Assembly: GCA_963664405.1 (NCBI GenBank)
Contig: OY761158.1
Span: 192,001-256,000 of the forward strand
DNA from: Thermoanaerobaculia bacterium
Lineage (GTDB): Bacteria; Acidobacteriota; Thermoanaerobaculia; Multivoradales; Multivoraceae
Reading direction: 5' to 3'
DNA: 64,000 nucleotides
The translations under genes and the position numbers were made by a program. This document shows, in pieces, positions 1 through 64,000 of this stretch. How positions within the stretch are numbered: position 1 is the stretch's first letter; every line of letters starts with the position of its first letter. The notes under the pieces are model-generated. The model was not told where the DNA came from, searched no databases, and saw only the letters and a program-made list of their open reading frames with translations.

Positions 1-26
1 TAGGTTCCTGGCGCAAACGGCGAAGC

Positions 27-1232
27 TCATCGACGGAGCGCCTGTGCCGGGCTGAGTAGGCTCGCGCGACGCCCTGCCGAGCGCGCGGCAAGCAGAGTGA
101 GAAGAATTGTCGAGCCGACGATGACCGACAAATCCTCCACCGGACGGAGCAGGAAGGGTACGAAATCGACGATATAGACCTGTTCCGGCAGGGCGATGAG
201 TTGATAGCGATCGAGGGCCCAAGCGCTGACACAGCCCAGGGCTCCTCCGCCAAGAATGCCGGCGCCCGCCAGGATTCCACCCAGAATCATGAAGGTGCTT
301 CTCATCTGCTCAGGTGCCATCCCCAAGGTGCCGAGCGCCCCTAGCTCGCGACGCTTGTTGGCGATGATCATCGCCAGCGACGACACCAGAGTCTGCGAGG
401 CAACCAACACGATAAGAAAAACGCCAACGAACATCAACGTCTTCTCGAGCCGAAGCGCGAAAAAGAGCCCCCGATTGAGATCACGATAGCTGAGCACGCG
501 GGCTCCCTCGGGCAGGCGCTCTCTCAACCCCTCCGCAACCCGCTCCACTGCCGCCGTCGGCAGATCGATATCGAGACGTCGATCGGTCCCCCAAAGCATC
601 CCTTCTGCAGTCGCCAGGGGTAGGGCGATCTGGGTCTGAACACTCTCCGACCGACCTGCCGAGAACACTCCTACCACCGCCAACTTACGATTGCTCGGCA
701 GCTGACGAGAGAAGGGCGTCATGGTCGGCCGAGGCGAAACGATGCGAACGCTCTCGCCAACAGTGAGGCCCCAACGCAGAGCGAGAGAGTCTGCGATGAA
801 GAGCCCGGTCAAGGGCTGGCCCGCCGCTCCCGGAAACCATCTCGGCACCTCCCTCTCCAGCCCATAGAGCCGACAACCCTGGAGTCGTCCCTGATCTTCG
901 ACCCAACCGCTACCCTCGAGAATGACCTGGGCTGAGCGCACTTCTTCATGGTCGAGCGCAGCCTGACGGACGCTCTCGACGTCGACGCCTGGCGGAATCT
1001 CCACTTGAAGTAATGGGCTCCGTGCCAAGACTCCCTCGAGCAGAGTCGCTTGAAACCCGGAGAGTGCCGACACCGCCAGGATGAGGGCCGCGACTCCGAG
1101 ACCGATGCCCCCGGCGGTAATCGTCGAGAGAAAACGGACACTCGCATCCTTTCGGGTGGATCGCGCGTAACGCAGGGCCAACAATAGGGGTACCGGCAGG
1201 TTCCAGAACCAGAGCGATCGAGGGCGTGGCAC
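27..1232 (-). CDS. LolC/E-family lipoprotein-releasing ABC permease
   Basis: N-terminal TM 'GIGLGVAALILAVSALSGFQ', periplasmic domain, 'LFFALRLEK' and three C-terminal TMs ending 'PAQALRR'. Confidence 0.85.
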   Translation of the reverse strand: MPRPRSLWFWNLPVPLLLALRYARSTRKDASVRFLSTITAGGIGLGVAALILAVSALSGFQATLLEGVLARSPLLQVEIPPGVDVESVRQAALDHEEVRSAQVILEGSGWVEDQGRLQGCRLYGLEREVPRWFPGAAGQPLTGLFIADSLALRWGLTVGESVRIVSPRPTMTPFSRQLPSNRKLAVVGVFSAGRSESVQTQIALPLATAEGMLWGTDRRLDIDLPTAAVERVAEGLRERLPEGARVLSYRDLNRGLFFALRLEKTLMFVGVFLIVLVASQTLVSSLAMIIANKRRELGALGTLGMAPEQMRSTFMILGGILAGAGILGGGALGCVSAWALDRYQLIALPEQVYIVDFVPFLLRPVEDLSVIVGSTILLTLLAARSAGRRASLLSPAQALRR

Positions 1233-1290
1233 GCTCAGACCCTACCGCAGAAAGGGGGCCGGGCCGCGCCCGATCCTGGTTCGTTCACCG

Positions 1291-1296
1291 TAGAAT
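1291..1296 (+). promoter_or_regulatory. -10 box TAGAAT, probable leaderless transcript of PNP
   Basis: TAGAAT 7 nt before ATG 1304, no SD. Confidence 0.5.
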
Positions 1297-1303
1297 AACG
1301 CCA

Positions 1304-2143
1304 ATGAACCCGCTCGCTGAGGAGCTCGAAACCGCCGTCCGCGACTGGGATGAGCGCGGTTGGCCTCGCCCCAATGCCGTCGTCGTCACCGGCTCGGCCA
1401 TCGAGGTAGACCTGGGAGAGCCCGTCGTTCCGGCATGCTCACTCGCCGAGATTCTTCCCTTCGAGATTCACGCCGTCGAGGGTCACACTCTCTCTGTCGA
1501 GCTCTATCGCCCACTGGAGAACCGCGTGACTATGTACCTTCGCGGCCGCCTCCACTGCTACCAAGGCTTCAACCCTCATCAGGTCGTCTTCGCACCAAGG
1601 CTCGGGGCCCTCCTCGGTGCGCAGACTCTGGTTCAGACCAACGCGGCCGGCTCACTCCGCCGAGACGTCGGTCCCGGCCGATTGGTGGCGATCCGAGATC
1701 ACATCAACCTGACCGGACTGAGTCCCCTGGTCGGAGAGCTCCCAGAGAGCTGGGGGCCTCGCTTCCCGCCCATGAACGAAGCTTACGCGGCGGATCTCAT
1801 CGAGATCGCCGCCGAGTGCGCACAGAAGGCCGGCCTCGACCTCGATCAGGGTGTCTACTCTTGGTTTCTCGGTCCCAGCTACGAGACTCCGGCCGAGATC
1901 CAGATGGCACAGCGTCTCGGCGCCGACCTGGTTGGGATGTCAACGGTCCCGGAGGTGATCGCGGCAAGGCAGATGGGTATGCGCTGCCTGGCGCTCTCAG
2001 TGGTCACCAATCTGGCTGCCGGGCTCTCCTCACGAGCTCCCAGCCATCAGGAAGTGGTGGCTGAAGGAGAGCGGGCGGCGGCAAGAATGCAGACTCTTCT
2101 GGGCGCTCTCGTCCGCCACCCCGATCTCTGCCCCCGGCGCTAG
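1304..2143 (+). CDS. Purine-nucleoside phosphorylase (PNP/MTAP family 2)
   Basis: Motifs GRLH.Y.G, TNAAG, DHINL, GPSYETPAE, GMSTVPE, VTNLA; start set at ATG 1304. Confidence 0.9.
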   Translation: MNPLAEELETAVRDWDERGWPRPNAVVVTGSAIEVDLGEPVVPACSLAEILPFEIHAVEGHTLSVELYRPLENRVTMYLRGRLHCYQGFNPHQVVFAPRLGALLGAQTLVQTNAAGSLRRDVGPGRLVAIRDHINLTGLSPLVGELPESWGPRFPPMNEAYAADLIEIAAECAQKAGLDLDQGVYSWFLGPSYETPAEIQMAQRLGADLVGMSTVPEVIAARQMGMRCLALSVVTNLAAGLSSRAPSHQEVVAEGERAAARMQTLLGALVRHPDLCPRR

Positions 2144-2184
2144 GAAGGTGTCCGAGTATTCGGCCTGAGCCGTTTTCCGGAGCG
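2140..2184 (+). repeat. Degenerate, internally deleted copy of repeat family B
   Basis: ctaggaaggtgtccgagtattcgg...ccgttttccgg resembles both ends of the 41496-41586 copy; begins at the PNP TAG stop. Confidence 0.5.
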
Positions 2185-2230
2185 AATAGGAAGCAATGCC
2201 CTAGTGCGCCGTCCTCGGCGCCAGAAGAAA

Positions 2231-2270
2231 CTAGCTTTCGGAAATGATATTCATCATTTTCGAAAGCTAG
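2231..2270. repeat. 40-bp CTAG-bounded palindrome (possible bidirectional terminator or minimal mobile element)
   Basis: 18-bp arms (17 Watson-Crick + 1 G-T), loop ATTC; lies between convergent genes; contains the HAD stop codon. Confidence 0.8.
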
Positions 2271-2938
2271 CCAGGCAGGAGATCGAGGAGGCCGACCGCG
2301 GTCTTCAAGATGTAGGCTGCAGCCGTCGACTCGAGCTCACTGCGGGTACTCGTTCCGGTCAGCACGCCCACGGTATGGACCCCGGCGGCGCGCCCGGCCT
2401 CGATGTCGATACGCGAGTCGCCGACGTAGGCAGCATCGGCGGGATCGAGGTCGAGCTTCTCGAGGCAACGAAGGACACTCTCCGGATGTGGCTTTCGTCG
2501 TTCCACATCTTCTCGCCCCACAATCGCATCAAAACACGGCCGGACGCCCCAGCGCTCGAGATGAGGCAAAGCTCGACCGGAGGATGTTGCGATCCCCAAT
2601 CGCACTCCACGGGCGCGCAGCCCATGAACCATACCGACGCAACCCGGAATGGGCTCGATGCTCTCGATCCCTCGCCGCCACATCGGCCCCCGCGTGCGCC
2701 GGATGCGCGAGAGGGTAGCTTCTACGTCCGGGTAGTCTGCTGGGAGCAGCTTTCGAAGCAGATCAGGATCACCACTTCCCATGAGCTCGCAAACCCGCTC
2801 TCGCGATGGGCAGGGGGCCTCCGCGAGCTCGGCGACCTCGCAGGCAATTCGGTAGTAGTACTGAATCGAATCCGCCAGCGTACCGTCCATGTCGAAGATG
2901 ACTCCGCGGACTCGCAGCTGAGAAGACTGCCTCGTCAT
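2267..2938 (-). CDS. HAD-family phosphatase (phosphoglycolate phosphatase-like)
   Basis: FDMDGTL, ATSS, KPHP and VGDS..DI motifs; start set at MTRQ. Confidence 0.9.
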   Translation of the reverse strand: MTRQSSQLRVRGVIFDMDGTLADSIQYYYRIACEVAELAEAPCPSRERVCELMGSGDPDLLRKLLPADYPDVEATLSRIRRTRGPMWRRGIESIEPIPGCVGMVHGLRARGVRLGIATSSGRALPHLERWGVRPCFDAIVGREDVERRKPHPESVLRCLEKLDLDPADAAYVGDSRIDIEAGRAAGVHTVGVLTGTSTRSELESTAAAYILKTAVGLLDLLPG

Positions 2939-3066
2939 CGCCTCACCGCGGCCGCCGCAAACAACATGGACGTGAGCATACCGATCACAAGACTCTTGCC
3001 CAAGGCGTCTCAGCGCCTCAACCCTTCTTCGGCACAGAGGGAGCGCCACCCGCCATTGCTGCGATC

Positions 3067-6000
3067 TCAGGGCTTTCGGTCGACGAGGGTGTACACCGCG
3101 GGGATTACCAAGAGCGTCAATAGAGTGGAAGTCAGTAAGCCGCCGATCACGGTGAGAGCCATCGGAGTGCGCAGCTCGCTGCCCTCTCCAAGACCGATCG
3201 CCATCGGCAAGAGACCGAGAACCGTCGTGGCCGTCGTCATCAGGATCGGCCTCAAACGCACCTGGCCGGCCTGTTTCAGCGCCTCGATCTTGGCGAGCCC
3301 ACTGCGTCGCAGCTGATTGGTGTAGTCCACCAGAATGATCGCGTTGTTGACCACGATGCCGGCCAGGAGTATCGCTCCGATCATCACCACCACACTGACC
3401 CTGACCTCAAAGAGATAGAGAGTGAGGAGGACTCCGATGAGCGAGAAGGGAACGCTGAACAGGATCACCAGAGGGTGAATCAAGGATTCGAACTGGGATG
3501 CCATCACCAGATAGACCATGAACACCGCCAGTACGATCGCCAGCCGCATCGAATCGAAGGAGGTCTCCATTTCCTGGCGCTGGCCGCCGAGCTCCCAGTC
3601 GAAGCCTAGAGGGAGGTCCAGGCCCCGTAGTACCTCTTCAATGTCCTCTGATGCGGATCCCAGGTCTCGACCGATGAGATTGGCGGTGATCAGCGCGACC
3701 CGGGTTCCTTCGGCACGCCGTATCTCCGCCGGACCCTCGGTCTCCTCTACTTCCGCGACTGCCGCCAGTGGAATCGCAGTCGTCGAGCCACTATTGATAT
3801 TGAGATTGCGCAGGTCGCGGACGCTGTCGCGAAAACGCTCCTCGGCGCGGAGACGGATGTCGATCGTGCGGTCATCCCTGGTGATATCCGTCACTACCTC
3901 GCCCTGGACCTTAGCCCTGATCAGCTCAGCGACTTCGCTGACATTCATGCCGAGGGCAGCCAACCGGTCGCGGTTGAAGCGAATCTGCAGCTCGGGATTA
4001 CCGCCCTCGGTAGACGACTTGACATCTGTCAAACCGGAGATTTTCTGCATCTGGGTGACGGCCTGAGCAGCGAGGCGCTCGAGGAGCTTGAGGTTGTAGC
4101 CCTGGATCTCGACCTCTATGGGGGTCCTGAAGCTGAAATAGGACGGACGGCCAAAGCGATACTTGAGCGCGGCGCCGGGTGCGGAAGCAGAGAAACCGGC
4201 AGTCGACGGGTCGATCGCATCTTTGGCGGCAAACTCGGCGGTGCGACGGAGGCGCTCCGCCTCCTGGTCCAAGCGTGCGCGCAGCTCCTCGATCACTTCT
4301 TCTTCACGCTCGCGAGAGAGTGGCGGAACCAGACGTACCGTCATCTGCGCAATATTCTCGCGCAGCTCTCCAGACACACCACCCTGCTCGTTCGACGTAC
4401 CGACGATGCTGTAGACGACTTCGACATCGTCCAAGCCGCGGGCAAAGCGCTCGATGTCGGCCATCACTGATTGAGTCACCTCCAACTGCGTTCCCGGAGG
4501 CAATTCGGTATCGACAAAGAACTCGCCCTGGATCAGCTCGGGGATGAGCTCGGTGCCGAGTTTCGGGTACAGAGTCAGGGTCCCTGCAAAAATCGCCAGG
4601 GTCACGAAGACCAGAAGCGCGGGCGCCTTGAATACCGCAGAAAGAGCTCCGACGTAGATCTTGGTCAGGCCGACGAGCCCGAAGTCGAAGACGGCCAAAA
4701 TGGGGCGCAGAAGCAGCGACATGAGATTTCCGACCGCTTGGACAACGAGCTTGATGAGCTTGACCGGAGCCAAGACGACATAGAACACGAGGTCCCCCAG
4801 CTTTGAAAAGAGGGGCTGCAAACGTCCCTGCGGTCCGTCGCTCTCCTCGCTCTCCTCGGCGGAAGGGTCGAAGTGGCGCGAAGCGAGCATAGGTATGGTC
4901 GTCAAGGCGACGAAGAGCGAGACCAGAAGGGAGAAAGTCACCGTCATGGCCTGATCGCCAAAGAGCTGACCCGCAATACCCTCGACAAACACGATGGGTA
5001 CGAAGACGCAGACCGTCGTCAGAGTCGAGGCAATGACGGCCGAACCGACCTCGCTGGCGCCGTTGTGTGCCGCCTGAAGCTCCGACTGACCCTCGTCCCG
5101 CTTTCGCTGGATCGCCTCGAGAACCACGATCGAGTTGTCGACAAGCAAGCCTATGCCGAGTGTCAGCCCGCCGAGAGACATGATGTTGAGCGAGATGCCG
5201 AAGCTGAACATGAGGAAGAACGTGGCCACTACCGACACGGGAATCGAGATGCCGATGATCGCGGTGGTCTTGACGCTGCGTAGGAAGAGATAGAGGACGA
5301 AAATGGCGAGGCTGCCTCCGATGACGGCCGTCCGGAGCACCTCTTCGACCGACTGCCGGATGTAGCCGGCCTGATCCGTAACCTTCTCGAGGCGGAGGTT
5401 CGGATTTACTTTGACCAACTCTTCCCGTAGCTCGTCGAGGGTTTCGAGAACCTCGTTAGCCACGGTAACGGTATTGGTGCCGCCCTCCTTGAAGATCGCG
5501 ACTTCCACCGTCTCCTTGCCGTCGATGCGAGTGATGATCTCGCGCTCTTTACTCCCCTTGTAGACCCTGGCGACATCGGAGACTCGAATGATCGCGCCCT
5601 GCGAGCGATCCAAGACGATGTCGTTCATATCCTCGGCGCGCAGGAACTCATTGATCGTGCGTACCAGGTACTCGGTCTGGCCGTCGCGAAGGCGGCCGCC
5701 GGTGAGGTTGACGTTCTCCTGTGCCAAGCGGCCGATCACCTGCTGCACACTGAGTCCCAGATTGGCCAGACGGCGCTCGTCGATCTCGACCTGAATCTCC
5801 TCTTCGAGTCCGCCGGAGACGATCACCGCGGCGACACCCTCGATGCGCTCGAGCTTGCGCTTCACGTCTTCTTCCGCGACCAGACGTAGGCGCACGAGAT
5901 CATCGTCTCCAAACAGTCCGATCCGCAAGATCGGGTCGAGCGAGGGGTCGTAGCGCAGCAGTATCGGCCGTTCCGCTTCCAAGGGGAGATTCACCAGATC

Positions 6001-6336
6001 GAGGCGCTCGCGAACATCGAGGGAGGCGAAGTCCATGTCGGTGCCCCAGGCGAACTCCAGCGTCACCTCGCTCATATCCGGGCGCGAGCTCGACGTCACC
6101 TTGACGACGTTGTTGACCACCCCCACCGCCTCTTCGATCCGTCGAGTGATCAGCCCCTCGACCTCGATCGGCGCGGCCCCTTCGTACTCGGTCCGCACCG
6201 AGAGCGACGGGTAGGTGATATCCGGCAACAGGTCGACGGCGAGATCGTCAAATGCCACCAGGCCGAAGACCACCGCCGCCAGCGCGAAGATGAAGACGGT
6301 GACCGGGCGCCGGATCGAAAAGTCTACGAGCTTCAC
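3067..6336 (-). CDS. RND efflux transporter, AcrB/SwrC-like (subunit 3)
   Basis: 1089 aa; GLLVDNSIVV, VNNAIILVD, RLRPILMT. Confidence 0.95.
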   Translation of the reverse strand: MKLVDFSIRRPVTVFIFALAAVVFGLVAFDDLAVDLLPDITYPSLSVRTEYEGAAPIEVEGLITRRIEEAVGVVNNVVKVTSSSRPDMSEVTLEFAWGTDMDFASLDVRERLDLVNLPLEAERPILLRYDPSLDPILRIGLFGDDDLVRLRLVAEEDVKRKLERIEGVAAVIVSGGLEEEIQVEIDERRLANLGLSVQQVIGRLAQENVNLTGGRLRDGQTEYLVRTINEFLRAEDMNDIVLDRSQGAIIRVSDVARVYKGSKEREIITRIDGKETVEVAIFKEGGTNTVTVANEVLETLDELREELVKVNPNLRLEKVTDQAGYIRQSVEEVLRTAVIGGSLAIFVLYLFLRSVKTTAIIGISIPVSVVATFFLMFSFGISLNIMSLGGLTLGIGLLVDNSIVVLEAIQRKRDEGQSELQAAHNGASEVGSAVIASTLTTVCVFVPIVFVEGIAGQLFGDQAMTVTFSLLVSLFVALTTIPMLASRHFDPSAEESEESDGPQGRLQPLFSKLGDLVFYVVLAPVKLIKLVVQAVGNLMSLLLRPILAVFDFGLVGLTKIYVGALSAVFKAPALLVFVTLAIFAGTLTLYPKLGTELIPELIQGEFFVDTELPPGTQLEVTQSVMADIERFARGLDDVEVVYSIVGTSNEQGGVSGELRENIAQMTVRLVPPLSREREEEVIEELRARLDQEAERLRRTAEFAAKDAIDPSTAGFSASAPGAALKYRFGRPSYFSFRTPIEVEIQGYNLKLLERLAAQAVTQMQKISGLTDVKSSTEGGNPELQIRFNRDRLAALGMNVSEVAELIRAKVQGEVVTDITRDDRTIDIRLRAEERFRDSVRDLRNLNINSGSTTAIPLAAVAEVEETEGPAEIRRAEGTRVALITANLIGRDLGSASEDIEEVLRGLDLPLGFDWELGGQRQEMETSFDSMRLAIVLAVFMVYLVMASQFESLIHPLVILFSVPFSLIGVLLTLYLFEVRVSVVVMIGAILLAGIVVNNAIILVDYTNQLRRSGLAKIEALKQAGQVRLRPILMTTATTVLGLLPMAIGLGEGSELRTPMALTVIGGLLTSTLLTLLVIPAVYTLVDRKP

Positions 6337-7844
6337 GAGCCGGGACGCCCGCCGCCCCCGCCACGGCCACCGCCGCCGAAGGGGCTCTCACCGTTCTTGA
6401 TCTGTTCGATACGCTTTGCGATCTCTTCGTCCGAGAGACCTTGACCGCGCATCCGCTCCGTCATCCGCTCGATCATCTCCGGGGTCATCTGAGAGGGATC
6501 GAAGCCGCCTCCCCCGGGTCCTCCCGGGCCTCCACCCGGGCCTCGTTCACCGGCTGCGGCGCCTGCCCTTCGCTCCGGGGCCCCGCCGGCAGGAACCTCG
6601 CTCGACTCGGACCGCCCTCCTGGTCGACCCTGTCCCCCACTTCCCTGCCCGCGGCCACCGCTCGGGGAACCGCCGCCGGGCCCGGGCGGCGCCGAACTCG
6701 CCTGCTCGGAAAGGATGTAGATCGGCGTGCCATCGCTCAGGCTATCCTGTCCGAGGACCACGACCTGATCCCCCTCCTCTAAACCCTCGAGCACTTCGAC
6801 CATCTCTGCCTCGCTGTAGCCCAGTCGGACTTCGCGTCGCTCGGCGACCTCGCCCGACTTCACGTACACCGTGTCGCCGATACTCTCCAGGACGAGAGCC
6901 GACTTGGGAATCGCCAGAGCATCGGCACGCCGATCGGTCTCGAGAAAGACGCTGGCGAACATGCCGGGCCGTAGCTTGCTGCGGGTCTCTACCTCGAGGG
7001 TTACCTTCACGGTCCCAGTGGCACTATCGACGACCGGACTGATCCGCAGCACGGAGGCGTCGAAGCGTTCTTCCGGAAAGGCTTCGACGGTCAAATAGGA
7101 AGGCTGCCCGACCGCTAGGCGGGCAAGATCCTTCTCGGGCACCTGAATCGGCGTTTGGAGGGGATTGAAGTCCGAGATCCGAAAGAGCGGAGCCCCGTTC
7201 TGCAGGTGCTCGGCGAATTTGATGTAACGATTGACGATCACACCTCGGAAGGGCGCCTTGATGTCGGTGTACCCGAGCTGGACCTGATCCTCCTCCACTT
7301 GCGCCTGCGCCGCGTCGAAATTCGACTTCGCCTGATCATAGAGCTCGCGGCTCAGGATCTCGCTCTCGACCTGGGCCTTCGCCCGCTCGTAGGAAAGCTT
7401 GGCATCTTCGAGGTTGACCTCGGAAATGCGCAGACGAGCTCGAATCTCGTTGGGGTCGATGCGGGCGAGCAATTGCCCCTCCTGCACCAGCATCCCCTCT
7501 TCGACCAGAAGCTCGACGATCGGGCCACTGATTCGCGCTACCAGATCGACCTCGTTCTCCGCTTCGACGGTTCCATTGGTCTCCAGAAACTGGGCGACGA
7601 CCTGGCGCGTCGCAGCGAAAACCTCGACCGGAACGGCCGTGGCCGGGGTCTGCCCGCCGCCCCCGAAGCCCCCGCCAGGCCCTCCGCGGCCTCCGCCGCG
7701 TCCACCCCCGCCTCCGGGCCTCCCGCCGGGGGCGTCCGCATCGGCGGCTTCCGAATCACCGCCAAAGAATCCACATCCCACCATCGGTAGGGTCAGAATC
7801 AATACACTGCAGAGCGTGAGCTCGCTTGTTTTCTTCATCTTCAT
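6333..7844 (-). CDS. RND periplasmic adaptor (MFP), lipoprotein with Gly-rich extensions
   Basis: Lipobox-like LPMVGC; biotinyl-lipoyl-like 'GPIVELLVEEG', 'IKAPFRGVI', 'LRPGMFA'; ATGA overlap with upstream stop. Confidence 0.92.
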   Translation of the reverse strand: MKMKKTSELTLCSVLILTLPMVGCGFFGGDSEAADADAPGGRPGGGGGRGGGRGGPGGGFGGGGQTPATAVPVEVFAATRQVVAQFLETNGTVEAENEVDLVARISGPIVELLVEEGMLVQEGQLLARIDPNEIRARLRISEVNLEDAKLSYERAKAQVESEILSRELYDQAKSNFDAAQAQVEEDQVQLGYTDIKAPFRGVIVNRYIKFAEHLQNGAPLFRISDFNPLQTPIQVPEKDLARLAVGQPSYLTVEAFPEERFDASVLRISPVVDSATGTVKVTLEVETRSKLRPGMFASVFLETDRRADALAIPKSALVLESIGDTVYVKSGEVAERREVRLGYSEAEMVEVLEGLEEGDQVVVLGQDSLSDGTPIYILSEQASSAPPGPGGGSPSGGRGQGSGGQGRPGGRSESSEVPAGGAPERRAGAAAGERGPGGGPGGPGGGGFDPSQMTPEMIERMTERMRGQGLSDEEIAKRIEQIKNGESPFGGGGRGGGGGRPGS

Positions 7845-10800
7845 GCTGCTCTCACCAATCGCTTCATAAAAAGCATTGCGTCGTCGATCAGAGAATAGAT
7901 CGTCGGAATAATCATCAAGGTCAAGAAAGTCGAGGTGGTCAATCCACCGAGGATGATCAGGCCTATCGGCGCCCAAGTCGCGGCTCGACCCTCCATGTGC
8001 CCGAATACGCCGGGTAGGAAGTAAGGCGCCACCATCGGTGAAAGACCGAGAATCGTGGTCACCGCGGTCATCACGATCGGCCGGAGACGGTTGCGGCCCC
8101 CTTGGACAATGGCCTCCGTGCGTCCCAGCCCCGTCTTGCGGAGGTGGTTGACATGGTCGATGAGGACAATGGCGTTGTTGACCACGATTCCGGCCAGAAT
8201 GATCAACCCCATCTCGCTCGAGTTACCCTTTGGCTGGTGTGCAAGCTTCATGATCACGCCGACGCCGATGAAGGCGAAGGGCACCGAGAAGAGAATAGTC
8301 AGGGGTTGGAGAAAGTTCTCGAACAGCGAGGCCATGATCATGTAGATCAGGGCCAAGGCGAAGAGCAAGGCGAAAGCGGAGTTCTGCTCTTCTTGCTGGG
8401 CGAATCGGAAGCTTCGGCCGAGGCTCCAACCGTAGCCTGGCGGTAGGCTGAGGTTGCCGAGAAAGCTGGAGACGATGCCCATCATCGCGAAGGAGGGGGT
8501 GTTGCCTCCGGTCTCCATCGTGATCGTCAGCTTGGAGCTGCGGTTCTCCCTGTCGATCGTCCTCGGGCCAGGAACCGTCTTGAAGCTGGCCAAACTGCCG
8601 ATCGGAAGCGACGCGTCCGCGGTGCGGATGTTCATTTTCTTTAGCTGGTCCAGCGTCTCGCGGTCCTCCTCGCGATACTGAACCACCATACCGATCTCCT
8701 TGTCTTCGCCCTTGAAGTAGGTCACGGGGCGGGTGGAGAGCGAGTTGTTGATGATGCGCGCGACAACCTCGCTTGAAAGCCCGACCTGGAGGGCCCGCTC
8801 ACGATTGACCTCTACGTGGATCTCTTCATCTCCACTCTCCAGCGAAGAGTCGACATCCTTGACAAAGGGCAGGTCGCGTAGACGCGTCATGAGCTCATCA
8901 CCCAGGTACTCGAGAATCGCGCCGTCGTCCCCGGAAAGCTCGATCTGCACGCCAGTCCTACTGCCACCGCGGGGTCCGCGCTGAGTGCGTCCGATCGTTG
9001 TCTTGACGCCTGCGATCACCGGCACCAAGGCCTCGATCCTCTCCTGCACTTCGAGAGTGGAAAGCTCCGCCTCTTCCTCCGGGGTAAGGAAGAACTCGAG
9101 GCGACTCCCCCCTCCCATGCGCGACATCTCGACGGCGCTCCCACGCTTGTAGCTGTAGGAGACATCTGCAATCTCGAGCTCTTCGCGATGACTGTCGAAG
9201 AGGTTGTAGAGCGTGGAGAAGAGCTCCTCCTTCTGTTCCACCGAGTAGTCGGTGGGAGTTCGAACCATCAGAGAGATCTGGCGCTCGAAAGACCGTTCCT
9301 CGATGGCCCGCCCGATGCCCTGGTAGAGATCGTAGGACCCCCAGAGCATAGCGATAACGATTAGGGAAAATGCCAGGCGATGGCGCAGCGTGAAGCCAAG
9401 CACTCCGCCATAAGCATCTACGACGCGATCGAAGAGTGGGTGCTCTCGATCCTTTCCACCCTTCAACAGGATCGCCGCGGTGGTTGGCACGATGGTCAGC
9501 GACACCAGTAGCGACGAGACCATGACGATCACCACCGTCAAGCCCATGCTCTTCATCTGATTGCTGAAAGGGTCGTTGCCACCGGAGAGAAAGATGAGAG
9601 GCACGAAGACACAGACCGTGGTCAGGGTCGAGCAGATAATGGGCATTGCCACTTCGCTCGCCCCTCTCAGCGCGGCAGTCTTCGCCTCTTCTCCCAGGGT
9701 CTGCCGATGCCGAACCACCGACTCGATGACGACAATCGAATTGTCGACGAGCATGCCGACTGCGAGCATGAGTCCCATCAGGCTCATCACGTTGAGGGTT
9801 ATATCGCCGAGCCCGGCCACGCGGTAGAGATACATGAAAACAAAAGTGAGCACCAACGAGAGTGGAATCGCCAGAGCCACCAGCAGGGTCATGCGGAGCC
9901 GGCGCAGAAATACGAGCATGAAAACAACGGCAAGGAAGCCACCGAAGATGCCCGTGTTACGCAACTGCTTCAGCCCCAGAGTCACGTCCTTGGACGCATC
10001 GTGGTAGACCTGGTAGCGCAGCCCCTGCGCCTCCGGGAGCTCCGCGATCGCCGCCATCTCCGCCTTGACCAGGTTGACCACCGCGAGCACGTTCGCGTTC
10101 GAAGCCTTGTTGATGCGAAATCCGAGCGATTCTTCACCGTTGACGTAGTTGTACTCTTCGCGCTCCGGATAGTCGTATTCGACAGTGGCAACATCGCCAA
10201 GCACCAGGCCGGCACCGTTCAGCGGTAGCTCCCGCAATGCCTCCACTCGATCGAGCTCACCGATGCTCCGTACCAGGAGCTTGCGACTCCCCTCACGAAT
10301 GTAACCGGCAGAGAGATTGACGTTGTTGATCTGTAGCAGGGTCACCAGATCCCGAACGCCGACACCGTGGGCCGCCATGCGAGAAGGAGACAGATTGACG
10401 TTGAGCTGGCGCGTCTGCAGCCCGCTCACCTCTACGAGAGCTATCCCCTCCAGGCGCTCGAGGCGACGCTGGATGACGTCTTCGGCGAATTCGTAGAGCC
10501 TCTCGTTCTCCCAATCCGCGGTGAGGTTGAAGCGCATGATCGGGATGTCCGAGCTCTGGAAGCGGCGGATGCGGATCTGCTCGAGGTCGTCAGGGAGGTC
10601 CTCCCGGACTCGATCGATACGATCGCGCACCTCTACCGTGGCCAGGTCCATCTCGGTACCCGCGACAAACTCGATATCGATCGAGGCCGCGTTGGCGGAC
10701 GCCCTTGCGGTCAGTCGCTCGATGCCGTTGATGGTGCCGAGGATGTCTTCCAGAGGTCTCACGATCTCGCGCTCGATCTCCTCCGGCGAGGACGAGTTGT

Positions 10801-10996
10801 AGGGCACCATGATCGAGAGGTTGGTTCTTGCGAAAGTCGGGAGGAACTCGAGCGGCAAGCGCATCAGCGACAGCCAGCCCATGACGAGCACGCCGAGGAC
10901 GATCATCCCCATCGTCACCCGCCGCTCGACCGCCAGTCGCACGATCGGATTGATCGGAACTGGGGCTTCGGCCGGCTGCTTAGGGCCTTCCTTCAC
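7841..10996 (-). CDS. RND efflux transporter (subunit 2)
   Basis: GMLVDNSIVV, VNNAIVLID, RLRPIVMT; GTG start overlaps upstream TGA (GTGA). Confidence 0.95.
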   Translation of the reverse strand: MKEGPKQPAEAPVPINPIVRLAVERRVTMGMIVLGVLVMGWLSLMRLPLEFLPTFARTNLSIMVPYNSSSPEEIEREIVRPLEDILGTINGIERLTARASANAASIDIEFVAGTEMDLATVEVRDRIDRVREDLPDDLEQIRIRRFQSSDIPIMRFNLTADWENERLYEFAEDVIQRRLERLEGIALVEVSGLQTRQLNVNLSPSRMAAHGVGVRDLVTLLQINNVNLSAGYIREGSRKLLVRSIGELDRVEALRELPLNGAGLVLGDVATVEYDYPEREEYNYVNGEESLGFRINKASNANVLAVVNLVKAEMAAIAELPEAQGLRYQVYHDASKDVTLGLKQLRNTGIFGGFLAVVFMLVFLRRLRMTLLVALAIPLSLVLTFVFMYLYRVAGLGDITLNVMSLMGLMLAVGMLVDNSIVVIESVVRHRQTLGEEAKTAALRGASEVAMPIICSTLTTVCVFVPLIFLSGGNDPFSNQMKSMGLTVVIVMVSSLLVSLTIVPTTAAILLKGGKDREHPLFDRVVDAYGGVLGFTLRHRLAFSLIVIAMLWGSYDLYQGIGRAIEERSFERQISLMVRTPTDYSVEQKEELFSTLYNLFDSHREELEIADVSYSYKRGSAVEMSRMGGGSRLEFFLTPEEEAELSTLEVQERIEALVPVIAGVKTTIGRTQRGPRGGSRTGVQIELSGDDGAILEYLGDELMTRLRDLPFVKDVDSSLESGDEEIHVEVNRERALQVGLSSEVVARIINNSLSTRPVTYFKGEDKEIGMVVQYREEDRETLDQLKKMNIRTADASLPIGSLASFKTVPGPRTIDRENRSSKLTITMETGGNTPSFAMMGIVSSFLGNLSLPPGYGWSLGRSFRFAQQEEQNSAFALLFALALIYMIMASLFENFLQPLTILFSVPFAFIGVGVIMKLAHQPKGNSSEMGLIILAGIVVNNAIVLIDHVNHLRKTGLGRTEAIVQGGRNRLRPIVMTAVTTILGLSPMVAPYFLPGVFGHMEGRAATWAPIGLIILGGLTTSTFLTLMIIPTIYSLIDDAMLFMKRLVRAA

Positions 10997-13900
10997 GCCG
11001 TTCTCACGACTCGCTTCATGAACAGGACCACGTCGTCGACCAAAGAGTAGATCGTAGGAATGATCATCAAGGTCAGGAAGGTCGATGTCGTCAGTCCGCC
11101 GAGAATGATCAGCCCGATCGGCGCCCACATTGCCGCCCGGCCCTCGACTTGTCCGAACACCCCGGGAAGGAAGAAAGGGGCCACCATCGGTGATAGGCCG
11201 AGAATGGTGGTGACTGCAGTCATCACAATGGGCCTTAGGCGATTACGGCCGCCCTGGATGATGGCCTCGGTACGACCCAGGCCGGCTTTCCGTAGGTGAT
11301 TGACATGATCGATGAGGACGATAGCGTTATTGACCACGATCCCGGCCAGAATGATCAAGCCCATCTCGGTGGAGTTGCCCCGCGGCTGGCTGGCGATCTT
11401 CATCACCAGTCCGACCCCGATGAAGGCGAAGGGTATCGAAAAAAGAATGGTCAGCGGCTGCAAGAAGCTCTCGAATAGGGAGGCCATGATCATGTAGATC
11501 AGGAGCAGTGCAAAGAGCAGAGCGAAGGCCGAGTCCTCTTCATCCTGCTGCGCGTACATGAAGCTCCGCCCCATGCCCCAGCTGTAGCCAGGAGGCAAAC
11601 CGATACTGCCGAGGAAGCCGGAGACCGCGCCCATCATCCCGAACGAGGGGATATTGCCCTCTGTCTCGATAGAGATGCTGAGCTTGGACATCCGGTTCTC
11701 GCGCTCGATCCTCTTGGGACCAGGCACCGACTCGAAGCTCGCCAGACTCCCGATCGGGAGCGCAGTCTCTTCGGTGTGAATGTTCATCTTCTTGAGCTGT
11801 TCCAGCGTTTCGCGGTCTTCCTCGCGGTACTGCACCACCAACCCGATCTCTTTGTCTTCCCCCTTGAAGTAGGTGACCGGGCGGGTCGAGAGCGCGTCGT
11901 TGATGCTGCCCGCGACCATTTGGGTCGACAGGCCGGCCTGAAGTGCCCGCTCGCGATTCACCTCCACGTGAATCTCCTCGTCACCGCTCTCGAGAGACGA
12001 GCCGACGGCTCTCACAAAGGGCAGCTCTACCAGGCGATCCATTGCCTGCTCGCTCAAGTACTCGAGAATCGCACTGTCGTCGCCCGTGAGCTCGATCTCC
12101 ATCCCGCCCTTTCCGCCCCCCCGCCCTCGCATACTTCGCCCAACAGTGGTCTCGACCCCGGCCAGCACCGGCAGTATCTCGTCGATCTTGTCGCGAATCT
12201 CCAGGGTCGAGAGCTTCGCCTGTTCCTCCGGCAGGAGGAAGAGCTCGAAGCGACTGGAGCTCCCGTGGTAGGACTCCTTTCTGCTCCCTCGTCGGTAGCT
12301 GTAGGAGATATCCGCGATCTCGAGCTCTTCGCGCTTGCCATCGAAAAGTCTGTAGAGATCATCGAAAAGCGCCTCCTTCTGCTCGAGAGAGTAGCTTCGG
12401 GGGGTGCGAACCGCCAACGAGACCGAACGCTCGAACGACGGTATCTCCATCGTGCGCTCGATTCCCTGGTAGAGCTCGTAAGAGCCCCAGAGCATCAACA
12501 TCACGATCGAAGTGAAGGCGAGTCGATGCCTGAGGGTGAAGGCAAGCAGATGACCGTAGCCCAATACCACCCGGTCGAAGATGGGGTGCTTGCGCTCTCT
12601 CGACCCGGTGAGGAGTAGCGCTGCCGCCATCGGAATCACCGTCAAGGACACCAGCAGCGACGCCACCATTACGAGCACCACCGTCAAGCCCAGGCTTTTC
12701 ATCGAGTCGGCGAAGGGGTTGGTGCTGCTGCTGCTCAGAAAGATCATCGGCACGAACACACAAATGGTCGTCAAGGTCGAGCAGATGATCGGCATCGACA
12801 CCTCGCTCGCTCCTCGCAGGGCCGCGGTCTTGGGCTCTTCGCCAAGCGTCTGACGATGCCGCACCACCGACTCGATGACCACGATCGAGTTATCCACCAG
12901 CATCCCGACCGCCAGCATCAACCCCATCAGGCTCATCACGTTGAGAGTGATGTCGCCGAATCCGGCGATGCGATAGAGATACATCAAGACAAAGGTGAGC
13001 ACCAATGAGAGCGGTATGGCGAGGGCAACCAGGAGCGTCATGCGCACGCGACGCAAGAAGACCAGCATGAACACGACGGCGAGGAAGCCACCCAAGACGC
13101 CCGTATTGCGCAACTGGCTCAGTCCCTTGTTCACGTCCACTGAGGCATCGTGGTAGATCTGGTAGCTGAGCCCCTCCGCCTCGGGCAGCTGCTGAATCGC
13201 CGTCAGCTCCGCTTTCACTCCGTTCACCACCGCGAGTATGTTCGCGTTCGAAGTCTTGTTGATCCGGAGTCCCAGTGCCGGCTGGCCGTTGAGAAAGTCG
13301 TACTCCTCCATCAGCGGGTAGTCGTATTTCACATCCGCGACATCGGCGAGGGTGAGTCCGGCGGCATTGAGGGGGAGCTCACGCAGATCTTCGGCGCTGT
13401 CGAGCTCGCCGATGCTGCGGACCAGGAGCTTGCGGCTGCCTTCTCGGATATACCCGGCGGAGAGAGTGAGGTTGTTCTGCTGCAGGGTCGTCACCAGGTC
13501 CCGCACCCCGATACCGTGGGAGGCCATCCGCGAAGGCAAGAGATTGATCTCCAGCTGGCGGGTCTGCAACCCATAGACCCTGACCTGGGCAACTCCCTCT
13601 ATGCGCTCGACCCGCCGCTGAATCACCTCTTCGACGAACTCATTGAGGCGCTCCGCCTCCCATTCCGCGGTCAGGTTCGCGCGCAGGATCGGAATATCAG
13701 AGCTCTGAAATCGATGTATCCGGAACCGCTCAAAGTCGTCGGGAAGTTGGCCCCGAATGCGGTCCAGCCGATCGCGGACCTCCACCGCAGCCAGGTCCAT
13801 GTCGGTATCGCTGACAAATTCGAGTGATACCTCTCCGTAGCCGGCGGCAGCCCGCGCTGTCAATCGCTCGACTCCATTGATGGTTCCGAGAATGTCTTCC

Positions 13901-14133
13901 ATCGGCCGCACGATCATGCGCTCGACCTCCTCCGGCGAAGAGGAGTTGTAGGGAGCATTTACCGAAATATGTGTCGAGCCGAAGGTGGGCAAGAACTCCA
14001 GGGGGAGACGGAGCAGAGAGAGCCAACCCATGACCAGCACGCCAAGGACGATCATCGTCATCGTCACTCGCCGCTCGACCGCCACCCGAACGACGGGATT
14101 GATCGGGACGGGGGCCTCAGTAATCTTCGTCAT
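10993..14133 (-). CDS. RND efflux transporter (subunit 1)
   Basis: Same RND motifs; close paralog of 7841-10996. Confidence 0.95.
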   Translation of the reverse strand: MTKITEAPVPINPVVRVAVERRVTMTMIVLGVLVMGWLSLLRLPLEFLPTFGSTHISVNAPYNSSSPEEVERMIVRPMEDILGTINGVERLTARAAAGYGEVSLEFVSDTDMDLAAVEVRDRLDRIRGQLPDDFERFRIHRFQSSDIPILRANLTAEWEAERLNEFVEEVIQRRVERIEGVAQVRVYGLQTRQLEINLLPSRMASHGIGVRDLVTTLQQNNLTLSAGYIREGSRKLLVRSIGELDSAEDLRELPLNAAGLTLADVADVKYDYPLMEEYDFLNGQPALGLRINKTSNANILAVVNGVKAELTAIQQLPEAEGLSYQIYHDASVDVNKGLSQLRNTGVLGGFLAVVFMLVFLRRVRMTLLVALAIPLSLVLTFVLMYLYRIAGFGDITLNVMSLMGLMLAVGMLVDNSIVVIESVVRHRQTLGEEPKTAALRGASEVSMPIICSTLTTICVFVPMIFLSSSSTNPFADSMKSLGLTVVLVMVASLLVSLTVIPMAAALLLTGSRERKHPIFDRVVLGYGHLLAFTLRHRLAFTSIVMLMLWGSYELYQGIERTMEIPSFERSVSLAVRTPRSYSLEQKEALFDDLYRLFDGKREELEIADISYSYRRGSRKESYHGSSSRFELFLLPEEQAKLSTLEIRDKIDEILPVLAGVETTVGRSMRGRGGGKGGMEIELTGDDSAILEYLSEQAMDRLVELPFVRAVGSSLESGDEEIHVEVNRERALQAGLSTQMVAGSINDALSTRPVTYFKGEDKEIGLVVQYREEDRETLEQLKKMNIHTEETALPIGSLASFESVPGPKRIERENRMSKLSISIETEGNIPSFGMMGAVSGFLGSIGLPPGYSWGMGRSFMYAQQDEEDSAFALLFALLLIYMIMASLFESFLQPLTILFSIPFAFIGVGLVMKIASQPRGNSTEMGLIILAGIVVNNAIVLIDHVNHLRKAGLGRTEAIIQGGRNRLRPIVMTAVTTILGLSPMVAPFFLPGVFGQVEGRAAMWAPIGLIILGGLTTSTFLTLMIIPTIYSLVDDVVLFMKRVVRTA

Positions 14134-14174
14134 CAACGCATCTCTCGGGCAAGGAAGCGAGCGGCGAAGGGACG

Positions 14175-14690
14175 CTACTTGCGTCCCTCGCTGCCCTGGG
14201 CAGAGGCGTGCAAGCGCTCGGCCTGCTCCAGGTTACGAGCGTCGATCTTGGCCATCATCTCGTCGAAACGAAGCTTCTGCCGCGGATCCAGGAGATCCCG
14301 AATGTCGTGCCGAAAGGCGTCACGGATGTCGCAGTAGGCGTACCGAGAGCTCTCCCAGAACTCGTGGGCCTCATGTCTGTTCTCGCCCAGACTTTCTTCC
14401 AGCCGTGCGACTTGAGCCGCATCGAGAGCAAGCTCCTCGCTAAAACTGGAGAGCAGACGCCGATGCAGGCGCTTAGCGAAGGACCGGGGGTAGCCGGGCT
14501 CGTCCTCGATCGAGAGCGGACCTCTATCGTCGCAGATGAACCACATCGGAGCTTGCGCCTTCTGCGGCGAGGCGTCGGCGAAAACCGACTGCGGCTGGAG
14601 AAGCAGGCGGTCGACGATCACTCCCAAGCAGAGGCCCACCACCACCGCCAACCCGAGGGAGGACCACATCCAGTTCTTGGCGTTCACCAT
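14175..14690 (-). CDS. Membrane-anchored periplasmic helical protein, Spy/CpxP/ZraP-like
   Basis: N-terminal TM; 'EELALDAAQ..L' and 'IRDLLDPRQ..FD' resemble LTxxQ repeats; follows sigma/anti-sigma. Confidence 0.6.
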   Translation of the reverse strand: MVNAKNWMWSSLGLAVVVGLCLGVIVDRLLLQPQSVFADASPQKAQAPMWFICDDRGPLSIEDEPGYPRSFAKRLHRRLLSSFSEELALDAAQVARLEESLGENRHEAHEFWESSRYAYCDIRDAFRHDIRDLLDPRQKLRFDEMMAKIDARNLEQAERLHASAQGSEGRK

Positions 14691-14704
14691 AGCCGTCTTC
14701 TCCC

Positions 14705-15139
14705 TCAGAGATCGCCCATGGCGATACGCAGCACCGGCTCCACTTCGGTGCTTTCTAGAGTCACGTCATCTACGCCGTTACCCACCGCAAGTCTCTCCAG
14801 CTGGACCAGCGGATCGATGCGATCATCAGAAATCCAAAGCACCGCCGCGGCGGTCACGACCGCGCTCACCGCAATCGGTATCAGGCGAAGGGCCACCCAT
14901 CGCCAAGGGGGAACAGCTCTTAGCGAAGCCAACATCTGGTCGCGACGCTGGCGAAAGCGCACCACAAAGAACGGATCTTCCCGGGCGACGTCCGCGGGAA
15001 CGCGCAACAGGTCGGAGATCTGGCTGAAGTCATCGATCTGTTTGGCCACCTCTGCCGACGCCTGGGTCTCTTCCCCCCGATCGGCACTCTCGCGATCGAA
15101 GATCACCGAGGCCAATGAATCACTCGTCTTTCGGTTCAT
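14705..15139 (-). CDS. Putative single-pass anti-sigma factor
   Basis: Overlaps ECF sigma stop; cytoplasmic 'DPFFVVRF', one TM, short periplasmic tail. Confidence 0.65.
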   Translation of the reverse strand: MNRKTSDSLASVIFDRESADRGEETQASAEVAKQIDDFSQISDLLRVPADVAREDPFFVVRFRQRRDQMLASLRAVPPWRWVALRLIPIAVSAVVTAAAVLWISDDRIDPLVQLERLAVGNGVDDVTLESTEVEPVLRIAMGDL

Positions 15140-15704
15140 CCCCTGCCCCTTTCTTCAACAACTCCTGTGCTCGCGCCCGCAATCGGAGCCGGGCGCGATG
15201 GATCCGAATCTGCACCGTTCCCATCGGCCACCCCAGTACCTCTGCGATTTCGGCGTAGGTCATTCCCTCGATCTCTTTCAGCACCAGCGGGCGACGATAT
15301 TTCTCCGGAAGCTCGGCCAGATAGACCCCGAGTCGACGACCGAAATCGCGGTCCTCGAGACGTTGCTCCGGGCTCCCCGGCTCAGCCATCTGTCGGATCC
15401 TCTCCTCGCCCTCTTCCCCGGCGACCTCACGCTTCCGAGCTTTTCGCCGCAACTGGTCGTGGGCCCGATTGATGGCGATCCGATACAGCCAGCTGCGAAA
15501 GGCTTCGACGCGCCCCAAGGAGTCGAGACGCTGATAGGCCTGCAAGAAACTCTCTTGAGCAACATCCTCGGCGAGCATTCGGTCTCGGAGATAGCCATAC
15601 GCCAACTTCCTCAGCGGCACCTCGTAGCGCTTGACCAAGGCTTCGAAAGCACTCTCATCGCCTCCGCGGAAGCGAGTGACGAGCACTCCATCAGGGTCGG
15701 CCAA
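15120..15704 (-). CDS. ECF sigma-70 factor
   Basis: AEDVAQESF, FRSWLYRIAIN, MTYAEIAEVLG...GTV..RIHRAR. Confidence 0.95.
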   Translation of the reverse strand: MADPDGVLVTRFRGGDESAFEALVKRYEVPLRKLAYGYLRDRMLAEDVAQESFLQAYQRLDSLGRVEAFRSWLYRIAINRAHDQLRRKARKREVAGEEGEERIRQMAEPGSPEQRLEDRDFGRRLGVYLAELPEKYRRPLVLKEIEGMTYAEIAEVLGWPMGTVQIRIHRARLRLRARAQELLKKGAGDEPKDE

Positions 15705-15734
15705 AGCCTTCTCGCTCAGAACTACCGCTCGAGT

Positions 15735-15765
15735 CTAGGACGAGTTCAAGGCGGCTTTTATTTCA
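15735..15765 (-). promoter_or_regulatory. Candidate autoregulatory ECF promoter TGAAAT-N17-CGTC
   Basis: Minus strand tgaaataaaagccgccttgaactcgtccta, an AT-rich islet about 35 nt upstream of the sigma start. Confidence 0.4.
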
Positions 15766-17192
15766 GTGTCGTCAGGCGGCGTCGGACGATCCTCGGACTT
15801 GGCTCCCCCGCGCCGAGCAAGAACGCTCTCGAGGTAGGACAGCCCCTCTTCGAGAGTATGGAAGGCGCCATCGAGCTGAGCCTCGAAGCAGAGCTCGAGA
15901 AGTGGACCGAACTCGGGCCCCGGGCTCATTCCACGCTCGATGAGATGACGCCCCATGACCAGCGGTCGCGGTCGCCTATCGGCCACTGCGAGCTCTTGCG
16001 CGCGGGCCAGAAGCCAAGTCGCCGACGGGTCGCCGTCCGCCGGCAGTGGAGGACGGCCCGCTGCGTCGGCCTGGGCGACCCGCACCAGCCGATCGATCCT
16101 TTCCACCCGATTCGCCAGGCGTCGCACCGCGCTTTCGCCGGCACTGGCCTCGTATAGTTGGCGGGGTTTCAGATGTTCGCGCACCAGCGGAACGACGTCC
16201 TCGACCAGATCGCTCTGCTGAGTCAAACGCGCCAAGAAGGTACGGGTCGGGCCTTCTCCACCAGCTTCATGCCCTCGGGAACGAATTCTGCCGCCTTCCT
16301 CCCGCGTCGTCGCAGGCTTGCCGAGGTCATGGCATAGACAGGCCAGGCCGACGACCAGATCCTCGCGCTCCTCGCCCTTCCCGAGACGCTCTTTCGCGAA
16401 GGCGTTCATGACATGCAGAGTGTGGACCCAGACATCGCCCTCGGGATGCCACTGGGGATCCTGCGGGCAGTCGATCAGAGCCGCCAGCTCGGGGAAGTAA
16501 TCGGTCCAACCGGTGTCGCGAAGAAAGGCGAGCCCGTACTCGATATCTTCGCCTTGAAGCAGCAGCTTGCGCCACTCTTCGAAGACGCGGTCGCGGGCAA
16601 GCCCCTCAGTCGTCATCTGCCGACAGATCTCGATTGTCTCCGGCGCGGCCTCGAGAACGAAGCGCGCACAGAGTTGCATCCCCCTCAAGACTCGGAGTGG
16701 ATCTTCAGCAAAACGCTCCGAAGTGTGACGAAGGACCCTCGCCTCGAGATCCTTGCGCCCCTCGAAGGGATCCTCTACATCCCCGTCGAGAGGGTCGAAG
16801 AGAATCGAATTGATCGTGAAGTCACGACGACGAGTGGCCTCGCCCAGGGGCATCTCGGGATCGGCCTCGACCATGAAATCGCCGTGACGGGAGCCCGTTT
16901 TGCGCTCACGACGTGGCAGCGACACGTCGATGGGCAGATGACGGAGCTTGAAGACCGCGAACGAGGCACCCACCGTATCGATCTTCCAATGCCGCTCCAG
17001 GGCCTGCTGCAACGCCTGCGGGGAAAGTCCGAAGACTTCGATGTCGAAGTCGATCACCCGTCGATCCAGGTGCGCGTCTCGGACAGCGCCTCCAACCAGA
17101 AACCCACGACCCCCCTCTGTGCGCACCGCCGAACAGAGACGCTCGATCGTCTGCAAATGCTCCGGGTCCGCCTTGAAGGAGTCGAGTCTCAT
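15735..17192 (-). CDS. cca: tRNA nucleotidyltransferase / poly(A) polymerase family with HD domain
   Basis: GGAVRD, DFDI, RRDFTIN, EDPLRVLR, HPEGDVWVH, HDLGK. Confidence 0.88.
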   Translation of the reverse strand: MRLDSFKADPEHLQTIERLCSAVRTEGGRGFLVGGAVRDAHLDRRVIDFDIEVFGLSPQALQQALERHWKIDTVGASFAVFKLRHLPIDVSLPRRERKTGSRHGDFMVEADPEMPLGEATRRRDFTINSILFDPLDGDVEDPFEGRKDLEARVLRHTSERFAEDPLRVLRGMQLCARFVLEAAPETIEICRQMTTEGLARDRVFEEWRKLLLQGEDIEYGLAFLRDTGWTDYFPELAALIDCPQDPQWHPEGDVWVHTLHVMNAFAKERLGKGEEREDLVVGLACLCHDLGKPATTREEGGRIRSRGHEAGGEGPTRTFLARLTQQSDLVEDVVPLVREHLKPRQLYEASAGESAVRRLANRVERIDRLVRVAQADAAGRPPLPADGDPSATWLLARAQELAVADRRPRPLVMGRHLIERGMSPGPEFGPLLELCFEAQLDGAFHTLEEGLSYLESVLARRGGAKSEDRPTPPDDTEIKAALNSS

Positions 17193-17200
17193 CAGATTTC

Positions 17201-17749
17201 TCAGAGGCGAGCGAGAAGACCTAGCGGGAGTCCCACAACGAGCTCTTGCAGTGCTGCGGCGTTTTGTAGCGGTTCGCCGAGGGCGAAGGCACGGATCTCG
17301 AAGTGGCCGGCCCAAACGAAAACCTGCTGGTCAGCGAAAACGGAGGCGGGTCGGCCGCCAATCTCCTCGCTACCCCAGCCTTCCATCGACTCTTCGGTGA
17401 GATCGGGGCGGTAGAAGAGCTCGAGACGGGCCACGTCTCCACTCTCCTGGGTCCGCAGGACCAGAGAAAAATGGTCGCCGCCGTCCTGGTCCACGTAGAG
17501 TAGATCGCCACTACAGGAAGCGCAAAGGGTCTCGGCTGATGGCAAGAAAGCCCCGAGCGCGGCCGCCAGGTCCTGACCCTCGGCGGCCGACAGCTCGGTC
17601 GCCGCCGAGGCACCTCTGAGCTGCTGCGCCAGATCCGCCAGCTCGGGTGGCAGGGCCTCTTCGCGCGCCCTGTCGGAACAGCCTTGCACCATGGGCATCA
17701 GTAGAACCAGCATGGCCGCTGTAAGAGATGGAGAACGAAGTACGGTCAT
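17201..17749 (-). CDS. Hypothetical lipoprotein (CxxC 'CASC')
   Basis: Hydrophobic leader ending MVQGC; fills the gap; start uncertain. Confidence 0.6.
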   Translation of the reverse strand: MTVLRSPSLTAAMLVLLMPMVQGCSDRAREEALPPELADLAQQLRGASAATELSAAEGQDLAAALGAFLPSAETLCASCSGDLLYVDQDGGDHFSLVLRTQESGDVARLELFYRPDLTEESMEGWGSEEIGGRPASVFADQQVFVWAGHFEIRAFALGEPLQNAAALQELVVGLPLGLLARL

Positions 17750-17868
17750 GCGCGGAGGGTCGAGTGGAGCGTGAGGACTCTGGCGCAGTTGATAGTATGC
17801 CAGTGAACGATCCTCGCGCCCGGGGTGGTAGGTCCCTCGGCGCTTCTCTGTTTCCTGGAGGTTCCGAG

Positions 17869-18807
17869 ATGTTCCGCCGAATCACTCCTTTCTTACTGTC
17901 GCTGCTCTTGATCTGCGCCGCCGCTGTGGCGCAGGTACCGGGAACCCTGACCGGCCAGGTCTTCGATGAGAATGGCGACCCGATCGCCGAAGTCAAGATC
18001 ACCATCACCGACCCCGAGGCCGCTACTTTTCTCCAAGAAGAGATGACCGACAAGAGAGGCAAGTTCAGCATCCGGGTCAACAACTCGGTGCCTCGTTACT
18101 ATTTCAAGTTAGAGAAAGAAGGCTTTCAGAGCATGATCGTGCCGGAGGTCAAGATTCCGGGACGTGCCCGAACACGGAGAGATTTCGACCTGATCTCGGC
18201 GGCCGCCGCCCTGGCCGCTCGCGACCCGGAAGAGATCGAGAAGGGTAATTACGTCAAGCTCTACAACCAGGGCGTCAGCGCTCTCGAGGCCCAGAGCTTC
18301 GGCCTTGCCAAATCGCTCTTTGAAGGGGCTCTCGAAAAGAAGGCGGACTACGGGCCCGCCCACGGTGGCTTGGCCCGCGTCTACTGGAAGCAGGAAGATT
18401 GGGAGAACGCGCTCAGTTCGGCGCAACGCTCAGTCGAGCTCAATCCCGACGACACCGAAATCCAGCAGGTCCTCTACGCCGCCTACAACGGGCTGGGGCA
18501 GACCGACAAGGCCAAGGCCATCCTTGCCGAGATGCAGGCGAGCGACCCCGCGAAGGCGGGTCTCAACATGTTCAACGAGGCCGCCGATCTCTACAACAAC
18601 GGCCAGCTGGCAGAAGCGAAGGGAATGTTCGAGCAGATCCTTGCCGTTCAGCCGGACCACGCCAAGACCCACTACATGCTCGGTCTCTGCTACGTCAGCG
18701 AAGGAGCGAACGCGGAAGCCAAGGAGCACCTCAACCGCTTTCTCGAGCTTGATCCAGAGGACCCTGACGCCGCCACCGCGCAGGAGATGCTCAAATACGT
18801 CGAGTAG
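17869..18807 (+). CDS. Secreted carboxypeptidase-regulatory-like domain + TPR protein
   Basis: SD GGAGG; signal peptide; 'LTGQVFDENGDPI' beta-sandwich; TPR repeats. Confidence 0.85.
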   Translation: MFRRITPFLLSLLLICAAAVAQVPGTLTGQVFDENGDPIAEVKITITDPEAATFLQEEMTDKRGKFSIRVNNSVPRYYFKLEKEGFQSMIVPEVKIPGRARTRRDFDLISAAAALAARDPEEIEKGNYVKLYNQGVSALEAQSFGLAKSLFEGALEKKADYGPAHGGLARVYWKQEDWENALSSAQRSVELNPDDTEIQQVLYAAYNGLGQTDKAKAILAEMQASDPAKAGLNMFNEAADLYNNGQLAEAKGMFEQILAVQPDHAKTHYMLGLCYVSEGANAEAKEHLNRFLELDPEDPDAATAQEMLKYVE

Positions 18808-18834
18808 GCGTGCGTCGCCAAGATTGCACTCCTC

Positions 18835-19311
18835 TTGAGCGCTCAACCTCTCCCCCATTCCGAGGGCTGCTTCGTTTGCGGCGAGGCCAACCCCCACGGT
18901 CTACGGCTGCGCTTCTTCAATGGAGACGGCTGGGTCTTTACTCGTTTCGAGCTTCCGCAGCACTTCCGAGGCTTTCTAGACCGGACCCACGGCGGCGTGG
19001 TGTCGGCGCTGGTCGACGAGGTCATGGGATGGGCGACGGTCATGCGCGGCCGCCGCTTCTCTTACACCGTCGAGCTCAAAGTTCGATTCCACCAACCTGT
19101 ATCACTCGTGACCCCGCTTCTGGTGCGGGGGCGAGTCGCACGACACACCCGCAGACTCTCCTTTGCCGAAGCGGAGATCCGCGACGACTCCGACCGACTC
19201 CTGGTCTCCGCCGAAGGCAAGTTCGTGATGTTGAGCAAAGGGGAGACTGTGGAGATCGCTGGCGCCCTGATCTACTCCCCGGAAGCTTGGCGGGTCCTTG
19301 GCGAAGAATGA
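18835..19311 (+). CDS. PaaI-family thioesterase
   Basis: CFVCG..NP.GL, HGG...ALVDEVMG. Confidence 0.88.
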   Translation: MSAQPLPHSEGCFVCGEANPHGLRLRFFNGDGWVFTRFELPQHFRGFLDRTHGGVVSALVDEVMGWATVMRGRRFSYTVELKVRFHQPVSLVTPLLVRGRVARHTRRLSFAEAEIRDDSDRLLVSAEGKFVMLSKGETVEIAGALIYSPEAWRVLGEE

Positions 19312-19367
19312 GACCGGGTCAATCGTTCTATAGCAGGCGGGACCGAGTACGTCGCTTGATGCCAGCC

Positions 19368-19973
19368 CTAAAGGCTGACGCCGCGCTCTCGGAGCTGCTC
19401 ACGAAGCAGGTCAGCGCCCTGAAAAACCTCGCCATCGATGCCCAGGCTCCTCGCAGACTGCACATATTGCGCGATGTCGTCGGTGTAGAAGCACTCCCCC
19501 GCCGCGCAACCGGCGGCTCCCAGCGCCTGCTTGAAAATCTTCTCCTCCGGCTTCACCGCTCCGAGCTGATGAGACAACACTAAGTGATCGAAGTACTCGA
19601 AAACGGGGAACTCGCGTAGTACGTGGCTACTATGCACCTCGCAGGTGTTGGAGAGGACGACTAGACGGACCCCCTCCTCATGTAGATCCTCGACGATCTC
19701 GGCAACAGCCGGGTCGGCGTCGAAGATGTCCGTGGCCGCCACGCAAGCTTCCGCGAAGGTCGCCTGCCGGCTGCCGACCCTATTGAGCCTGTGCCACAGA
19801 TCCTCGGTACTGACCTCCCCCCGATCCAGGAGCTCAGCCAACCCAGATTCGAAGATCTCCTGGCGGATCGTTTCAGTCGAGGCGCCGTAGACCTCCGCAA
19901 GCTGCCGGCACATGCGCTCATGGCTGAACGCCAGAATCACGTTCCCGATGTCAAAGAGAACCGCGCGAATCAT
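19368..19973 (-). CDS. HAD phosphatase (YihX-like)
   Basis: FDIGNV, LSNT, KP, TDD. Confidence 0.88.
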   Translation of the reverse strand: MIRAVLFDIGNVILAFSHERMCRQLAEVYGASTETIRQEIFESGLAELLDRGEVSTEDLWHRLNRVGSRQATFAEACVAATDIFDADPAVAEIVEDLHEEGVRLVVLSNTCEVHSSHVLREFPVFEYFDHLVLSHQLGAVKPEEKIFKQALGAAGCAAGECFYTDDIAQYVQSARSLGIDGEVFQGADLLREQLRERGVSL

Positions 19974-20239
19974 TGCTGGTCCATCCAGGTCTCGATCGGC
20001 TCGGAGAGCAGGCGATAGCGATTCCGCAGCTCGGTCACCCGCAGCGAATACTGACCGCGAAGCTTCTTTCCCTCCTCCCGCTCTCGCCGTCGAAGCTCTT
20101 GGCGCAGACTTCGAAGCTCGAGGCGGTACAGATCATTGAGCTGCTCGCGAACGAGAGCTGGATCTGTCTTTGACAACGGCCGAAGACCCCTCTCAGCAAG
20201 CTCTTCGAGAACCTCCGCACGATAGGACCGACGGTTCAC
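19970..20239 (-). CDS. Small hypothetical helical protein
   Basis: ATGA coupling to the HAD gene; amphipathic helices. Confidence 0.6.
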   Translation of the reverse strand: MNRRSYRAEVLEELAERGLRPLSKTDPALVREQLNDLYRLELRSLRQELRRREREEGKKLRGQYSLRVTELRNRYRLLSEPIETWMDQQ

Positions 20240-20282
20240 CGAGTCATACTCCTCGCTTCATCCTCGCTCTCCCGTTTCAGGC

Positions 20283-20288
20283 TAGCAT
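20283..20288 (+). promoter_or_regulatory. -10 box TAGCAT, probable leaderless kynU transcript
   Basis: 6 nt before ATG 20295, no SD. Confidence 0.45.
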
Positions 20289-20294
20289 TGACAG

Positions 20295-21494
20295 ATGCCC
20301 GACGACCCCCTGCTCTCGTGGCGGGACCATTTTCCCGTTCTCGAGACCAGCACCTATCTGATCAGTAATTCCCTCGGAGCGATGCCCCGTGCGGTCGAGC
20401 ACGAGCTCGGTCGATACACGAGCCTGTGGGGCCGCCGAGGGGTCCGCGCTTGGGCTGAGGAGTGGTGGGAGCTGGGGTCTCGGGTAGCCGATCTCGTCGC
20501 CCCCCTCCTCGGCGCTCCGCGCGGCTCGATCTCGATGCACCCGAATACCACCCTGGCAACAGCGGTAATGCTCTCTTGCCTCTCGCCGGCTCGGACTCGT
20601 CGCAAAGTCGTCACCACCGACCTCCACTTCCCATCGATCCTCTATCTTCTCGAGGGCTGGTGCCGCAGCCACGATGCGACCCTTCAAACCGTGCCTCGCT
20701 ACGGGGCGTGGGGCGCCGACCCGCAGCGCCTCCTCGACTCCATCGACGAGACGACCCTCGCGGTCTGTCTCAGCCACGTCGAGTACGCCACCGCTTGGGT
20801 CAATGATGCGCCCGCCCTCGCCAAGCGCTGCCGTGAGGCCGGCGCCTTTCTCATTCTCGACATCTTCCAATCGGCCGGCACCTTGCCGCTCGATCTTCAA
20901 GGGTGGGGAGTCGATGCAGCGGTAGGCGGCTGTCTCAAATGGCTGTGCGGGGGTCCCGGTAATGTCTTTCTATACGTCGATCCGGAACTGAGCGACACGC
21001 TGCAACCATGGCTCACCGGATGGGCGGCCCATCGTGCTCCTTTCTCTTTCACTCCTCCACCCATCGAGCACAGCTCAGGCGCTGAACGATTTCTCAACGG
21101 AACGCCGCAAGTCTCGGCTCTCTACTGCGCTCGACCCGGGCTCGAGATCCTCGGAGAGGTAGGCATCGATGCAGTGCGAGGGAAGTCTCTGAGTCTCTGC
21201 CGCAAGATCGTCGAAGGATCGACGGCCAGGGACTTCGAGCTCTCTTCACCCACCGACCCCGCCTGCCGAGGCGGCACGATCGCGCTGCATGTCCCCGATG
21301 CTGAGCTCGTTGCCCAGGAGCTGCTTACGCGTAATGTCGTGATCGACTATCGTCCCGGCTTCGGCATTCGCATCGCTCCCCATTTCTACAGTACCTGGGA
21401 AGAGTGTGAGCTCTGTCTCGACACAATCCAGGAAGTCCTGGAAACTCGTAGCTTCGAGCGACATCGCAGCGTCGCGGGAACCAAGCCGACATGA
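20295..21494 (+). CDS. kynU: Kynureninase
   Basis: YL.SNSLG.MP, D..QSAG, KWLCGGPG PLP-lysine motif, RGG; adjacent to kynB. Confidence 0.85.
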   Translation: MPDDPLLSWRDHFPVLETSTYLISNSLGAMPRAVEHELGRYTSLWGRRGVRAWAEEWWELGSRVADLVAPLLGAPRGSISMHPNTTLATAVMLSCLSPARTRRKVVTTDLHFPSILYLLEGWCRSHDATLQTVPRYGAWGADPQRLLDSIDETTLAVCLSHVEYATAWVNDAPALAKRCREAGAFLILDIFQSAGTLPLDLQGWGVDAAVGGCLKWLCGGPGNVFLYVDPELSDTLQPWLTGWAAHRAPFSFTPPPIEHSSGAERFLNGTPQVSALYCARPGLEILGEVGIDAVRGKSLSLCRKIVEGSTARDFELSSPTDPACRGGTIALHVPDAELVAQELLTRNVVIDYRPGFGIRIAPHFYSTWEECELCLDTIQEVLETRSFERHRSVAGTKPT

Positions 21495-22129
21495 TCTACG
21501 ACATCTCGCCACCGCTCGACGAAGACATCGCGGTCTGGCCCGGCGACACTGCATTTCGAGCCACCACCAATATGAGCCTCGAGAGCGGAGACACAGTACG
21601 CCTCTCGGACATTCGCCTCTCCTGCCACACCGGCGCGCATGCCGACGCACCGGCCCATGTTTTGAGCGATGGCGCCACCATCGACCGCCTGCCCCTCGAG
21701 ATCTTCATGGGTCCCTGCCAGCTCCGCGAGGTAGCGCCCCGAGAAGGTCTCGTTCACAGCTCTGCGATCGAGGCTCTCGGATTGATCGCCCCCGTTGACC
21801 GACTACTGCTGCGCACCTGCACCGGACGAGACCGAGAGACCTTCTGCGAGGACTTCGCCGCCTTGACCCCCGGCGCCGCCGAATACCTAGGAGACCTGGG
21901 GCTCGTGCTGCTCGGTCTCGACTCCCCCAGCGTCGACCCCTTCGACTCGGAAGAGCTCCCCGTCCACAAGATCCTCTATCGGTGTGGAATCGCCAATCTG
22001 GAAAGCCTGGACCTAGACGGCGTGCCGGAAGGCAGCTATGAGCTGATCGCCCTGCCGCTTCGCCTGGTGGGACGCGACGCCGGCCCGGTGCGGGCTATCC
22101 TGAGGCGTCTCGACCGGGAACCCGACTAA
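21491..22129 (+). CDS. kynB: Arylformamidase (cyclase family)
   Basis: WPGD, HTGAHADAP.H, DSPSVD, YELIALPL. Confidence 0.85.
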   Translation: MIYDISPPLDEDIAVWPGDTAFRATTNMSLESGDTVRLSDIRLSCHTGAHADAPAHVLSDGATIDRLPLEIFMGPCQLREVAPREGLVHSSAIEALGLIAPVDRLLLRTCTGRDRETFCEDFAALTPGAAEYLGDLGLVLLGLDSPSVDPFDSEELPVHKILYRCGIANLESLDLDGVPEGSYELIALPLRLVGRDAGPVRAILRRLDREPD

Positions 22130-22133
22130 CACC

Positions 22134-22406
22134 TCAAGTCGGGCTAGCCTGGGCGCCGAGCAGGATGTCGAGCTCGCCAATGTCCTCGAGGTCGTAGAGC
22201 TCGTCACAGCCACCGACTCCGCGACCATCGATAAAGATCTGCGGCGTCGTAGTGCGCCCCTCGGCTCTCGCCACCATTTCTTGCAGAAGACCCGGTTTCA
22301 GACTGATATTCCGCTCCTCGAACTCGACCCCTTTGGTCTCCAGGAGTCGTTTCGCCATCCCGCAATAGCCGCAGAAGGAGCTGGTATAGATCTCGACTCG
22401 GGGCAC
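22134..22406 (-). CDS. grxC: Glutaredoxin 3
   Basis: CGYC active site, T.PQIFI, GGCDEL. Confidence 0.92.
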   Translation of the reverse strand: MPRVEIYTSSFCGYCGMAKRLLETKGVEFEERNISLKPGLLQEMVARAEGRTTTPQIFIDGRGVGGCDELYDLEDIGELDILLGAQASPT

Positions 22407-22476
22407 GGCCTATCGAACCAGAAGGTCCGGTGTCGAATTCCGCCACCGGGCGGGCAATTCCTCCCCGACTCTTGGC

Positions 22477-22505
22477 TTGGGCTCTAGAGCTCCACGGTCT
22501 ACAAT
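22477..22505 (+). promoter_or_regulatory. Sigma70-type promoter TTGGGC-N17-TACAAT for the peroxiredoxin
   Basis: 17-bp spacer; upstream of SD AGGAG. Confidence 0.5.
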
Positions 22506-22542
22506 ACTTATTCGAATCGCAACCACCAGCAGGAGAGAGAAA

Positions 22543-23211
<669 letters not shown>

Positions 23212-23217
23212 CGGCGC

Positions 23218-23383
23218 CTAGACCAGCGTTTCCAAAGTTCGTGTGCAATAGCTCGAGGTCATTCTGTTCGCTGGCCAGGCGCGCCGACGCAGGCATATTG
23301 GGCAATATGTCGAGGAGGCGAAACGCCGCCAGCGGACAGAAGGGGCCGAGATATGTGCGCGAACTTTGGAAACGCTGGTCTAG
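23218..23383. mobile_element. MITE-like palindromic element, family A copy 1 (166 bp)
   Basis: 24-bp perfect terminal inverted repeat ctagaccagcgtttccaaagttcg; second copy at 48320-48498. Confidence 0.85.
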
Positions 23384-25564
23384 CTAGAAGCGGTGGCCTC
23401 CGTGGGCTCCATAGAGGAGCTCGAACTGGAGGAACAAGCTCGACTCGTCGCGCTCGAGATGGTCGGCGCGGTCCCAGTTGTACTGGAGGCGGAGCTTCGA
23501 GAACTCACTGGGAAAGAAACTCAGGTTCGGAGAGATGCGAAGACGGAAGGCGCGGAGTGGATCCGCCTCAGCTTCGCCTTCTGCATCCGCCCAATCGAAG
23601 CGCATGCCCGCTACCCAGCGCGTTCTGAAACCCCAGGTCGCTTGTAGGTAGGCTCCCCAGTCCCGAAGAGTCTCGCCGGGAAGAAAGGATCCCTCCAAGG
23701 TCTGTGGAGCGGCCTCGTAGGCTCTCGTCATCAGCTCGGCCTGGATGGTGTAGAAGGGCCAGCCGCGCTCGTTCACCGGTGGCCTCCACTTCCCGTAGAA
23801 GTCGATGCCGGTGATGTTCGTGCGCTCCTCTAGCCCAGTGGCGTTGGGGCCGGTCACGTGGGAGGCACCGGTCAAGATGGTGAAGCTGTCGGTAACATCG
23901 ACTGAGGTCGAGAAGCGCCCCAAGTAGAGGAGATCCCCGGCTGTGCGCACGTCCCGATCGAGGAGCACTCTGCCGGCAAACTCCTCACCCGGCACAGAAC
24001 GGAAGGACGTCGCGGTCTCCCCATTCGAGTTTTGCACCCCGAAGCTCACCTCGGCGAAGAAGGAAGTCGGGAGCAACCAGTTGAGCTGACCGCCGGGGCC
24101 CCGCAGGCCGTCCGGGCCCAGGAAGCGAGAGCTCACGACCGGTTGGTCCACAAAGCTCCAGGCGTGCGGATGCTGGACATTCAAGCGTCCGAAAGAAGAG
24201 AAGAAGGTGCCTGCCTTCACTTGCAGGCCCGCCGGTAGGGCGAGAGTCGTCAGGTAGGCTTCCTCGACTTCGACAACACTCTCGCCCTCTTCGTCGATCT
24301 GGAAGACGATGAAGGCGTCTCCGCGAATGTAAGGGTCCACGGCTCCAGAGAGGGCGAGCTCGAGATTCTGCACTGTGAAACCACGATTCTTGGGATCGTG
24401 AGCGCCGAGCTCGAGCAGGCGCAGATCGGACTCGCGAGCCGACGAAGCGCCGGCCGAAAAGAGGCCATCGAGGGAAATATCGATGAGCCGTAGGCCGGTC
24501 GATGGGGGGGCCGGCGCCTCTGCCATCGGCTCTTGTTGCTCTCCGGGCTCAGCTTCCTCGGCCAACTGCTCGAGCTCGGCTTCGAGGGCGGTGATGCGCT
24601 CCTGAGCCTGCCGGACGACCTCCTTCAACTTGGCGAGCTCGTCTGCCAGCGCCTCTACGCCGGACGCCTCGTCCTCAGGCTCATCTGCGCGTGCCGGTGC
24701 GTAGGCAACCATGCCGAGGGCAACGAACATGACGGCCGCGCCGCGGAAGTGGCGAAGTCCCGGAAGCAAGCGCCCCACCAGGGCGGCGACCAGAGCGCCA
24801 AGACTGAGAACGGCGACGATCGAAGCCCCCGACGGGAAGTCATAGACATAGGAGAGGTGCAACCCGAAAAAGCTTCCGGCTAGGGCGACACCCAGCGCGA
24901 CGAACACCAAAGGGCCGGTTCGCCGGGTCACGAAGACCGCGGCGACAGGGGGAATGATCAGAAAGGCAAAGACCGGAATGACCCCACCGGCACGAATGGC
25001 GAAGACGATTGCAAACGCCAGCAGCACGTAGAACACGAGGTTCATCATCTGGTCCGCCGGGCCCAATGCCTCTCCGCTGCCCTTGCGGTAGGTCAGGGCG
25101 AAAAAGCGCCGCCCGAGCGCGACGTGAAGAAGGGCAACGGCCCCAAATACCATCAGCATCGACCTCAGCTCTCCGCGGTCGATCGCGAGGACATTGCCGA
25201 AGAGCACGTCCTGGATATCCGCTTCGCCGTGCGGAGTCTTGGCGATGAAGAGAACGGTGAGCGCCGAGGAAGCGGCGTAAAAGATGCCGATGATCGCCTC
25301 GAGTCGGAGCCTCTTGTCACTGACGCGAAGCATCGAGAAGACGGCGGCAGCGATCAGCGTGAGAGTCATCGAAGAGAGCACCGGATCCAGGCCGGCGTAG
25401 GTCGCGTAAGCCACACCCAGCGACGAGATCTGGCCCAAAGCCAGGTCCACGAAGACGATGCCTCGCCTCACGACGTGCACTCCTAGATAGGCGAGGAGGA
25501 GCCCCAGCGCCGTACAGGCGACGAGGGCGTTGACCATGAAAGAGAGCTGGAGCCACTCAAACAT
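23384..25564 (-). CDS. Fusion of a ZnuB/MntB-like (ABC-3) metal permease, an internal signal peptide and an outer-membrane beta-barrel-like domain
   Basis: SD GGAGG before ATG 25564; hydrophobic permease (LGVHVVRRGIVFVDLALGQ, LFGNVL, GVIPVFAFLIIP); 'RHFRG-AAVMFVALGMVAYAPARA/D'; coiled coil; beta-rich region ending GAHGGHRF. Confidence 0.85.
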   Translation of the reverse strand: MFEWLQLSFMVNALVACTALGLLLAYLGVHVVRRGIVFVDLALGQISSLGVAYATYAGLDPVLSSMTLTLIAAAVFSMLRVSDKRLRLEAIIGIFYAASSALTVLFIAKTPHGEADIQDVLFGNVLAIDRGELRSMLMVFGAVALLHVALGRRFFALTYRKGSGEALGPADQMMNLVFYVLLAFAIVFAIRAGGVIPVFAFLIIPPVAAVFVTRRTGPLVFVALGVALAGSFFGLHLSYVYDFPSGASIVAVLSLGALVAALVGRLLPGLRHFRGAAVMFVALGMVAYAPARADEPEDEASGVEALADELAKLKEVVRQAQERITALEAELEQLAEEAEPGEQQEPMAEAPAPPSTGLRLIDISLDGLFSAGASSARESDLRLLELGAHDPKNRGFTVQNLELALSGAVDPYIRGDAFIVFQIDEEGESVVEVEEAYLTTLALPAGLQVKAGTFFSSFGRLNVQHPHAWSFVDQPVVSSRFLGPDGLRGPGGQLNWLLPTSFFAEVSFGVQNSNGETATSFRSVPGEEFAGRVLLDRDVRTAGDLLYLGRFSTSVDVTDSFTILTGASHVTGPNATGLEERTNITGIDFYGKWRPPVNERGWPFYTIQAELMTRAYEAAPQTLEGSFLPGETLRDWGAYLQATWGFRTRWVAGMRFDWADAEGEAEADPLRAFRLRISPNLSFFPSEFSKLRLQYNWDRADHLERDESSLFLQFELLYGAHGGHRF

Positions 25565-25578
25565 CGGCGACCTCCGAC

Positions 25579-26514
25579 TCACTCCCCGCTCGCTGCTCTG
25601 CGCAGCAGATCGAGGTTGGTATCGAACAGTGCGATGTAGTCGTCGGCTCCTTCGACTCCTCCCACGGACTGGGCCAATGTGACCAAGGCCGCCCCTGTCT
25701 CTCTAGCGACCAGGCTCGCCGTCTTCTTGTTGTAGAAGGCGGTCATCAGGATCACATCGACCCCGCGGGCTTTCATCGTCTCGGCGAGCCCGGCGATGTA
25801 ACGACCCGACGGAGCGATTCCCGGCTTCGGTTCGACGAAGGCGACCACTTCGAACCCGAACCGCTGCTCGAGATACGGCCACGAGTCGTGATACGCGACA
25901 ACCGGGAGACCCCGCAGAGACGCGGCTTCGCCCGCCCATCTTTCGATGGCGGTGTCCAACTTCTCGATAAAGGCCGCTAGATTCCTCGCATAGACCTCGG
26001 CGCCACCCGGGTCGACCCGTTCGAGACCTTCGGCGATGTTCCGAGCGATGATGCTCCCGTTGCCGGGATCCAGCCAGTAGTGAGGATTGCCGAAGGGGTG
26101 GATGTCCCCCATGCTGCGGTCTGCGTTGGATGGGATCTGAAGCTTGGAGATGCCGACCGAGGCATCGACATAGCCACTGGCACCCTTCTGGATCTTTCCG
26201 TTCCTGGAGTTGGTCAGCAGGCTCGGCGCCCATCCCTGCTCGAGCTCCATGCCAACTAGGACGAAGAGGTCGGCCCTCTGGAGCTTGACCAGATAGGAAG
26301 GTTTCCCGTCGACAAAGTGAGGGTCCTGATAACCCTTGGCGATGGAGCTCACCTTGCCTCTGGAGCCGACAATGCCTTCAGCGATCGAGGCGAGATCTGT
26401 CGTCGTCGTAACGATGTTGAGCTGAGCCGTGGCGGCGTGAGCCGCCGAAAGAAGGGCGGCCGCCAGAGAAAGAGTCTGGAGCCATCGGCACCGCGGAGTC
26501 GAAAGAATGCGCAT
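25579..26514 (-). CDS. Metal ABC substrate-binding protein (ZnuA/TroA family)
   Basis: Signal peptide; DPH, NPHYWLDP, YHDSW, VEPKPGI.PS; SD GGAGG. Confidence 0.93.
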   Translation of the reverse strand: MRILSTPRCRWLQTLSLAAALLSAAHAATAQLNIVTTTTDLASIAEGIVGSRGKVSSIAKGYQDPHFVDGKPSYLVKLQRADLFVLVGMELEQGWAPSLLTNSRNGKIQKGASGYVDASVGISKLQIPSNADRSMGDIHPFGNPHYWLDPGNGSIIARNIAEGLERVDPGGAEVYARNLAAFIEKLDTAIERWAGEAASLRGLPVVAYHDSWPYLEQRFGFEVVAFVEPKPGIAPSGRYIAGLAETMKARGVDVILMTAFYNKKTASLVARETGAALVTLAQSVGGVEGADDYIALFDTNLDLLRRAASGE

Positions 26515-26667
26515 GACCACCTCCTGCATGATCCGAGGCTGACGAGGCCTCGACGCCTAGGCGTCGGCGCAAGACCTCATCGCATGATCGGGTCGACGAA
26601 GCTCGCCCCACCGCCAGCGGAGAGACGAGGATCACTTCGAAGCCGACTCAGGCAGGCGGTGCGCGTC
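26515..26667 (-). promoter_or_regulatory. Predicted translational attenuator: RAPP/stop codons pair with the downstream SD and enclose two hairpins
   Basis: mRNA CACCGCCUGCCUGA pairs with UCAUGCAGGAGGUG (12 of 14); inner hairpins at 26597-26639 and 26541-26581. Confidence 0.65.
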
Positions 26668-27034
26668 CGGTGGGGCCGTCGATCGAAAGCGCGCTGCGGA
26701 GCGGCCCTGTGTAGCGCCCAAGCGGTTCTGATCTCGGCGGAAGGTCGCCGGCGCCGCGATTTGCAACAGGAGTACCCAGCCGGCGTACCATCGCCAGGCA
26801 GCCAGGACAAGCTTCGTGCTGCTCCACCGTAACCGGCACCAGATCTGGCTGCTCGGCGTGGTTGGAGTGCTTGGCGTCGGCAGTCAGGTCGTTGACGTGC
26901 TCGTGCCGCGCCAGGCTGCGTTCCCCCGCGTCATGATCGTGAACGACATCCTTGCCGAGGGCGACAACGGTCAGTGCAGCGAGCGCCGCGATGGCAAAGA
27001 CGCGCGAAAGTAGATCTTCTTCAGAGCGAAGCAT
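26648..27034 (-). CDS. DUF2946/CruR-like metal-sensing leader protein with a RAPP arrest motif
   Basis: N-terminal hydrophobic segment, His-rich (HDH, HEH, HSNH), CPGC, C-terminus GPTGRAPPA*; SD AAGGAG upstream. Confidence 0.8.
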   Translation of the reverse strand: MLRSEEDLLSRVFAIAALAALTVVALGKDVVHDHDAGERSLARHEHVNDLTADAKHSNHAEQPDLVPVTVEQHEACPGCLAMVRRLGTPVANRGAGDLPPRSEPLGRYTGPLRSALSIDGPTGRAPPA

Positions 27035-27100
27035 GGATCTCCCGTGATCCCTCCTTAGCCTATCAGGCCTCTTGTGCTTCCGGTTGCGCCCCCTCAAGCC

Positions 27101-27493
27101 CTATCCGCCGGGACTCCGCGACCAGGTCCTTATCGGCCCTTGTGGCCCATTGAGGATCAAGCTCGCTCCGCGCACACGAGTGCCAAGCGACGCCCCCGCC
27201 TCGATCCGCAATTGGCCGTTCGCGAGCCTCTCTACCTCGCTCCATACCCGACCGGCCGCGAAATCGGTCTCTGCCAGGCCGGCGTATCTAGCGTCGGCCG
27301 CGAGCGCCGCCCGGGTGTGGGCGACAGCGCTGTCGACCATCATCTCGAGGCGCACCCGCGCGGCCTCTCGGCGCTGATCGCGCATGCGTATTTGCAGCTC
27401 GAGAACGCTCAGCGACAGCGATATGCCGAGCAGGAAGAGGACGAAGATGGCCAAGAGCAGGGCATGTCCCTCCTCCCCCTTCCTTCGCCGCAT
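27101..27493 (-). CDS. PilX/GspK-like pilin
   Basis: Basic leader, G/HALLLAIF hydrophobic helix without Glu5; TGATG coupling. Confidence 0.65.
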   Translation of the reverse strand: MRRRKGEEGHALLLAIFVLFLLGISLSLSVLELQIRMRDQRREAARVRLEMMVDSAVAHTRAALAADARYAGLAETDFAAGRVWSEVERLANGQLRIEAGASLGTRVRGASLILNGPQGPIRTWSRSPGG

Positions 27494-28047
27494 CAAGGCG
27501 CCCCCCGCCGCAGCCAGACGCGAAGTCTCGACTCTCGCACCGTGGTGGTTGCCGTCATTCCACTCGGGACCCCGACGCGCGGGGCTCCGACGGCGCGGCT
27601 GAAGCGGACGCGAAAGGCGATGTCGACCAGATTTTCGCCGAGACGGCGCCAGCGCCACGAGACGACATCGCCCAGAATGCGCTGGCGGCTGATCTCCGCT
27701 CCATCGACGGAGACCAGGATGCGATAGAGCTCGTTACCCATCGAGAGCCATACGATCCGTTCTCCCTCGTCACCGACTACCGTCAGTCGACCGGCTCGCC
27801 AACCCGGCAACAACGCCGGAACTGCCGCCGCGCCTTCGAGGTCATGGCGCAGTCGAGCCAACGCATAGCGCGGCAGCGGGTTGCGTAGCTCGGCCTGAAC
27901 GCGAGAGATCTGGATCTGCGATTCCAGCAGCAGGCCGGTGGCTAGGCTCATGACCACCATCATCACCGCGGTCGACACCAGCAGTTCAACGACCGTGAAG
28001 CCGGCTTCAGCTAGTCGCCGCCGGCGTCCGAGCACGACTACTTGCAC
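27493..28047 (-). CDS. Type IV pilin / pseudopilin (PilW/GspJ-like)
   Basis: Prepilin site AG/FTVVELLV; start uncertain. Confidence 0.75.
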   Translation of the reverse strand: MQVVVLGRRRRLAEAGFTVVELLVSTAVMMVVMSLATGLLLESQIQISRVQAELRNPLPRYALARLRHDLEGAAAVPALLPGWRAGRLTVVGDEGERIVWLSMGNELYRILVSVDGAEISRQRILGDVVSWRWRRLGENLVDIAFRVRFSRAVGAPRVGVPSGMTATTTVRESRLRVWLRRGAP

Positions 28048-28445
28048 GAGGCTCCCTGTTGCCAGATCTGGGTGTCGAGGCTGATGTCGTGCCATCCGCT
28101 TCTCTTGGCGCGCGATCGCGCCTGGACCCGTACCTGGCAGAGACCGGGTAGCTCACTTGCCCTGACCACCAGATTCATGCTGTGTAGCTCGCCGGTAGGC
28201 TCCACCCAGGCGAGTGCCGTATTCACCGGGCCACTCACAAGGGGGTGGGCTCCAGCTCGTAGGCTCTCCACCACCGCATGCGCATTTCTCAGCAGCTCGG
28301 CCTCGGCATCCAGGCCTCGACCGACGGCTTGAACCCGCCAGTGGATGCCCCCTCCTAGGAGCAGAGCGACGGCGACCACACTCGCGGCCACCAAGACTTC
28401 CAACAGAGTGAAGCCCCGCTCGGTGCTGCCGGCGACCTTTGCCAA
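28038..28445 (-). CDS. Type IV pilin / pseudopilin (PilV/GspI-like)
   Basis: Prepilin site RG/FTLLEVLVA. Confidence 0.8.
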   Translation of the reverse strand: MAKVAGSTERGFTLLEVLVAASVVAVALLLGGGIHWRVQAVGRGLDAEAELLRNAHAVVESLRAGAHPLVSGPVNTALAWVEPTGELHSMNLVVRASELPGLCQVRVQARSRAKRSGWHDISLDTQIWQQGASCK

Positions 28446-28449
28446 TCCC

Positions 28450-29235
28450 TCACCTCCACCGTAAGAGCCATGCTTCGAGCTTGCCGATCAGCGAGCTGAT
28501 GACAAGCCCCATCAGCGAGAGCACCAACACTCCGGCAAGAAGCCGATCGGTCTGCAAGAGGTGCCCGGCGGTGAGGATCAGCGCGCCAACCCCTCGCTCG
28601 GCACCGATCATTTCCGCCGCCACAACCAGAATCAGCGCGATTGAGGCTGAGATGCGAGCCCCGGAGAGGATGCCGGGAAGGGCCCCTGGCACCAAGATCT
28701 TGCGAACGATTGCCGAAGGCGGCAGCTCGAAAGCCTGGCCCATCCTGACCAGATTGCGTGGAACGGAGTCCACCGCACCGTAGGTGCTCACTGCAGTCGG
28801 GAAGAAGACTCCAAAGGCGATGGTCGCCACTTTGGAAGCCTCGCCGATGCCGAACCAAAGGATGAACAGAGGGAGAAGGGCAATCTTGGGGATCGGAAAG
28901 AGCGCCGAGACGAGCGGCAGGCCAACTGATCGCGACAAGGTGAAGATACCCATGGCCAGTCCGAGAGCGAGCCCTCCGGCGAATCCGAGAGTCCATCCTA
29001 CCGCGATGCGGCCAAGAGAAGCGGCCAGATGGCCCCAGATCTCCCCAGTCTGGACCAGCTCATAAAGAGAGCTCCCAACTCGAAGAGGACTGGGGAAGGA
29101 GAGCTCACTGACCAGGCCGAGCGCACTGCTTGCCTGCCAGCCGACGAGAAGAATGAGAAGGAAAGCCCAGGAGATGAGCGGCTTCGACTGCGGGAGGAAG
29201 CCGCCGCCACGAAAAAGCAGGCGGTGTACAGTCAA
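28450..29235 (-). CDS. NitT/TauT (SsuC/TauC-like) ABC permease
   Basis: FPSP, PIPKIALLPLFILWFGIGE, VVAAEMIGA..G.G; TTG start with GGAG. Confidence 0.9.
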   Translation of the reverse strand: MTVHRLLFRGGGFLPQSKPLISWAFLLILLVGWQASSALGLVSELSFPSPLRVGSSLYELVQTGEIWGHLAASLGRIAVGWTLGFAGGLALGLAMGIFTLSRSVGLPLVSALFPIPKIALLPLFILWFGIGEASKVATIAFGVFFPTAVSTYGAVDSVPRNLVRMGQAFELPPSAIVRKILVPGALPGILSGARISASIALILVVAAEMIGAERGVGALILTAGHLLQTDRLLAGVLVLSLMGLVISSLIGKLEAWLLRWR

Positions 29236-29257
29236 TCGACGACTCCGGTTGACAGGG

Positions 29258-29869
29258 TCACCCGACGACCTCCCTGTTGGCGTCGACGGCCTCGTCGCGC
29301 AGCAATGCCCACAGCGACTCTTCGATCTCTCGCAGCTCGGCTCTCTCACCGGCTCGCGCCGAGCGCGGGATGTCGACCGGAATCCTGGCGCGAATGCGTG
29401 CCGGCCTCCCTTCGAGCGCTCGGGTGGAGGTGAACAACGCACCCACCTGCCAGGGTGTCTCCTGATGCACCCATCCCAGGATCTCTGCAGCACCGTCTCC
29501 GACCAGCGCCTTAGCAAGATGTGCCGGTAGCAGGGCTGCGTCGATACTGCCGCCGCGCAGCGCAGCGACCATATTGCTCACCGACTCGAGAGTGAGCAAT
29601 ACGACACTCTCGAGCTCGAAACCGCGCTTCTCGGCCAGAAACACCGGCGCCGACGACACGAATGGGAGTACCGCCACGACGACCTGGCTGCCTTGGTCTG
29701 TAGTCTCCGAGCGCCCGCAAGCCAGGACCGCCGCCAGCAAGCAGGCTCCAAGCGCCTGCCGACGCCGGAGGCTAGCCCCGGAAAACGGGCCTGCGGCCCG
29801 TTTTCCGGCCCATCCCCCCCTAAGAACTACTCGCCTGTCCGAATTCTCGGACACGCTCCTAGAGATCAT
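29258..29869 (-). pseudogene. Collapsed NitT/TauT SBP fragments fused to an ATPase C-terminal tail, with an in-frame repeat insertion
   Basis: Lipobox VLAC; 'SSAPVFLAEKRGF' jumps to 'ALRGGSIDAA'; ends 'RPARIRARIPVDIPR...LWALLRDEA'; no Walker motifs. Confidence 0.7.
29772..29862 (-). mobile_element. Repeat family B copy 1 (91 bp, CTAG at both ends)
   Basis: Reverse complement of 41496-41586 with 2 mismatches; two internal hairpins and a G7 run. Confidence 0.85.
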
Positions 29870-30488
29870 AGAAGCGCTCGTCGTGCCGGTCGACCAACGG
29901 CGCTCCCACAACATCGAGGAACGTTCCGACCATGCGATAGGTCAGCCCCCAGACGATGTGGCGATCGGGTCTTCCAACGAGAATCCCGGGGAAACTCTCT
30001 ACCGCATCCTCCAACTCGTACTGTACGCGGCTGGCCGGATCCGTGAGCGTAACGGCGGGCACCCAAAGCGCCTCTTCGACCTCTTGGCTGAGCTCGAGAG
30101 CCGGGGCCTTAGCCAGATAGTAAACATAGGCAGCGATGAAAGAGGCGGTGGAGTCACCGAATCGGCGCCCGCCCTGATCGTCGAGGCGGCCAAGCAGCTC
30201 GGCGCCGCCAAGATCGATCCCGACTTCTTCGCTGGTCTCTCTCTCAGCGGTATCTCGTAGGTCGCGGTCGGACTCTTCGACCCTCCCTCCAGGGAAAGCC
30301 ATCTGACCGGACCAGCGATCGCCTTCGCGTCGCGCCCGCTCGATGAACAAGACCTCCGGATCACTGCGCGCCCCGGTCAGAATCATGGCAACTGAGGCGA
30401 AGGGCATCTCGGGACCGCTCACCAGCTGCGGCCGGTGAACGCTGAGGGCACCGCGTACGTTGTCCACGTGGATCAATGGAGGGCTCAT
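29859..30488 (-). CDS. Nudix CoA pyrophosphatase
   Basis: SGQMAFPGG......D...TAERETSEEVG; IVWGLT. Confidence 0.9.
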   Translation of the reverse strand: MSPPLIHVDNVRGALSVHRPQLVSGPEMPFASVAMILTGARSDPEVLFIERARREGDRWSGQMAFPGGRVEESDRDLRDTAERETSEEVGIDLGGAELLGRLDDQGGRRFGDSTASFIAAYVYYLAKAPALELSQEVEEALWVPAVTLTDPASRVQYELEDAVESFPGILVGRPDRHIVWGLTYRMVGTFLDVVGAPLVDRHDERFYDL

Positions 30489-30524
30489 CTCTAGAGCTCT
30501 GAGCTTGCGCGACGGCTAGGCCGA

Positions 30525-31652
30525 CTAGACAAGTTCCTGAATGTACTTCTCCCTTGCCAGCCGCCAAAACACGACGAGGAACGCTGTCAGGGGAATCGCC
30601 AGGATCATGCCAAGGATCCCCCCCAGAGCACTACCCCAGAAGAAGATCGAGACCATGATGACCATCGGGTGTAGTCCGGTCTGCTCCCCCATGATGCGAG
30701 GAGTCAATAGATACCCTTCGATCAATTGGACTACAGCGAAGACGGCGACTACGGCGACCAGTGTTGTCCAGCCTCCCTGCTCCTGAAAGAAGGCGAGCGG
30801 GAGACACACAGCCAAACCGATCATGCTTCCTAGATAGGGAACGACATTGAGAAAACCGAGGACCAAGCCGAGAATAAAGCCGTACCGCAGGCCAGCGATC
30901 CCAAAGCCGAGCGCAAAAAGAAGCCCCTGGAGGAGCGCCACGAGCATCTGGCCGCGAAAAAACGAAACGATGATAGAGATGAATTCCTTCACCAGGTAGA
31001 CCACATCTTCCCGCGTCTCTGGCTTGAGAAAAGGGAGAGCGTTGTCGGCGAGTCTGCCTGGCGGGCGCATCATCAAGAAGAAGGCGAAATACACCGGGAG
31101 CACGGCCCAGCTGAACAGCTCTCCCACCGCCCGCATCACCTTGGCCCCGGCCGACACGGCCCCCCCTCCAAAAGTCTGGAGTCCGGATACGAGTGAGCTC
31201 ACTTGGCCCTCGAGAGCTGAACGAAGCCTCGCCTCGAGCCCGTAGCGCTCCCAGATCTCTGTCGCCAGGGGGATCCTCTCGAAGGCCCACGCCTTGGTCG
31301 AAGCGAACCACTCCGGGAGCCTACTGAAGAGCTCCTGTGCCTGAGAGGCAAGCACGGCTCCGAAGAAGGACAGCAGCAAGATCACCGGCAGAAGCAGCGA
31401 CGCGAAGACGAGGATCACTGCGAGCGCAGGTCTCAGTTTGAGCCGAGTCAGGAACCAGGCGTAGTAGGGCTTCACGACCAACGCAAGCACCCCAGCCACC
31501 GCCAAGGGTAGGAAGACCGAAGAGAAGGCCCTCAGGAACAGGCTGACGAGAAATGCGAGCGCCAGTAAAGCCGACACGATGACGCCCACCGAAAGTATCG
31601 TCACCGCTGCGACGATCGAGGTCTGCTGCCGGGTGCTGAACTCGAGAGGCAT
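30525..31652 (-). CDS. AI-2E (PerM) family transporter
   Basis: FFRGQ, VPYLG, QLIEGYLLTPRIMG...LHP, GMILAIP. Confidence 0.9.
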   Translation of the reverse strand: MPLEFSTRQQTSIVAAVTILSVGVIVSALLALAFLVSLFLRAFSSVFLPLAVAGVLALVVKPYYAWFLTRLKLRPALAVILVFASLLLPVILLLSFFGAVLASQAQELFSRLPEWFASTKAWAFERIPLATEIWERYGLEARLRSALEGQVSSLVSGLQTFGGGAVSAGAKVMRAVGELFSWAVLPVYFAFFLMMRPPGRLADNALPFLKPETREDVVYLVKEFISIIVSFFRGQMLVALLQGLLFALGFGIAGLRYGFILGLVLGFLNVVPYLGSMIGLAVCLPLAFFQEQGGWTTLVAVVAVFAVVQLIEGYLLTPRIMGEQTGLHPMVIMVSIFFWGSALGGILGMILAIPLTAFLVVFWRLAREKYIQELV

Positions 31653-31832
31653 CGGTAAAAGGTCCCGTGAGGGTCGACGCCTGGGAAGGCGAGGGGCGTA
31701 AAGCCAGTGAATAGTCTAGCAAAGGCGGGCGATCATATTGTGGTAATCTCTTGCCACGCACGCCTTTCTATAGGCACCAATTCCTGAAACTCCTTTCCTT
31801 TCCTACCCTCTGAGGCCGGCGCCTTGCAAGAA

Positions 31833-33203
31833 ATGACCGATATCTCCGCCCAGTCAGACCCCGAGGGAGACACTCCCGTGCAAAGCGGACCGGACGAGTC
31901 GCAAGAGGCCCCTCGAGCCTCCTCGCCCGATCCCGAGGACGCTTCTACTGCTGAGGCCACTCCACCGCCGAGCTCTGAAGACGCGACACAAACAGCTCCC
32001 GAAGCGCCCGAGCCGGCGCCGACCGAAGAGCGCGAACCGCCGACAGCGCGACAGCTTGCGTTCGCCCGCGTCGTCGAAGCCCAGAAGGAGAAGACTCCGG
32101 TCGAGGGAAAGGTCATCGGCTGGAACCGCGGCGGTTTTCATATCAGCCTCGACGGACTGGCGGCTTTCTGCCCTCGCTCGATGATGGAGATCGGCAACCC
32201 GCGCAATCCCGCCGACTACCTCGACCAGACCTTCGCCTTCCGAGTCGCCGAAGTCGACACCAAAGCGCGTCGCGTCGTGGTGTCACGTCAGGAGGTCCTC
32301 CAGCAGGAACGCGAGACCGAGCGCAAAGAAGTACGCGACCGCCTCCAGCTCCATGCAACGGTCGAAGGTCGTATTGATTCATTGGCAGACTTTGGCGCCT
32401 TCGTCGCACTCGGTGGCGGTATCAAGGGTCTCATCCATCTGTCCGAGATCAGCCGCAAGAGGATCGATCATCCGAAAGAGGCACTCAAGGTCGGCGACGA
32501 GATTCAAGCGAAAGTGATCAAGCTCGAAAAGGGCGGCGACCGCGTCTCACTGTCTCTGCGCGAGTTGGAGCCCGACCCGTGGGAAGGCCTCGACCAAAAG
32601 TTCGCCCGCGCCGCAACCTTTACAGGCACCATCACACGGCACAGCGATTTTGGTCTCTTCGTAGAAGTGCTCGATGGTATCGAGGGCCTGATGCACTCCA
32701 GCCAGCTAGCCATCGGCAAGTCCATGAGCGACGCCAGCCTCGCCGAAGGCGAGACAATCGAGGGCTGGGTGAGGGAGATCGAGCCCTCTCGCCACCGTCT
32801 ATCCCTCACCATGCGTGAAGTACCAGAGGGCGATCCCTGGGAAGGAATTTCAAAACGCTACGAAGAAGGCAGCGCCATCGAAGGCAAAGTCGAGCAGGCC
32901 GCACGTTTCGGCTTCTTCGTAGAGCTCGAGCCGGGCCTCACCGGCCTACTGCCCTTCTCCGCGGTGTCCGCACCCCAAGGCCGTCGCAAAGAACAGGCGT
33001 ATCGTGCCGGCCAGAAGATCTCGGTCCAGATCATGGAGCTCGACGCCAAGCGCAAGCGAATCTCGTTGGGGCTCGTAGGCTCAGCCGCCGAAGGCACCTC
33101 CTCCGACATTCGCAGCTATCAAAAAGACCAGCGAGGCCCGGAGTCCACCGGTATGGGAGCCCTCGCCGCAGCTTTCGAGAAGCTCAAACAGAATAGCTCT
33201 TGA
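31833..33203 (+). CDS. S1-domain RNA-binding protein (four S1 repeats, rpsA-like paralog)
   Basis: Repeated FG.FV.L...GL.H.S and 'DPW' linkers; acidic Pro-rich N-terminus; C-terminal MGALAAAF. Confidence 0.88.
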   Translation: MTDISAQSDPEGDTPVQSGPDESQEAPRASSPDPEDASTAEATPPPSSEDATQTAPEAPEPAPTEEREPPTARQLAFARVVEAQKEKTPVEGKVIGWNRGGFHISLDGLAAFCPRSMMEIGNPRNPADYLDQTFAFRVAEVDTKARRVVVSRQEVLQQERETERKEVRDRLQLHATVEGRIDSLADFGAFVALGGGIKGLIHLSEISRKRIDHPKEALKVGDEIQAKVIKLEKGGDRVSLSLRELEPDPWEGLDQKFARAATFTGTITRHSDFGLFVEVLDGIEGLMHSSQLAIGKSMSDASLAEGETIEGWVREIEPSRHRLSLTMREVPEGDPWEGISKRYEEGSAIEGKVEQAARFGFFVELEPGLTGLLPFSAVSAPQGRRKEQAYRAGQKISVQIMELDAKRKRISLGLVGSAAEGTSSDIRSYQKDQRGPESTGMGALAAAFEKLKQNSS

Positions 33204-34440
33204 GGTCGAGGCACCGCTCCGGAACGAGTGCGAGCAGGCCGAACAATAGAGCTCCGAGAACGGCGACCATCGAGGTCGTCAGCCCGAGCAGGAACGGATT
33301 CTCGGCCGTCCAGCCATAACTCTCGACATAGGCGCCGAAGCCGAGACTCTGGGAGCGCGTCATCAGCGTCCCGCCCAGGACCCAGAGAGGAAGCCACCGG
33401 TAGGCCCGCCCTCGAATGAGCGCCGAACCGAGCAGCGCCAGCGCCGGGAAAGCGAACATCATCTGATAGTGGTACCAGCCAATCGGCGAGGCCAGGGGTG
33501 CCAGAGCGAGTAGAGCGAGGGCGAGGCGCAACCCTTCGATCTGACGGAAGAAGAGCAAGCCGGCTCCGAAGACGAGCACGGCGGCCGAGACCGCTACCGA
33601 GAGCAAGCGCTTCTGCGGGGCGAGCTCCAAGCTGTCGGGGTTATTGCCGGCTCGCCAGTCGAACGGCAGCTCGGCCCCGGCATCGGGCCAATCAGCGAAG
33701 CGAAGGGCTACCGAGGGCAGGGAGAAGCTGAGAGGGGCGGGCGTTCCCATCCAATAGCTCGAGGTCGTCGGTATCTTGGGCGGGCGCAAGGAGAGCGCCG
33801 GCACGACGATCAGGATCAAGGCGACCGCGACTCCGATCAGCGTCGCCCTTAGGCGGCGGGCGCGGATGTGCGGCAGCAGAAGAAGGATCGGCCACAGCTT
33901 GAGCCCGGTGGCGATGCCGATCCACAGCGCCGAACGACCAGGGTGACGATCAAGATCAACCAGGGCCCCAGCGATCAACGCAAGCATCAGCGGGTGAATC
34001 TGACCGAGCACCAAGTTCTCCTGAGTAGTCCCAGCGAAGCAAAAGACCAAGCCGGTCCCGACCAGCGCCGCGAGATCTCGACCACATAGGCGAAAGATCA
34101 GCACTGCCGCCCAGATCAGTGCCACCCAGTTGACCGCGAGCCAGAACTGACGAGCCTGAAGCATCTCGAGACCGGCGAGCGGCAATACCAGGTAGGCGAC
34201 CAGCGCCGGGTAGTCGAACTGGCCGACTACGTAGGGTGAGCCGCCCTCGGAGAGCGAGACTGCCGCACGGTGGTAGTTCGAGAAATCTCCCTCGGTCTGC
34301 GGCAAGTAGCGCAAAGGAGTGAACAGGTTGAGATACAGGAATGGCAGCAGAAAAAGAGCCGCGACAGCGGCGAGCGAGAGGCGAAGCGGCTGGTGGCTCG
34401 ACTCCCCACCCGGGGTTGGAGATTGCGGTTTTCTCGACAC
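33184..34440 (-). CDS. GT87 (DUF2029) membrane glycosyltransferase
   Basis: GDF..Y..A, PY....F.YP, GQ, KLWP, SP.GW.HY; start uncertain. Confidence 0.8.
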   Translation of the reverse strand: MSRKPQSPTPGGESSHQPLRLSLAAVAALFLLPFLYLNLFTPLRYLPQTEGDFSNYHRAAVSLSEGGSPYVVGQFDYPALVAYLVLPLAGLEMLQARQFWLAVNWVALIWAAVLIFRLCGRDLAALVGTGLVFCFAGTTQENLVLGQIHPLMLALIAGALVDLDRHPGRSALWIGIATGLKLWPILLLLPHIRARRLRATLIGVAVALILIVVPALSLRPPKIPTTSSYWMGTPAPLSFSLPSVALRFADWPDAGAELPFDWRAGNNPDSLELAPQKRLLSVAVSAAVLVFGAGLLFFRQIEGLRLALALLALAPLASPIGWYHYQMMFAFPALALLGSALIRGRAYRWLPLWVLGGTLMTRSQSLGFGAYVESYGWTAENPFLLGLTTSMVAVLGALLFGLLALVPERCLDLKSYSV

Positions 34441-34585
34441 TGGCAGTGAATCAGACTTGAGCGCGGGGCGGCGAAGAGATCTTATCTTCAGACCTGCGCC
34501 CAATCCGAACCTACACGCCACAGTACAATCGGAGCCACCCCTTGCGTACCGGGCACTGTCAGAGTCGTCTACCGATCGGCCAGCC

Positions 34586-35902
34586 ATGAGAACGAGCGTC
34601 AGCCGGTCGACCCTGCAGAATCTGAAGCGGGTCGTTCTTCTCCTCGTCACAGTCCTCTTCGTCCACCTTCTCTATCGCCACCTCGTCGAGGCGCGGATGG
34701 TGACTCTGCTCCTCATGACCGTGCCGGAGGTCCCGGGTGAGCTCGAGCCGTGGCGAGTGCAGAGCATCTTCGAGAGAGTGGCGAAGGTGTGGCATTGGCG
34801 TCTATTGCTGGTGCTCATGGTCTTCTTCTCCGGGCTTGCGCTCGTCATCCGGGTGCGGCGGCGATGGGGCGATAAACGTGCAGCTACCTGCCTCGGCGCG
34901 TTGGCGACCCTTGGCCTCTGGCTTGGCATCGAGCTGTTGGCGGCGCCCTTTCTCCTCAAACCACTCGATCTCTACAACTACTACTTCGTCTACGACGTCG
35001 ATCACTGGCCACCACCCCGCCATGCAGGCATCGACACCAACGCCGATCGAGTTCGCGGCGAGTTCGGCGGATCCCCCTTTCGCGAGGAAGACGTGAATCT
35101 TCTCTTTCTCGGCGACTCCTTCACTTTCGGCTTCGGCCTCGAGAGCGCCGATCGTGCGTTCCCTGCCCTCGTAGCCGAGGAGCTCTCGTCGAGCTCCGTA
35201 ACGATGCGAAGCGCCAACTTCGCGTGGACTTCGGCATCCCCGATATTGGCCCTGCGTCGGCTCGAAGAGATCGGTGAGCGCTACCACCCCGACCTCGTTC
35301 TCTACTGCTTCGACATGACCGACTTTCACGACGATCTGCGCTACGGAGCCCAGCTCGATAGACGCGGCATCTACTGGTTCTATGCAAAGGTGCCGATCCT
35401 CCTCTCAGCCCTCCAGAAGCACGTCCCCGCCCTCTTCGATGGTCTCTACGGAGCCCTCAACAACCTCCCTCGAGACCGCTACTTTCACAGCGCCCAGCCC
35501 CTGGAGCGATCCCGCCAGGACATGCAGACAGCGATCGACGGTGTCGACGAGATGGCCGAATGGGCCCGGGCCCGAAACCTTCCTTTCGTTCTCTTCGTCC
35601 TACCGAGGACCTATCAATACAGTGCGAGAGAGTCGCCCAAGAATCGGGAGGCTACCTTCTACCGTGTGCTCGGCCCCCACAGCCTGGAGCCCTTCCGCTT
35701 CTTCGACGAAATCGCAAAGACCCGGGAGTACCCGATGCACTCTCTGCTCGCCGCCTTTCAAGAGACGGCCGAATTCCCCACCGCCTTCGAGGACGATCCG
35801 CATTGGAACGAGGCCGGACATCGCGTCGCGGCGGAAGCGATGGTCCATGCCTTGCTGAGCGAGCCGACGATCAGGCCGCTTCTCGAGCCCGACGCTCCCT
35901 GA
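34586..35902 (+). CDS. Membrane-anchored SGNH/GDSL protein
   Basis: Three N-terminal TMs; LGDSFTFG; DDPHWNEAGH. Confidence 0.8.
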   Translation: MRTSVSRSTLQNLKRVVLLLVTVLFVHLLYRHLVEARMVTLLLMTVPEVPGELEPWRVQSIFERVAKVWHWRLLLVLMVFFSGLALVIRVRRRWGDKRAATCLGALATLGLWLGIELLAAPFLLKPLDLYNYYFVYDVDHWPPPRHAGIDTNADRVRGEFGGSPFREEDVNLLFLGDSFTFGFGLESADRAFPALVAEELSSSSVTMRSANFAWTSASPILALRRLEEIGERYHPDLVLYCFDMTDFHDDLRYGAQLDRRGIYWFYAKVPILLSALQKHVPALFDGLYGALNNLPRDRYFHSAQPLERSRQDMQTAIDGVDEMAEWARARNLPFVLFVLPRTYQYSARESPKNREATFYRVLGPHSLEPFRFFDEIAKTREYPMHSLLAAFQETAEFPTAFEDDPHWNEAGHRVAAEAMVHALLSEPTIRPLLEPDAP

Positions 35903-38072
35903 GACCCCGAAGCCACGCCAGAAGAATCGAGCCAGCGCCCAGCAGACTCAGTAGGCTCCCGGCAATGATCCCTGGCGGGCGATAAATGAGTGTGACTCGC
36001 TCCGTTTCTTCGCTAACCGGGATCCCGAGAAGAACACCGTCAATCGGCTCGACCTCAACACCTCGACCGTCGGCTCTCGCCTCCCAGCCTTCATCCCAGG
36101 TTTCGGCAACGATGACCCTTCCCCCACCTCGACCGCGATCGATCGACAGCTCCCAATTGCCCGGATCTCGCCGCACCACCTCGATGCCGGCGGCTCCCCC
36201 ACTCTGCCAGCGGACCAGGGGGTCCGCCCCGTGGCGCTCGAAAATGCGTGCATCGGGGCCGTCGTAGGAGACACTCCAGCCCGGCTCTGGTGCGGCGACG
36301 TCCGGCTCGGCGAGAACCCACCTGACCCCCAATCGGTCTAACCAAGCGCTCCCCCAGGAGGTTATCGGGCGAAAGAAATACGGGCTGTCCGACGCGAAAG
36401 AGCGGTAGACAGCTTCATAGCGCGATGGTTTCAAGGTGTCGTCACCCCGCACATCGTAAAGCTCGTAGACCATCGCAGCGTTGGGCCGAAGGGAGGCGCC
36501 GATGGCGGCGATGCGAGAGTTACGTCCCTCGCCCTCGAGAAAGGAGATGGCGGGGGTCCGCGGGTAGAGCGCCTCCAGATCGAGCGCTGGATTCGTCGCA
36601 TGATGAGCGATTGCAAGCTCCAAGAGCACAGCACAGAGGGATACGCGTATCACCCAGTCGCGGCCAATCCTTCGGGAGCTGAGGGCGGCTAGGACGAGTC
36701 CGGCAAGCACCGCCCATAGAGTCCACCACCCCTGACGTCGAATCAGTCCTGCGGCGTCCCAATCGGCGCTATGACGCGCCCACGCCATCCCCAACGCGAG
36801 CACCACGACCGTCCCCCCTCCCACCAGGCCTCCGCGCCGCCCCGCCGACAACGCTTCGGCGCCCGCTGCCGCAAACAGCCCTAGCCCAAGCGCAACGGCG
36901 AAGAGCAGTCTGTGGTGCAGCATCTGCTGCAGTCCCGGCAGTGCCAAGAGCAGCTCCCGAATTGGCGGCACCTGGTACGCAGCGAGAGCCGAAGCGACGA
37001 GCAGAACCAGCAGGGCACGCCATCGCCGATCTGACCACTTCTGGCGCAGTCCGACAGCGCCAAGGAGCAGAGTGACAACGCCAACAAAGGACGCCGTCGC
37101 GTTGTAGTTGAAGGGACCCCACCAAGTGCCCTGGGCTGGATTCCCGAAGAGGTCCGGGAGCACCAGACGCAGAGGAAGGTCGCTCAGGGTCGCCAGGCTC
37201 AAACGCTCACCTGGCAGCCACTCGCCCCAGCGACTCGATTCGACCACGTTGTAAGCAAGCGGCAAGAGCTGAACGGCCCCGATGAGCACTCCGCTGGCAA
37301 CGCCCCCAAGCCAGGACAGCCACTTCGACCGAGCCTCCCAGGAGGAGCGAAGACCGAGGTAGAGAGCCGTCAACAGGAGGGTATGGACCACGGTTTCCGG
37401 ATGTCCGGACAGCGCCTGCAAGCCCACGACCAAACCCAACCTGCAGATTCTCCCCCTACCTTGTGCACAGCGCTCGGTCTCGACAAAGACCCAAGGGACC
37501 AGGCACAGGGCATTGGCCATGGGAAAGAGAAGAAAGCTCGAAAGCATTCCCGAAAGTGGAAAAGAAAAGCCCGAAATGAGCGCGGCTCGAGGACCGACGC
37601 CGAGCTCACGCGCCAGCCGCCAAGCGCCATAGCCCCCGATCACGATTCGCAACCAGGGCAAGAGAATCAGGCCGAGCTGAAGCGGGAGAGCTGCGAAGAG
37701 GAGATGGAGAGGAAATAGAGGGGCGCTCTGGCCGTTTGCCCAGAAGGGTGCTCCAGAGAACTGGTAGGGATTCCAATACGGAAGACGTCCTCGACGAAGC
37801 TCGCGCCGAAGGTGAAGGAGCCACGGTTGAATCTGAGAGCTGACGTCGACCAGGGTCGGGTTTCCGGAGCGGGCGTCCAAGACCTGTTGCCAAGGCGCTA
37901 CGGCACCTAGCGAGGCGGCAGGGCTCGGCACTCCGTCGGGCTCGGCGAGGATCGGCGCCAGCAGAAGCATGCCGGCGAGGCCTATCAGGCACATCGCCAT
38001 TCCCCGCTCCCGCCCAAACGCGGCCAGGGCTCCTACCGAGAGCAGAAGAAGAACCGGTATGGCGGGGTTCAA
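35871..38072 (-). CDS. YfhO-family GT-C membrane protein
   Basis: LPYWNPY..SGAP, GHPE, C-terminal ETWDEGW.A..DG and YRP. Confidence 0.85.
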   Translation of the reverse strand: MNPAIPVLLLLSVGALAAFGRERGMAMCLIGLAGMLLLAPILAEPDGVPSPAASLGAVAPWQQVLDARSGNPTLVDVSSQIQPWLLHLRRELRRGRLPYWNPYQFSGAPFWANGQSAPLFPLHLLFAALPLQLGLILLPWLRIVIGGYGAWRLARELGVGPRAALISGFSFPLSGMLSSFLLFPMANALCLVPWVFVETERCAQGRGRICRLGLVVGLQALSGHPETVVHTLLLTALYLGLRSSWEARSKWLSWLGGVASGVLIGAVQLLPLAYNVVESSRWGEWLPGERLSLATLSDLPLRLVLPDLFGNPAQGTWWGPFNYNATASFVGVVTLLLGAVGLRQKWSDRRWRALLVLLVASALAAYQVPPIRELLLALPGLQQMLHHRLLFAVALGLGLFAAAGAEALSAGRRGGLVGGGTVVVLALGMAWARHSADWDAAGLIRRQGWWTLWAVLAGLVLAALSSRRIGRDWVIRVSLCAVLLELAIAHHATNPALDLEALYPRTPAISFLEGEGRNSRIAAIGASLRPNAAMVYELYDVRGDDTLKPSRYEAVYRSFASDSPYFFRPITSWGSAWLDRLGVRWVLAEPDVAAPEPGWSVSYDGPDARIFERHGADPLVRWQSGGAAGIEVVRRDPGNWELSIDRGRGGGRVIVAETWDEGWEARADGRGVEVEPIDGVLLGIPVSEETERVTLIYRPPGIIAGSLLSLLGAGSILLAWLRGLRERRAREAA

Positions 38073-38101
38073 GGGGTGCTACAGATCGAGAAGGGCCCTG
38101 C

Positions 38102-38130
38102 TTGACGGCGTCCGAACGCCTCCGTAGTGT
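38102..38130 (+). promoter_or_regulatory. Sigma70 promoter TTGACG-N17-TAGTGT
   Basis: Near-consensus boxes, 17-bp spacer, upstream of 38161. Confidence 0.55.
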
Positions 38131-38160
38131 ATTCCAATCTCTGCCCACCTCCCCTCCTCG

Positions 38161-40011
38161 TTGACTCAGCCCTCAGCACCTCGCCGCCGCCTCGCGGCAC
38201 TGCTCGTGCTCGCTACGGCTGGCGTCCTGGCACTCTCCTACGGTCCGAGAGTGGGGACCTCGTTTAGCAGCGAAGACTTTCTCATCCTTTCTCACCTCGC
38301 CCGAACCAGCCCTCTCGACGTCTTGATCGAGGGCCTGCGCGCGCCGTGGCTCGGTCTGGACACGGTCGGTTTTTATCGGCCGTTCTCCACCTTCCTGCTC
38401 GCCCTCGAGCTCCACCTGTGGGGGTTGAGGCCGGAACTGTTCCATGCCTCGCATGTCGCGATTCACGGCCTCAACACTCTTCTCTTCGCTCTGCTGCTCT
38501 CGAGGCTCCTTCCCCGCCTTCCCGCCTGGAGCTCGGTCGTCGCCGCCTCGCTCTTCGCCATCCACCCTTTCCACCCGAGCGCGGTCCTATTCACCGGCGC
38601 GTTCGCGACCCTCTTCGGCGCAACCTTTACTCTGCTGGCTCTGCTTTTCTTTGTCGAAGGTCAAAGTGAGACCGGAGGCTTCCGACGACCGCTCTCGGTC
38701 GGACTCTTCGCCGTGGCCCTGGGCTGCTACGAAGCCGCCACTGTGCTACCGATCGTTGTCATGACGGCGGCTGCACTCCTTCCCCACCCCCCTCGCTTTC
38801 GACGCTTGGGCTGGATCGTGAGGAGCTCGTGGCCCTACGTGATCGTGCTGCTTACGTGGCTCGCCCTGAGAGCCTCGGTCCTCGGTGCCATGATCGGAGG
38901 GTACGACTCTTTCCGCCAGAGGTTTGCCGGCCCCGTCCGAGGTCTGGTATCGGATCTCAGCGCGAATGTCGTGCAGATCTTTCATCCCGCGATCGCCGCA
39001 TACAGCCCGAGCCATTACTGGGTCCGGGTGTGGCTAATCACTCTCGCCCTCGCAACCTCGGCGGCTGGCCTTTGGGCTCTTCGTCGCGGCGGGCGCAAGA
39101 GCCTGGACGTCTTCGCCTTCGGCGCCGCATGGGCAGCACTCTCGCTCTCTCCCTTCTCCTTCGTCGGCCTCGTTCCAGCCAATGGGCGCTACGCCTACTT
39201 GGCGGTTGCCGGGCTGTTGATGGCCCTCCTCGCCCTCATCGAAGCCGTCGACCATCAAGGCTCCCGAGCCGTAAGCAGACTCCTTCTCACGCTCTGGCCG
39301 TTGACTCTCGGCGCTATGTGGCTTTCCACCCTGGGTCTCCATCTCCGCGCCTACGAGGATGCGAACGATCAGATCCTTCTGGTCCGCAGCGAGCTCGCTG
39401 CCGTCGCAACGAGCTTCCCTCCAGACGCGACGGTCCTCATCAGTGGGCACCCGGACTTCGTTCATTCGCCGACCGGGGTGCCGCTGGCCAAGGTCTTCCA
39501 GTACGGGCTCGCCGAGTCTGTCTCTCCCCCTTTCGGCCAAGTCTCGGCGACCCTCATCGCTCTTCCTTCCACGGTAGAAGCCCCGACTGCGGAGCTCCTG
39601 AGCCCTCTCCCAAGCACAATGCACTTGAGCTGGGACTCGGCACAGCGGAAGTTTGTGAAGGAGAAGCCGGGTGATCGGCCGACACCGATCCTCCTCTCGC
39701 TAGCCGTTCGAGACGGCAAGATCCGTGTCGGCTGCACTGTGTGCCGAGATCTCACTCTCGTCGTGGCCACTCCGGGGCTGACGCTCATCGAGAGCATCGG
39801 CAGCTCAGGGCTCGATCGCGGCTTCATCCTGCCTTCCCCCCGGTTGCTGGAGGGCGCTTCCAACCCCGACTCGGAATGGGTCCTGTGGTGGATCGAAGAG
39901 AGAGAAGAGAGCAGGATCACCGCCATGAGTGAAGTACGAGAGCTCACTCTCGAGGCGGATCCCCTAGCCGACTTCCTCGCGAGTGCTGCTAGTATTCGCC
40001 CGGCGCAGTGA
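38161..40011 (+). CDS. GT-C fold (TMTC/PMT-like) membrane glycosyltransferase
   Basis: F.SEDF, FYRP, H...V.IH..N, LFAIHP.H, RYAYL. Confidence 0.75.
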   Translation: MTQPSAPRRRLAALLVLATAGVLALSYGPRVGTSFSSEDFLILSHLARTSPLDVLIEGLRAPWLGLDTVGFYRPFSTFLLALELHLWGLRPELFHASHVAIHGLNTLLFALLLSRLLPRLPAWSSVVAASLFAIHPFHPSAVLFTGAFATLFGATFTLLALLFFVEGQSETGGFRRPLSVGLFAVALGCYEAATVLPIVVMTAAALLPHPPRFRRLGWIVRSSWPYVIVLLTWLALRASVLGAMIGGYDSFRQRFAGPVRGLVSDLSANVVQIFHPAIAAYSPSHYWVRVWLITLALATSAAGLWALRRGGRKSLDVFAFGAAWAALSLSPFSFVGLVPANGRYAYLAVAGLLMALLALIEAVDHQGSRAVSRLLLTLWPLTLGAMWLSTLGLHLRAYEDANDQILLVRSELAAVATSFPPDATVLISGHPDFVHSPTGVPLAKVFQYGLAESVSPPFGQVSATLIALPSTVEAPTAELLSPLPSTMHLSWDSAQRKFVKEKPGDRPTPILLSLAVRDGKIRVGCTVCRDLTLVVATPGLTLIESIGSSGLDRGFILPSPRLLEGASNPDSEWVLWWIEEREESRITAMSEVRELTLEADPLADFLASAASIRPAQ

Positions 40012-40028
40012 GGCTGACGGTCCGCACC

Positions 40029-40376
40029 ATGAGTGAAAGCACCGATCACATTTACAAAGTGGTCTTCTACGACCAGGGCAGAATCTGCGAGCTCTACGCC
40101 AAAGAAGTGCTGCAGGGCGGGCTCTACGGATTCATCGAAGTACAGGAGCTCCTCTTCGGTACCAAGACGGAGGTCGTGATCGACCCCGGCGAGGAGCGAT
40201 TGCAGCGAGAGTTCACCGGTGTCAAGCGAGTGCACATCCCGATGCACGCCGTCGTCCGTATCGACGAGGTGGAGCAGGAGGGACCGAGCCGGATGGGTGA
40301 GCAACCGGACAAGGACGGCACCGTCTCACACTTCCCGGCGCCCGTCTACGCTCCCAAAGGGAGTGACGGCGGCTAA
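40029..40376 (+). CDS. DUF1820-like protein
   Basis: IYKVVF..QG...ELYA, DP.EERL..EF.GVKR..IPMHAVVRIDEV. Confidence 0.8.
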   Translation: MSESTDHIYKVVFYDQGRICELYAKEVLQGGLYGFIEVQELLFGTKTEVVIDPGEERLQREFTGVKRVHIPMHAVVRIDEVEQEGPSRMGEQPDKDGTVSHFPAPVYAPKGSDGG

Positions 40377-40399
40377 GAGGTACGACCTCATCTTCCATC

Positions 40400-40882
40400 A
40401 TGTTGGACTCCAGAACGTATCGAGACATCTGGGGCGTCTTTGCGACAGGCGTGACCGTCATCACTACCGACGTCGGCGGTTGGCTGCATGGCATGACGGC
40501 GAACGGTGTCACCTCGGTCTCGGTGGACCCGATGCTGATGCTGGTATGCGTCGACAAGAACGCCCGCTGTCACCCTCAGCTGAGTGAAGCCGGAAGCTTC
40601 GGGGTCAGCTTCCTCGGCGCTGACCAAGAGGAGCTTTCGAATCTCTTTGCCGAGGGCGCCGACCCTGAGGAGGGGGAGCTGCGAGGAGCTCCCTTCCACC
40701 GTGGCGAGCACGGCACACCGATTCTCGACAACGCGATCGCCTATCTGGAATGCGAGCTCAGAGAGATCTTTGCCGGCGGCGACCACGACATCTTCGTCGG
40801 CGAGGCACTCGGCGGAGACTTCCTAGGTGAAGAGATCGAGCCCCTGCTCTTTTTTCGGGGCGGCTACCGACGCATCGGCTAA
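40400..40882 (+). CDS. Flavin reductase family protein
   Basis: FATGVTVIT, GMTAN, SVS.DP, GDHDIFVG, PLLFFRG. Confidence 0.92.
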   Translation: MLDSRTYRDIWGVFATGVTVITTDVGGWLHGMTANGVTSVSVDPMLMLVCVDKNARCHPQLSEAGSFGVSFLGADQEELSNLFAEGADPEEGELRGAPFHRGEHGTPILDNAIAYLECELREIFAGGDHDIFVGEALGGDFLGEEIEPLLFFRGGYRRIG

Positions 40883-40949
40883 GTCGAGGCCAGCCCACCG
40901 CCTGACGTTATACTGGCCTACCATCCAGTTAGCTACAAGGAGAGCCATC

Positions 40950-41459
40950 ATGATTCGTTGCAGCGCACTCGTTTTCGCCGTCGCTATTGCGCCCTTACAA
41001 GCGCAACAGAATCTTCTCAGCTCGGAAGCGCAGCAGGCCTGGGCGCGCACCAAAGCGAAGACCGTCGCTGCAGCCGAAAAGATGCCAGAGGAGCATTACG
41101 CCTTCAAGCCTTCACCCGAGAGCCAGAGCTTCGGAGACTTGGTCGCCCACACTGCTGCCGCCGCGATGCGGACATGCGCATCCGCGACCGGCGGGAAAGG
41201 AGCAGCCCCGGTCGAGGGTAGTGCTTCGAAAGCCGTTCTAGTCGCCGCCCTGGCGAGCGCAGTTGCCGAGTGCGACAAGGCCAACGGCGCAATGACCGAC
41301 GCCAACGCTACGGACATGATCGAAGGCCGGCGGGCGGCGCGCTCGCGCCTGGGAACGCTTTACGGGAATACGGTCCACATCGAGCACGAGTACGCGCAGA
41401 TGGCTGTGCACATGCGCCTAAAGGGCCTTGTTCCGCCTTCGACTGCACGGCGCCGTTGA
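40950..41459 (+). CDS. Secreted DinB-family protein
   Basis: Signal peptide; AAEKMPEE.Y.FKP; Y.QM.VHMRLKGLVPPS; TATACT at 40909 and SD AAGGAG. Confidence 0.8.
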   Translation: MIRCSALVFAVAIAPLQAQQNLLSSEAQQAWARTKAKTVAAAEKMPEEHYAFKPSPESQSFGDLVAHTAAAAMRTCASATGGKGAAPVEGSASKAVLVAALASAVAECDKANGAMTDANATDMIEGRRAARSRLGTLYGNTVHIEHEYAQMAVHMRLKGLVPPSTARRR

Positions 41460-41495
41460 GCTGATGCAGACGGCAGCCCCGAGCGTGTCAGGCAG

Positions 41496-41586
41496 CTAGG
41501 AGCGTGTCCGAGAACTCGGACAGGCGAGTAGTTCTTAGGGGGGGATGGGCCGGAGAACGGGCCGCAGGCCCGTTTTCCGGGGCTAG
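41496..41586 (+). mobile_element. Repeat family B copy 2 (91 bp)
   Basis: 89/91 identical to the reverse complement of 29772-29862; terminal CTAG supplies the STAS gene stop. Confidence 0.85.
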
Positions 41587-41924
41587 GCTTCGAAGGCTTC
41601 GAGCGCTTCCTCTTCGTTGTCGTAGATATCGAAGAGCGGAAGCATCTGGCCGATTCTGAGGGTGTGCTGTACTCGGTCAGGCCCCCTCAGAATCTTGAGT
41701 TTCGCGCCAAGCTCGTTGGCGACTCGCAGGCCGGCGACGAGCTCGCCGGCGCCTGAGCTGTCGATGGACGTCAGTTGCGAGAGATCCAGAAGGATCCCCT
41801 TACGCTGGTCCGCCAGCAGGCCGTCGATGAGCTGACGTAGCTCCTCGTCCCCTACTCCGGCACCGAGCCTTCCCTTCAAGGCGGCGACTACTACTTCGCC
41901 GCGCTCACGGATGTCTATCTCCAC
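41583..41924 (-). CDS. STAS anti-sigma factor antagonist
   Basis: LDLS....IDSSG.GELV; FDIYD.EEEAL. Confidence 0.9.
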   Translation of the reverse strand: MEIDIRERGEVVVAALKGRLGAGVGDEELRQLIDGLLADQRKGILLDLSQLTSIDSSGAGELVAGLRVANELGAKLKILRGPDRVQHTLRIGQMLPLFDIYDNEEEALEAFEA

Positions 41925-41927
41925 GAT

Positions 41928-43169
41928 TCAATCACTCCTTTTCTCGACGCCAGCCAGAATAGCTCTATGCGCTCGCAGTCGCAGGCCGTTGATACGTATG
42001 AACCCTTGGGCATCGGTCTGATCATAGCCGCCCTCTACATCCATCGACGACAGATCTCGATCGTAGAGCGAGCTTGGCGACTCGCGGCCAAGAGTCGTGA
42101 TGCCGCCCTTGTAGAGGCGCAGAAGTACCCGACCATCGACGAGCTGCTCGGCCTGGTGAAAGGCGGCGCGGATGAAATCCATCTCCGGGCTGAACCAAAA
42201 ACCGTTGTAAATGAGCTGGGTGAACTTGGGAGACAGGCTGTCCCGCATGCGCAGAACTTCTCTGTCCATGGCGATGCCTTCGAGATCGCGAAGGGCATGG
42301 AAGAGAATCGTGCCGCCAGGCGTCTCGTATACCCCACGCGACTTGATGCCGACAAAGCGATTCTCGACAATATCGATGCGGCCGATCCCGTGCATGCCAC
42401 CGAGGCGATTGAGCTCGAGGAAGAGCTCCAGCGGCTCGGTGACCGTCACCCCCTCGCCGCGTACGACCAACGAGGTCGGTCTCGCGTCCTTGAAATGCAC
42501 CTCGATGTCGATGGGCTCGTCGGGGGCATCGAGGGGAGAAGTAGTGAGATCGAACATATCGTCCGGAGGCGTGCGAAGTGGATCTTCGAGCAGCCCAGCC
42601 TCATAGCTCTTGTGCATGAGATTCTCATCCGTGCTGTAAGGCTTTTCCACACTCACGTCCATGTCGAGCCCGCGCTCCTCGGCGTAGCGAAGAAGATCGC
42701 TCCGGCCCGCGAAGCGAGCAAGAAAATCAGGATCCTTCCACGGTGCGAAGACTCCGAGCTGCGGCCCCAGTGCCGCATACGCGAGCTCGAAACGAACCTG
42801 GTCGTTGCCCTTTCCGGTGGCCCCGTGAGAGAGAACACTCGCACCTTCCGCGACCGCGATCTCGACCTGCCGCCGCGCAATCAGCGGGCGTGCCAGGGAG
42901 GTGCCGAGCAGATAACGGCTCTCGTAGATCGCATTGCCGGCAAGAGAAGGGAATACGAATTCGGTGACAAAGCTCTCGCGAAGATCCTCGACATAGACCT
43001 CCGTGGCCCCGGTGCTGCGCGCACGGCTCTCGACCAGATCGAAGTCCTCGTTCTGGCCCAGATTCGCGACATAGGCTACGACCTCGTAACCTTGCTCTTC
43101 GAGGTACTTCAGAATGCAGGAGGTATCGAGCCCTCCACTGTAGGCGAGAACCACTTTCTTGGCTGACAT
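41928..43169 (-). CDS. argG: Argininosuccinate synthase
   Basis: [34 protein letters not shown]. Confidence 0.97.
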
Positions 43170-43288
43170 GGAAATGCTTCCTCGTCTGTGACGTCGCGCG
43201 GCTCAAAGCGACGCGAAGGGGCCGAAATTTAGCACAGGAGATGACGCTTCGTCCGCTCTGGGCGGGCGCCGCCTGCCCTAGAGAGGCC

Positions 43289-44641
43289 CTACTCGCGTTC
43301 GACGCGCCGGATCTCCCCGCCGAAGCGCACTCGGATGCGAGCAAGGAAGAGGAGGGCGACGATCGCAAGGCCCAGAGTGAGCCCCCACCACAGTCCCTCC
43401 GGTCCCCAGCCGACTCGAAAGGCCAGCCAGAGTCCTGTGGGAAGGCCAATGATCCAATAGCCAACCAGCGCGATCATCGCCGGAACGCGGGTATCTGCGG
43501 TACCGCGCAGAATGCCGGCTCCGACGACCTGGGCCCCGTCAGCGAGTTGAAAGGCGGCGGCGATCGGGAGCAGGAGCGCGGCCATCCCGACCACCTCCGG
43601 ATCGGCCGTAAACAATCGACTCAGAAAGGTTGGGAATGCGGCGAAGAGCGAACCGAAGCAAGCCATGACCGCGCTACCGAGGCACAGGCCTACCACCGCG
43701 GCGCGCCCAGCTGCCGCCTGGTCCGACCGCCCGATCGCATTTCCGACCCGCGTCGACGCCGCGGCAGAGAGGCCTAGCGGGATCATGAACGACAGACCCG
43801 CCAGATTGAGAGCGATCTGATGGCCCGCCAGCTCTCGCGACCCTATCGAGCCCATCACCACCGCAACGGTCGAGAAGACCCAGCCCTCGAGAGAGATCTG
43901 CAGGCCGATGGGTACACCCAGGGCGAGAAGGCCGCGGAAGGAGCGCCACTGAAAGAGTGCCGAAACGCGGTGGAGATAGGGCCGCAGAGCGGGAAACGAA
44001 AACCCGAAAAGAGAGAGAACCATCACCCATCGGGAGAGGGAGGTGGCAATCGCAGAGCCCCCTACTTCGAGTCGAGGGAACCCAAGGTTGCCGAATATCA
44101 GTGCGTAGTTGGCAACGACATTCACGACATTGCCCAGAATGATCGCCAAGAACGCCGGCCACACGATGTGCATCGCCTGCAGGCTCTGTCGGAAAGCGAC
44201 AAAGAGAAAGAAGGCCGCATTGCCGGGAACAAGAAATCGTAGGTAAGTGGCGGCCTCAGAAAGATGAGGCTCTCTCTGGCCGAGGAGTAGCAGCACCGGA
44301 TCCGTGCGCCACATGATCAGCGAGACCGGAACGCTGGCGAGAACAGCAACCACCAGGCCACGCTGAAGATGCCCAGCGATACGGGAGTGCTCACCTGCAC
44401 CAAAGGCCTGCGACACCAGCGGCCCCAGCCCCATTAGGATCCCCATCGGGAGCATCAGAAGGCCGAAGCTCACCGAGTTCCCGAGACCACCCGCGGCAAG
44501 AGCGGTGGCGCTCACCCGGCCGAGCATCATCGTGTCGACGGTGCCCATCAGCATCATCCCGAGCTGCGCACCGACAACCGGGCCGGCGAGAGCAAGGAGT
44601 CCGCGGGCCTCCAGGCGCCACTCTTTCGTATCAAATGCCAT
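43289..44641 (-). CDS. MATE efflux transporter (NorM-like)
   Basis: VDTMMLGR, GHQIALN, RVGNAIG, FQLADG.Q...GILRG..D. Confidence 0.93.
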   Translation of the reverse strand: MAFDTKEWRLEARGLLALAGPVVGAQLGMMLMGTVDTMMLGRVSATALAAGGLGNSVSFGLLMLPMGILMGLGPLVSQAFGAGEHSRIAGHLQRGLVVAVLASVPVSLIMWRTDPVLLLLGQREPHLSEAATYLRFLVPGNAAFFLFVAFRQSLQAMHIVWPAFLAIILGNVVNVVANYALIFGNLGFPRLEVGGSAIATSLSRWVMVLSLFGFSFPALRPYLHRVSALFQWRSFRGLLALGVPIGLQISLEGWVFSTVAVVMGSIGSRELAGHQIALNLAGLSFMIPLGLSAAASTRVGNAIGRSDQAAAGRAAVVGLCLGSAVMACFGSLFAAFPTFLSRLFTADPEVVGMAALLLPIAAAFQLADGAQVVGAGILRGTADTRVPAMIALVGYWIIGLPTGLWLAFRVGWGPEGLWWGLTLGLAIVALLFLARIRVRFGGEIRRVERE

Positions 44642-44740
44642 CGCTGGTCGGGCTATTGTAGGCTTGCCGTCTTATGTTCGGCACCAAACCGGCTCACTGA
44701 GAGTGAGCGCGCGAAACTCGAAGAGCTCGCTCTAGGAACG

Positions 44741-45721
44741 ATGCTGGGCTACATCCTCAGGCGAGCCGGCTCCGGCGTCATCACTCTCTTCGGCATCACG
44801 GTCGTCTCCTTCGGCATAATCCAACTGGCGCCCGGCGACCCGGCTCAGCTGCAAACCTCCCAGATCGCCGACGCAGCGGTTTCGCAGCGTGTCTACGAGC
44901 AACTGCGCGAGCTCTACGGTCTCGACCGCCCCCTCTACGAGCAATACGCCAGGTGGCTGGGACGCCTGGCTCAAGGCGACCTCGGCAGCTCTTTCCACGA
45001 CGGGCGCAGAGTAAGTAGAAAGATCGGTGAAGCGCTGTGGCCGACACTCTCAGTGGCTCTCATCTCACTCTTCGGCACCCTTCTGATCGCAGTCCCTATC
45101 GGCATCTTCAGCGCGGTTAGACAGGGTGGCCCGTTCGACCGGGTCTCGAGCACCGTGCTCTACATGCTTTATTCGATCCCGAGCTACGTCATGGGAATGC
45201 TCCTGATTCTCTATTTCGGCGTCAAGCTCGATCTCTTACCCTTTCGCGGCATGCGCTCGGACGACTTCAACGAGCTCGGCGCCGTAGGCCAGTTCTGGGA
45301 CCTCGCGAAGCACTATGTGATGATCACCTTCTGCTACACCTTCGGCAATCTCGCCTATTGGTCGCGCTTCGTTCGTCAGAATCTGCTCGAGGTCATCCGC
45401 CAGGACTATGTTCGCACCGCCAGGGCCAAGGGCCTCGAGGAGCGGGTGGTGATTCTCCGCCACGCCTTCCGCAACAGCCTCATCCCGCTCATCTCGCTGA
45501 TCGGCCTGACCTTTCCTTTCGTCCTCAGCGGCAGCGTGATCCTCGAGTACATGTTCAACTGGCCCGGCCTCGGTCGCCTCTACTTCGAGTCGGTACTCGC
45601 ACGCGACTACCCCACCATCATGGCGTTGAACTTCATCACCGCGATCATGGTGCTCGCCGCTACATTTATCGCCGACATGGCCTATGGCCTCGTCGACCCC
45701 AGAGTGTCTTATGAGCGCTAA
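44741..45721 (+). CDS. Peptide/nickel ABC permease (OppB/DppB)
   Basis: PGDP, GLDRP, DYVRTARAKGL, FNWPGLG, DPR. Confidence 0.93.
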   Translation: MLGYILRRAGSGVITLFGITVVSFGIIQLAPGDPAQLQTSQIADAAVSQRVYEQLRELYGLDRPLYEQYARWLGRLAQGDLGSSFHDGRRVSRKIGEALWPTLSVALISLFGTLLIAVPIGIFSAVRQGGPFDRVSSTVLYMLYSIPSYVMGMLLILYFGVKLDLLPFRGMRSDDFNELGAVGQFWDLAKHYVMITFCYTFGNLAYWSRFVRQNLLEVIRQDYVRTARAKGLEERVVILRHAFRNSLIPLISLIGLTFPFVLSGSVILEYMFNWPGLGRLYFESVLARDYPTIMALNFITAIMVLAATFIADMAYGLVDPRVSYER

Positions 45722-46763
45722 GGACCCCAGCCCAGGCTATTGGCGTTCGGCGGGGCGACGCTTTCGCAAGTCGAAGCTCGGCATGGTGGGCCTGATCACC
45801 GTTCTGATCTTGATCACGGTGGCGCTGCTCGCTCCTCTCCTCGCCAATGAGCAGCCGATCATGTGCCGCTACGAGGACGAGCTTTTCTTCCCTGCCATCG
45901 TCGACGCGGTGCACAACATCCCTCTCACTCGCTTCGTGATCAGGAAAGACCGACCTTTTCGACTCGCGACCTTCGACTTCAAGGCAGAGTTCGACCCGCA
46001 GCGTGGCGACTGGGCCCTATGGACACCCATCCCCTTCGGTCCACGAGAGATCGTCTCGGAGCCCCTCGCGGGTCCGTCGTCGACGCACTGGCTGGGAACA
46101 GACCAGTCGGGGCGCGACGTGCTTTCGCGCATGATCCACGGCACCAGCGTCTCGATGCGGGTCGGATTCATCTCGATGGGGATCGCCGTTGTGATCGGCC
46201 TCGTGCTTGGCTCGATCGCCGGTTATGCCGGTCGCTGGCCCGACATGCTGATCTCTCGCTTTATCGAGGTCGTCATGTGTTTTCCCTCCTTCTTCCTCAT
46301 CCTTGCGGTGCTGGCGTGGTTCCCGCCGCGGATCGAGAACGTGATGATCGTCATCGGACTGACCCGATGGGTCGGCATCGCCCGTTTTGCCCGCGGAGAG
46401 ATCCTCCGTATCCGCGAGACCGACTACGCGGCCGCGGCCGCATCGCTGGGCTTCTCGGCTCCCCGAATCATCTTCCGTCACCTCCTTCCCAACGCCATGG
46501 CGCCGGTAATGGTCAGCGTGACGTTTGGTATAGCGGTGGCAATTCTGGTTGAAGCCGGACTCTCCTGGCTCGGCTTCGGTGTCCAGCCGCCAAACCCCTC
46601 CTGGGGCACCATCTTGCGGTCGGGATACGAGAACCTCTTTACCTCGCCGCATATGATTCCGCCGGCCTGTATTGCGATCTTCCTCGCCGTTCTCTCCTTC
46701 AACCTGGTGGGCGACGCGCTTCGCGACGTCATCGACCCACGACTGCAGCAGACTCGCGACTGA
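45711..46763 (+). CDS. Peptide/nickel ABC permease (OppC/DppC)
   Basis: HWLGTD..GRD, RHLLPN, EAGLSWLGFG..PP.PSWG, GDALRD..DPR. Confidence 0.93.
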   Translation: MSAKDPSPGYWRSAGRRFRKSKLGMVGLITVLILITVALLAPLLANEQPIMCRYEDELFFPAIVDAVHNIPLTRFVIRKDRPFRLATFDFKAEFDPQRGDWALWTPIPFGPREIVSEPLAGPSSTHWLGTDQSGRDVLSRMIHGTSVSMRVGFISMGIAVVIGLVLGSIAGYAGRWPDMLISRFIEVVMCFPSFFLILAVLAWFPPRIENVMIVIGLTRWVGIARFARGEILRIRETDYAAAAASLGFSAPRIIFRHLLPNAMAPVMVSVTFGIAVAILVEAGLSWLGFGVQPPNPSWGTILRSGYENLFTSPHMIPPACIAIFLAVLSFNLVGDALRDVIDPRLQQTRD

Positions 46764-46783
46764 AGAAGGCCCGGTGGCGCGGC

Positions 46784-47479
46784 CTAGCTCTTGGAGGGGG
46801 CTTTGGAGGGGGCTTCGGAGGCGGCCTCGAAGGCGCTGACCAGATCGGCCAGAAGCTCCTCATCCGAGTGAATCAGGGGATCCTCGAAAGCTTCGACCAT
46901 TCCCTTCATGGTGAGCACACCTAGAACGGCCATGTGCGCCAAGAACGCGAGCCGACGCATCTGCGATCGCTCCTCTTCTGTCGTCTCTCCCCCGTCGCTC
47001 TCCAACTTGCGCTGTACGCTGCCGTAAATGAGGTCGTTGATCGGTCTGACGGCTTCGAGCATCTCCGAAGTGGGATGCACCGTCTCGGGGCCGGCAACCT
47101 GTTGGTAGAGATAGGCCAGCCTGAAGGCGTCCAAGCGCCCCTGATAGTGCTCGAAGGAGGTCTCGATCAGAGTGCGAAGGGCGGCTTTCCCGCTCGCGGC
47201 CGGCTCGACGGCCTTAGCGATCCTCTCGGCCTCGCTGCGCAGCTCGCTGTGAACGGCTTCGAAGAGCAATGCATCCTTCGACGGGAAGTAGTAGTAAAGC
47301 GCTGCCTTGGTCAGCTCTAGCTCTTGTGCCACCGCGTCGAGAGTAAAGCCCGATGTGCCCTCGCGGGTCAGGATGGTCCGGGTAGCCTCGAGGATCTCGT
47401 TTCGCACCTGCGCCCGCCGACGCTCTCGCCGGGCGACCCTGAGGTCCTGCTTTCTATTTTCCTTTCCAATTTGACTCAT
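46784..47479 (-). CDS. TetR-family regulator
   Basis: TLDAVA.EL.LTKAALYYYFPSKDAL HTH. Confidence 0.92.
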   Translation of the reverse strand: MSQIGKENRKQDLRVARRERRRAQVRNEILEATRTILTREGTSGFTLDAVAQELELTKAALYYYFPSKDALLFEAVHSELRSEAERIAKAVEPAASGKAALRTLIETSFEHYQGRLDAFRLAYLYQQVAGPETVHPTSEMLEAVRPINDLIYGSVQRKLESDGGETTEEERSQMRRLAFLAHMAVLGVLTMKGMVEAFEDPLIHSDEELLADLVSAFEAASEAPSKAPSKS

Positions 47480-47512
47480 GATAGAGAAATTCTATCATCA
47501 GTTGAATTTTCT
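47478..47512. promoter_or_regulatory. Candidate TetR operator overlapping divergent promoters
   Basis: ATGATAGA-N5-TCTATCAT palindrome at 47478-47498; TAGAAT on minus strand; AT-rich. Confidence 0.6.
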
Positions 47513-47550
47513 GCTATGGTTCACAAGCTGCAAACAACAAGGAGCCGGGA

Positions 47551-48303
47551 ATGACCAAGACCCAGCAGACAGATCCAATTCGGTTGTTCGTCGTCGGAGA
47601 CGGATGGGGCATACCCTTCGTGACGGCTGCCCCCTTCCCGCTCAAAGTGGCGACCTGGTTGCGGATGACAGGCCTGAAGCACGACATCGTCATCGAAAAC
47701 AACCCCGGCAAAGGACCCAAGGGCAAGACCCCCTGGATCGAAGACGGCAACGTCCGCATGGGCGACAGCGAGCTCATCATCCGCTACCTCACTCAAAAGT
47801 ATGAGGTCGACCCGGATGCCCATCTCTCCCCCGGTGAACGCGCCCTCTCCTTAGCATGGCACCGCACTTTCGAGGAGCATTACCACCAGGCCTTCGAGCA
47901 TCAGCTCTTTCTCGGTCGCGGAGGCGCCGACCGGCTACGCGAGTTCGGTTCCTCGCTGCCGCCTGTCGCACGAACGATCGTTCCGGTCTTGTTCGGCTCG
48001 CACCTGAAGAAGCAGCTCCATGCACGGGGCGTCGCCCGCCATGACGAGTCCGAGATCATCGCCATGGGCCGAGCGGACCTGGATGCCGCTTCCACGTTTC
48101 TCGGCGACCGCCCCTATTTCCTCGGCGACGCTCCTTCAGGTGTAGACGCCTGCGCCTTCGGATTCCTCGGCGTCAGTATCTATGTCGAAGGAGACAATCC
48201 TCTGTTTCGCCACGCCGCGTCGTTGAATAACCTGTCAGCGTACTGCGAGCGCATGCGGGAGCGCTACTTTCCCGAGACAACGCGTGCCGACGCGGCAGCC
48301 TAG
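47551..48303 (+). CDS. GST-like protein (metaxin/FAX-like)
   Basis: PKGK.PWI, DSE.I, LGD.PYFLGD.P...DA..FG.L. Confidence 0.85.
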   Translation: MTKTQQTDPIRLFVVGDGWGIPFVTAAPFPLKVATWLRMTGLKHDIVIENNPGKGPKGKTPWIEDGNVRMGDSELIIRYLTQKYEVDPDAHLSPGERALSLAWHRTFEEHYHQAFEHQLFLGRGGADRLREFGSSLPPVARTIVPVLFGSHLKKQLHARGVARHDESEIIAMGRADLDAASTFLGDRPYFLGDAPSGVDACAFGFLGVSIYVEGDNPLFRHAASLNNLSAYCERMRERYFPETTRADAAA

Positions 48304-48319
48304 CGTCATCTCGGGCCGC

Positions 48320-48498
48320 CTGGACCAGCGTTTCCAAAGTTCGTGTTGCATAGCTCGAGGTCATTCTGTTCGCTGGCCAGGCGCGCCGACGCAGGCATAT
48401 TGGGCAATATGTCGAGGAGCGCGGGGGCGCCTAGCCAACGCCGCCAGCGGGCAGAAGGGGCCGAGATATGTGCGCGAGCTTTGGAAACGCTGGTCTAG
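48320..48498. mobile_element. MITE-like palindromic element, family A copy 2 (179 bp)
   Basis: Near-identical to 23218-23383 with a 13-bp longer internal segment; terminal CTAG is the hemF stop. Confidence 0.85.
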
Positions 48499-49406
48499 AT
48501 CCACTCTCTTGGTTTCAAAAACTCGTCAGCGAAGCGGGCCTCGGGAGAGCCGGCCTCCGGCTCCCAGCCGTACTCCCAGCGCGCCAGCGGGGGTAGGGAC
48601 ATGAGAATCGACTCAGTGCGCCCACCGGATTGAAGCCCGAAACGGGTACCGCGGTCATGGAGGAGGTTGAACTCGACGTAACGGCCTCTCCGATAGAGCT
48701 GGAACTGACGCTCCCTTTCCCCGAAGGGCGCCTCACGGCGACGTGCAACGATCGGCAGGTAGGCAGGGCCGATGTGATCGCCAACGCTGCGATTGAAGGC
48801 GAAGCAGCGCTCGAAGCCCCACTCGTTGAGATCGTCGTAGAAGAGACCGCCAACGCCTCGGGTCTCCTCTCGATGAGGGAGATAGAAGTATTCGTCGCAC
48901 CACTTCTTGAAGCGGGCGTAGGTACCTAACGCAAAGCCCTCGCAGGCACTGCGAACAGTCCGGTGCCAATGGATCGCGTCCTCGTCGAAGCCGTAGTAGG
49001 GCGTCAGATCCATGCCACCCCCGAACCACCACACCGGCTCCTTTTCTGGAGCCTCGGCCACGAACACTCGGAGGTTGGCATGCATCGTTGGAACGAAGGG
49101 GTTCAAGGGGTGCAACACGAGGGATACTCCTGCCGCCCGAAACGATCTGCCGGCTAGCTCCGGGCGCTGAGCGCTCGCCGCGGCAGGCAGCTCATCACCG
49201 GTAATGTGCGAGAAGTTCACGCCGGCCTGTTCAAACAGCTTGCCGTCGCGTAGGACCCGTGTTCTCCCACCTCCGCCGCCGGGACGCTCCCAGAGCTCTT
49301 CCACAAAATGAGCCGAGCCATCGGCGTCCTCGAAAGCAGTGCACAACCGCTCCTGCAGGTCGCGGTAGTACTCGTCGACGACATCGATATCTACAGCCTC
49401 TACCAT
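48495..49406 (-). CDS. hemF: Oxygen-dependent coproporphyrinogen III oxidase
   Basis: [53 protein letters not shown]. Confidence 0.97.
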
Positions 49407-49427
49407 CACCCCTCCCGGCGCGGCAGT

Positions 49428-50537
49428 CTACTCGAATGTCGCTCGAGTCGCCCCACGCGAATACACCCGGCAGCCAGTCTGCTTGACCACGAAGAAAACC
49501 TCGCGCCCCACTTCGAGATCCAGCTCTTTACGGGCCTGCGGAGTCACCTCGGCGACCAGCTCCGGCCCCTCCGCTGCGACCGCCGCCAGCACCATTTCCA
49601 GCCCTTCGACCGACCGTACCGATCGAATTCGGCAGCGCAGGTAGTTCTGCGCTGATAGACCCCTGGGGCGCTCAACGGCCACCAGGATCTGCTGCGCGGG
49701 AACTCCCACCAGAACGCTCTCTCCTACTCCTTCCACAAAAGAAGGCACCTTCAACCGCACGCCGGCGCAGAGCTCAACTTCCCCCGCGCCCCCCTCGGCC
49801 GCACAGGCTGTACCTACGAGAAGATTCTCGAAACCTTCGTCGCGAACCAGAGGATGAACCCCCGGGTCGGTAAGGACATCGGCCACGGCCCCCTGCGCCA
49901 CCACCGCCCCTCGCCGCAACACCACTACCTCCTCACATAGCGCTTGAACCTCGAGTGGGTCGTGCGACACATGGAGAAAAGGAAGGTCGAGCTCGTCGCG
50001 CAGGCGGCGCAGAAAGGGCAGGATTCGCCGTCGCAGCGGAAGATCGAGAGACGCCAGGGGCTCATCGAGCACGAGCAGTCGGGGCGCGCTGCATACCGCC
50101 CTGGCAAGAGCCACCCGCTGCCGTTCACCCCCCGACAGCCCTCCGACACTGCGCTCTAGCAGACCCTCGATCTCGAGCAGCTGAGTGATCCGTCGCAGAA
50201 GATCACTGTCCGCCTCGGGGGCTCGCCCTCTCCGAGCCGAGCCGGACAACAGGTTGGCCCGCACATCGAGATGCGGGAAGAGCAATCCGTCCTGAGGCAC
50301 GTAACCCACCCGGCGCTCCTCCGGCGGCACGAAAAGCCCAGCGTCGGTGTCGAGCCAGATCTCGCCCTCGTAGACGACTCGGCCTTTCGCATCTCGGCGC
50401 AGACCGGCGATGACCTCGAGCAGACTCGTCTTCCCCGCGCCCGAGGCACCGAATATGCTGGTGAGCCGCCGATCGGCGCTAAACGAAACCTGAAGAGGAA
50501 AGGGGGCGAGCTCGAGGCGAATGTCGACCTGCAACAT
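49428..50537 (-). CDS. modC: Molybdate ABC ATPase
   Basis: GASGAGKT, LSGGERQRV, DEPLASLD, C-terminal TOBE. Confidence 0.92.
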   Translation of the reverse strand: MLQVDIRLELAPFPLQVSFSADRRLTSIFGASGAGKTSLLEVIAGLRRDAKGRVVYEGEIWLDTDAGLFVPPEERRVGYVPQDGLLFPHLDVRANLLSGSARRGRAPEADSDLLRRITQLLEIEGLLERSVGGLSGGERQRVALARAVCSAPRLLVLDEPLASLDLPLRRRILPFLRRLRDELDLPFLHVSHDPLEVQALCEEVVVLRRGAVVAQGAVADVLTDPGVHPLVRDEGFENLLVGTACAAEGGAGEVELCAGVRLKVPSFVEGVGESVLVGVPAQQILVAVERPRGLSAQNYLRCRIRSVRSVEGLEMVLAAVAAEGPELVAEVTPQARKELDLEVGREVFFVVKQTGCRVYSRGATRATFE

Positions 50538-50546
50538 CGACCACTC

Positions 50547-51230
50547 TCAGCGCAGACCGGAGCGCCGTACGCTCGGCACGCCGGCCAGCCTCTCCGAAGC
50601 AAATATCGCAACAAAACCGACAAGCACCGCTGCGATCAGGAGCAGTGTCGCCTCCCGATCGCGGCCACCTTGCTGTGCCGAGAAGATCGCGCCGGCCAGG
50701 GTACGCGTACGCCCCTGAATATTGCCGGCAACCATCACTGTGGCCCCGAACTCCCCCACCGCCCGCGTAAAGCCGAGAATCGCCGCTGCAAGAAGCCCGC
50801 GCCGCGCCATCGGCAAGGTAAAGCGAAAAAAGGCCGATACACCGCTGTGCCCCAGAGTACGGGCCATCTGCTCGAGGCGCGGATCGATCGCCTCGAAGGT
50901 GACGCGAGCGGTGCGCACGACCAGAGGAAGAGCCATTACCGAGCTTGCGAGAACCGCCCCCTTCCAGGTCAGGAGCAACCCTAGGTCCACTCCCAGCGTC
51001 GAGCGACCGAGGGGTCCCTCGCTGCCCAGCAGCCGCAACAGCAGAAGGCCCACCGCAGTAGGGGGTAAGACCAGAGGGAGACTGGTCAGGGCCACCAGTA
51101 CCGACCTTCCGTAGAAAGACCGTCGGGCCATGGCGTACGCGAGACCCGCACCGAGCGGCAACACCAGCAGAATTGAGACCGAGGCAACGAGGAGGGTCAG
51201 ACGGAGGGCGGAAAGGGCATCCGGCACCAC
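50547..51230 (-). CDS. modB: Molybdate ABC permease
   Basis: [29 protein letters not shown]. Confidence 0.93.
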
Positions 51231-51274
51231 CGCAGGATTCTGTCACGTGAGAGTCTGTCGAGACAGAGTCTTCG

Positions 51275-52117
51275 TTACAGGGGCTCGAAGCCCCAGGATC
51301 GAAAGATCTCGGTAGCCACCGGCCCGACCAGGAACGAGAGAAAGACCTCCGCGGGCCCTGAGTTGCTCTGCCCACCCTGAACCAGCGCCGCCGGATAGCG
51401 GATTGGCGCGCCACGCGAACGGGGAAACTCGAAAACCAGCCTGACCTTCGACTGCCGATGCACATCCGTCCTATAAACGATTCCGACCGCACGCGGCTCT
51501 TGCTCCACCAGGCCGAGAGCCGCGCGTACGTCGACCGCCGGGACCACAAACTCCTCGATCTTGCTCCAGAGATCCCCATCCCCGACTCGGACACTTTCCA
51601 GAACCGCCCTGGCGTAGCGCCCCACCGGTACGGCATCGGGGTCGCCCATTGAGAGATGATGAAAGTCCCCGCCTGCAAGGTCCTCGAGGCGCTCCATCGA
51701 GAATCTACTGTCGGGGTGGGCAACAACCACTAAGCGATTGCCGCATAGATCCAGTCGCGTCCCCGGCACCAGCCGGTTCTCTTCGTCGACGAAGTCCATC
51801 CAAAATTCGTCGGCCGAGATGAAGAGGTCGGCCCGGCCGCCGGCCCGGAGTTGCTGCGCGAGGGCGTTGGAGGCCGCAAAGTTGAAAGTGATCGGCAGTC
51901 CGCCCGACTCACCAAAGGCCTCGGCAACCTCCACCAGCGCCCCCTCGAGGCTCGCCGCGGCAAACACCACCAGCTCCTCTTCCTGCTCACCAGCTCCACC
52001 ACATCCGAAGGAAACCAAGAGCAGGGCTACGAGTGCCGCTCTTTCGCCACGCAGCCGCGAGCGACCGGCTGCCCGCAACCGCCTCCTTTCGCCTGGCAAG
52101 CGAAGCGGAGATGCCAT
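51275..52117 (-). CDS. modA: Molybdate-binding lipoprotein
   Basis: FAAASL, NFAAS..LA.Q, GDP..VPVG.YA, VYRTD; start uncertain. Confidence 0.9.
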   Translation of the reverse strand: MASPLRLPGERRRLRAAGRSRLRGERAALVALLLVSFGCGGAGEQEEELVVFAAASLEGALVEVAEAFGESGGLPITFNFAASNALAQQLRAGGRADLFISADEFWMDFVDEENRLVPGTRLDLCGNRLVVVAHPDSRFSMERLEDLAGGDFHHLSMGDPDAVPVGRYARAVLESVRVGDGDLWSKIEEFVVPAVDVRAALGLVEQEPRAVGIVYRTDVHRQSKVRLVFEFPRSRGAPIRYPAALVQGGQSNSGPAEVFLSFLVGPVATEIFRSWGFEPL

Positions 52118-52233
52118 CCGGGCCGTCCGCGCCTCGCACCACATCGGCACCACTCTATCGAACGCAGCCGAGGCGAGATAACTCCGGTGCCCATCTCCTA
52201 TACTTCGATCTCGTCTCCAGATCGGACCCAGGC

Positions 52234-53007
52234 TTGGCACCAACGACAGACATCGAGAAGGGAGCCGGGAAGCTGCTGTTGCAGTTTTCCGATCGCGAGG
52301 AGATCGACGCATTCTTCCTCAAAGCCAGCGAGGACCAGGCCTTTTTTCTCGACCTCGACGAAGAACCCGACCAGTTCCAAAGCTTTCGTTGTACCGCAAT
52401 CGGGCCCGGCGGGTTCCACTTCGGCTTCGATGCCGAGGTCATCCAAATCTTTCCCAGCCCCAACGGAGCCGGGGCGACGTTCGAGCTTCGTAAATGGAGC
52501 GAAGGAAACCTCAAAGAAATCGAGCGCCGCCTGGGCACCGGCAGCGACGAGGAAGAGGAAGACAAGAGACATCCATCGGACGTCTCGCCGATTCATCGGC
52601 TGCGCAAGATGAATCCCAACCAGCGCTTCCGACTGGCGATGAAAGCTAGCCGAGTCGAGCGGGGCATCCTGGTGCGGGACACCAATCCAGAGGTGCTCGC
52701 CGGCCTTCTTTCCCACCCACGGATCGAAGAGAAGGAGATCCACGAGATCCTCACGTCACCGTACGCCTCGGGAGCTATCTTCAAACGCGTGGCAGACAAC
52801 CGTAAGTGGATGCACAACGCCGACATTCGCTTGGCGGTGGTGAAGAGCCCGAAGACTCCCATGCCGCTCGCGATCAAGCACCTGGCAACCCTACGCACCA
52901 GCGAGCTCAGGGTTCTTGCCAAGATGGGCAACGCTCGCGAGGCGTTGCGAAAAGAGGCGTTGAAGATCTATCTGAAGCGCACCGGCGGTATGGGCCGGGG
53001 CATGTGA
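52234..53007 (+). CDS. Hypothetical protein: beta-rich (PilZ-like?) N-domain plus helical C-domain
   Basis: TATACT at 52199; TTG start; C-domain 'R.ILVRD.NP.V...LL..P.I...E', 'V.SPKTP..LA'. Confidence 0.7.
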   Translation: MAPTTDIEKGAGKLLLQFSDREEIDAFFLKASEDQAFFLDLDEEPDQFQSFRCTAIGPGGFHFGFDAEVIQIFPSPNGAGATFELRKWSEGNLKEIERRLGTGSDEEEEDKRHPSDVSPIHRLRKMNPNQRFRLAMKASRVERGILVRDTNPEVLAGLLSHPRIEEKEIHEILTSPYASGAIFKRVADNRKWMHNADIRLAVVKSPKTPMPLAIKHLATLRTSELRVLAKMGNAREALRKEALKIYLKRTGGMGRGM

Positions 53008-53029
53008 CCTTGGCGCCTCACGAGCGAGC

Positions 53030-56000
53030 TCAGTCGCCCTTGAGAGCCGGCAGGAGAGGCGCCGCGAGCGCCTGACGGACCGCGGCGCTCGACGCCAGGA
53101 GGCCCAAGGCCACGATCACCAGCAGGGTGAGCAGAAGCGAGCCCCAAGGCACGAGCGCATTACCGGCCACAAGATGGGGAGACACGGCAAGAAGCGCCGC
53201 GAGTGAGCCAATCAACACCCCGAAGACCAGCAGCACCGCGTTCTCCGCAACAACCAGCCATGCCAAGCCGCGACGATGAAAGCCGAGGGCGCGCAAGGTA
53301 GCGAGCTCGCCACGGCGCTCGAGCACGTTTCTCAGCAGAACGGCCGCCAAGCCGACGGTGCCGAGAAGAAGTCCGAGCCCCCCCAGGGTCTGAAACGTCG
53401 CCAGATAGGTATTGAAGACGGCCTGATACCGCTGCAGCTTCTCCGCCGTCGGAGTGACATCGAAGCCGTAGGCGCTCAAGGATCCTTCGAGGAGACCGGC
53501 AAGCTCGTCCTCCCTCCCCGCAGGAGGATCCATCAAGAAATAGGAGTGCCCGGTGCGACTCGGAAAGTGTCGCTTGAAGTTCTCCTCGGAGATCAGCATC
53601 TCGCTCTGAAAAAGGCTCTTCTCGAGGAGGCCGACGAGACGGATGCGGACCGGCTCTCCCCGATCATTCTCGACGATCAACTCCTCGCCCAAGCCGAGCT
53701 TCAAGATCCAGGTCATCGACTCGAAGTCTCCGAAGGCCGGAACGACGTCGGCGCTCTCCGCTGTCAGCAGCGACCACGGATCTTCGCTTTCCTCGATCAA
53801 CTGCTGGAAACGAAACCCACCTCGGTCGATCTGCTCTTCGGGAACACCAAGGATCCGGGGACTCTCCGGCTGATAGAGGTTGAGACAACTCACATCATCG
53901 CCCGGGAGTAGACGGAAGGCCGTAACGGCGGTGCTCGCCAGAAGATCTCGGGTTGCCGCCGACAAACCGAGCTCGAAGCCGGCATCCGCAGCCATGAGAT
54001 CCTGGTGCAGCGGAATGGCCGCTTCCGCCACCAGTGTGTACCCCCCGGCAGCGGAGCTCAGCTCCCCCACCTCCTCGCCGTAGCGAAATCCGTTGGCCGC
54101 CACCGCAACGATGACAAAGGCGGCCGAGCTCACCAACGCCGCCGAGAGCAAGCTGCGCCCTGGGCTCGCGGCCGCGTTCCGTGCAGCCATCGACAGATAG
54201 GCTTGGTGATCGGGGCGCAAGGTCCGGCGAGGCCTGGCCAGCTGCAACGAGAACACCGCCAGCCCGGCGACTAGGAGGCAGCTGCCGGCGCCAAAAAAGA
54301 GCGCAGGGGACGAGCCCTCGCCGAAAGCCACGCCGGTCGCCACCAAGCCCACGCCAGCGACCGTGGCTACGACAAACACCCAGCGCGCTCTACTGCCCGA
54401 CTCTCTTACCCCGCGAGGGGCGCGCGTCACTCCTCGGAGCAGTCCGATCAGGCTGAGCTTGGCCAACCGCCGCAGCGACAACGAGATCGACAGGAGAATC
54501 ACTAGAAAAGCGATCACCCCTCCGACCATCAAGCTCAGACTCTCGACATGGAGAGACAGATAGGGAGTGCCCACCGCTGCCCGCCACAAGCTTCGCAGAG
54601 CCGCCATCATCGCGGCCCCATAGAAGACAGCACCGACACTCCCGGCCAGAACTCCCACCAATGCCAAGGTGGCACCCTCGGCGAGAAACCTTCTGCGTAC
54701 CGACTTGAGGGCAAAGCCCATTGCCAGCAGTAAACCGATCTCTTGTGCTCTTCGCTCGACACCGAGAGTAAAGAAGAGGGAGACCAAGAGCGCCGCCGAC
54801 ACGATCAGGAACATGCTGAAGCCAAGAAACAATCCGCGGAAGTCGGTCGCGCCCGAAGCGGCCGCGAGGCCCCGCTCTCTCACGCCCTCGAAACGGAGAC
54901 CCAAACGACTCGGCTCGACTCCACTTGGAAGGCCCCTGCGCACACTCTCAGCCAGGGCGGACACTCCCTCTGAGCCAAGTGCCGCCTGCTCAGAAGCGGG
55001 TGAAAGCCGAATCCCGGTGAAGCGCCCGAAACGTGTAGACCAGAGCTCCGCACCTGTCGCTTCGGCGAAAAAGACCTTCGGTGTAGCTCCGTAGAGGTCC
55101 CAATACTCCTCGTCGCGGGTGCGAATCTTTTCGAGGTCCACAGGAAAGGGCGGCGCCCAATCGGCCATATTGTCGGCGTCGTGAATCCCCGGAAAATCAG
55201 GTGTCAGGCGACGGTCCGCCCACAACCCCGCCAGTGCGACGACTCCGCGTACGCGAAAGCTCCGGCTCCGCGTAATCAGCTCTTCCTTCGCACCTACCTC
55301 GAAGTAGGTCATTGCCAATTCGTCGCCTGCGCCCGCCTGAAGATCCTCTGCCAGCCACTCGTTGATGAGTACTTCGTATGCCGCCAACGCCGGCGCCGCT
55401 CCACCGTCGATCAGGGAAAGAGGGCCAAAGGGCGCAGCGACCGCGGTGTCAAAGGCAGTGATCGCCGAGTAGGGAACCGTTGTGCCGCCGACCTGGAGCT
55501 CGTTGGCGATATAGGTGGAGATGCGAAGCGAGGGCGCTCCGATGCGAGCGGCAAACGCTATGACCTCTTCCGCGAGAGGCGGTGAGAAAATATGGTCCCG
55601 GCTCTCCAATCCGACGAAACCGGCACCTTCGCTCAGCTCGAGGCCGAGATCCTCGAGTGCGAGAACCTTCTGCAACCCTGCTTCCAGATCTACAGGGTCT
55701 GCAGGATCGCTCTGTCCACTCGACAACTGCAGAAGGAGCGCGTTCACTCGACCCGGCTGATCCAAGGCCGCCTGCAGGACCTCGAGATCGACGAATGCCA
55801 CCAGAGGGAGGCTCTGGTCGGGCTGAAGGCTGAAGCGCCCCAGCCCGGTGTCGGGCAAGACTCCTGACAAGGTCAATCGCAGCTCGCGCACGACATCGCC
55901 GGTCTCGCCCGAGCCCAGAAGTGTCTCGCGGGGGGCTTGGCCCGGGCGCGCCAGAGACAGCAAAAGCGAATCTCCGATCTCGGCACCGAGCTCACGCTGC

Positions 56001-56413
56001 AGCGCCTGATTCACAACCACTTTCGGCGCACCGGATGGGCTCGCTGCCAGATCGAGAGGCGCTCCGGGATAAAGGGCGACAAAATCGCTGTCGACGCCTT
56101 GAATACCCACGCCGGAAGCGCGTGCGCCGCTGACTGCGTGGCGAGCGCCGCCCGCAAGAATGATCGCCGCGCTCGCCCGCTCGACCGCATCGCCGAGCTC
56201 GGCCTCCAACAGTGGAGCGAGCTCGGCGCGGACGAAGATCGGGCTCTGCAAGGCGTAGTCGATGAGGCCGAGTCTCTCGACAGTGAGATCGTGCAGGCTT
56301 CCCCTCACCGAGTCGCCAACGATCAGGGCTCCGGTCAGAACCGCGGTCGCGACCGCGCAGGAAAGGATGACCGCAAGATTCTGCCGCCAGTAGTAGCTCA
56401 GGCCTCGGAGCAC
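53030..56413 (-). CDS. Large duplicated FtsX/MacB-like ABC permease
   Basis: 1127 aa; AVLTGALIVGDSVRGSL; two FtsX units (ERR..EIGLL.A.GF; ERRGELATLRALGF). Confidence 0.88.
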   Translation of the reverse strand: MLRGLSYYWRQNLAVILSCAVATAVLTGALIVGDSVRGSLHDLTVERLGLIDYALQSPIFVRAELAPLLEAELGDAVERASAAIILAGGARHAVSGARASGVGIQGVDSDFVALYPGAPLDLAASPSGAPKVVVNQALQRELGAEIGDSLLLSLARPGQAPRETLLGSGETGDVVRELRLTLSGVLPDTGLGRFSLQPDQSLPLVAFVDLEVLQAALDQPGRVNALLLQLSSGQSDPADPVDLEAGLQKVLALEDLGLELSEGAGFVGLESRDHIFSPPLAEEVIAFAARIGAPSLRISTYIANELQVGGTTVPYSAITAFDTAVAAPFGPLSLIDGGAAPALAAYEVLINEWLAEDLQAGAGDELAMTYFEVGAKEELITRSRSFRVRGVVALAGLWADRRLTPDFPGIHDADNMADWAPPFPVDLEKIRTRDEEYWDLYGATPKVFFAEATGAELWSTRFGRFTGIRLSPASEQAALGSEGVSALAESVRRGLPSGVEPSRLGLRFEGVRERGLAAASGATDFRGLFLGFSMFLIVSAALLVSLFFTLGVERRAQEIGLLLAMGFALKSVRRRFLAEGATLALVGVLAGSVGAVFYGAAMMAALRSLWRAAVGTPYLSLHVESLSLMVGGVIAFLVILLSISLSLRRLAKLSLIGLLRGVTRAPRGVRESGSRARWVFVVATVAGVGLVATGVAFGEGSSPALFFGAGSCLLVAGLAVFSLQLARPRRTLRPDHQAYLSMAARNAAASPGRSLLSAALVSSAAFVIVAVAANGFRYGEEVGELSSAAGGYTLVAEAAIPLHQDLMAADAGFELGLSAATRDLLASTAVTAFRLLPGDDVSCLNLYQPESPRILGVPEEQIDRGGFRFQQLIEESEDPWSLLTAESADVVPAFGDFESMTWILKLGLGEELIVENDRGEPVRIRLVGLLEKSLFQSEMLISEENFKRHFPSRTGHSYFLMDPPAGREDELAGLLEGSLSAYGFDVTPTAEKLQRYQAVFNTYLATFQTLGGLGLLLGTVGLAAVLLRNVLERRGELATLRALGFHRRGLAWLVVAENAVLLVFGVLIGSLAALLAVSPHLVAGNALVPWGSLLLTLLVIVALGLLASSAAVRQALAAPLLPALKGD

Positions 56414-57087
56414 AGCCCCTCCCGCAGCTCGCAGCGGCGAGGAAAGCGATCGGCAAGCTCTAGGCTGTGAGTTACGGCAATGAGAATATTTTGGAAGCGC
56501 TCATGAAGCTCGAAGAGCAGAGCGGCAACCGAGCGTGCCGTCGTCTGATCGAGATTGCCGGTCGGTTCATCGCAGAGGAGAAGGACCGGAGACAGGACCA
56601 GCGCCCGGGCGACCGCAACTCGCTGCGCCTCACCACCCGAGAGCTCTGCCGGGCGATGATCCAGCCGTCCCTCGAGTCCCACTCGTTGGAGCAGATCTCG
56701 GGCGCGGTCCTCGGCCCCAGCGCCTCCGGCGCCCGGAACCAAGGACGGTAGCAAGACATTCTCTAGCACCGTGTACTGCGGGAGAAGATGATGATCTTGA
56801 AAAATGAAGCCCACATTGCGATTGCGAAAGGCCGCCAGCTCCGGCTCGGGTAGCTCGTGAGGGCACTCCCCTCCCAGCTCGATGCGGCCCGAGGAAGGGC
56901 GATCCAAAGTCCCGATCAGATGGAGAAGCGTACTCTTCCCCGAGCCGGAAGGCCCGGTCACAGCCATCGACTCGCCCTGGCTCATCTCCAGGGAGATCCC
57001 TTTGAGCACCTCCAGGCTGTTCTTGCCCGAGTCGAAGCGCTTACGTACGTCGACGAGCGTCAGAGCTCTCGAATCGGGGGTCGCCAT
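56398..57087 (-). CDS. LolD/MacB-like ABC ATPase
   Basis: GPSGSGKSTLL, LSGGE.QRV, DEPTGNLD, VTH. Confidence 0.93.
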   Translation of the reverse strand: MATPDSRALTLVDVRKRFDSGKNSLEVLKGISLEMSQGESMAVTGPSGSGKSTLLHLIGTLDRPSSGRIELGGECPHELPEPELAAFRNRNVGFIFQDHHLLPQYTVLENVLLPSLVPGAGGAGAEDRARDLLQRVGLEGRLDHRPAELSGGEAQRVAVARALVLSPVLLLCDEPTGNLDQTTARSVAALLFELHERFQNILIAVTHSLELADRFPRRCELREGLCSEA

Positions 57088-57524
57088 TTCGCTCTCTCCT
57101 CGGCCGGCGCCTCGGTGATCCGGGCGGCCAGCTGTTCGGGAATGTCGGTAGACTCGAGACTTCCATCGCTGCTCAAGATACAACAAACCGAAGAGCTCTG
57201 GCCGCGGGCCACCTGCCGGCCGCGATGCTGGAACTCGCAGCCGTAGGTCAGAGACCTTCGACCCTTGCGAAGCACCAGGAGACGGATATCGAGCTCATCC
57301 TCGAAGTGAACCGGGGCGACGAACTCACAGCCCACCGCGAGCCGTGGCCAGCCCAATCGCTGCCCATCCTCCCTTAGGGCAACACTCGACCCCCGGTCGG
57401 CGAGAAAGCGATGCTCGGCAGTCTCCATGAAGATGAAGAAGCGCGAGAAGTGGATGAGCCCTTCCATATCCGTATCGGAGAACTCGATGGCTCTGCTGGT
57501 CCGGTACTCGAAAACTGGCTTCAT
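57060..57524 (-). CDS. Acyl-CoA thioesterase (4HBT/YbgC-like)
   Basis: F.DTD..G..HF..FF..ME.AE hotdog motif. Confidence 0.85.
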   Translation of the reverse strand: MKPVFEYRTSRAIEFSDTDMEGLIHFSRFFIFMETAEHRFLADRGSSVALREDGQRLGWPRLAVGCEFVAPVHFEDELDIRLLVLRKGRRSLTYGCEFQHRGRQVARGQSSSVCCILSSDGSLESTDIPEQLAARITEAPAEERAKWRPPIREL

Positions 57525-58858
57525 GATGTGGAGAGGCTCGCCCCTCTCTGTCCTCCGTCGGAAAGTAGCTCTTGGTAGATCGTTTCGGTTCGCGCTGCCA
57601 GGGCGTCGGCGGTGAACTTTTCTCGAACGGTATCCTGCCCACGGCGACCCAGAACCTCGCGCCTTTCCGGGTCCAAGAGGAGAGTCTCCAGCCCGTCAGC
57701 TAGCGCCTCGTGAGAGCCAGGCTCGACCAGCAAGCCGCCTCCGAGATCTTCGATCAATTCAGGGAAGGCGCCGTGAGCCGGCAGCACCACCGGCACCGCA
57801 TTGGCGAGGGCTTCCAACACGAACAGACCCTTTGGCTCCTCGTAGACCGTGGGGACCGAGAGGACGTCGAGGCCGCCGAGAAAGGCGATCTTCTCCGAGC
57901 GGCTCACCTCCCCAAGGTACTCGAAGCGATTCTCCAGCCCCCACTCGCTGACTCGTCTCAATTGCTCCTTCAAGTACTTGCGATCCCGCCCCCCGAGATA
58001 CCCCGCAACGCGCAGCCGGAGGTCCGCCTCCGGAGCTCTCTCGCACAGAATCCGAAAGGCCGAGAGAAGGTCGTGAAGCCCCTTCTCGGGACAGATACGG
58101 GCGAGGAACCCAACCACGAGAGGAGCTCCCGATGGCCGTGGCCGAAGCGGCCGATTGTCACTGCCGTGGCCATCGAGATTGATGCCGATCCGAGCTACCG
58201 AAATCTGCTCGAGAGGAACGTCCAGATACTCGGCCATATGCCTGGCATAGTAGTCGCTCGTCGACACCAGCCGATCCACCTCGCGCGCTCGCTGCTGGAG
58301 AATTTGATGAGCCCGCTCCCTATACTCCGGTTGGAGATCTTGTAGAAAGATGTCCTCACCCTGGAGGCTGCACACCACCGGCACTCCCAAGCGGCTCTTC
58401 AAACGAGGTGCCATACCCAGCAGCATCGAGTTGGTGAGATGGACGATCTCGGGCTGAAATTCCGTCGCCAGCCAATCCTCGAGCTCCTGCAGATCACGAG
58501 CCTGGCGGCCCTCTTCGCCTTTCAGCATCGAAACGGTCAGCTCGCCGAGAGACTTGGCGTTAACGGCGCTCGAAGAGGCGGCGATACGACGAAGCAAAGA
58601 GGGACGAGCCAGCCACCCGTGGGCCGCCTGCGGCAGATAGCGAAACCAGGGGACCTTCTGCTCCAGATAGATGCTGATGGCGCCATAGAACACCTTGGTG
58701 CTTGCGACACTCTCCTCGTCGGTGCGCAGCGGGGTGTAGATCGGCATCAGCAGCGCGTCGTGCCCCCTCTTCTGCAGGGCGCCGGCCAGCGCGTTGTCCT
58801 GTATGCAGCTGCCGCAGACCATACTGCCGGCGCCGGCGGTGATATAGGCGATCTTCAC
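57521..58858 (-). CDS. GT4 glycosyltransferase with an N-terminal CGSC motif
   Basis: AGAG.M.CGSC..DN; RICPEKG; EPKGLFVLEALA. Confidence 0.88.
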   Translation of the reverse strand: MKIAYITAGAGSMVCGSCIQDNALAGALQKRGHDALLMPIYTPLRTDEESVASTKVFYGAISIYLEQKVPWFRYLPQAAHGWLARPSLLRRIAASSSAVNAKSLGELTVSMLKGEEGRQARDLQELEDWLATEFQPEIVHLTNSMLLGMAPRLKSRLGVPVVCSLQGEDIFLQDLQPEYRERAHQILQQRAREVDRLVSTSDYYARHMAEYLDVPLEQISVARIGINLDGHGSDNRPLRPRPSGAPLVVGFLARICPEKGLHDLLSAFRILCERAPEADLRLRVAGYLGGRDRKYLKEQLRRVSEWGLENRFEYLGEVSRSEKIAFLGGLDVLSVPTVYEEPKGLFVLEALANAVPVVLPAHGAFPELIEDLGGGLLVEPGSHEALADGLETLLLDPERREVLGRRGQDTVREKFTADALAARTETIYQELLSDGGQRGASLSTS

Positions 58859-58974
58859 GGTCCGACACACTTGGGGGCTTGCACTGGGCGGCCTGCAAAA
58901 GCGGCGAAGGAGTACATCACGAGACCGAAGATACTACGCCGCCTGAAGGTTCGGCACGCGCTCCCCGTCGTCGA

Positions 58975-59376
58975 CTACCCTGGCAAGAGATCGAAGCCCT
59001 GCCGCGCGAAGTCTTCGTCCAGGGCCAGGGCCTCGCGGAGCCCATTGCGCCGCATCAGCTCGAAGCTGGTGCAGTCGACAAACGAGAGCCGGCGGCGAGC
59101 GGCTACGAAGAGAGCCGCGACGGCGGCCGAGTGCAGCTCCTCGTCGATCCAGAGGGGCGTCATCAATGGGACGAGAACATTAGCAAGACCGCGCAGAGCG
59201 TCCAGGCCGAGTCGTCGCTGCACCAGGGCGAAAGTCTCCACCAGCACGTAGTTGGAAGTGAACATCACTCTCTCCTCGGCGATCGCGAGATCCCAGGCCA
59301 TGACGACCTCGGAGTGTCTGGGTTGGTCGGCGTCGAGGAAGGCGAGCACGGCCGATGTATCGACGAAGAGGCTCAC
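58975..59376 (-). CDS. vapC: PIN-domain toxin
   Basis: FVDTSA, NYVL.ET, SFVDC.SF..M, D.DF...GF. Confidence 0.9.
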   Translation of the reverse strand: MSLFVDTSAVLAFLDADQPRHSEVVMAWDLAIAEERVMFTSNYVLVETFALVQRRLGLDALRGLANVLVPLMTPLWIDEELHSAAVAALFVAARRRLSFVDCTSFELMRRNGLREALALDEDFARQGFDLLPG

Positions 59377-59621
59377 GAGTCGAAAGCCTGATCCAGAAAG
59401 CGATCGTGCTCTTCCGCGAGGGCGCCTTCTCCCGATCGGAAGGCACCGGCCAACTCTCGAGCTCGACGCGTCAGTTCGCCTCGATCAAAGGTTCGCTGTC
59501 GCGCCAAGTACTCGGTCACGCTCTCGCGGACCACGTCGGCCATCGAACGATCCACTTGGCGAGCATGCTCTTTGAGTGCCCGCGCCTGTTCTTCGGTCAG
59601 CTGGATCTGGGTTCGAATCAT
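59373..59621 (-). CDS. vapB: Ribbon-helix-helix antitoxin
   Basis: MIRTQIQL...Q...LK, SMA..VRE, HD..L; GTGA coupling to the toxin. Confidence 0.88.
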   Translation of the reverse strand: MIRTQIQLTEEQARALKEHARQVDRSMADVVRESVTEYLARQRTFDRGELTRRARELAGAFRSGEGALAEEHDRFLDQAFDS

Positions 59622-59653
59622 GCAGTCATGATAACAGTTTCAGGTGCATGATA
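59617..59653 (-). promoter_or_regulatory. vapBC promoter/operator
   Basis: ATCATG-N4-CATGAT palindrome over the start; CATGATA repeated 20 bp apart; TG-N-TATCAT 6 nt before ATG. Confidence 0.6.
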
Positions 59654-59701
59654 TCACTCAATTTCCGTCGAATGAGCGCGATCGGCCCGCCCGACGCCCC
59701 A

Positions 59702-59786
59702 CCACCACATTCGGCTGGCACCTCTACGGCTACGGCCGGCTACGGCCGGCCTGCCGGCCGGCAGGCGCCGGCCTTCTAATGTGTGG
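59702..59786. repeat. REP-like nested palindrome with a 10-bp tandem repeat
   Basis: (tacggccggc)x2, cctgccggccggcagg, outer arms cacatt..ggctggcacct / aggcgccggcc..aatgtg. Confidence 0.55.
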
Positions 59787-59865
59787 CACCTTCATTGGGG
59801 GCTGGCCGACAGGAAGTGAGTGGCAGTAAGATCGACATGCCTCGTATTCAGGGAGGTCTGACATC

Positions 59866-60573
59866 GTGATTACGCTTTACACCTTCGGTTCCAACTTCGG
59901 CCTGCCCGATCCCAGTCCCTTCTGCATGAAGGCGCTGGCACTCTTGAATATGTCGGGCCTCGACTACGAGACCGCACCCTGTGATCCGCGCAAGGCCCCC
60001 AAGGGGAAGGGTCCCTGGATGGACGACAATGGCACCGTCGTCCCCGACTCGACATTCATTCGCTGGCACCTCGAAGAGCATCACGGTGTCGACTTCGACG
60101 GTGCTCTGAGCGAAGAGCAGAAGAGCATGGCTTGGGCCCTCGAGAAGATGTGCGAAGACCATCTCTACTGGGCGATGGTGTATGAACGCTGGATCCTCGA
60201 CGAGAACTTCGACAAGGGGCCGCGCTCGTTCTTCGACATCGTTCCGGCACCGTTCCGCCCCTTGGTGGTGGCGAAAATCCGCCGCGACATCAGACGCGAC
60301 TTACACGGACAAGGTCTAGGGCGACATACCCACAACGAGATTCAGCGCCTCGCCATACGTGACCTCGACGTGCTCTCGAACTTCCTCGGTGACAAGCCCT
60401 ATCTGATGGGCGACTCGCCGTGCGGCGCGGATGCTGCCATCCACGGCGTCGTCAGCAGCATGCTTTGCGAGCTGTTCCAGACGCCGGTGCAGGCGGCCGC
60501 GGCGGCGCGGCCCAACCTGGTGGCGTTTCGAGATCGAGGGCTGGTCAAGTGGTTCCCGGGCTTCCCAGCCTAG
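59866..60573 (+). CDS. GST-like protein (metaxin/FAX-like)
   Basis: PDPSPFCMK, APKGK.PW, DSTFI, LGDKPYLMG; SD GGAGG. Confidence 0.9.
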   Translation: MITLYTFGSNFGLPDPSPFCMKALALLNMSGLDYETAPCDPRKAPKGKGPWMDDNGTVVPDSTFIRWHLEEHHGVDFDGALSEEQKSMAWALEKMCEDHLYWAMVYERWILDENFDKGPRSFFDIVPAPFRPLVVAKIRRDIRRDLHGQGLGRHTHNEIQRLAIRDLDVLSNFLGDKPYLMGDSPCGADAAIHGVVSSMLCELFQTPVQAAAAARPNLVAFRDRGLVKWFPGFPA

Positions 60574-60606
60574 AGGGCTGGAGTCGCGGACTGAGCTCGC
60601 TCCGTC

Positions 60607-63600
60607 CTACCAGGGATCGATATACGGGTACTTCTTCCCGGTCCGCGGCGGTGGTGGCGGCACGCGACGTAGGCTCTGGGCGATCCAGTCGCGTGTGTCC
60701 GCGGGGTCGATCACGTCGTCGATGCCGCCGCCTACGCTGGCGTTCACCGCCTTGGCGTTCTCGTAGGCTATTGCTACTCGGCGATCGAACTCCTGCGCTC
60801 GCTCTTCGGGGTCCTCGATCGCGGCGAGCTCGTTGCGGTAGCCGAGCTTCACCGACCCCTCGAGGTTCATGCCGGCAAACTCGGCCGTCGGCCATGCCAC
60901 GGTCATGAAACCGACCAGCGCACTCGCGCCACACATTGCTTGGACCCCGAGCCCGTACGACTTGCGCACGACTACGCCAAAGAGCGGTGTCGTCATGTTC
61001 GCGCCGACGTTGAACATCCGCACGCAGTGACGCACCAGCGCGGTGCGCTCGACGTCGGGCCCCACCATCATCCCTGGGCAGTCCATCAGGCTGAGTACCG
61101 GGATGTCGAAGGCGTCGCAGAGCTGGACGAAGCGTGCGCCCTTATCGGCGCCGTCGGAGTCGATGGCGCCGGCGAGGTGATGGGGGTTGTTGGCGATCAC
61201 GCCCATTGGCTTACCCTCGACCCGGATGAAGGCTGTGATGACGCCGACACCGAACTTCTCGCGGATCTCGAGCACCGAGTCCTTATCGGCAAGGGTGTGG
61301 ACGATCTCGCGCATGTCGTAGAGACGCAGCCGATTCTCCGGCACAGTGTGTCGCAGCCGCCGCTGGTCGTGCGCCTCCCAGTTCGAGATGGGGCCCTGGA
61401 AGTAGGAGAGGTACTTTTTGGCGACTTCGACTGCCTCCTCCTCGTCCTTCACCGCGATGTCCACCACCCCGTTCGGGACCTGGAAGGACATCGGCCCGAC
61501 CTCCTCTGGCGTGTAGATGCCGAGCCCACCTCCCTCGATCATCGCCGGGCCGCCCATCGCGATGGTGGTTGCCTCGGTGGCGATGATGACGTCACAGCAG
61601 GCCACCATCGCCGTGTTGCCGGCGAAGGTGCGGCCATTGACGACAGCGATCATCGGCACCAGCCCGCTGAGCTGGGAGAGGGTAGTGAATGTATGAGTGT
61701 CGAAGGCCACTCGCGGCCCGGTGTAGTCGTCTCCGGGACGGCCGCCGCCGCCCTCACCGAAGAGGACGAGCGGGAGGCGGAAGCGCTTAGCGAGCTCGTA
61801 CATGCGGTCCTGCTTGTAGTGGTTGCGCCCGCCCTGGGTGCCGGCCAGTACCGTGTAGTCGTAGTGCACCAAGATAGCCCGTGAGCGATCGTCCTCGAAG
61901 AGGTCACCGTTGATCGAGCAGGTGCCGGCGATGAGACCGTCGGTGGGCGTGTCGCGACGGAGTGTCTCCATGTCGTGGCGTTGGTGTTGGCGGGCCACGA
62001 CCAGAGGCCAGTACTCTTTGAACGAGCCCTCGTCGACCAGCTCGGCGATGTTCTCGCGCGGCATGCGGAAGCCGCGGGCACGGCGCTTCGCGACCGCCTC
62101 GTCGCGGTTCTCGTCGTAGATGTACGCGCGGCGCTCGTTGAGCTCCTGGAGGTCGCCACGGATGTGGTCGGGGTCGACCTCCTCGGCAGCCTCGAGCTCG
62201 CCAACGTCGACCTCCGCCTCCTCGATGAACACGATCGGGTAGCCCTCGCGAACCACGTCACCCACCGCCATCGTCACCATCCGGACGATGCCGTCGCGGT
62301 CGGCGGCGATGACATGCTCCATCTTCATCGCTTCGAGAACCGCGACCTGCTGGCCCTGGCGGACCTGGTCGTCCGCGGCGACGGCGAGCGAGACCAGGGT
62401 GCCCTGAATCGGGGCCACCAGTCCGACCGAGCCCTCGGGGCCGAGTTGCAACCCATCTTCACCGCCCTCCTCGTCCTCCTCTTCCTGCCGCGATTTGACC
62501 TCGGCGTCGTGCGTGAAGAGCGCCAGCGGGTCGCGCGTGTCGACCCTGGCACCGGCGAAACCGGTTGCGCGAGCGGACCCGCTGCGGCGGGCGTCACCGT
62601 ACGCAATCGGCGCCATCTCGATGTGCCGACGCGGCCTCTCGCTCACCGCGGCGAGGCGGGCAAGGTTGTCTTCGACCCAGCGCGTGTGCACCTGGCCGGC
62701 GAGGAAGTCCTCGTGGGCGAGGATGTTGTGCAGGAAAGGGATGTTGGTCTCAACGCCTTCGAGCCGGAACTCGCTCAGAGCGCGCGAGGTGCGCGTGATC
62801 GCGCCGGCGAAGTCCGGCGAGTGCGCGATCACCTTGGCGAGGAGCGAGTCATAGGCGCCGTTGGTTCGGTAGCCGGCGTAGCCAAAGCCATCGGTGCGCA
62901 CGCCTGGACCGCTCGGCGCCTCGTAGGCGGTGATGGTGCCGCCCGACGGTCGCACTGTGCCGTCCTCGTCGATCACCTCCATGTTCACGCGTGCCTGGAT
63001 CGCGGTTCCACGCGGCTTCGCGACCCGCGGATCGTCGAGCCCGAGGACCGCGAGCGACTCACCCGCGGCGAGCCGGATCTGGGCCTGGACGAGGTCCACT
63101 CCGGTCACCTCCTCGGTCACCGTGTGCTCGACCTGGAGCCTGGCGTTGGTCTCGATGAAGACGAAGGGCTCGGCGCCCTCCCGCCCGGAGACGTCGACGA
63201 GGAACTCGAAGGTCCCCAGGTTGCGGTAGCCGGCGCTTTTCGCGAAACGCACGGCGGCCTCGATGATCTGCTCCCGGAGCTCGTTCGCAAGGCCTGGCGC
63301 GGGCGCAATCTCGACCACCTTCTGGTAGCGCCGCTGGACGCTGCATTCGCGCTCGCCGAGGTGCGCCACCCCCCCAGCGGTGTCGCCCAGGACCTGCACC
63401 TCGATATGGCGCGCCCTGGGCACGAGCTCCTCGACGTAGATCTCCTCGCGCCCGAACGCCGCCCGCGCCTCGGACTGGCAGCGCTCGTAGGCGGACTCGA
63501 TGTCGCCGGCTCGAGTGACTGCACGGGTGCCGCGCCCGCCGCCGCCGGCGACCGCCTTCAGAATCATCGCCCCGCTCGTTCCGAGCGAGGCGAAGAACTC

Positions 63601-64000
63601 CTGCGCCTCTTCGAGGGTCACGCCATGGTCGAGCCCCCGCAGCACCGCAACATCGGCCGCGACCGCCGCCCTGCGGGCCTCTGCCTTGTCACCGAAGAGT
63701 TGGAGGTTCTCTACGCTCGGGCCGACGAAAGTGATACCGGCCTCCGCACATTGGCGGGCGAAGTCGGCGCGCTCGGCGAGGAAACCGTAACCGGGGTGGA
63801 TCGCGTCGCAGCCGCTCTCCCGCGCGGCCTCGATCACGGCATCCATATCCAGGTACGCCCGCGCCCCACCGCCCGGGAGCGCGTAGACGTCGTCGGTGAC
63901 GCGGCAGTGGAGGCTCTCGGCGTCGTCCTCGGAGTGGACCGCGACCGTGCGCATCCCCAAGTCTGCGGCGCCGCGCGCAATGCGGATGGCGATCTCGCCG
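60607..64000 (-). CDS. Single-chain acyl-CoA carboxylase (BC-BCCP-CT), 5' end beyond the window
   Basis: GEIAIR, HPGYGFL.E, GGGGRG, RLQVEH, EAMKM biotin site, GGGGRPGD, CPG.MVG. Confidence 0.93.
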   Translation of the reverse strand, partial: GEIAIRIARGAADLGMRTVAVHSEDDAESLHCRVTDDVYALPGGGARAYLDMDAVIEAARESGCDAIHPGYGFLAERADFARQCAEAGITFVGPSVENLQLFGDKAEARRAAVAADVAVLRGLDHGVTLEEAQEFFASLGTSGAMILKAVAGGGGRGTRAVTRAGDIESAYERCQSEARAAFGREEIYVEELVPRARHIEVQVLGDTAGGVAHLGERECSVQRRYQKVVEIAPAPGLANELREQIIEAAVRFAKSAGYRNLGTFEFLVDVSGREGAEPFVFIETNARLQVEHTVTEEVTGVDLVQAQIRLAAGESLAVLGLDDPRVAKPRGTAIQARVNMEVIDEDGTVRPSGGTITAYEAPSGPGVRTDGFGYAGYRTNGAYDSLLAKVIAHSPDFAGAITRTSRALSEFRLEGVETNIPFLHNILAHEDFLAGQVHTRWVEDNLARLAAVSERPRRHIEMAPIAYGDARRSGSARATGFAGARVDTRDPLALFTHDAEVKSRQEEEDEEGGEDGLQLGPEGSVGLVAPIQGTLVSLAVAADDQVRQGQQVAVLEAMKMEHVIAADRDGIVRMVTMAVGDVVREGYPIVFIEEAEVDVGELEAAEEVDPDHIRGDLQELNERRAYIYDENRDEAVAKRRARGFRMPRENIAELVDEGSFKEYWPLVVARQHQRHDMETLRRDTPTDGLIAGTCSINGDLFEDDRSRAILVHYDYTVLAGTQGGRNHYKQDRMYELAKRFRLPLVLFGEGGGGRPGDDYTGPRVAFDTHTFTTLSQLSGLVPMIAVVNGRTFAGNTAMVACCDVIIATEATTIAMGGPAMIEGGGLGIYTPEEVGPMSFQVPNGVVDIAVKDEEEAVEVAKKYLSYFQGPISNWEAHDQRRLRHTVPENRLRLYDMREIVHTLADKDSVLEIREKFGVGVITAFIRVEGKPMGVIANNPHHLAGAIDSDGADKGARFVQLCDAFDIPVLSLMDCPGMMVGPDVERTALVRHCVRMFNVGANMTTPLFGVVVRKSYGLGVQAMCGASALVGFMTVAWPTAEFAGMNLEGSVKLGYRNELAAIEDPEERAQEFDRRVAIAYENAKAVNASVGGGIDDVIDPADTRDWIAQSLRRVPPPPPRTGKKYPYIDPW

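Follow-up and report, generated by a model that had tools for sequence, protein, structure and literature searches.

A single gene in the window, the whole 64,000-nucleotide stretch of Thermoanaerobaculia DNA analysed here, joins a ZnuB-like metal permease to a porin-like barrel through an internal signal peptide. Its sequence suggests that it probably encodes a precursor of two envelope proteins, so that one translation product would serve both membranes after a single cut. The fusion gene lies on the minus strand at 23384..25564 (stop codon 23384-23386) and comprises, in order, a permease, an internal signal peptide, a coiled coil and a porin. The open frame (23384..25564/25582) reaches up to GTG 25582, from which the ORF listing reads 732 aa. 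We consider ATG 25564 the likely start, because it has a GGAGG 7 nt upstream, and the resulting 726-aa form is identical to database protein P0002. Directly upstream on the same strand lies the first gene of the operon (25579..26514), which encodes a znuA-like periplasmic metal-binding protein (Pfam ZnuA PF01297, 184.2 bits); its best NCBIfam matches, AztC (105.8 bits) and MntC (97.5 bits), are both under cut-off. The listed ORF start of znuA (26529) probably lies 15 nt upstream of the true one, ATG 26514, which is preceded by AGGAGG. Within the genome (one contig, 97% complete), the fusion ORF carries the sole ABC-3 permease and the sole copy of the barrel. The contigs of runs X1, X3 and X4 span 23356/7-25700 without a gap or a differing letter, although these runs stem from two studies that possibly include the source sample and are thus weak as independent support. 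The uninterrupted ORF of permease, junction and barrel described in an earlier note on this DNA is borne out by the ORF listing, PF00950 and AlphaFold2, and the contigs of all three runs are free of the stop or frameshift at the junction that would have spoken against it.

The ABC-3 (ZnuB/PsaC-type) permease domain, with a predicted nine transmembrane helices, occupies 24779..25546 on the minus strand (PF00950, residues 13-268, 133.8 bits against a cut-off of 20.1). It matched PsaC (7kyo/7kyp, 1e-12) and ZnuB (9oko, 1e-9) in the PDB, and remained under the NCBIfam equivalog cut-offs for AztB (114 bits vs 280) and ZnuB (42 vs 284). AlphaFold2 modelling of the full-length protein from 29 fused sequences yielded nine long helices and a short helix at 113-120, with a mean pLDDT of only 60.4 and a pTM of 0.42. 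The loop after helix 5 holds four residues that are invariant in the alignment, F154, F155, T158 and Y159. In the solved structures of PsaC and ZnuB, nine helices cross the membrane and the coupling helix that follows TM5 is cytosolic; ZnuB is a dimer (PMC8346216, PMC12236471). We infer that TM9, and with it the C-terminus of the window permease, ends in the cytoplasm, which would be the correct side for an export signal. No cognate ZnuC-type ATPase was found alongside the permease. No ABC ATPase adjoining the fusion gene was found within the window; at six of eight fused loci there was none within 8 kb, and the other two gave only a generic match of 28-29% identity. Genome-wide searches for ZnuC likewise returned generic ABC ATPases only: NF007090 scored at most 90 bits (cut-off 306), and the top match to a Brocadia ZnuC query was 28-33% identical.

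Between the two halves, the window protein reads RLLPGLRHFRG / AAVMFVALGMVAY / APARA / DEPEDE. All three parts of a signal peptide can be placed here on the minus strand: a basic n-region, RLLPGLRHFRG (24740..24772, residues 271-281 of the 732-aa reading), presumably cytoplasmic; a 13-residue hydrophobic h-region, AAVMFVALGMVAY (24701..24739, residues 282-294), which would be the tenth membrane-crossing segment; and a c-region, APARA (24686..24700), with small residues at -3 and -1. The candidate cuts lie after ARA (24686|24685) or two residues earlier, after APA; D300 starts at 24685 in the 732-aa reading, in agreement with the cut position of the earlier note. A lipoprotein signal was ruled out by inspection, there being no Cys after the site. 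The full-length model (m04ae30e385ac) contains a short helix at 277-287 with low pLDDT; this model is too poor to describe the packing of the tenth helix and adds nothing on the junction. The pattern of a Sec signal peptide (basic n-region, short h-region, helix breaker, small residues at -3 and -1) fits the window protein and the scored sites of 28/28 fused homologues, which form one clade and are therefore not independent observations. The signal is internal rather than N-terminal, spanning residues 271-299 of the 732-aa reading behind the nine predicted helices of the permease.

Across these 28 homologues, the residue at -1 of the scored site is A in 27 and G in one, and that at -3 is A in 25, L in two and V in one; Pro occurs at -4 to -6 in 20 of the 28 junctions, and 3-8 basic residues (Arg/Lys) stand ahead of the h-region. 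A strict AxA-type site (score >=7), which the earlier note had proposed to look for in fused homologues, was kept in 22/28 junctions, as compared with 726/15265 control windows (4.8%) and 42/1065 windows (3.9%) that follow hydrophobic 9-mers inside the permease; the scoring follows our own simple rule and not SignalP, and the proteins are Ala-rich. Under an unbiased scoring rule, the exact site shifts by 2-12 residues in many homologues. The regular expression did not capture P0027, whose printed junction, read by eye, is TAA then QE. The junction letters themselves drift, appearing as 'x' in the alignment consensus. On these sequence features, the fused junction is evolving like a signal peptide rather than like a plain anchor. 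The genome also encodes three S26 signal peptidase homologues and three Omp85 matches.

The fusion recurs beyond this genome. PF00950 and the barrel share one protein in 30 of 120 clusters among the database matches listed, and one open frame holds both parts at 8/80 genome loci and 1/80 metagenome loci (nine loci fetched). Every fused form falls in a single clade, within which identity drops to 57% for the whole protein and to 55% for the C-part, and both halves of the fusion carry many invariant residues in the alignment. One database gene call, P0025 (467 aa), starts inside TM9 and may reflect a split gene, a frameshift or a choice made in gene calling; its contig was not returned by the metagenome scan. 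The barrel family as a whole counts 4320 representatives at 50% identity, and its stand-alone barrels lie directly upstream of znuA in 65/66 and 53/56 assessable loci, which bears out the statement of the earlier note that barrels of this kind usually stand as genes of their own next to znuAB. The gene order is barrel-A-(C)-B for stand-alone forms and A-B::barrel in the fused clade. In stand-alone relatives, an ordinary signal peptide at the N-terminus precedes the same succession of helix, linker and barrel; by our own heuristic, 61/81 have a signal-peptide-like N-terminus (66/81 by a looser rule), and these N-terminal signals indicate that the signal at the joint belongs to the barrel. From the h-region to GxHDP, the median distance is 101 residues in fused forms (81-138, n=29) and 111 in stand-alone forms (47-239, n=72), so the periplasmic segment is not longer in the fused forms.

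AlphaFold2, which the earlier note had suggested for both halves, gave a better model of the C-part, with a mean pLDDT of 83.3 and a pTM of 0.75, than of the full-length protein (pLDDT 60.4). On the minus strand, the C-part begins with an acidic amphipathic helix, coiled-coil-like and presumably periplasmic (24554..24667, C-domain residues 7-44, pLDDT 85-91), and continues with a Pro-rich disordered linker (24482..24553, residues 45-68, pLDDT <50 at 46-62), a 16-strand porin barrel by DSSP (23408..24481, residues 69-426) and a C-terminal tail, AHGGHRF (23387..23407), that follows the last modelled strand and ends in Phe, this residue and two His of the tail being invariant. The AHDP, HPHAW and C-terminal GAHGGHRF motifs read earlier from the letters are all present, and the model bears out the coiled coil, the Pro linker and the barrel. 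The invariant GxHDP lies in the first loop of the barrel and the invariant HPHxW (24164-24172) in the long loop 163-194 between strands 5 and 6, both placements being read from the secondary-structure string only. H428, H431 and F433 are invariant in 26/26 aligned sequences, and the terminal Phe also in 29/29. GxHDP, HPHxW in its constriction-type loop and the C-terminal HGGH tail suggest a selectivity for a divalent metal, which may be Zn or Mn.

With 16 antiparallel strands and a long loop between strands 5 and 6, the AlphaFold2/DSSP model has a porin fold. Structural comparison returned OprP (2o4v_A, Z 28.2), followed by DcaP, Omp-Pst1, PorB and OmpM1 (Z 21-25), and Foldseek matched porins with E-values of 5e-11 to 1e-7; a C-domain other than a barrel, which would have contradicted the earlier note, is not what the model shows. 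A PDB sequence search with the barrel profile returned 0 matches at E up to 1. The window C-part matches neither Porin_O_P (PF07396) nor BBP2 (PF07642), weak BBP2 matches occur in 10/26 relatives (best 7e-6), and in one Atlas cluster 22% of the proteins carry Porin_O_P. Judging from the model, the barrel is porin-like in its working but is not filed as a member of Porin_O_P or BBP2. We rejected a TonB-dependent receptor, since PF00593 scored 17.8-19.3 bits, under the cut-off of 27, and the modelled barrel is 16-stranded and lacks a plug; for the same reasons, the automatic Atlas cluster name 'zinc-regulated TonB-dependent receptor' is misleading on fold. A complex prediction with three copies of C-domain residues 1-66, covering the helix segment only, gave scores of 0.12, 0.59 and 0.13. 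A literature search, with subscription journals mostly outside its coverage, found no paper on the fusion or on the barrel family beside znuA, and the porin family with invariant histidines itself appears to be undescribed.

Architecture, fold, synteny, conservation of signal-peptide features and the single clade of fusions were established directly; the topology, the cleavage, the trimeric state, the metal and whatever advantage the fusion may bring are deduced. In the mechanism that we propose, the nine-helix ABC-3 permease, once inserted in the inner membrane, would have its C-terminus on the cytoplasmic side. What follows, a basic cluster, 13 hydrophobic residues, Pro and AxA, would represent the signal peptide that the porin retained from its separate-gene past; this internal signal would cross the membrane from inside to outside and thread the following 433 residues through Sec. 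At the periplasmic face, signal peptidase I would cut after AxA, leaving the signal peptide on the permease as a tenth helix, and the freed coiled-coil porin would pass to BAM and become an outer-membrane channel, probably a trimer, that would supply ZnuA and the permease with what is presumably Zn or Mn. Permease and pore would be made in equal numbers from one message, which would fix the permease:porin stoichiometry. We regard release of the porin to the outer membrane by signal peptidase I, with the permease retaining the tenth helix, as the likely course, though by no means a certain one. The cytochrome b/c1 protein studied by Thony-Meyer and co-workers is reportedly a case of signal peptidase I cutting such an internal signal, and it is the only one known to us.

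The earlier note had left two outcomes side by side, a cleaved and an uncleaved product; comparison among homologues speaks for the first, with signal peptidase I as the cutting enzyme. Were the signal to stay uncut as an anchor, which we consider unlikely, one polypeptide would reside in both membranes with the helix and Pro-rich linker between them and the pore held over the permease. Retention of a single ORF across a clade as diverged as this one (57% identity overall, 55% in the C-part) would fit such a tether, as would the position of a helix and a flexible Pro-rich linker between the two membrane parts. Yet an anchor needs no c-region, and here the Pro and the small residues at -3 and -1 are kept despite sequence drift; moreover, the stand-alone forms with cleavable N-terminal signals have the same helix and linker, no shorter than in the fused forms. 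The scored site lies 44-97 residues from the first strand motif, which looks short for a bridge, a judgement based on general knowledge of the width of the periplasm in model bacteria. A dimeric ZnuB and trimeric closest folds would also clash in symmetry, a weak argument. That the uncut chain, comprising ten inner-membrane helices and a 16-strand outer-membrane barrel, would act as a covalently linked trans-envelope metal conduit seems to us a little less probable still; no earlier example of one polypeptide integrated in both membranes is known to us. If the chain were uncut, the lack of a recognisable ATPase partner could point to an unusual mode of transport.

Another alternative is that two proteins are made from the one frame, ribosomes starting again near the end of TM9 and yielding a normal porin precursor, with the long form being minor or a permease with a useless tail. 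The window does contain in-frame GTG 24778 and TTG 24769 just before and within the basic stretch, and the gene call P0025 begins inside TM9. These window candidates, however, have no GGAGG-type site, unlike the starts of znuA and the fusion gene, and no in-frame ATG, GTG or TTG ahead of the n-region is common to the eight fused loci. One locus (L004) has no such codon from the ninth residue of the TM9 stretch to the coiled coil, and two others (L001, L009) have none ahead of the basic cluster. Since an internal start would in addition give no reason for the frames to stay joined clade-wide, we judge this explanation quite improbable. We give almost no credence to a sequencing or assembly error, or to a decaying gene with a recent accidental read-through and a non-functional product: the same architecture recurs in at least 30 database clusters and nine loci drawn from numerous independent assemblies, invariant positions are frequent in both halves, the gene is the sole copy of either part in the genome, and the contigs of the three runs show no indel.

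If the precursor is cleaved as we propose, it would be a natural bacterial case in which one translation product feeds both an inner-membrane permease and an outer-membrane pore. It would extend the rare internal-signal processing of the cytochrome b/c1 type to proteins of two different membranes, and nature would thereby provide a simple system in which to study how an internal signal preceded by nine helices is dealt with by Sec, signal peptidase I and BAM. An uncleaved chain would represent a hitherto undescribed kind of envelope protein. The fusion also serves as a 'Rosetta stone' that, together with the near-universal barrel-znuA synteny, ties a large unnamed His-bearing porin family to ZnuABC-type metal uptake in Acidobacteriota, Planctomycetota, Nitrospirota, Myxococcota, Verrucomicrobiota and other phyla.

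Among known systems, the FbcH precursor of Bradyrhizobium is said by Thony-Meyer and co-workers to be processed at an internal signal peptide. Like FbcH, the window protein is a polytopic inner-membrane protein followed, in one ORF, by a second protein with its own signal peptide. The upstream part of FbcH-type precursors ends in the cytoplasm, so that the signal can work internally, and the window protein would share this layout, with a signal kept at the joint and an upstream part presumably ending in the cytoplasm. Unlike FbcH, whose two products share one inner-membrane complex, the second product here would be an outer-membrane barrel, a protein of a different compartment, and its release by cleavage is putative. 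A fused cytochrome b/c1 gene is described for Bradyrhizobiaceae (PMC4986455).

Dedicated outer-membrane routes that feed an inner-membrane metal importer are a shared concept of MnoP (Mn, Bradyrhizobium), RopAe (Cu), MspD (Zn, mycobacteria) and the TonB-dependent ZnuD of Neisseria (PMC6011978, PMC13098993, PMC2895646). These channels belong to different protein families, presumably so in the case of MnoP, and none is fused to its permease; ZnuD is a 22-strand TonB-dependent receptor. In fold, OprP/OprO of Pseudomonas (2o4v, 4rjw) are the best match, with a Z of 28.2 and an rmsd of 2.6 over 297 residues. OprP resembles the window barrel in being a 16-strand, substrate-specific porin, and is itself trimeric. 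It has an arginine ladder for anions and no coiled coil, whereas the window protein has no Porin_O_P match and carries invariant His, Asp and Glu. DcaP of Acinetobacter baumannii is a 16-strand trimeric porin whose barrel is preceded by a periplasmic coiled coil of 49 residues and a disordered linker of 10 residues that contains Pro (bioRxiv 10.1101/306035). The window protein shares with DcaP (6eus_A; Z 24.6, rmsd 3.6 over 307 residues) the succession of coiled coil, linker and barrel. In contrast, sequence identity is 11%, DcaP has no His motifs, znuA link or fusion, and its arginines give it anion selectivity for dicarboxylates. The stand-alone members of the family (such as P0052, P0057, P0094 and P0104) are 44-59% identical over the barrel and share the same invariant His motifs, helix, linker and znuA/znuB partners; such members occur in Planctomycetota, Nitrospirota, Myxococcota, Verrucomicrobiota and others, and differ from the fused form in being separate genes that carry an N-terminal signal peptide and lie upstream of znuA.

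The fusion gene occupies a single unbroken frame at 23384..25582 (-), 732 codons counted from GTG, which stays open across both halves as the earlier note had claimed. Its start is likely the ATG at 25564, which has a GGAGG 7 nt upstream and gives a 726-aa form identical to P0002, the database protein of the same genome. Pfam assigns residues 13-268 to the ABC-3 permease family (PF00950, 133.8 bits), and translation returns the junction text reported before: RLLPGLRHFRG, AAVMFVALGMVAY and APARA, then DEPEDE, with the first base of D300 at 24685. Directly upstream, also on the (-) strand, is a gene of the ZnuA family (PF01297, 184 bits); a peroxiredoxin gene lies downstream in convergent orientation. 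In a genome-wide search of the window's genome (1 contig, 6,780,313 bases, 97% complete), the fusion ORF was the sole ABC-3 permease and the sole copy of the barrel.

Several features surround the operon. Just upstream of znuA, a 149-aa ORF at 26648-27097 (-) encodes one hydrophobic segment and then a His-rich HDHD..HEH..H.NH stretch; it has no match in Pfam or NCBIfam, and may encode a small envelope protein that binds metal, or may be no gene at all. Three overlapping ORFs at 27101-28445 (-) have prepilin-like N-termini (e.g. GFTLLEVLVA, FTVVELLVS), which points to pseudopilins of either a type II secretion or a type IV pilus system. Abutting the stop codon of the fusion gene is an 84-nt repeat (23300-23383) with at least 40 genome copies at 96-100% identity, most with an inverted 57-nt partner about 25 nt off, here 23218-23275. 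At about 166 nt, the whole (23218-23383) resembles a miniature inverted-repeat element with CTAG/CTAG on its flanks, and public contigs pile up and end at it.

That the fusion is an artefact is ruled out chiefly by its recurrence. Far from being unique, a prospect the earlier note had raised, PF00950 and the barrel share one protein in 30 of 120 clusters among the matches listed (711-778 aa, plus one 616-aa form without the junction), and one open frame in 9 loci: 8/80 genome loci (L001-L005, L008, L009, L038) and 1/80 metagenome loci (L097). By record name the fused forms belong to Acidobacteriota, Thermoanaerobaculia and Holophagae MAGs. Identity to the window's protein is 57-85% among the 29 full-length fused proteins, which have many invariant residues in each half. 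Three public runs, drawn from two studies and possibly including the source sample, yielded contigs that agree over 23356/7-25700 with 0 differing letters and 0 gaps; this is weak support by itself, and recurrence is the stronger point. The 616-aa form, P0030, lacks the signal peptide, coiled coil and linker, so that TM9, the last permease helix, is followed at once by the first strand of the barrel; either misassembly at a short repeat (GGL..AG) or a defunct variant could account for it.

A FastTree phylogeny of 186 barrel domains placed all 32 fused rows in one clade of 35 with SH-like support of 98, the other three being a fragment (P0020), a gene call whose start falls within TM9 (P0025) and a locus truncated by a contig end (L006). 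P0025 (467 aa) sits beside P0023 and P0028, and might reflect how the gene was called, or else a split or a frameshift. The tree fits one fusion event, which would have followed the arrival of the barrel gene behind znuB. Of 24 further genomes from the same family, G003 alone carries the fused gene, at 69% identity over residues 1-726, and most of the other 23 have neither part at E up to 1e-20. With the fused operon thus present in 2/25 same-family genomes, counting the window's own, its distribution is patchy, through loss or transfer. A genome of the same order, G031, has a separate barrel and znuB instead.

We modelled the C-terminal 433 residues (D300 on, numbered separately below) by AlphaFold2 with 26 aligned relatives, obtaining a mean pLDDT of 83.3 and a pTM of 0.75. 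In the model, a helix (7-44) is followed by a disordered Pro-rich segment (46-62) and then by 16 long strands, all within 69-426. Its top match in an all-against-all structural search is OprP (2o4v_A; Z 28.2, rmsd 2.6 over 297 residues), followed by DcaP (6eus_A; Z 24.6) and by general porins and OmpM1 (Z 21-23); Foldseek agrees. The proposed outer-membrane barrel is thereby borne out as a porin-type fold. At the sequence level, the family profile had no match among PDB sequences, the window's barrel fell below every Pfam cut-off (TonB_dep_Rec_b-barrel, 17.8-19.3 vs 27), and BBP2 matched weakly in 10/26 relatives. All 26 aligned members share H96-D97-P98, H172-P173-H174-x-W176, H428, H431 and the terminal F433. 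By strand order in the secondary-structure string, not by coordinates, GxHDP falls in the first loop and HPHxW in the long loop joining strands 5 and 6, the one that shapes the constriction of classical porins. The HGGH-x-F tail, in the window the last seven residues AHGGHRF (23387-23407, (-)) with H428, H431 and F433 invariant family-wide, comes after the last modelled strand, and could be a periplasmic-side metal-binding tail beyond a barrel-assembly signal alone.

The barrel family is large, with 4320 representatives at 50% identity under an E limit of 1e-3, and 1009 when the limit is 1e-30. Its members carry the source name 'hypothetical protein', and P0009 alone has the fused length in the best 150 of the 4320. 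Stand-alone barrels have an ordinary N-terminal signal peptide, then the same helix, linker and barrel. As the earlier note had stated, they are encoded beside znuAB: the barrel gene is directly upstream of znuA in 65 of 66 assessable genome loci, the exception being the contig-end locus L006 of the fused clade. The same holds for 53 of the 56 metagenome loci that could be assessed; in two of the remaining three, znuA lies a little further along. This synteny persists to ~28% identity across Planctomycetota (including Brocadia), Nitrospirota, Myxococcota and delta-proteobacterial MAGs, Verrucomicrobiota, Omnitrophota, Binatia, Fimbriimonadia and other Acidobacteriota. In the planctomycetal locus L028, a second partial barrel match and then a partial znuA match (14000-14806) lie ~5 kb downstream of the first pair, which suggests a tandem or decayed duplicate of the unit. 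Given the synteny and the gene orders, barrel-znuA-(znuC)-znuB in stand-alone forms versus znuA-znuB::barrel in the fused clade, the most fitting reading makes the barrel the outer-membrane counterpart of a ZnuABC-type importer. For the window's ZnuA, the top-scoring models are AztC (zinc, 105.8 bits) and MntC (manganese, 97.5 bits), and neither score comes near its cut-off.

A ZnuC-type ATPase gene was found neither near the fused genes, including the window's operon (23384-26514), nor, in Acidobacteriota, Nitrospirota and Myxococcota, beside most of the barrel-znuA-znuB operons; no ATPase in the window's genome reached the ZnuC model cut-off, and the order znuA-znuC-znuB occurs only in loci of Planctomycetota/Verrucomicrobiota type. 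The cytosolic loop after permease helix 5 contains invariant residues in the fused-protein alignment, and an ATPase partner is therefore expected.

Structures of PsaC and E. coli ZnuB have nine TM helices with a cytosolic coupling helix after TM5 (PMC8346216, PMC12236471). Because that helix is cytosolic, odd-numbered helices would run outside-to-inside and TM9 would end in the cytoplasm. The positive-inside rule puts basic clusters on the cytoplasmic side, and the basic cluster after TM9 agrees. The tenth hydrophobic segment would then cross inside-to-outside in the fashion of a signal peptide. We examined the junction in 28 fused homologues, anchored by script and all in one clade. TM9 is followed by 3-8 Arg/Lys and, in most, ~9-15 hydrophobic residues; 20/28 have Pro at -4 to -6, -1 is A (27) or G (1), -3 is A (25), L (2) or V (1), and Q, E, D or A follows the scored site in 25/28. 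Outside this set, the printed junction of the fused protein P0027 reads, by eye, TAA then QE. A strict site (A-x-A then Q/E/D/A), our own rule applied to Ala-rich proteins, occurs in 22/28 junctions versus 726/15265 control windows of the same proteins (4.8%) and 42/1065 windows after hydrophobic 9-mers within the permease (3.9%). An unbiased version of the rule moves the exact site by several residues in many homologues; candidate cuts in the window are APA|RA and ARA|DE. These features apart, no part of the fused protein is less conserved than this stretch. Signal peptides drift in sequence while keeping their features, and a plain anchor needs neither Pro nor small -3/-1 residues; the junction thus seems to evolve as signal peptides do, not as a plain anchor.

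We propose that the permease inserts first and that the retained signal peptide would next send the C-terminal 433 residues into export. A cut after AxA by signal peptidase I would leave the signal peptide on the permease as a tenth helix, and the coiled-coil porin, probably a trimer, would be folded into the outer membrane, handing divalent metal to ZnuA and the permease, with permease and porin produced in equal numbers. The window's genome has three S26 signal peptidase homologues and three Omp85 matches. Taken as a whole, this precursor mechanism seems to us reasonably probable.

Were the chain instead left uncut, it would sit in both membranes and bridge the periplasm, which would be truly new. 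However, the distance from the hydrophobic region to GxHDP is no longer in fused proteins (median 101 residues, 81-138, n=29) than in stand-alone ones (median 111, 47-239, n=72), so nothing has been added for such a bridge, and the scored site lies 44-97 residues from the first strand motif. A dimeric ZnuB (PMC12236471) set against trimers among the nearest folds is a weak further objection, and we regard the uncut form as unlikely. Separate translation of the porin precursor from a start within the frame is more improbable still. Close to the basic stretch, the window does offer an in-frame GTG (24778) and TTG (24769), but the fused loci have no candidate codon in common: such codons are absent from L004 between early TM9 and the coiled coil, and from L001 and L009 ahead of the basic cluster. 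Moreover, none of the window's candidates has the GGAGG-like site present at the znuA and fusion gene starts.

The fusion gives a large unnamed porin family a named partner. A literature search with thin coverage of subscription journals found no paper on a permease-porin precursor or on this His-bearing barrel family. The closest known parallel is the Bradyrhizobium cytochrome b/c1 precursor, which is reportedly processed at an internal signal. Its gene is likewise a fused one (PMC4986455). Metal-linked outer-membrane channels described in PMC6011978, PMC13098993 and PMC2895646 (MnoP, RopAe, MspD, ZnuD) belong to other families. The layout of the C-domain, coiled coil, Pro linker and 16-strand barrel, is that of DcaP, a 16-strand trimer in which a periplasmic coiled coil of 49 residues and a Pro-containing linker of 10 precede the barrel (bioRxiv 10.1101/306035).

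Follow-up and report, generated by a model that had tools for sequence, protein, structure and literature searches.

In the 64,000-nucleotide stretch of DNA analysed here (the window), a small minus-strand ORF probably encodes an exported arrest leader of the CruR/CutF-like type, which would control the ZnuA-type/permease-barrel operon behind it through a helix at the Shine-Dalgarno sequence (SD) that is operated by a stalled ribosome. The probability of this reading is put at roughly 0.6. Computation supplies the helix, its place within the ribosome footprint, the leader's homology and architecture, and the finding that pairing between the leader tail and the SD recurs in related loci. The features on which the argument rests are the following:

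26648..27034, minus strand: leader ORF of 128 amino acids plus stop (MLRSEE...SALSIDGPTGRAPPA, then the stop codon), from the translation, with GGGAG 4 nt before the ATG
26954..27004, minus strand: codons of a putative N-terminal hydrophobic export segment (R-VFAIAALAALTVVALG), read from the translation and the family alignment
26897..26941, minus strand: His-rich stretch (HDHD...HEH), from alignments, with H34 nearly invariant in the family
26798..26809, minus strand: CPGC (CxxC) codons, 44 residues ahead of the Arg of RAPP
26648..26667, minus strand: anti-SD, formed by the codons Gly-Arg-Ala-Pro-Pro-Ala-stop, pairing with 26509-26526 in the minimum free energy (MFE) structure
26592..26647, minus strand: intergenic hairpin 1 (core 26629-26602), from the MFE, pair probabilities mostly 0.8-1.0
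26533..26591, minus strand: intergenic hairpin 2 (core 26583-26538), core pair probabilities 0.93-1.0
26512..26526, minus strand: ribosome-binding site (RBS) of the binding-protein gene, from the sequence (GGAGG 26524-26520, spacer UGGUC, AUG 26514-26512)
25579..26514, minus strand: gene for a ZnuA-type periplasmic metal-binding protein of 311 amino acids (Pfam PF01297, E 4.1e-54)
23384..25582, minus strand: gene for an ABC-3 permease that continues in the same frame into a coiled-coil and beta-barrel-like C-terminal half (Pfam ABC-3, E 1e-38, residues 13-268)

In the proposed mechanism, when no ribosome occupies the leader tail, the stretch GGA CGC GCA CCG CCU GCC UGA would pair both with the SD and with the opening bases of the binding-protein gene, and the resulting helix would close over the two intergenic hairpins, blocking initiation of the binding protein. 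Arrest at RAPP would leave a ribosome, its P site holding Pro126 and its A site Pro127, on top of the anti-SD, making the RBS 133 nt downstream accessible and allowing translation of the uptake genes. Once the arrest is released, termination would follow two codons later, the ribosome would leave, and the helix would re-form. By analogy with CruR, release would occur when metal binds the HxH/CxxC part of the nascent chain, which would just have emerged, about 44 residues behind the peptidyl-transferase centre. The arrest, its release by metal, the metal concerned and the polarity of the switch are what we infer here; release by metal and polarity are borrowed from CruR (PMC9426467), and the polarity of CutF is the opposite (PMC9973294). 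The CruR polarity, where metal relieves the arrest and uptake is turned off, would be the logical one at this locus because the genes under control are uptake genes.

The anti-SD lies at the extreme end of the leader. On the minus strand, the codons are Arg at 26665-26663, Ala at 26662-26660, Pro at 26659-26657 (CCG), Pro at 26656-26654 (CCU), Ala at 26653-26651 and UGA at 26650-26648. The MFE register pairs CCGCCU (26659-26654) with 26517-26522, bulges G26653, pairs CCUG (26652-26649) with 26523-26526, and pairs GCGC (26664-26661) with 26509-26512, taking in the G of the AUG. Pair probabilities between the anti-SD and 26509-26526 are 0.95-0.98, the lone exception being A26660-U26516 (0.53), and the helix is found in both the MFE and the centroid structure. 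Folding six windows of 176-591 nt gives every SD base a probability of 0.96-1.00 of pairing with 26648-26667, which bears out the central proposal of an earlier sequence-only reading, namely that the RAPP-Ala-stop codons are themselves the partner of the SD. An Rfam search of 26300-27300 on both strands returned no matches at E<=1.

Other structural details of that reading fared unequally. The pairing that it drew between 26661-26648 and 26531-26518, at 12 of 14 positions, is Watson-Crick as read, with G.A and C.U as the mismatches, and this register, together with the GAC/GUC extension beside the AUG, is returned when the isolated tail and SD segments are submitted to RNAduplex (-20.9 kcal/mol). 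A helix at the SD is likewise present in every full-context fold, but the favoured register is shifted by 2-3 nt from the one proposed. The inner extension (UCG..GCU with AGC..CGG) could form on paper, but the MFE does not contain it and uses its bases to close the two hairpins. Both of the enclosed hairpins that had been described are present in the MFE, at 26647-26592 and 26591-26533, and at least six of their pairs are G.U and would read A.C on the opposite strand, as had been pointed out (26625-26606, 26623-26608 and 26643-26596 in hairpin 1; 26579-26543, 26574-26548 and 26571-26551 in hairpin 2). In the X8-run marine-metagenome contig of a relative, C replaces U26654, a synonymous change of the second Pro codon from CCU to CCC; the spacer of this contig is replaced by 182 other letters, and the SD side lies outside the view.

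The position of the anti-SD relative to a stalled ribosome was evaluated with an assumed footprint of 26671-26644 and Pro126 in the P site. This footprint covers the whole anti-SD, with the pairing partners 26649-26664 inside it. Folding with and without the footprint held unpaired, the check that the sequence-only reading had put forward, lowers the cost of opening the RBS by 5.6-5.9 kcal/mol (from 14.5 to 8.6 or from 13.6 to 8.0 kcal/mol, in two set-ups), and the probability that SD bases are paired is 0.97-1.00 in the free RNA and 0.42-0.97 with the stalled footprint. The idea that a stalled ribosome frees the start of the binding-protein gene is upheld as far as the covered anti-SD and the reduced opening cost are concerned, but it is tempered by a partial re-pairing of the SD with CCCC at 26675-26672 (P about 0.53) and by a mock upstream footprint that was neutral in one set-up (+0.5) and lowered the cost in the other (13.6 to 9.1). 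In silico, the locus would thus count as an SD-sequestration switch, given a paired SD whose partner lies within the assumed footprint of the arrested ribosome.

The closest characterised relative of the leader is CruR (Bp2923) of Bordetella pertussis, a copper-responsive uORF of the DUF2946 family. According to the available portions of the CruR report (PMC9426467), CruR resembles the leader in being the small first gene of a metal-uptake operon, in having an N-terminal export segment (putative here), a CxxC motif and RAPP within a few residues of the C-terminus, in the spacing between CxxC and RAPP (45 in CruR, 44 here), and in the long spacer before the next gene; both RAPP and CxxC are needed for its function. 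CruR differs in that it works through Rho-dependent termination, and the main text, in those same portions, makes no mention of SD pairing. The gene downstream of CruR encodes a TonB-dependent copper transporter, whereas the one here encodes a component of a ZnuA-type ABC importer, and CruR is a DUF2946 protein whereas the window's leader is not scored by PF11162.

These properties of CruR suggest the alternative that survives best, although it is an unlikely one, whereby the arrest mainly shields the transcript from Rho, release allows Rho to terminate within the 133-nt spacer, and the SD helix is secondary or additive. Besides the Rho route of CruR and its likewise long spacer (PMC9426467, in the parts available), this explanation draws on ApcA, ApdA and ApdP, for which the accessible part of PMC7897499 reports that no SD-sequestering hairpin was found, and on the 11 of 26 clusters of related loci examined here that lack tail-SD pairing in the ensemble. 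It is opposed by the structure of the spacer, which is almost fully paired and contains two stable hairpins, with pair probabilities mostly 0.8-1.0. Base-paired RNA is poorly suited to Rho loading at rut sites, so the spacer is likely to be a poor loading site. The pairing of the SD itself (P 0.97-1.00) also argues against the Rho route. No terminator-like site turned up in 26400-27400, where a consensus scan for promoters and terminators gave 0 and 0, although such a scan is silent on Rho.

For the preferred reading, with its stall-operated SD helix, the nearest mechanistic parallel is CutF-cutO of Rhodobacter capsulatus. In the sections available of PMC9973294 and 10.1101/2025.02.05.636593, CutF is described as exported, with a Cys motif and a C-terminal proline stall motif, and an RNA helix that shields the SD of the next gene is opened by the stalled ribosome. 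The differences lie in the details, again as given in part of PMC9973294: the anti-SD of CutF belongs to an intergenic stem-loop (CTTC), whereas here it is formed by the arrest and stop codons themselves; the CutF motifs are PPP and CxxxC, whereas those of the leader are RAPP and CxxC; and in CutF copper induces stalling, the target being a detoxifying oxidase. Unlike in CutF, the helix here spans 133 nt and encloses two hairpins. The known routes for RAPP-type and related leaders differ, with Rho for CruR and an intergenic stem-loop for CutF, and an anti-SD made of the stall codons would add another design.

The sequence-only reading had instead likened the locus to SecM and MifM, an analogy that is apt for the RNA switch, but CruR and CutF are closer relatives. 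For SecM-secA, MifM-yidC2 and uDF_RQH-secDF2, a stalled ribosome on an exported leader likewise disrupts an SD-sequestering helix (PMC10987492; PMC7897499, both in the parts available). These leaders, as presented in the same sources, monitor Sec or YidC, regulate localisation factors and carry other arrest sequences, and the signal that they sense is pulling force, where the signal here is presumably metal. The gene downstream of the window's leader is ZnuA-type rather than a component of Sec or YidC, and in model terms the leader would work like the SecM/MifM class without being a member of it.

A C-terminal R-A/G-P-P in small exported proteins is shared with ApdA, ApdP, ApcA and a set from Streptomyces lividans, whose downstream genes differ from those in the window, as far as the available text of PMC7897499, PMC10951233 and PMC12992588 covers them. 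Metal sensing has already been proposed for two Cys/His leaders upstream of copper genes (PMC12992588, in part), and the portion of that report on RAPP/RGPP leaders before metal genes makes no mention of SD sequences or stem-loops.

The strength of the helix is not what sets it apart. The fold energy of 26490-26700 is ordinary (z -0.91), with 39 of 200 shuffles folding as well; at the same fixed distance, a 27-nt window pairs as well (<= -20.9) in 2.2% of this genome's 1064 SD-bearing starts, and some window between -260 and -60 reaches -20.9 in 26% of them. Because equal pairing is this common, the helix is notable for its place: its strength is ordinary for a GC-rich genome, and what stands out is its position on the arrest and stop codons and its recurrence in the family. 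Within the locus, of 92 other windows along the leader ORF a single one matches the tail in its pairing with the SD window. Between loci, the duplex of the leader tail with its own SD reaches -20.9, whereas the SD windows of 30 other loci yield -12.0 +/- 3.9 with the same tail (rank 2 of 31 for the native partner). The native tail codons are no better here than synonymous recodings (z -0.30; 36% of 400 pair as well), and the pairing at this locus can thus be attributed largely to the amino acids and the GGAGG.

Such numbers lend something to a second, improbable alternative, in which the complementarity is incidental, CCN CCN and GC-rich Ala/Arg codons simply matching GGAGG, the helix is a by-product, and control is exerted in another way, transcriptionally for instance. 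Its points in favour are the recodings that pair as well, the equally strong partners found within 200 nt upstream of about a quarter of the genome's SD-bearing starts, and the unremarkable fold z-score. Within the window, it is countered by the SD-side flanks, which fit the tail far better than do the SD windows of other loci; the remaining evidence against it comes from the family.

Since the nucleotide sequences of the family are too diverged to align, pairing statistics over 31 loci in 26 clusters were used instead of a covariance model or RNAalifold. The leader tail prefers its own SD over the SD of other clusters in 22 of the 26 clusters (z<0; Wilcoxon p 1.2e-4), and the SD window prefers the tail over other windows of its own leader in 22 of 26 as well (p 2.2e-5); the preference for the tail over windows of the downstream coding sequence is weaker (18 of 26, p 0.005). 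In 20 of 26 clusters the native tail pairs better than its synonymous recodings (p 3.3e-4), and nine loci stand at <=0.05. CCU is rare in the background (8.1% of 790 Pro codons), but 10 of the 26 clusters use it for the first Pro of RxPP, an enrichment of about fivefold (p 1.9e-5), and seven for the second (p 0.004). The own-SD preference, the advantage of native codons and the excess of CCU all argue against incidental complementarity, although CCU could have been favoured because it is decoded slowly during the arrest rather than because it pairs.

Fifteen of the 26 clusters show pairing of the SD core with the tail zone at P>=0.5 when the full ensemble is considered. The helix is absent (P 0.00) from L027 and L028, which are two of the three other ZnuA-linked loci and the closest ones, and such pairing predictions are fragile, as evidenced by L052 (0.99) and L063 (0.00), whose tail and SD windows are identical. 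When a stalled footprint of 28 nt on the first Pro is imposed, the RBS opening energy changes by -2.8 kcal/mol on average, versus -0.7 kcal/mol for a mock placed 30 nt upstream (p 0.0018), and the stalled footprint produces a drop of at least 2 kcal/mol in 16 of 26 clusters, the mock in 5 of 26.

The leader has the architecture of a metal-sensing arrest peptide. A hydrophobic stretch of 16 residues follows Arg11, as judged by eye from the translation, and an equivalent block occupies the same place in all 26 aligned leader representatives. CPGC corresponds to residues 76-79 and RAPP, which ends one residue short of the C-terminus, to residues 124-127, leaving 44 residues between them. C76, C79, R124, P126 and P127 are invariant in the 26 aligned leaders and two His residues are nearly so, while the spacer from CxxC to the Arg is 42-45 residues across the 31 loci analysed. 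For DUF2946 proteins, the available portions of PMC9426467 give a CxxC-RAPP spacer of 45 +/- 1-2 and report that five added residues impair copper control. RAPP has been reported to be ribosome-arresting (PMC10951233 and PMC12992588, each seen in part).

Relatives are few in protein collections. In a set of 5.8 billion proteins, two were matched at E<=0.01, the identical 128-residue protein and a homologue (P0005) with 66% identity and the same C-terminus. Among 1.84 billion representatives, three matches were obtained at E<=0.001, these being the protein itself, a partial match to a 2241-residue protein, and one new full-length relative (P0007, E 9.5e-5) that ends in ...GRAPPLT; the G-RAPP C-terminus is thereby kept in both P0005 and P0007. 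A six-frame search of 61 relatives with the single leader protein gave no significant homologue (best non-self E 0.011), and a search for related loci in genome and metagenome contigs yielded no new locus. With profiles, six-frame searches recovered the leader in 5 of 300 genomes of the order, 8 of 401 in a sample of the phylum, and 39 of 401 in a sample of the class. The ORF takes the form CxxC, 42-45 residues, R-[AGS]-P-P, 1-7 residues and stop in 32 of 42 loci scanned. Two spurious pattern matches (RPPP in L039 and RRPP in L050) were removed before the statistics, as were L053, whose leader is followed by 462 nt of available sequence without an intact gene, and L055, with no gene within 383 nt.

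The relationship to DUF2946 is a distant one. Pfam, PF11162 included, gives no match even at E<=10 for P0004, P0005 and P0007, and a six-frame search of the window's own genome with PF11162 does not match the leader locus. In the class, PF11162 exceeds its cut-off of 23.7 bits in 6 of 401 genomes by six-frame search, and in the genomes seen with both kinds of match the two sit at different places. The PF11162-passing ORFs nonetheless have the same architecture as the leader family, and hhalign aligns the 26 leader representatives with six DUF2946 ORFs of the same class, which pass or reach the Pfam cut-off, at a probability of 95.3% and E 2.2e-8 over 57 columns spanning HxH...CxxC. The shared architecture and spacing, together with this hhalign link, mark the leader as a divergent relative of CruR, CutF and similar metal-sensing arrest leaders (DUF2946). 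That the ORF is instead no arrest leader at all, being untranslated or an ordinary small exported metal-binding protein with a non-stalling RAPP, would fit the rarity of the family in protein collections (two and three matches in the searches above) but is highly improbable, given that the ORF and its architecture are kept in 39 of 401 sampled class genomes with C, C, R, P and P invariant, and that proteomes strongly avoid RAPP and RGPP other than close to the C-termini of small exported proteins, as stated in the accessible part of PMC12992588.

In the window, the leader is the first of a series of metal genes on the same strand, followed by the ZnuA-type gene and then the ABC-3 permease gene, with the leader stop and the GGAGG separated by the 133-nt spacer. 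The start of the binding-protein gene is placed at ATG 26514, which has GGAGG 5 nt before it and is directly followed by a signal-peptide-like N-terminus (read from the translation), and not at ATG 26529, which lies inside the helix and was rejected for having no SD. The permease start and the binding-protein stop overlap by 4 nt. Further along, the permease-barrel protein has a weak match to TonB_dep_Rec_b-barrel (Pfam, E 0.0032), and a signal-peptide-like segment (...MFVALGMVAYAPARA/DEPE) is found at the junction of its two parts. Permease and barrel are likewise in a single frame in L028 (1532-3021), and in L025, L037 and others the barrel protein has a gene of its own, placed immediately after a leader. 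The ORFs scanned in 22204-23384 and 26515-28100, next to the binding-protein and permease genes, showed no ABC ATPase gene. After the operon, and on the opposite strand, comes an AhpC/1-Cys peroxiredoxin gene (22477-23211); the neighbours listed for CruR homologues include AhpC_TSA genes (PMC9426467, in part).

Across the 31 loci, the gene behind the leader is ZnuA in four, a CarboxypepD_reg/Plug TonB-dependent receptor in 15, an outer-membrane efflux protein (OEP) in two, DUF4198 in one, and without a Pfam match in nine; these are genes of metal-traffic types. Several of the nine have a coiled-coil/barrel-like N-terminus, and one is the ORF of L046 (1918-2205), a receptor-like ORF that is cut to 96 amino acids and for this reason may be a pseudogene. 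The tail-SD duplex of L046 is the strongest of the set, at -24.2 kcal/mol (CCUCCUGA with UCAGGAGG). In the genome of L045, two paralogous leaders of opposite orientation lie within 3.3 kb of each other, one ahead of a TonB-dependent receptor and the other ahead of a DUF4198 protein. In L056 and L059, the leader stands ahead of the OEP gene and not of an uptake gene, and there the CutF polarity, with metal inducing the stall, would be more sensible, the downstream gene being of efflux type.

A broader and more tentative proposal, rather less probable than the reading of this single locus, is that in a Holophagae-class branch of the CruR/CutF leaders the codons from RxPP to the stop have been selected, even synonymously, as an anti-SD, and that in the window this arrangement is coupled to a ZnuABC-type importer. 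If so, one stretch of 20 nt would encode the stall, the stop and the RNA switch, and the use of arrest codons as the anti-SD would be a minimal and easily testable design. That such switches could originate more than once may be explained by the fact that Pro-Pro codons, especially CCU CCN, are complementary to GGAGG. The locus would also be the first case of an ABC metal importer under the control of an arrest peptide, one that might sense zinc or manganese and not copper; through the link to ZnuA, metal sensing by nascent chains would reach beyond copper receptors and efflux systems to a major class of metal importers.

RAPP codons acting as an anti-SD were not found in print, nor was an arrest peptide associated with ZnuA, although the supplementary neighbour tables of PMC9973294 and PMC9426467 may list ZnuA. 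The literature found to join DUF2946 and Shine-Dalgarno consists of the CutF work and a review only. DUF2946 does appear alongside ZnuA in PMC4176598, where the DUF2946 passage, in the part of the source available, is a gene table.

The start of the leader has some features of its own. AAGGAGG is found 15 nt before the leader AUG, and between the two is a small minus-strand hairpin (GGAUC 27050-27046 with GAUCC 27039-27035) whose loop holds the GGGAG, 4 nt ahead of the AUG. Two overlapping ORFs (27101-28095, minus strand) immediately precede the leader, one of which has a weak pilin-like N-terminal methylation motif (PF07963, E 4.7e-4, below the cut-off). The gap from the stop of the upstream ORF to the leader ATG is only 66 nt, and the leader may therefore be co-transcribed with these ORFs.
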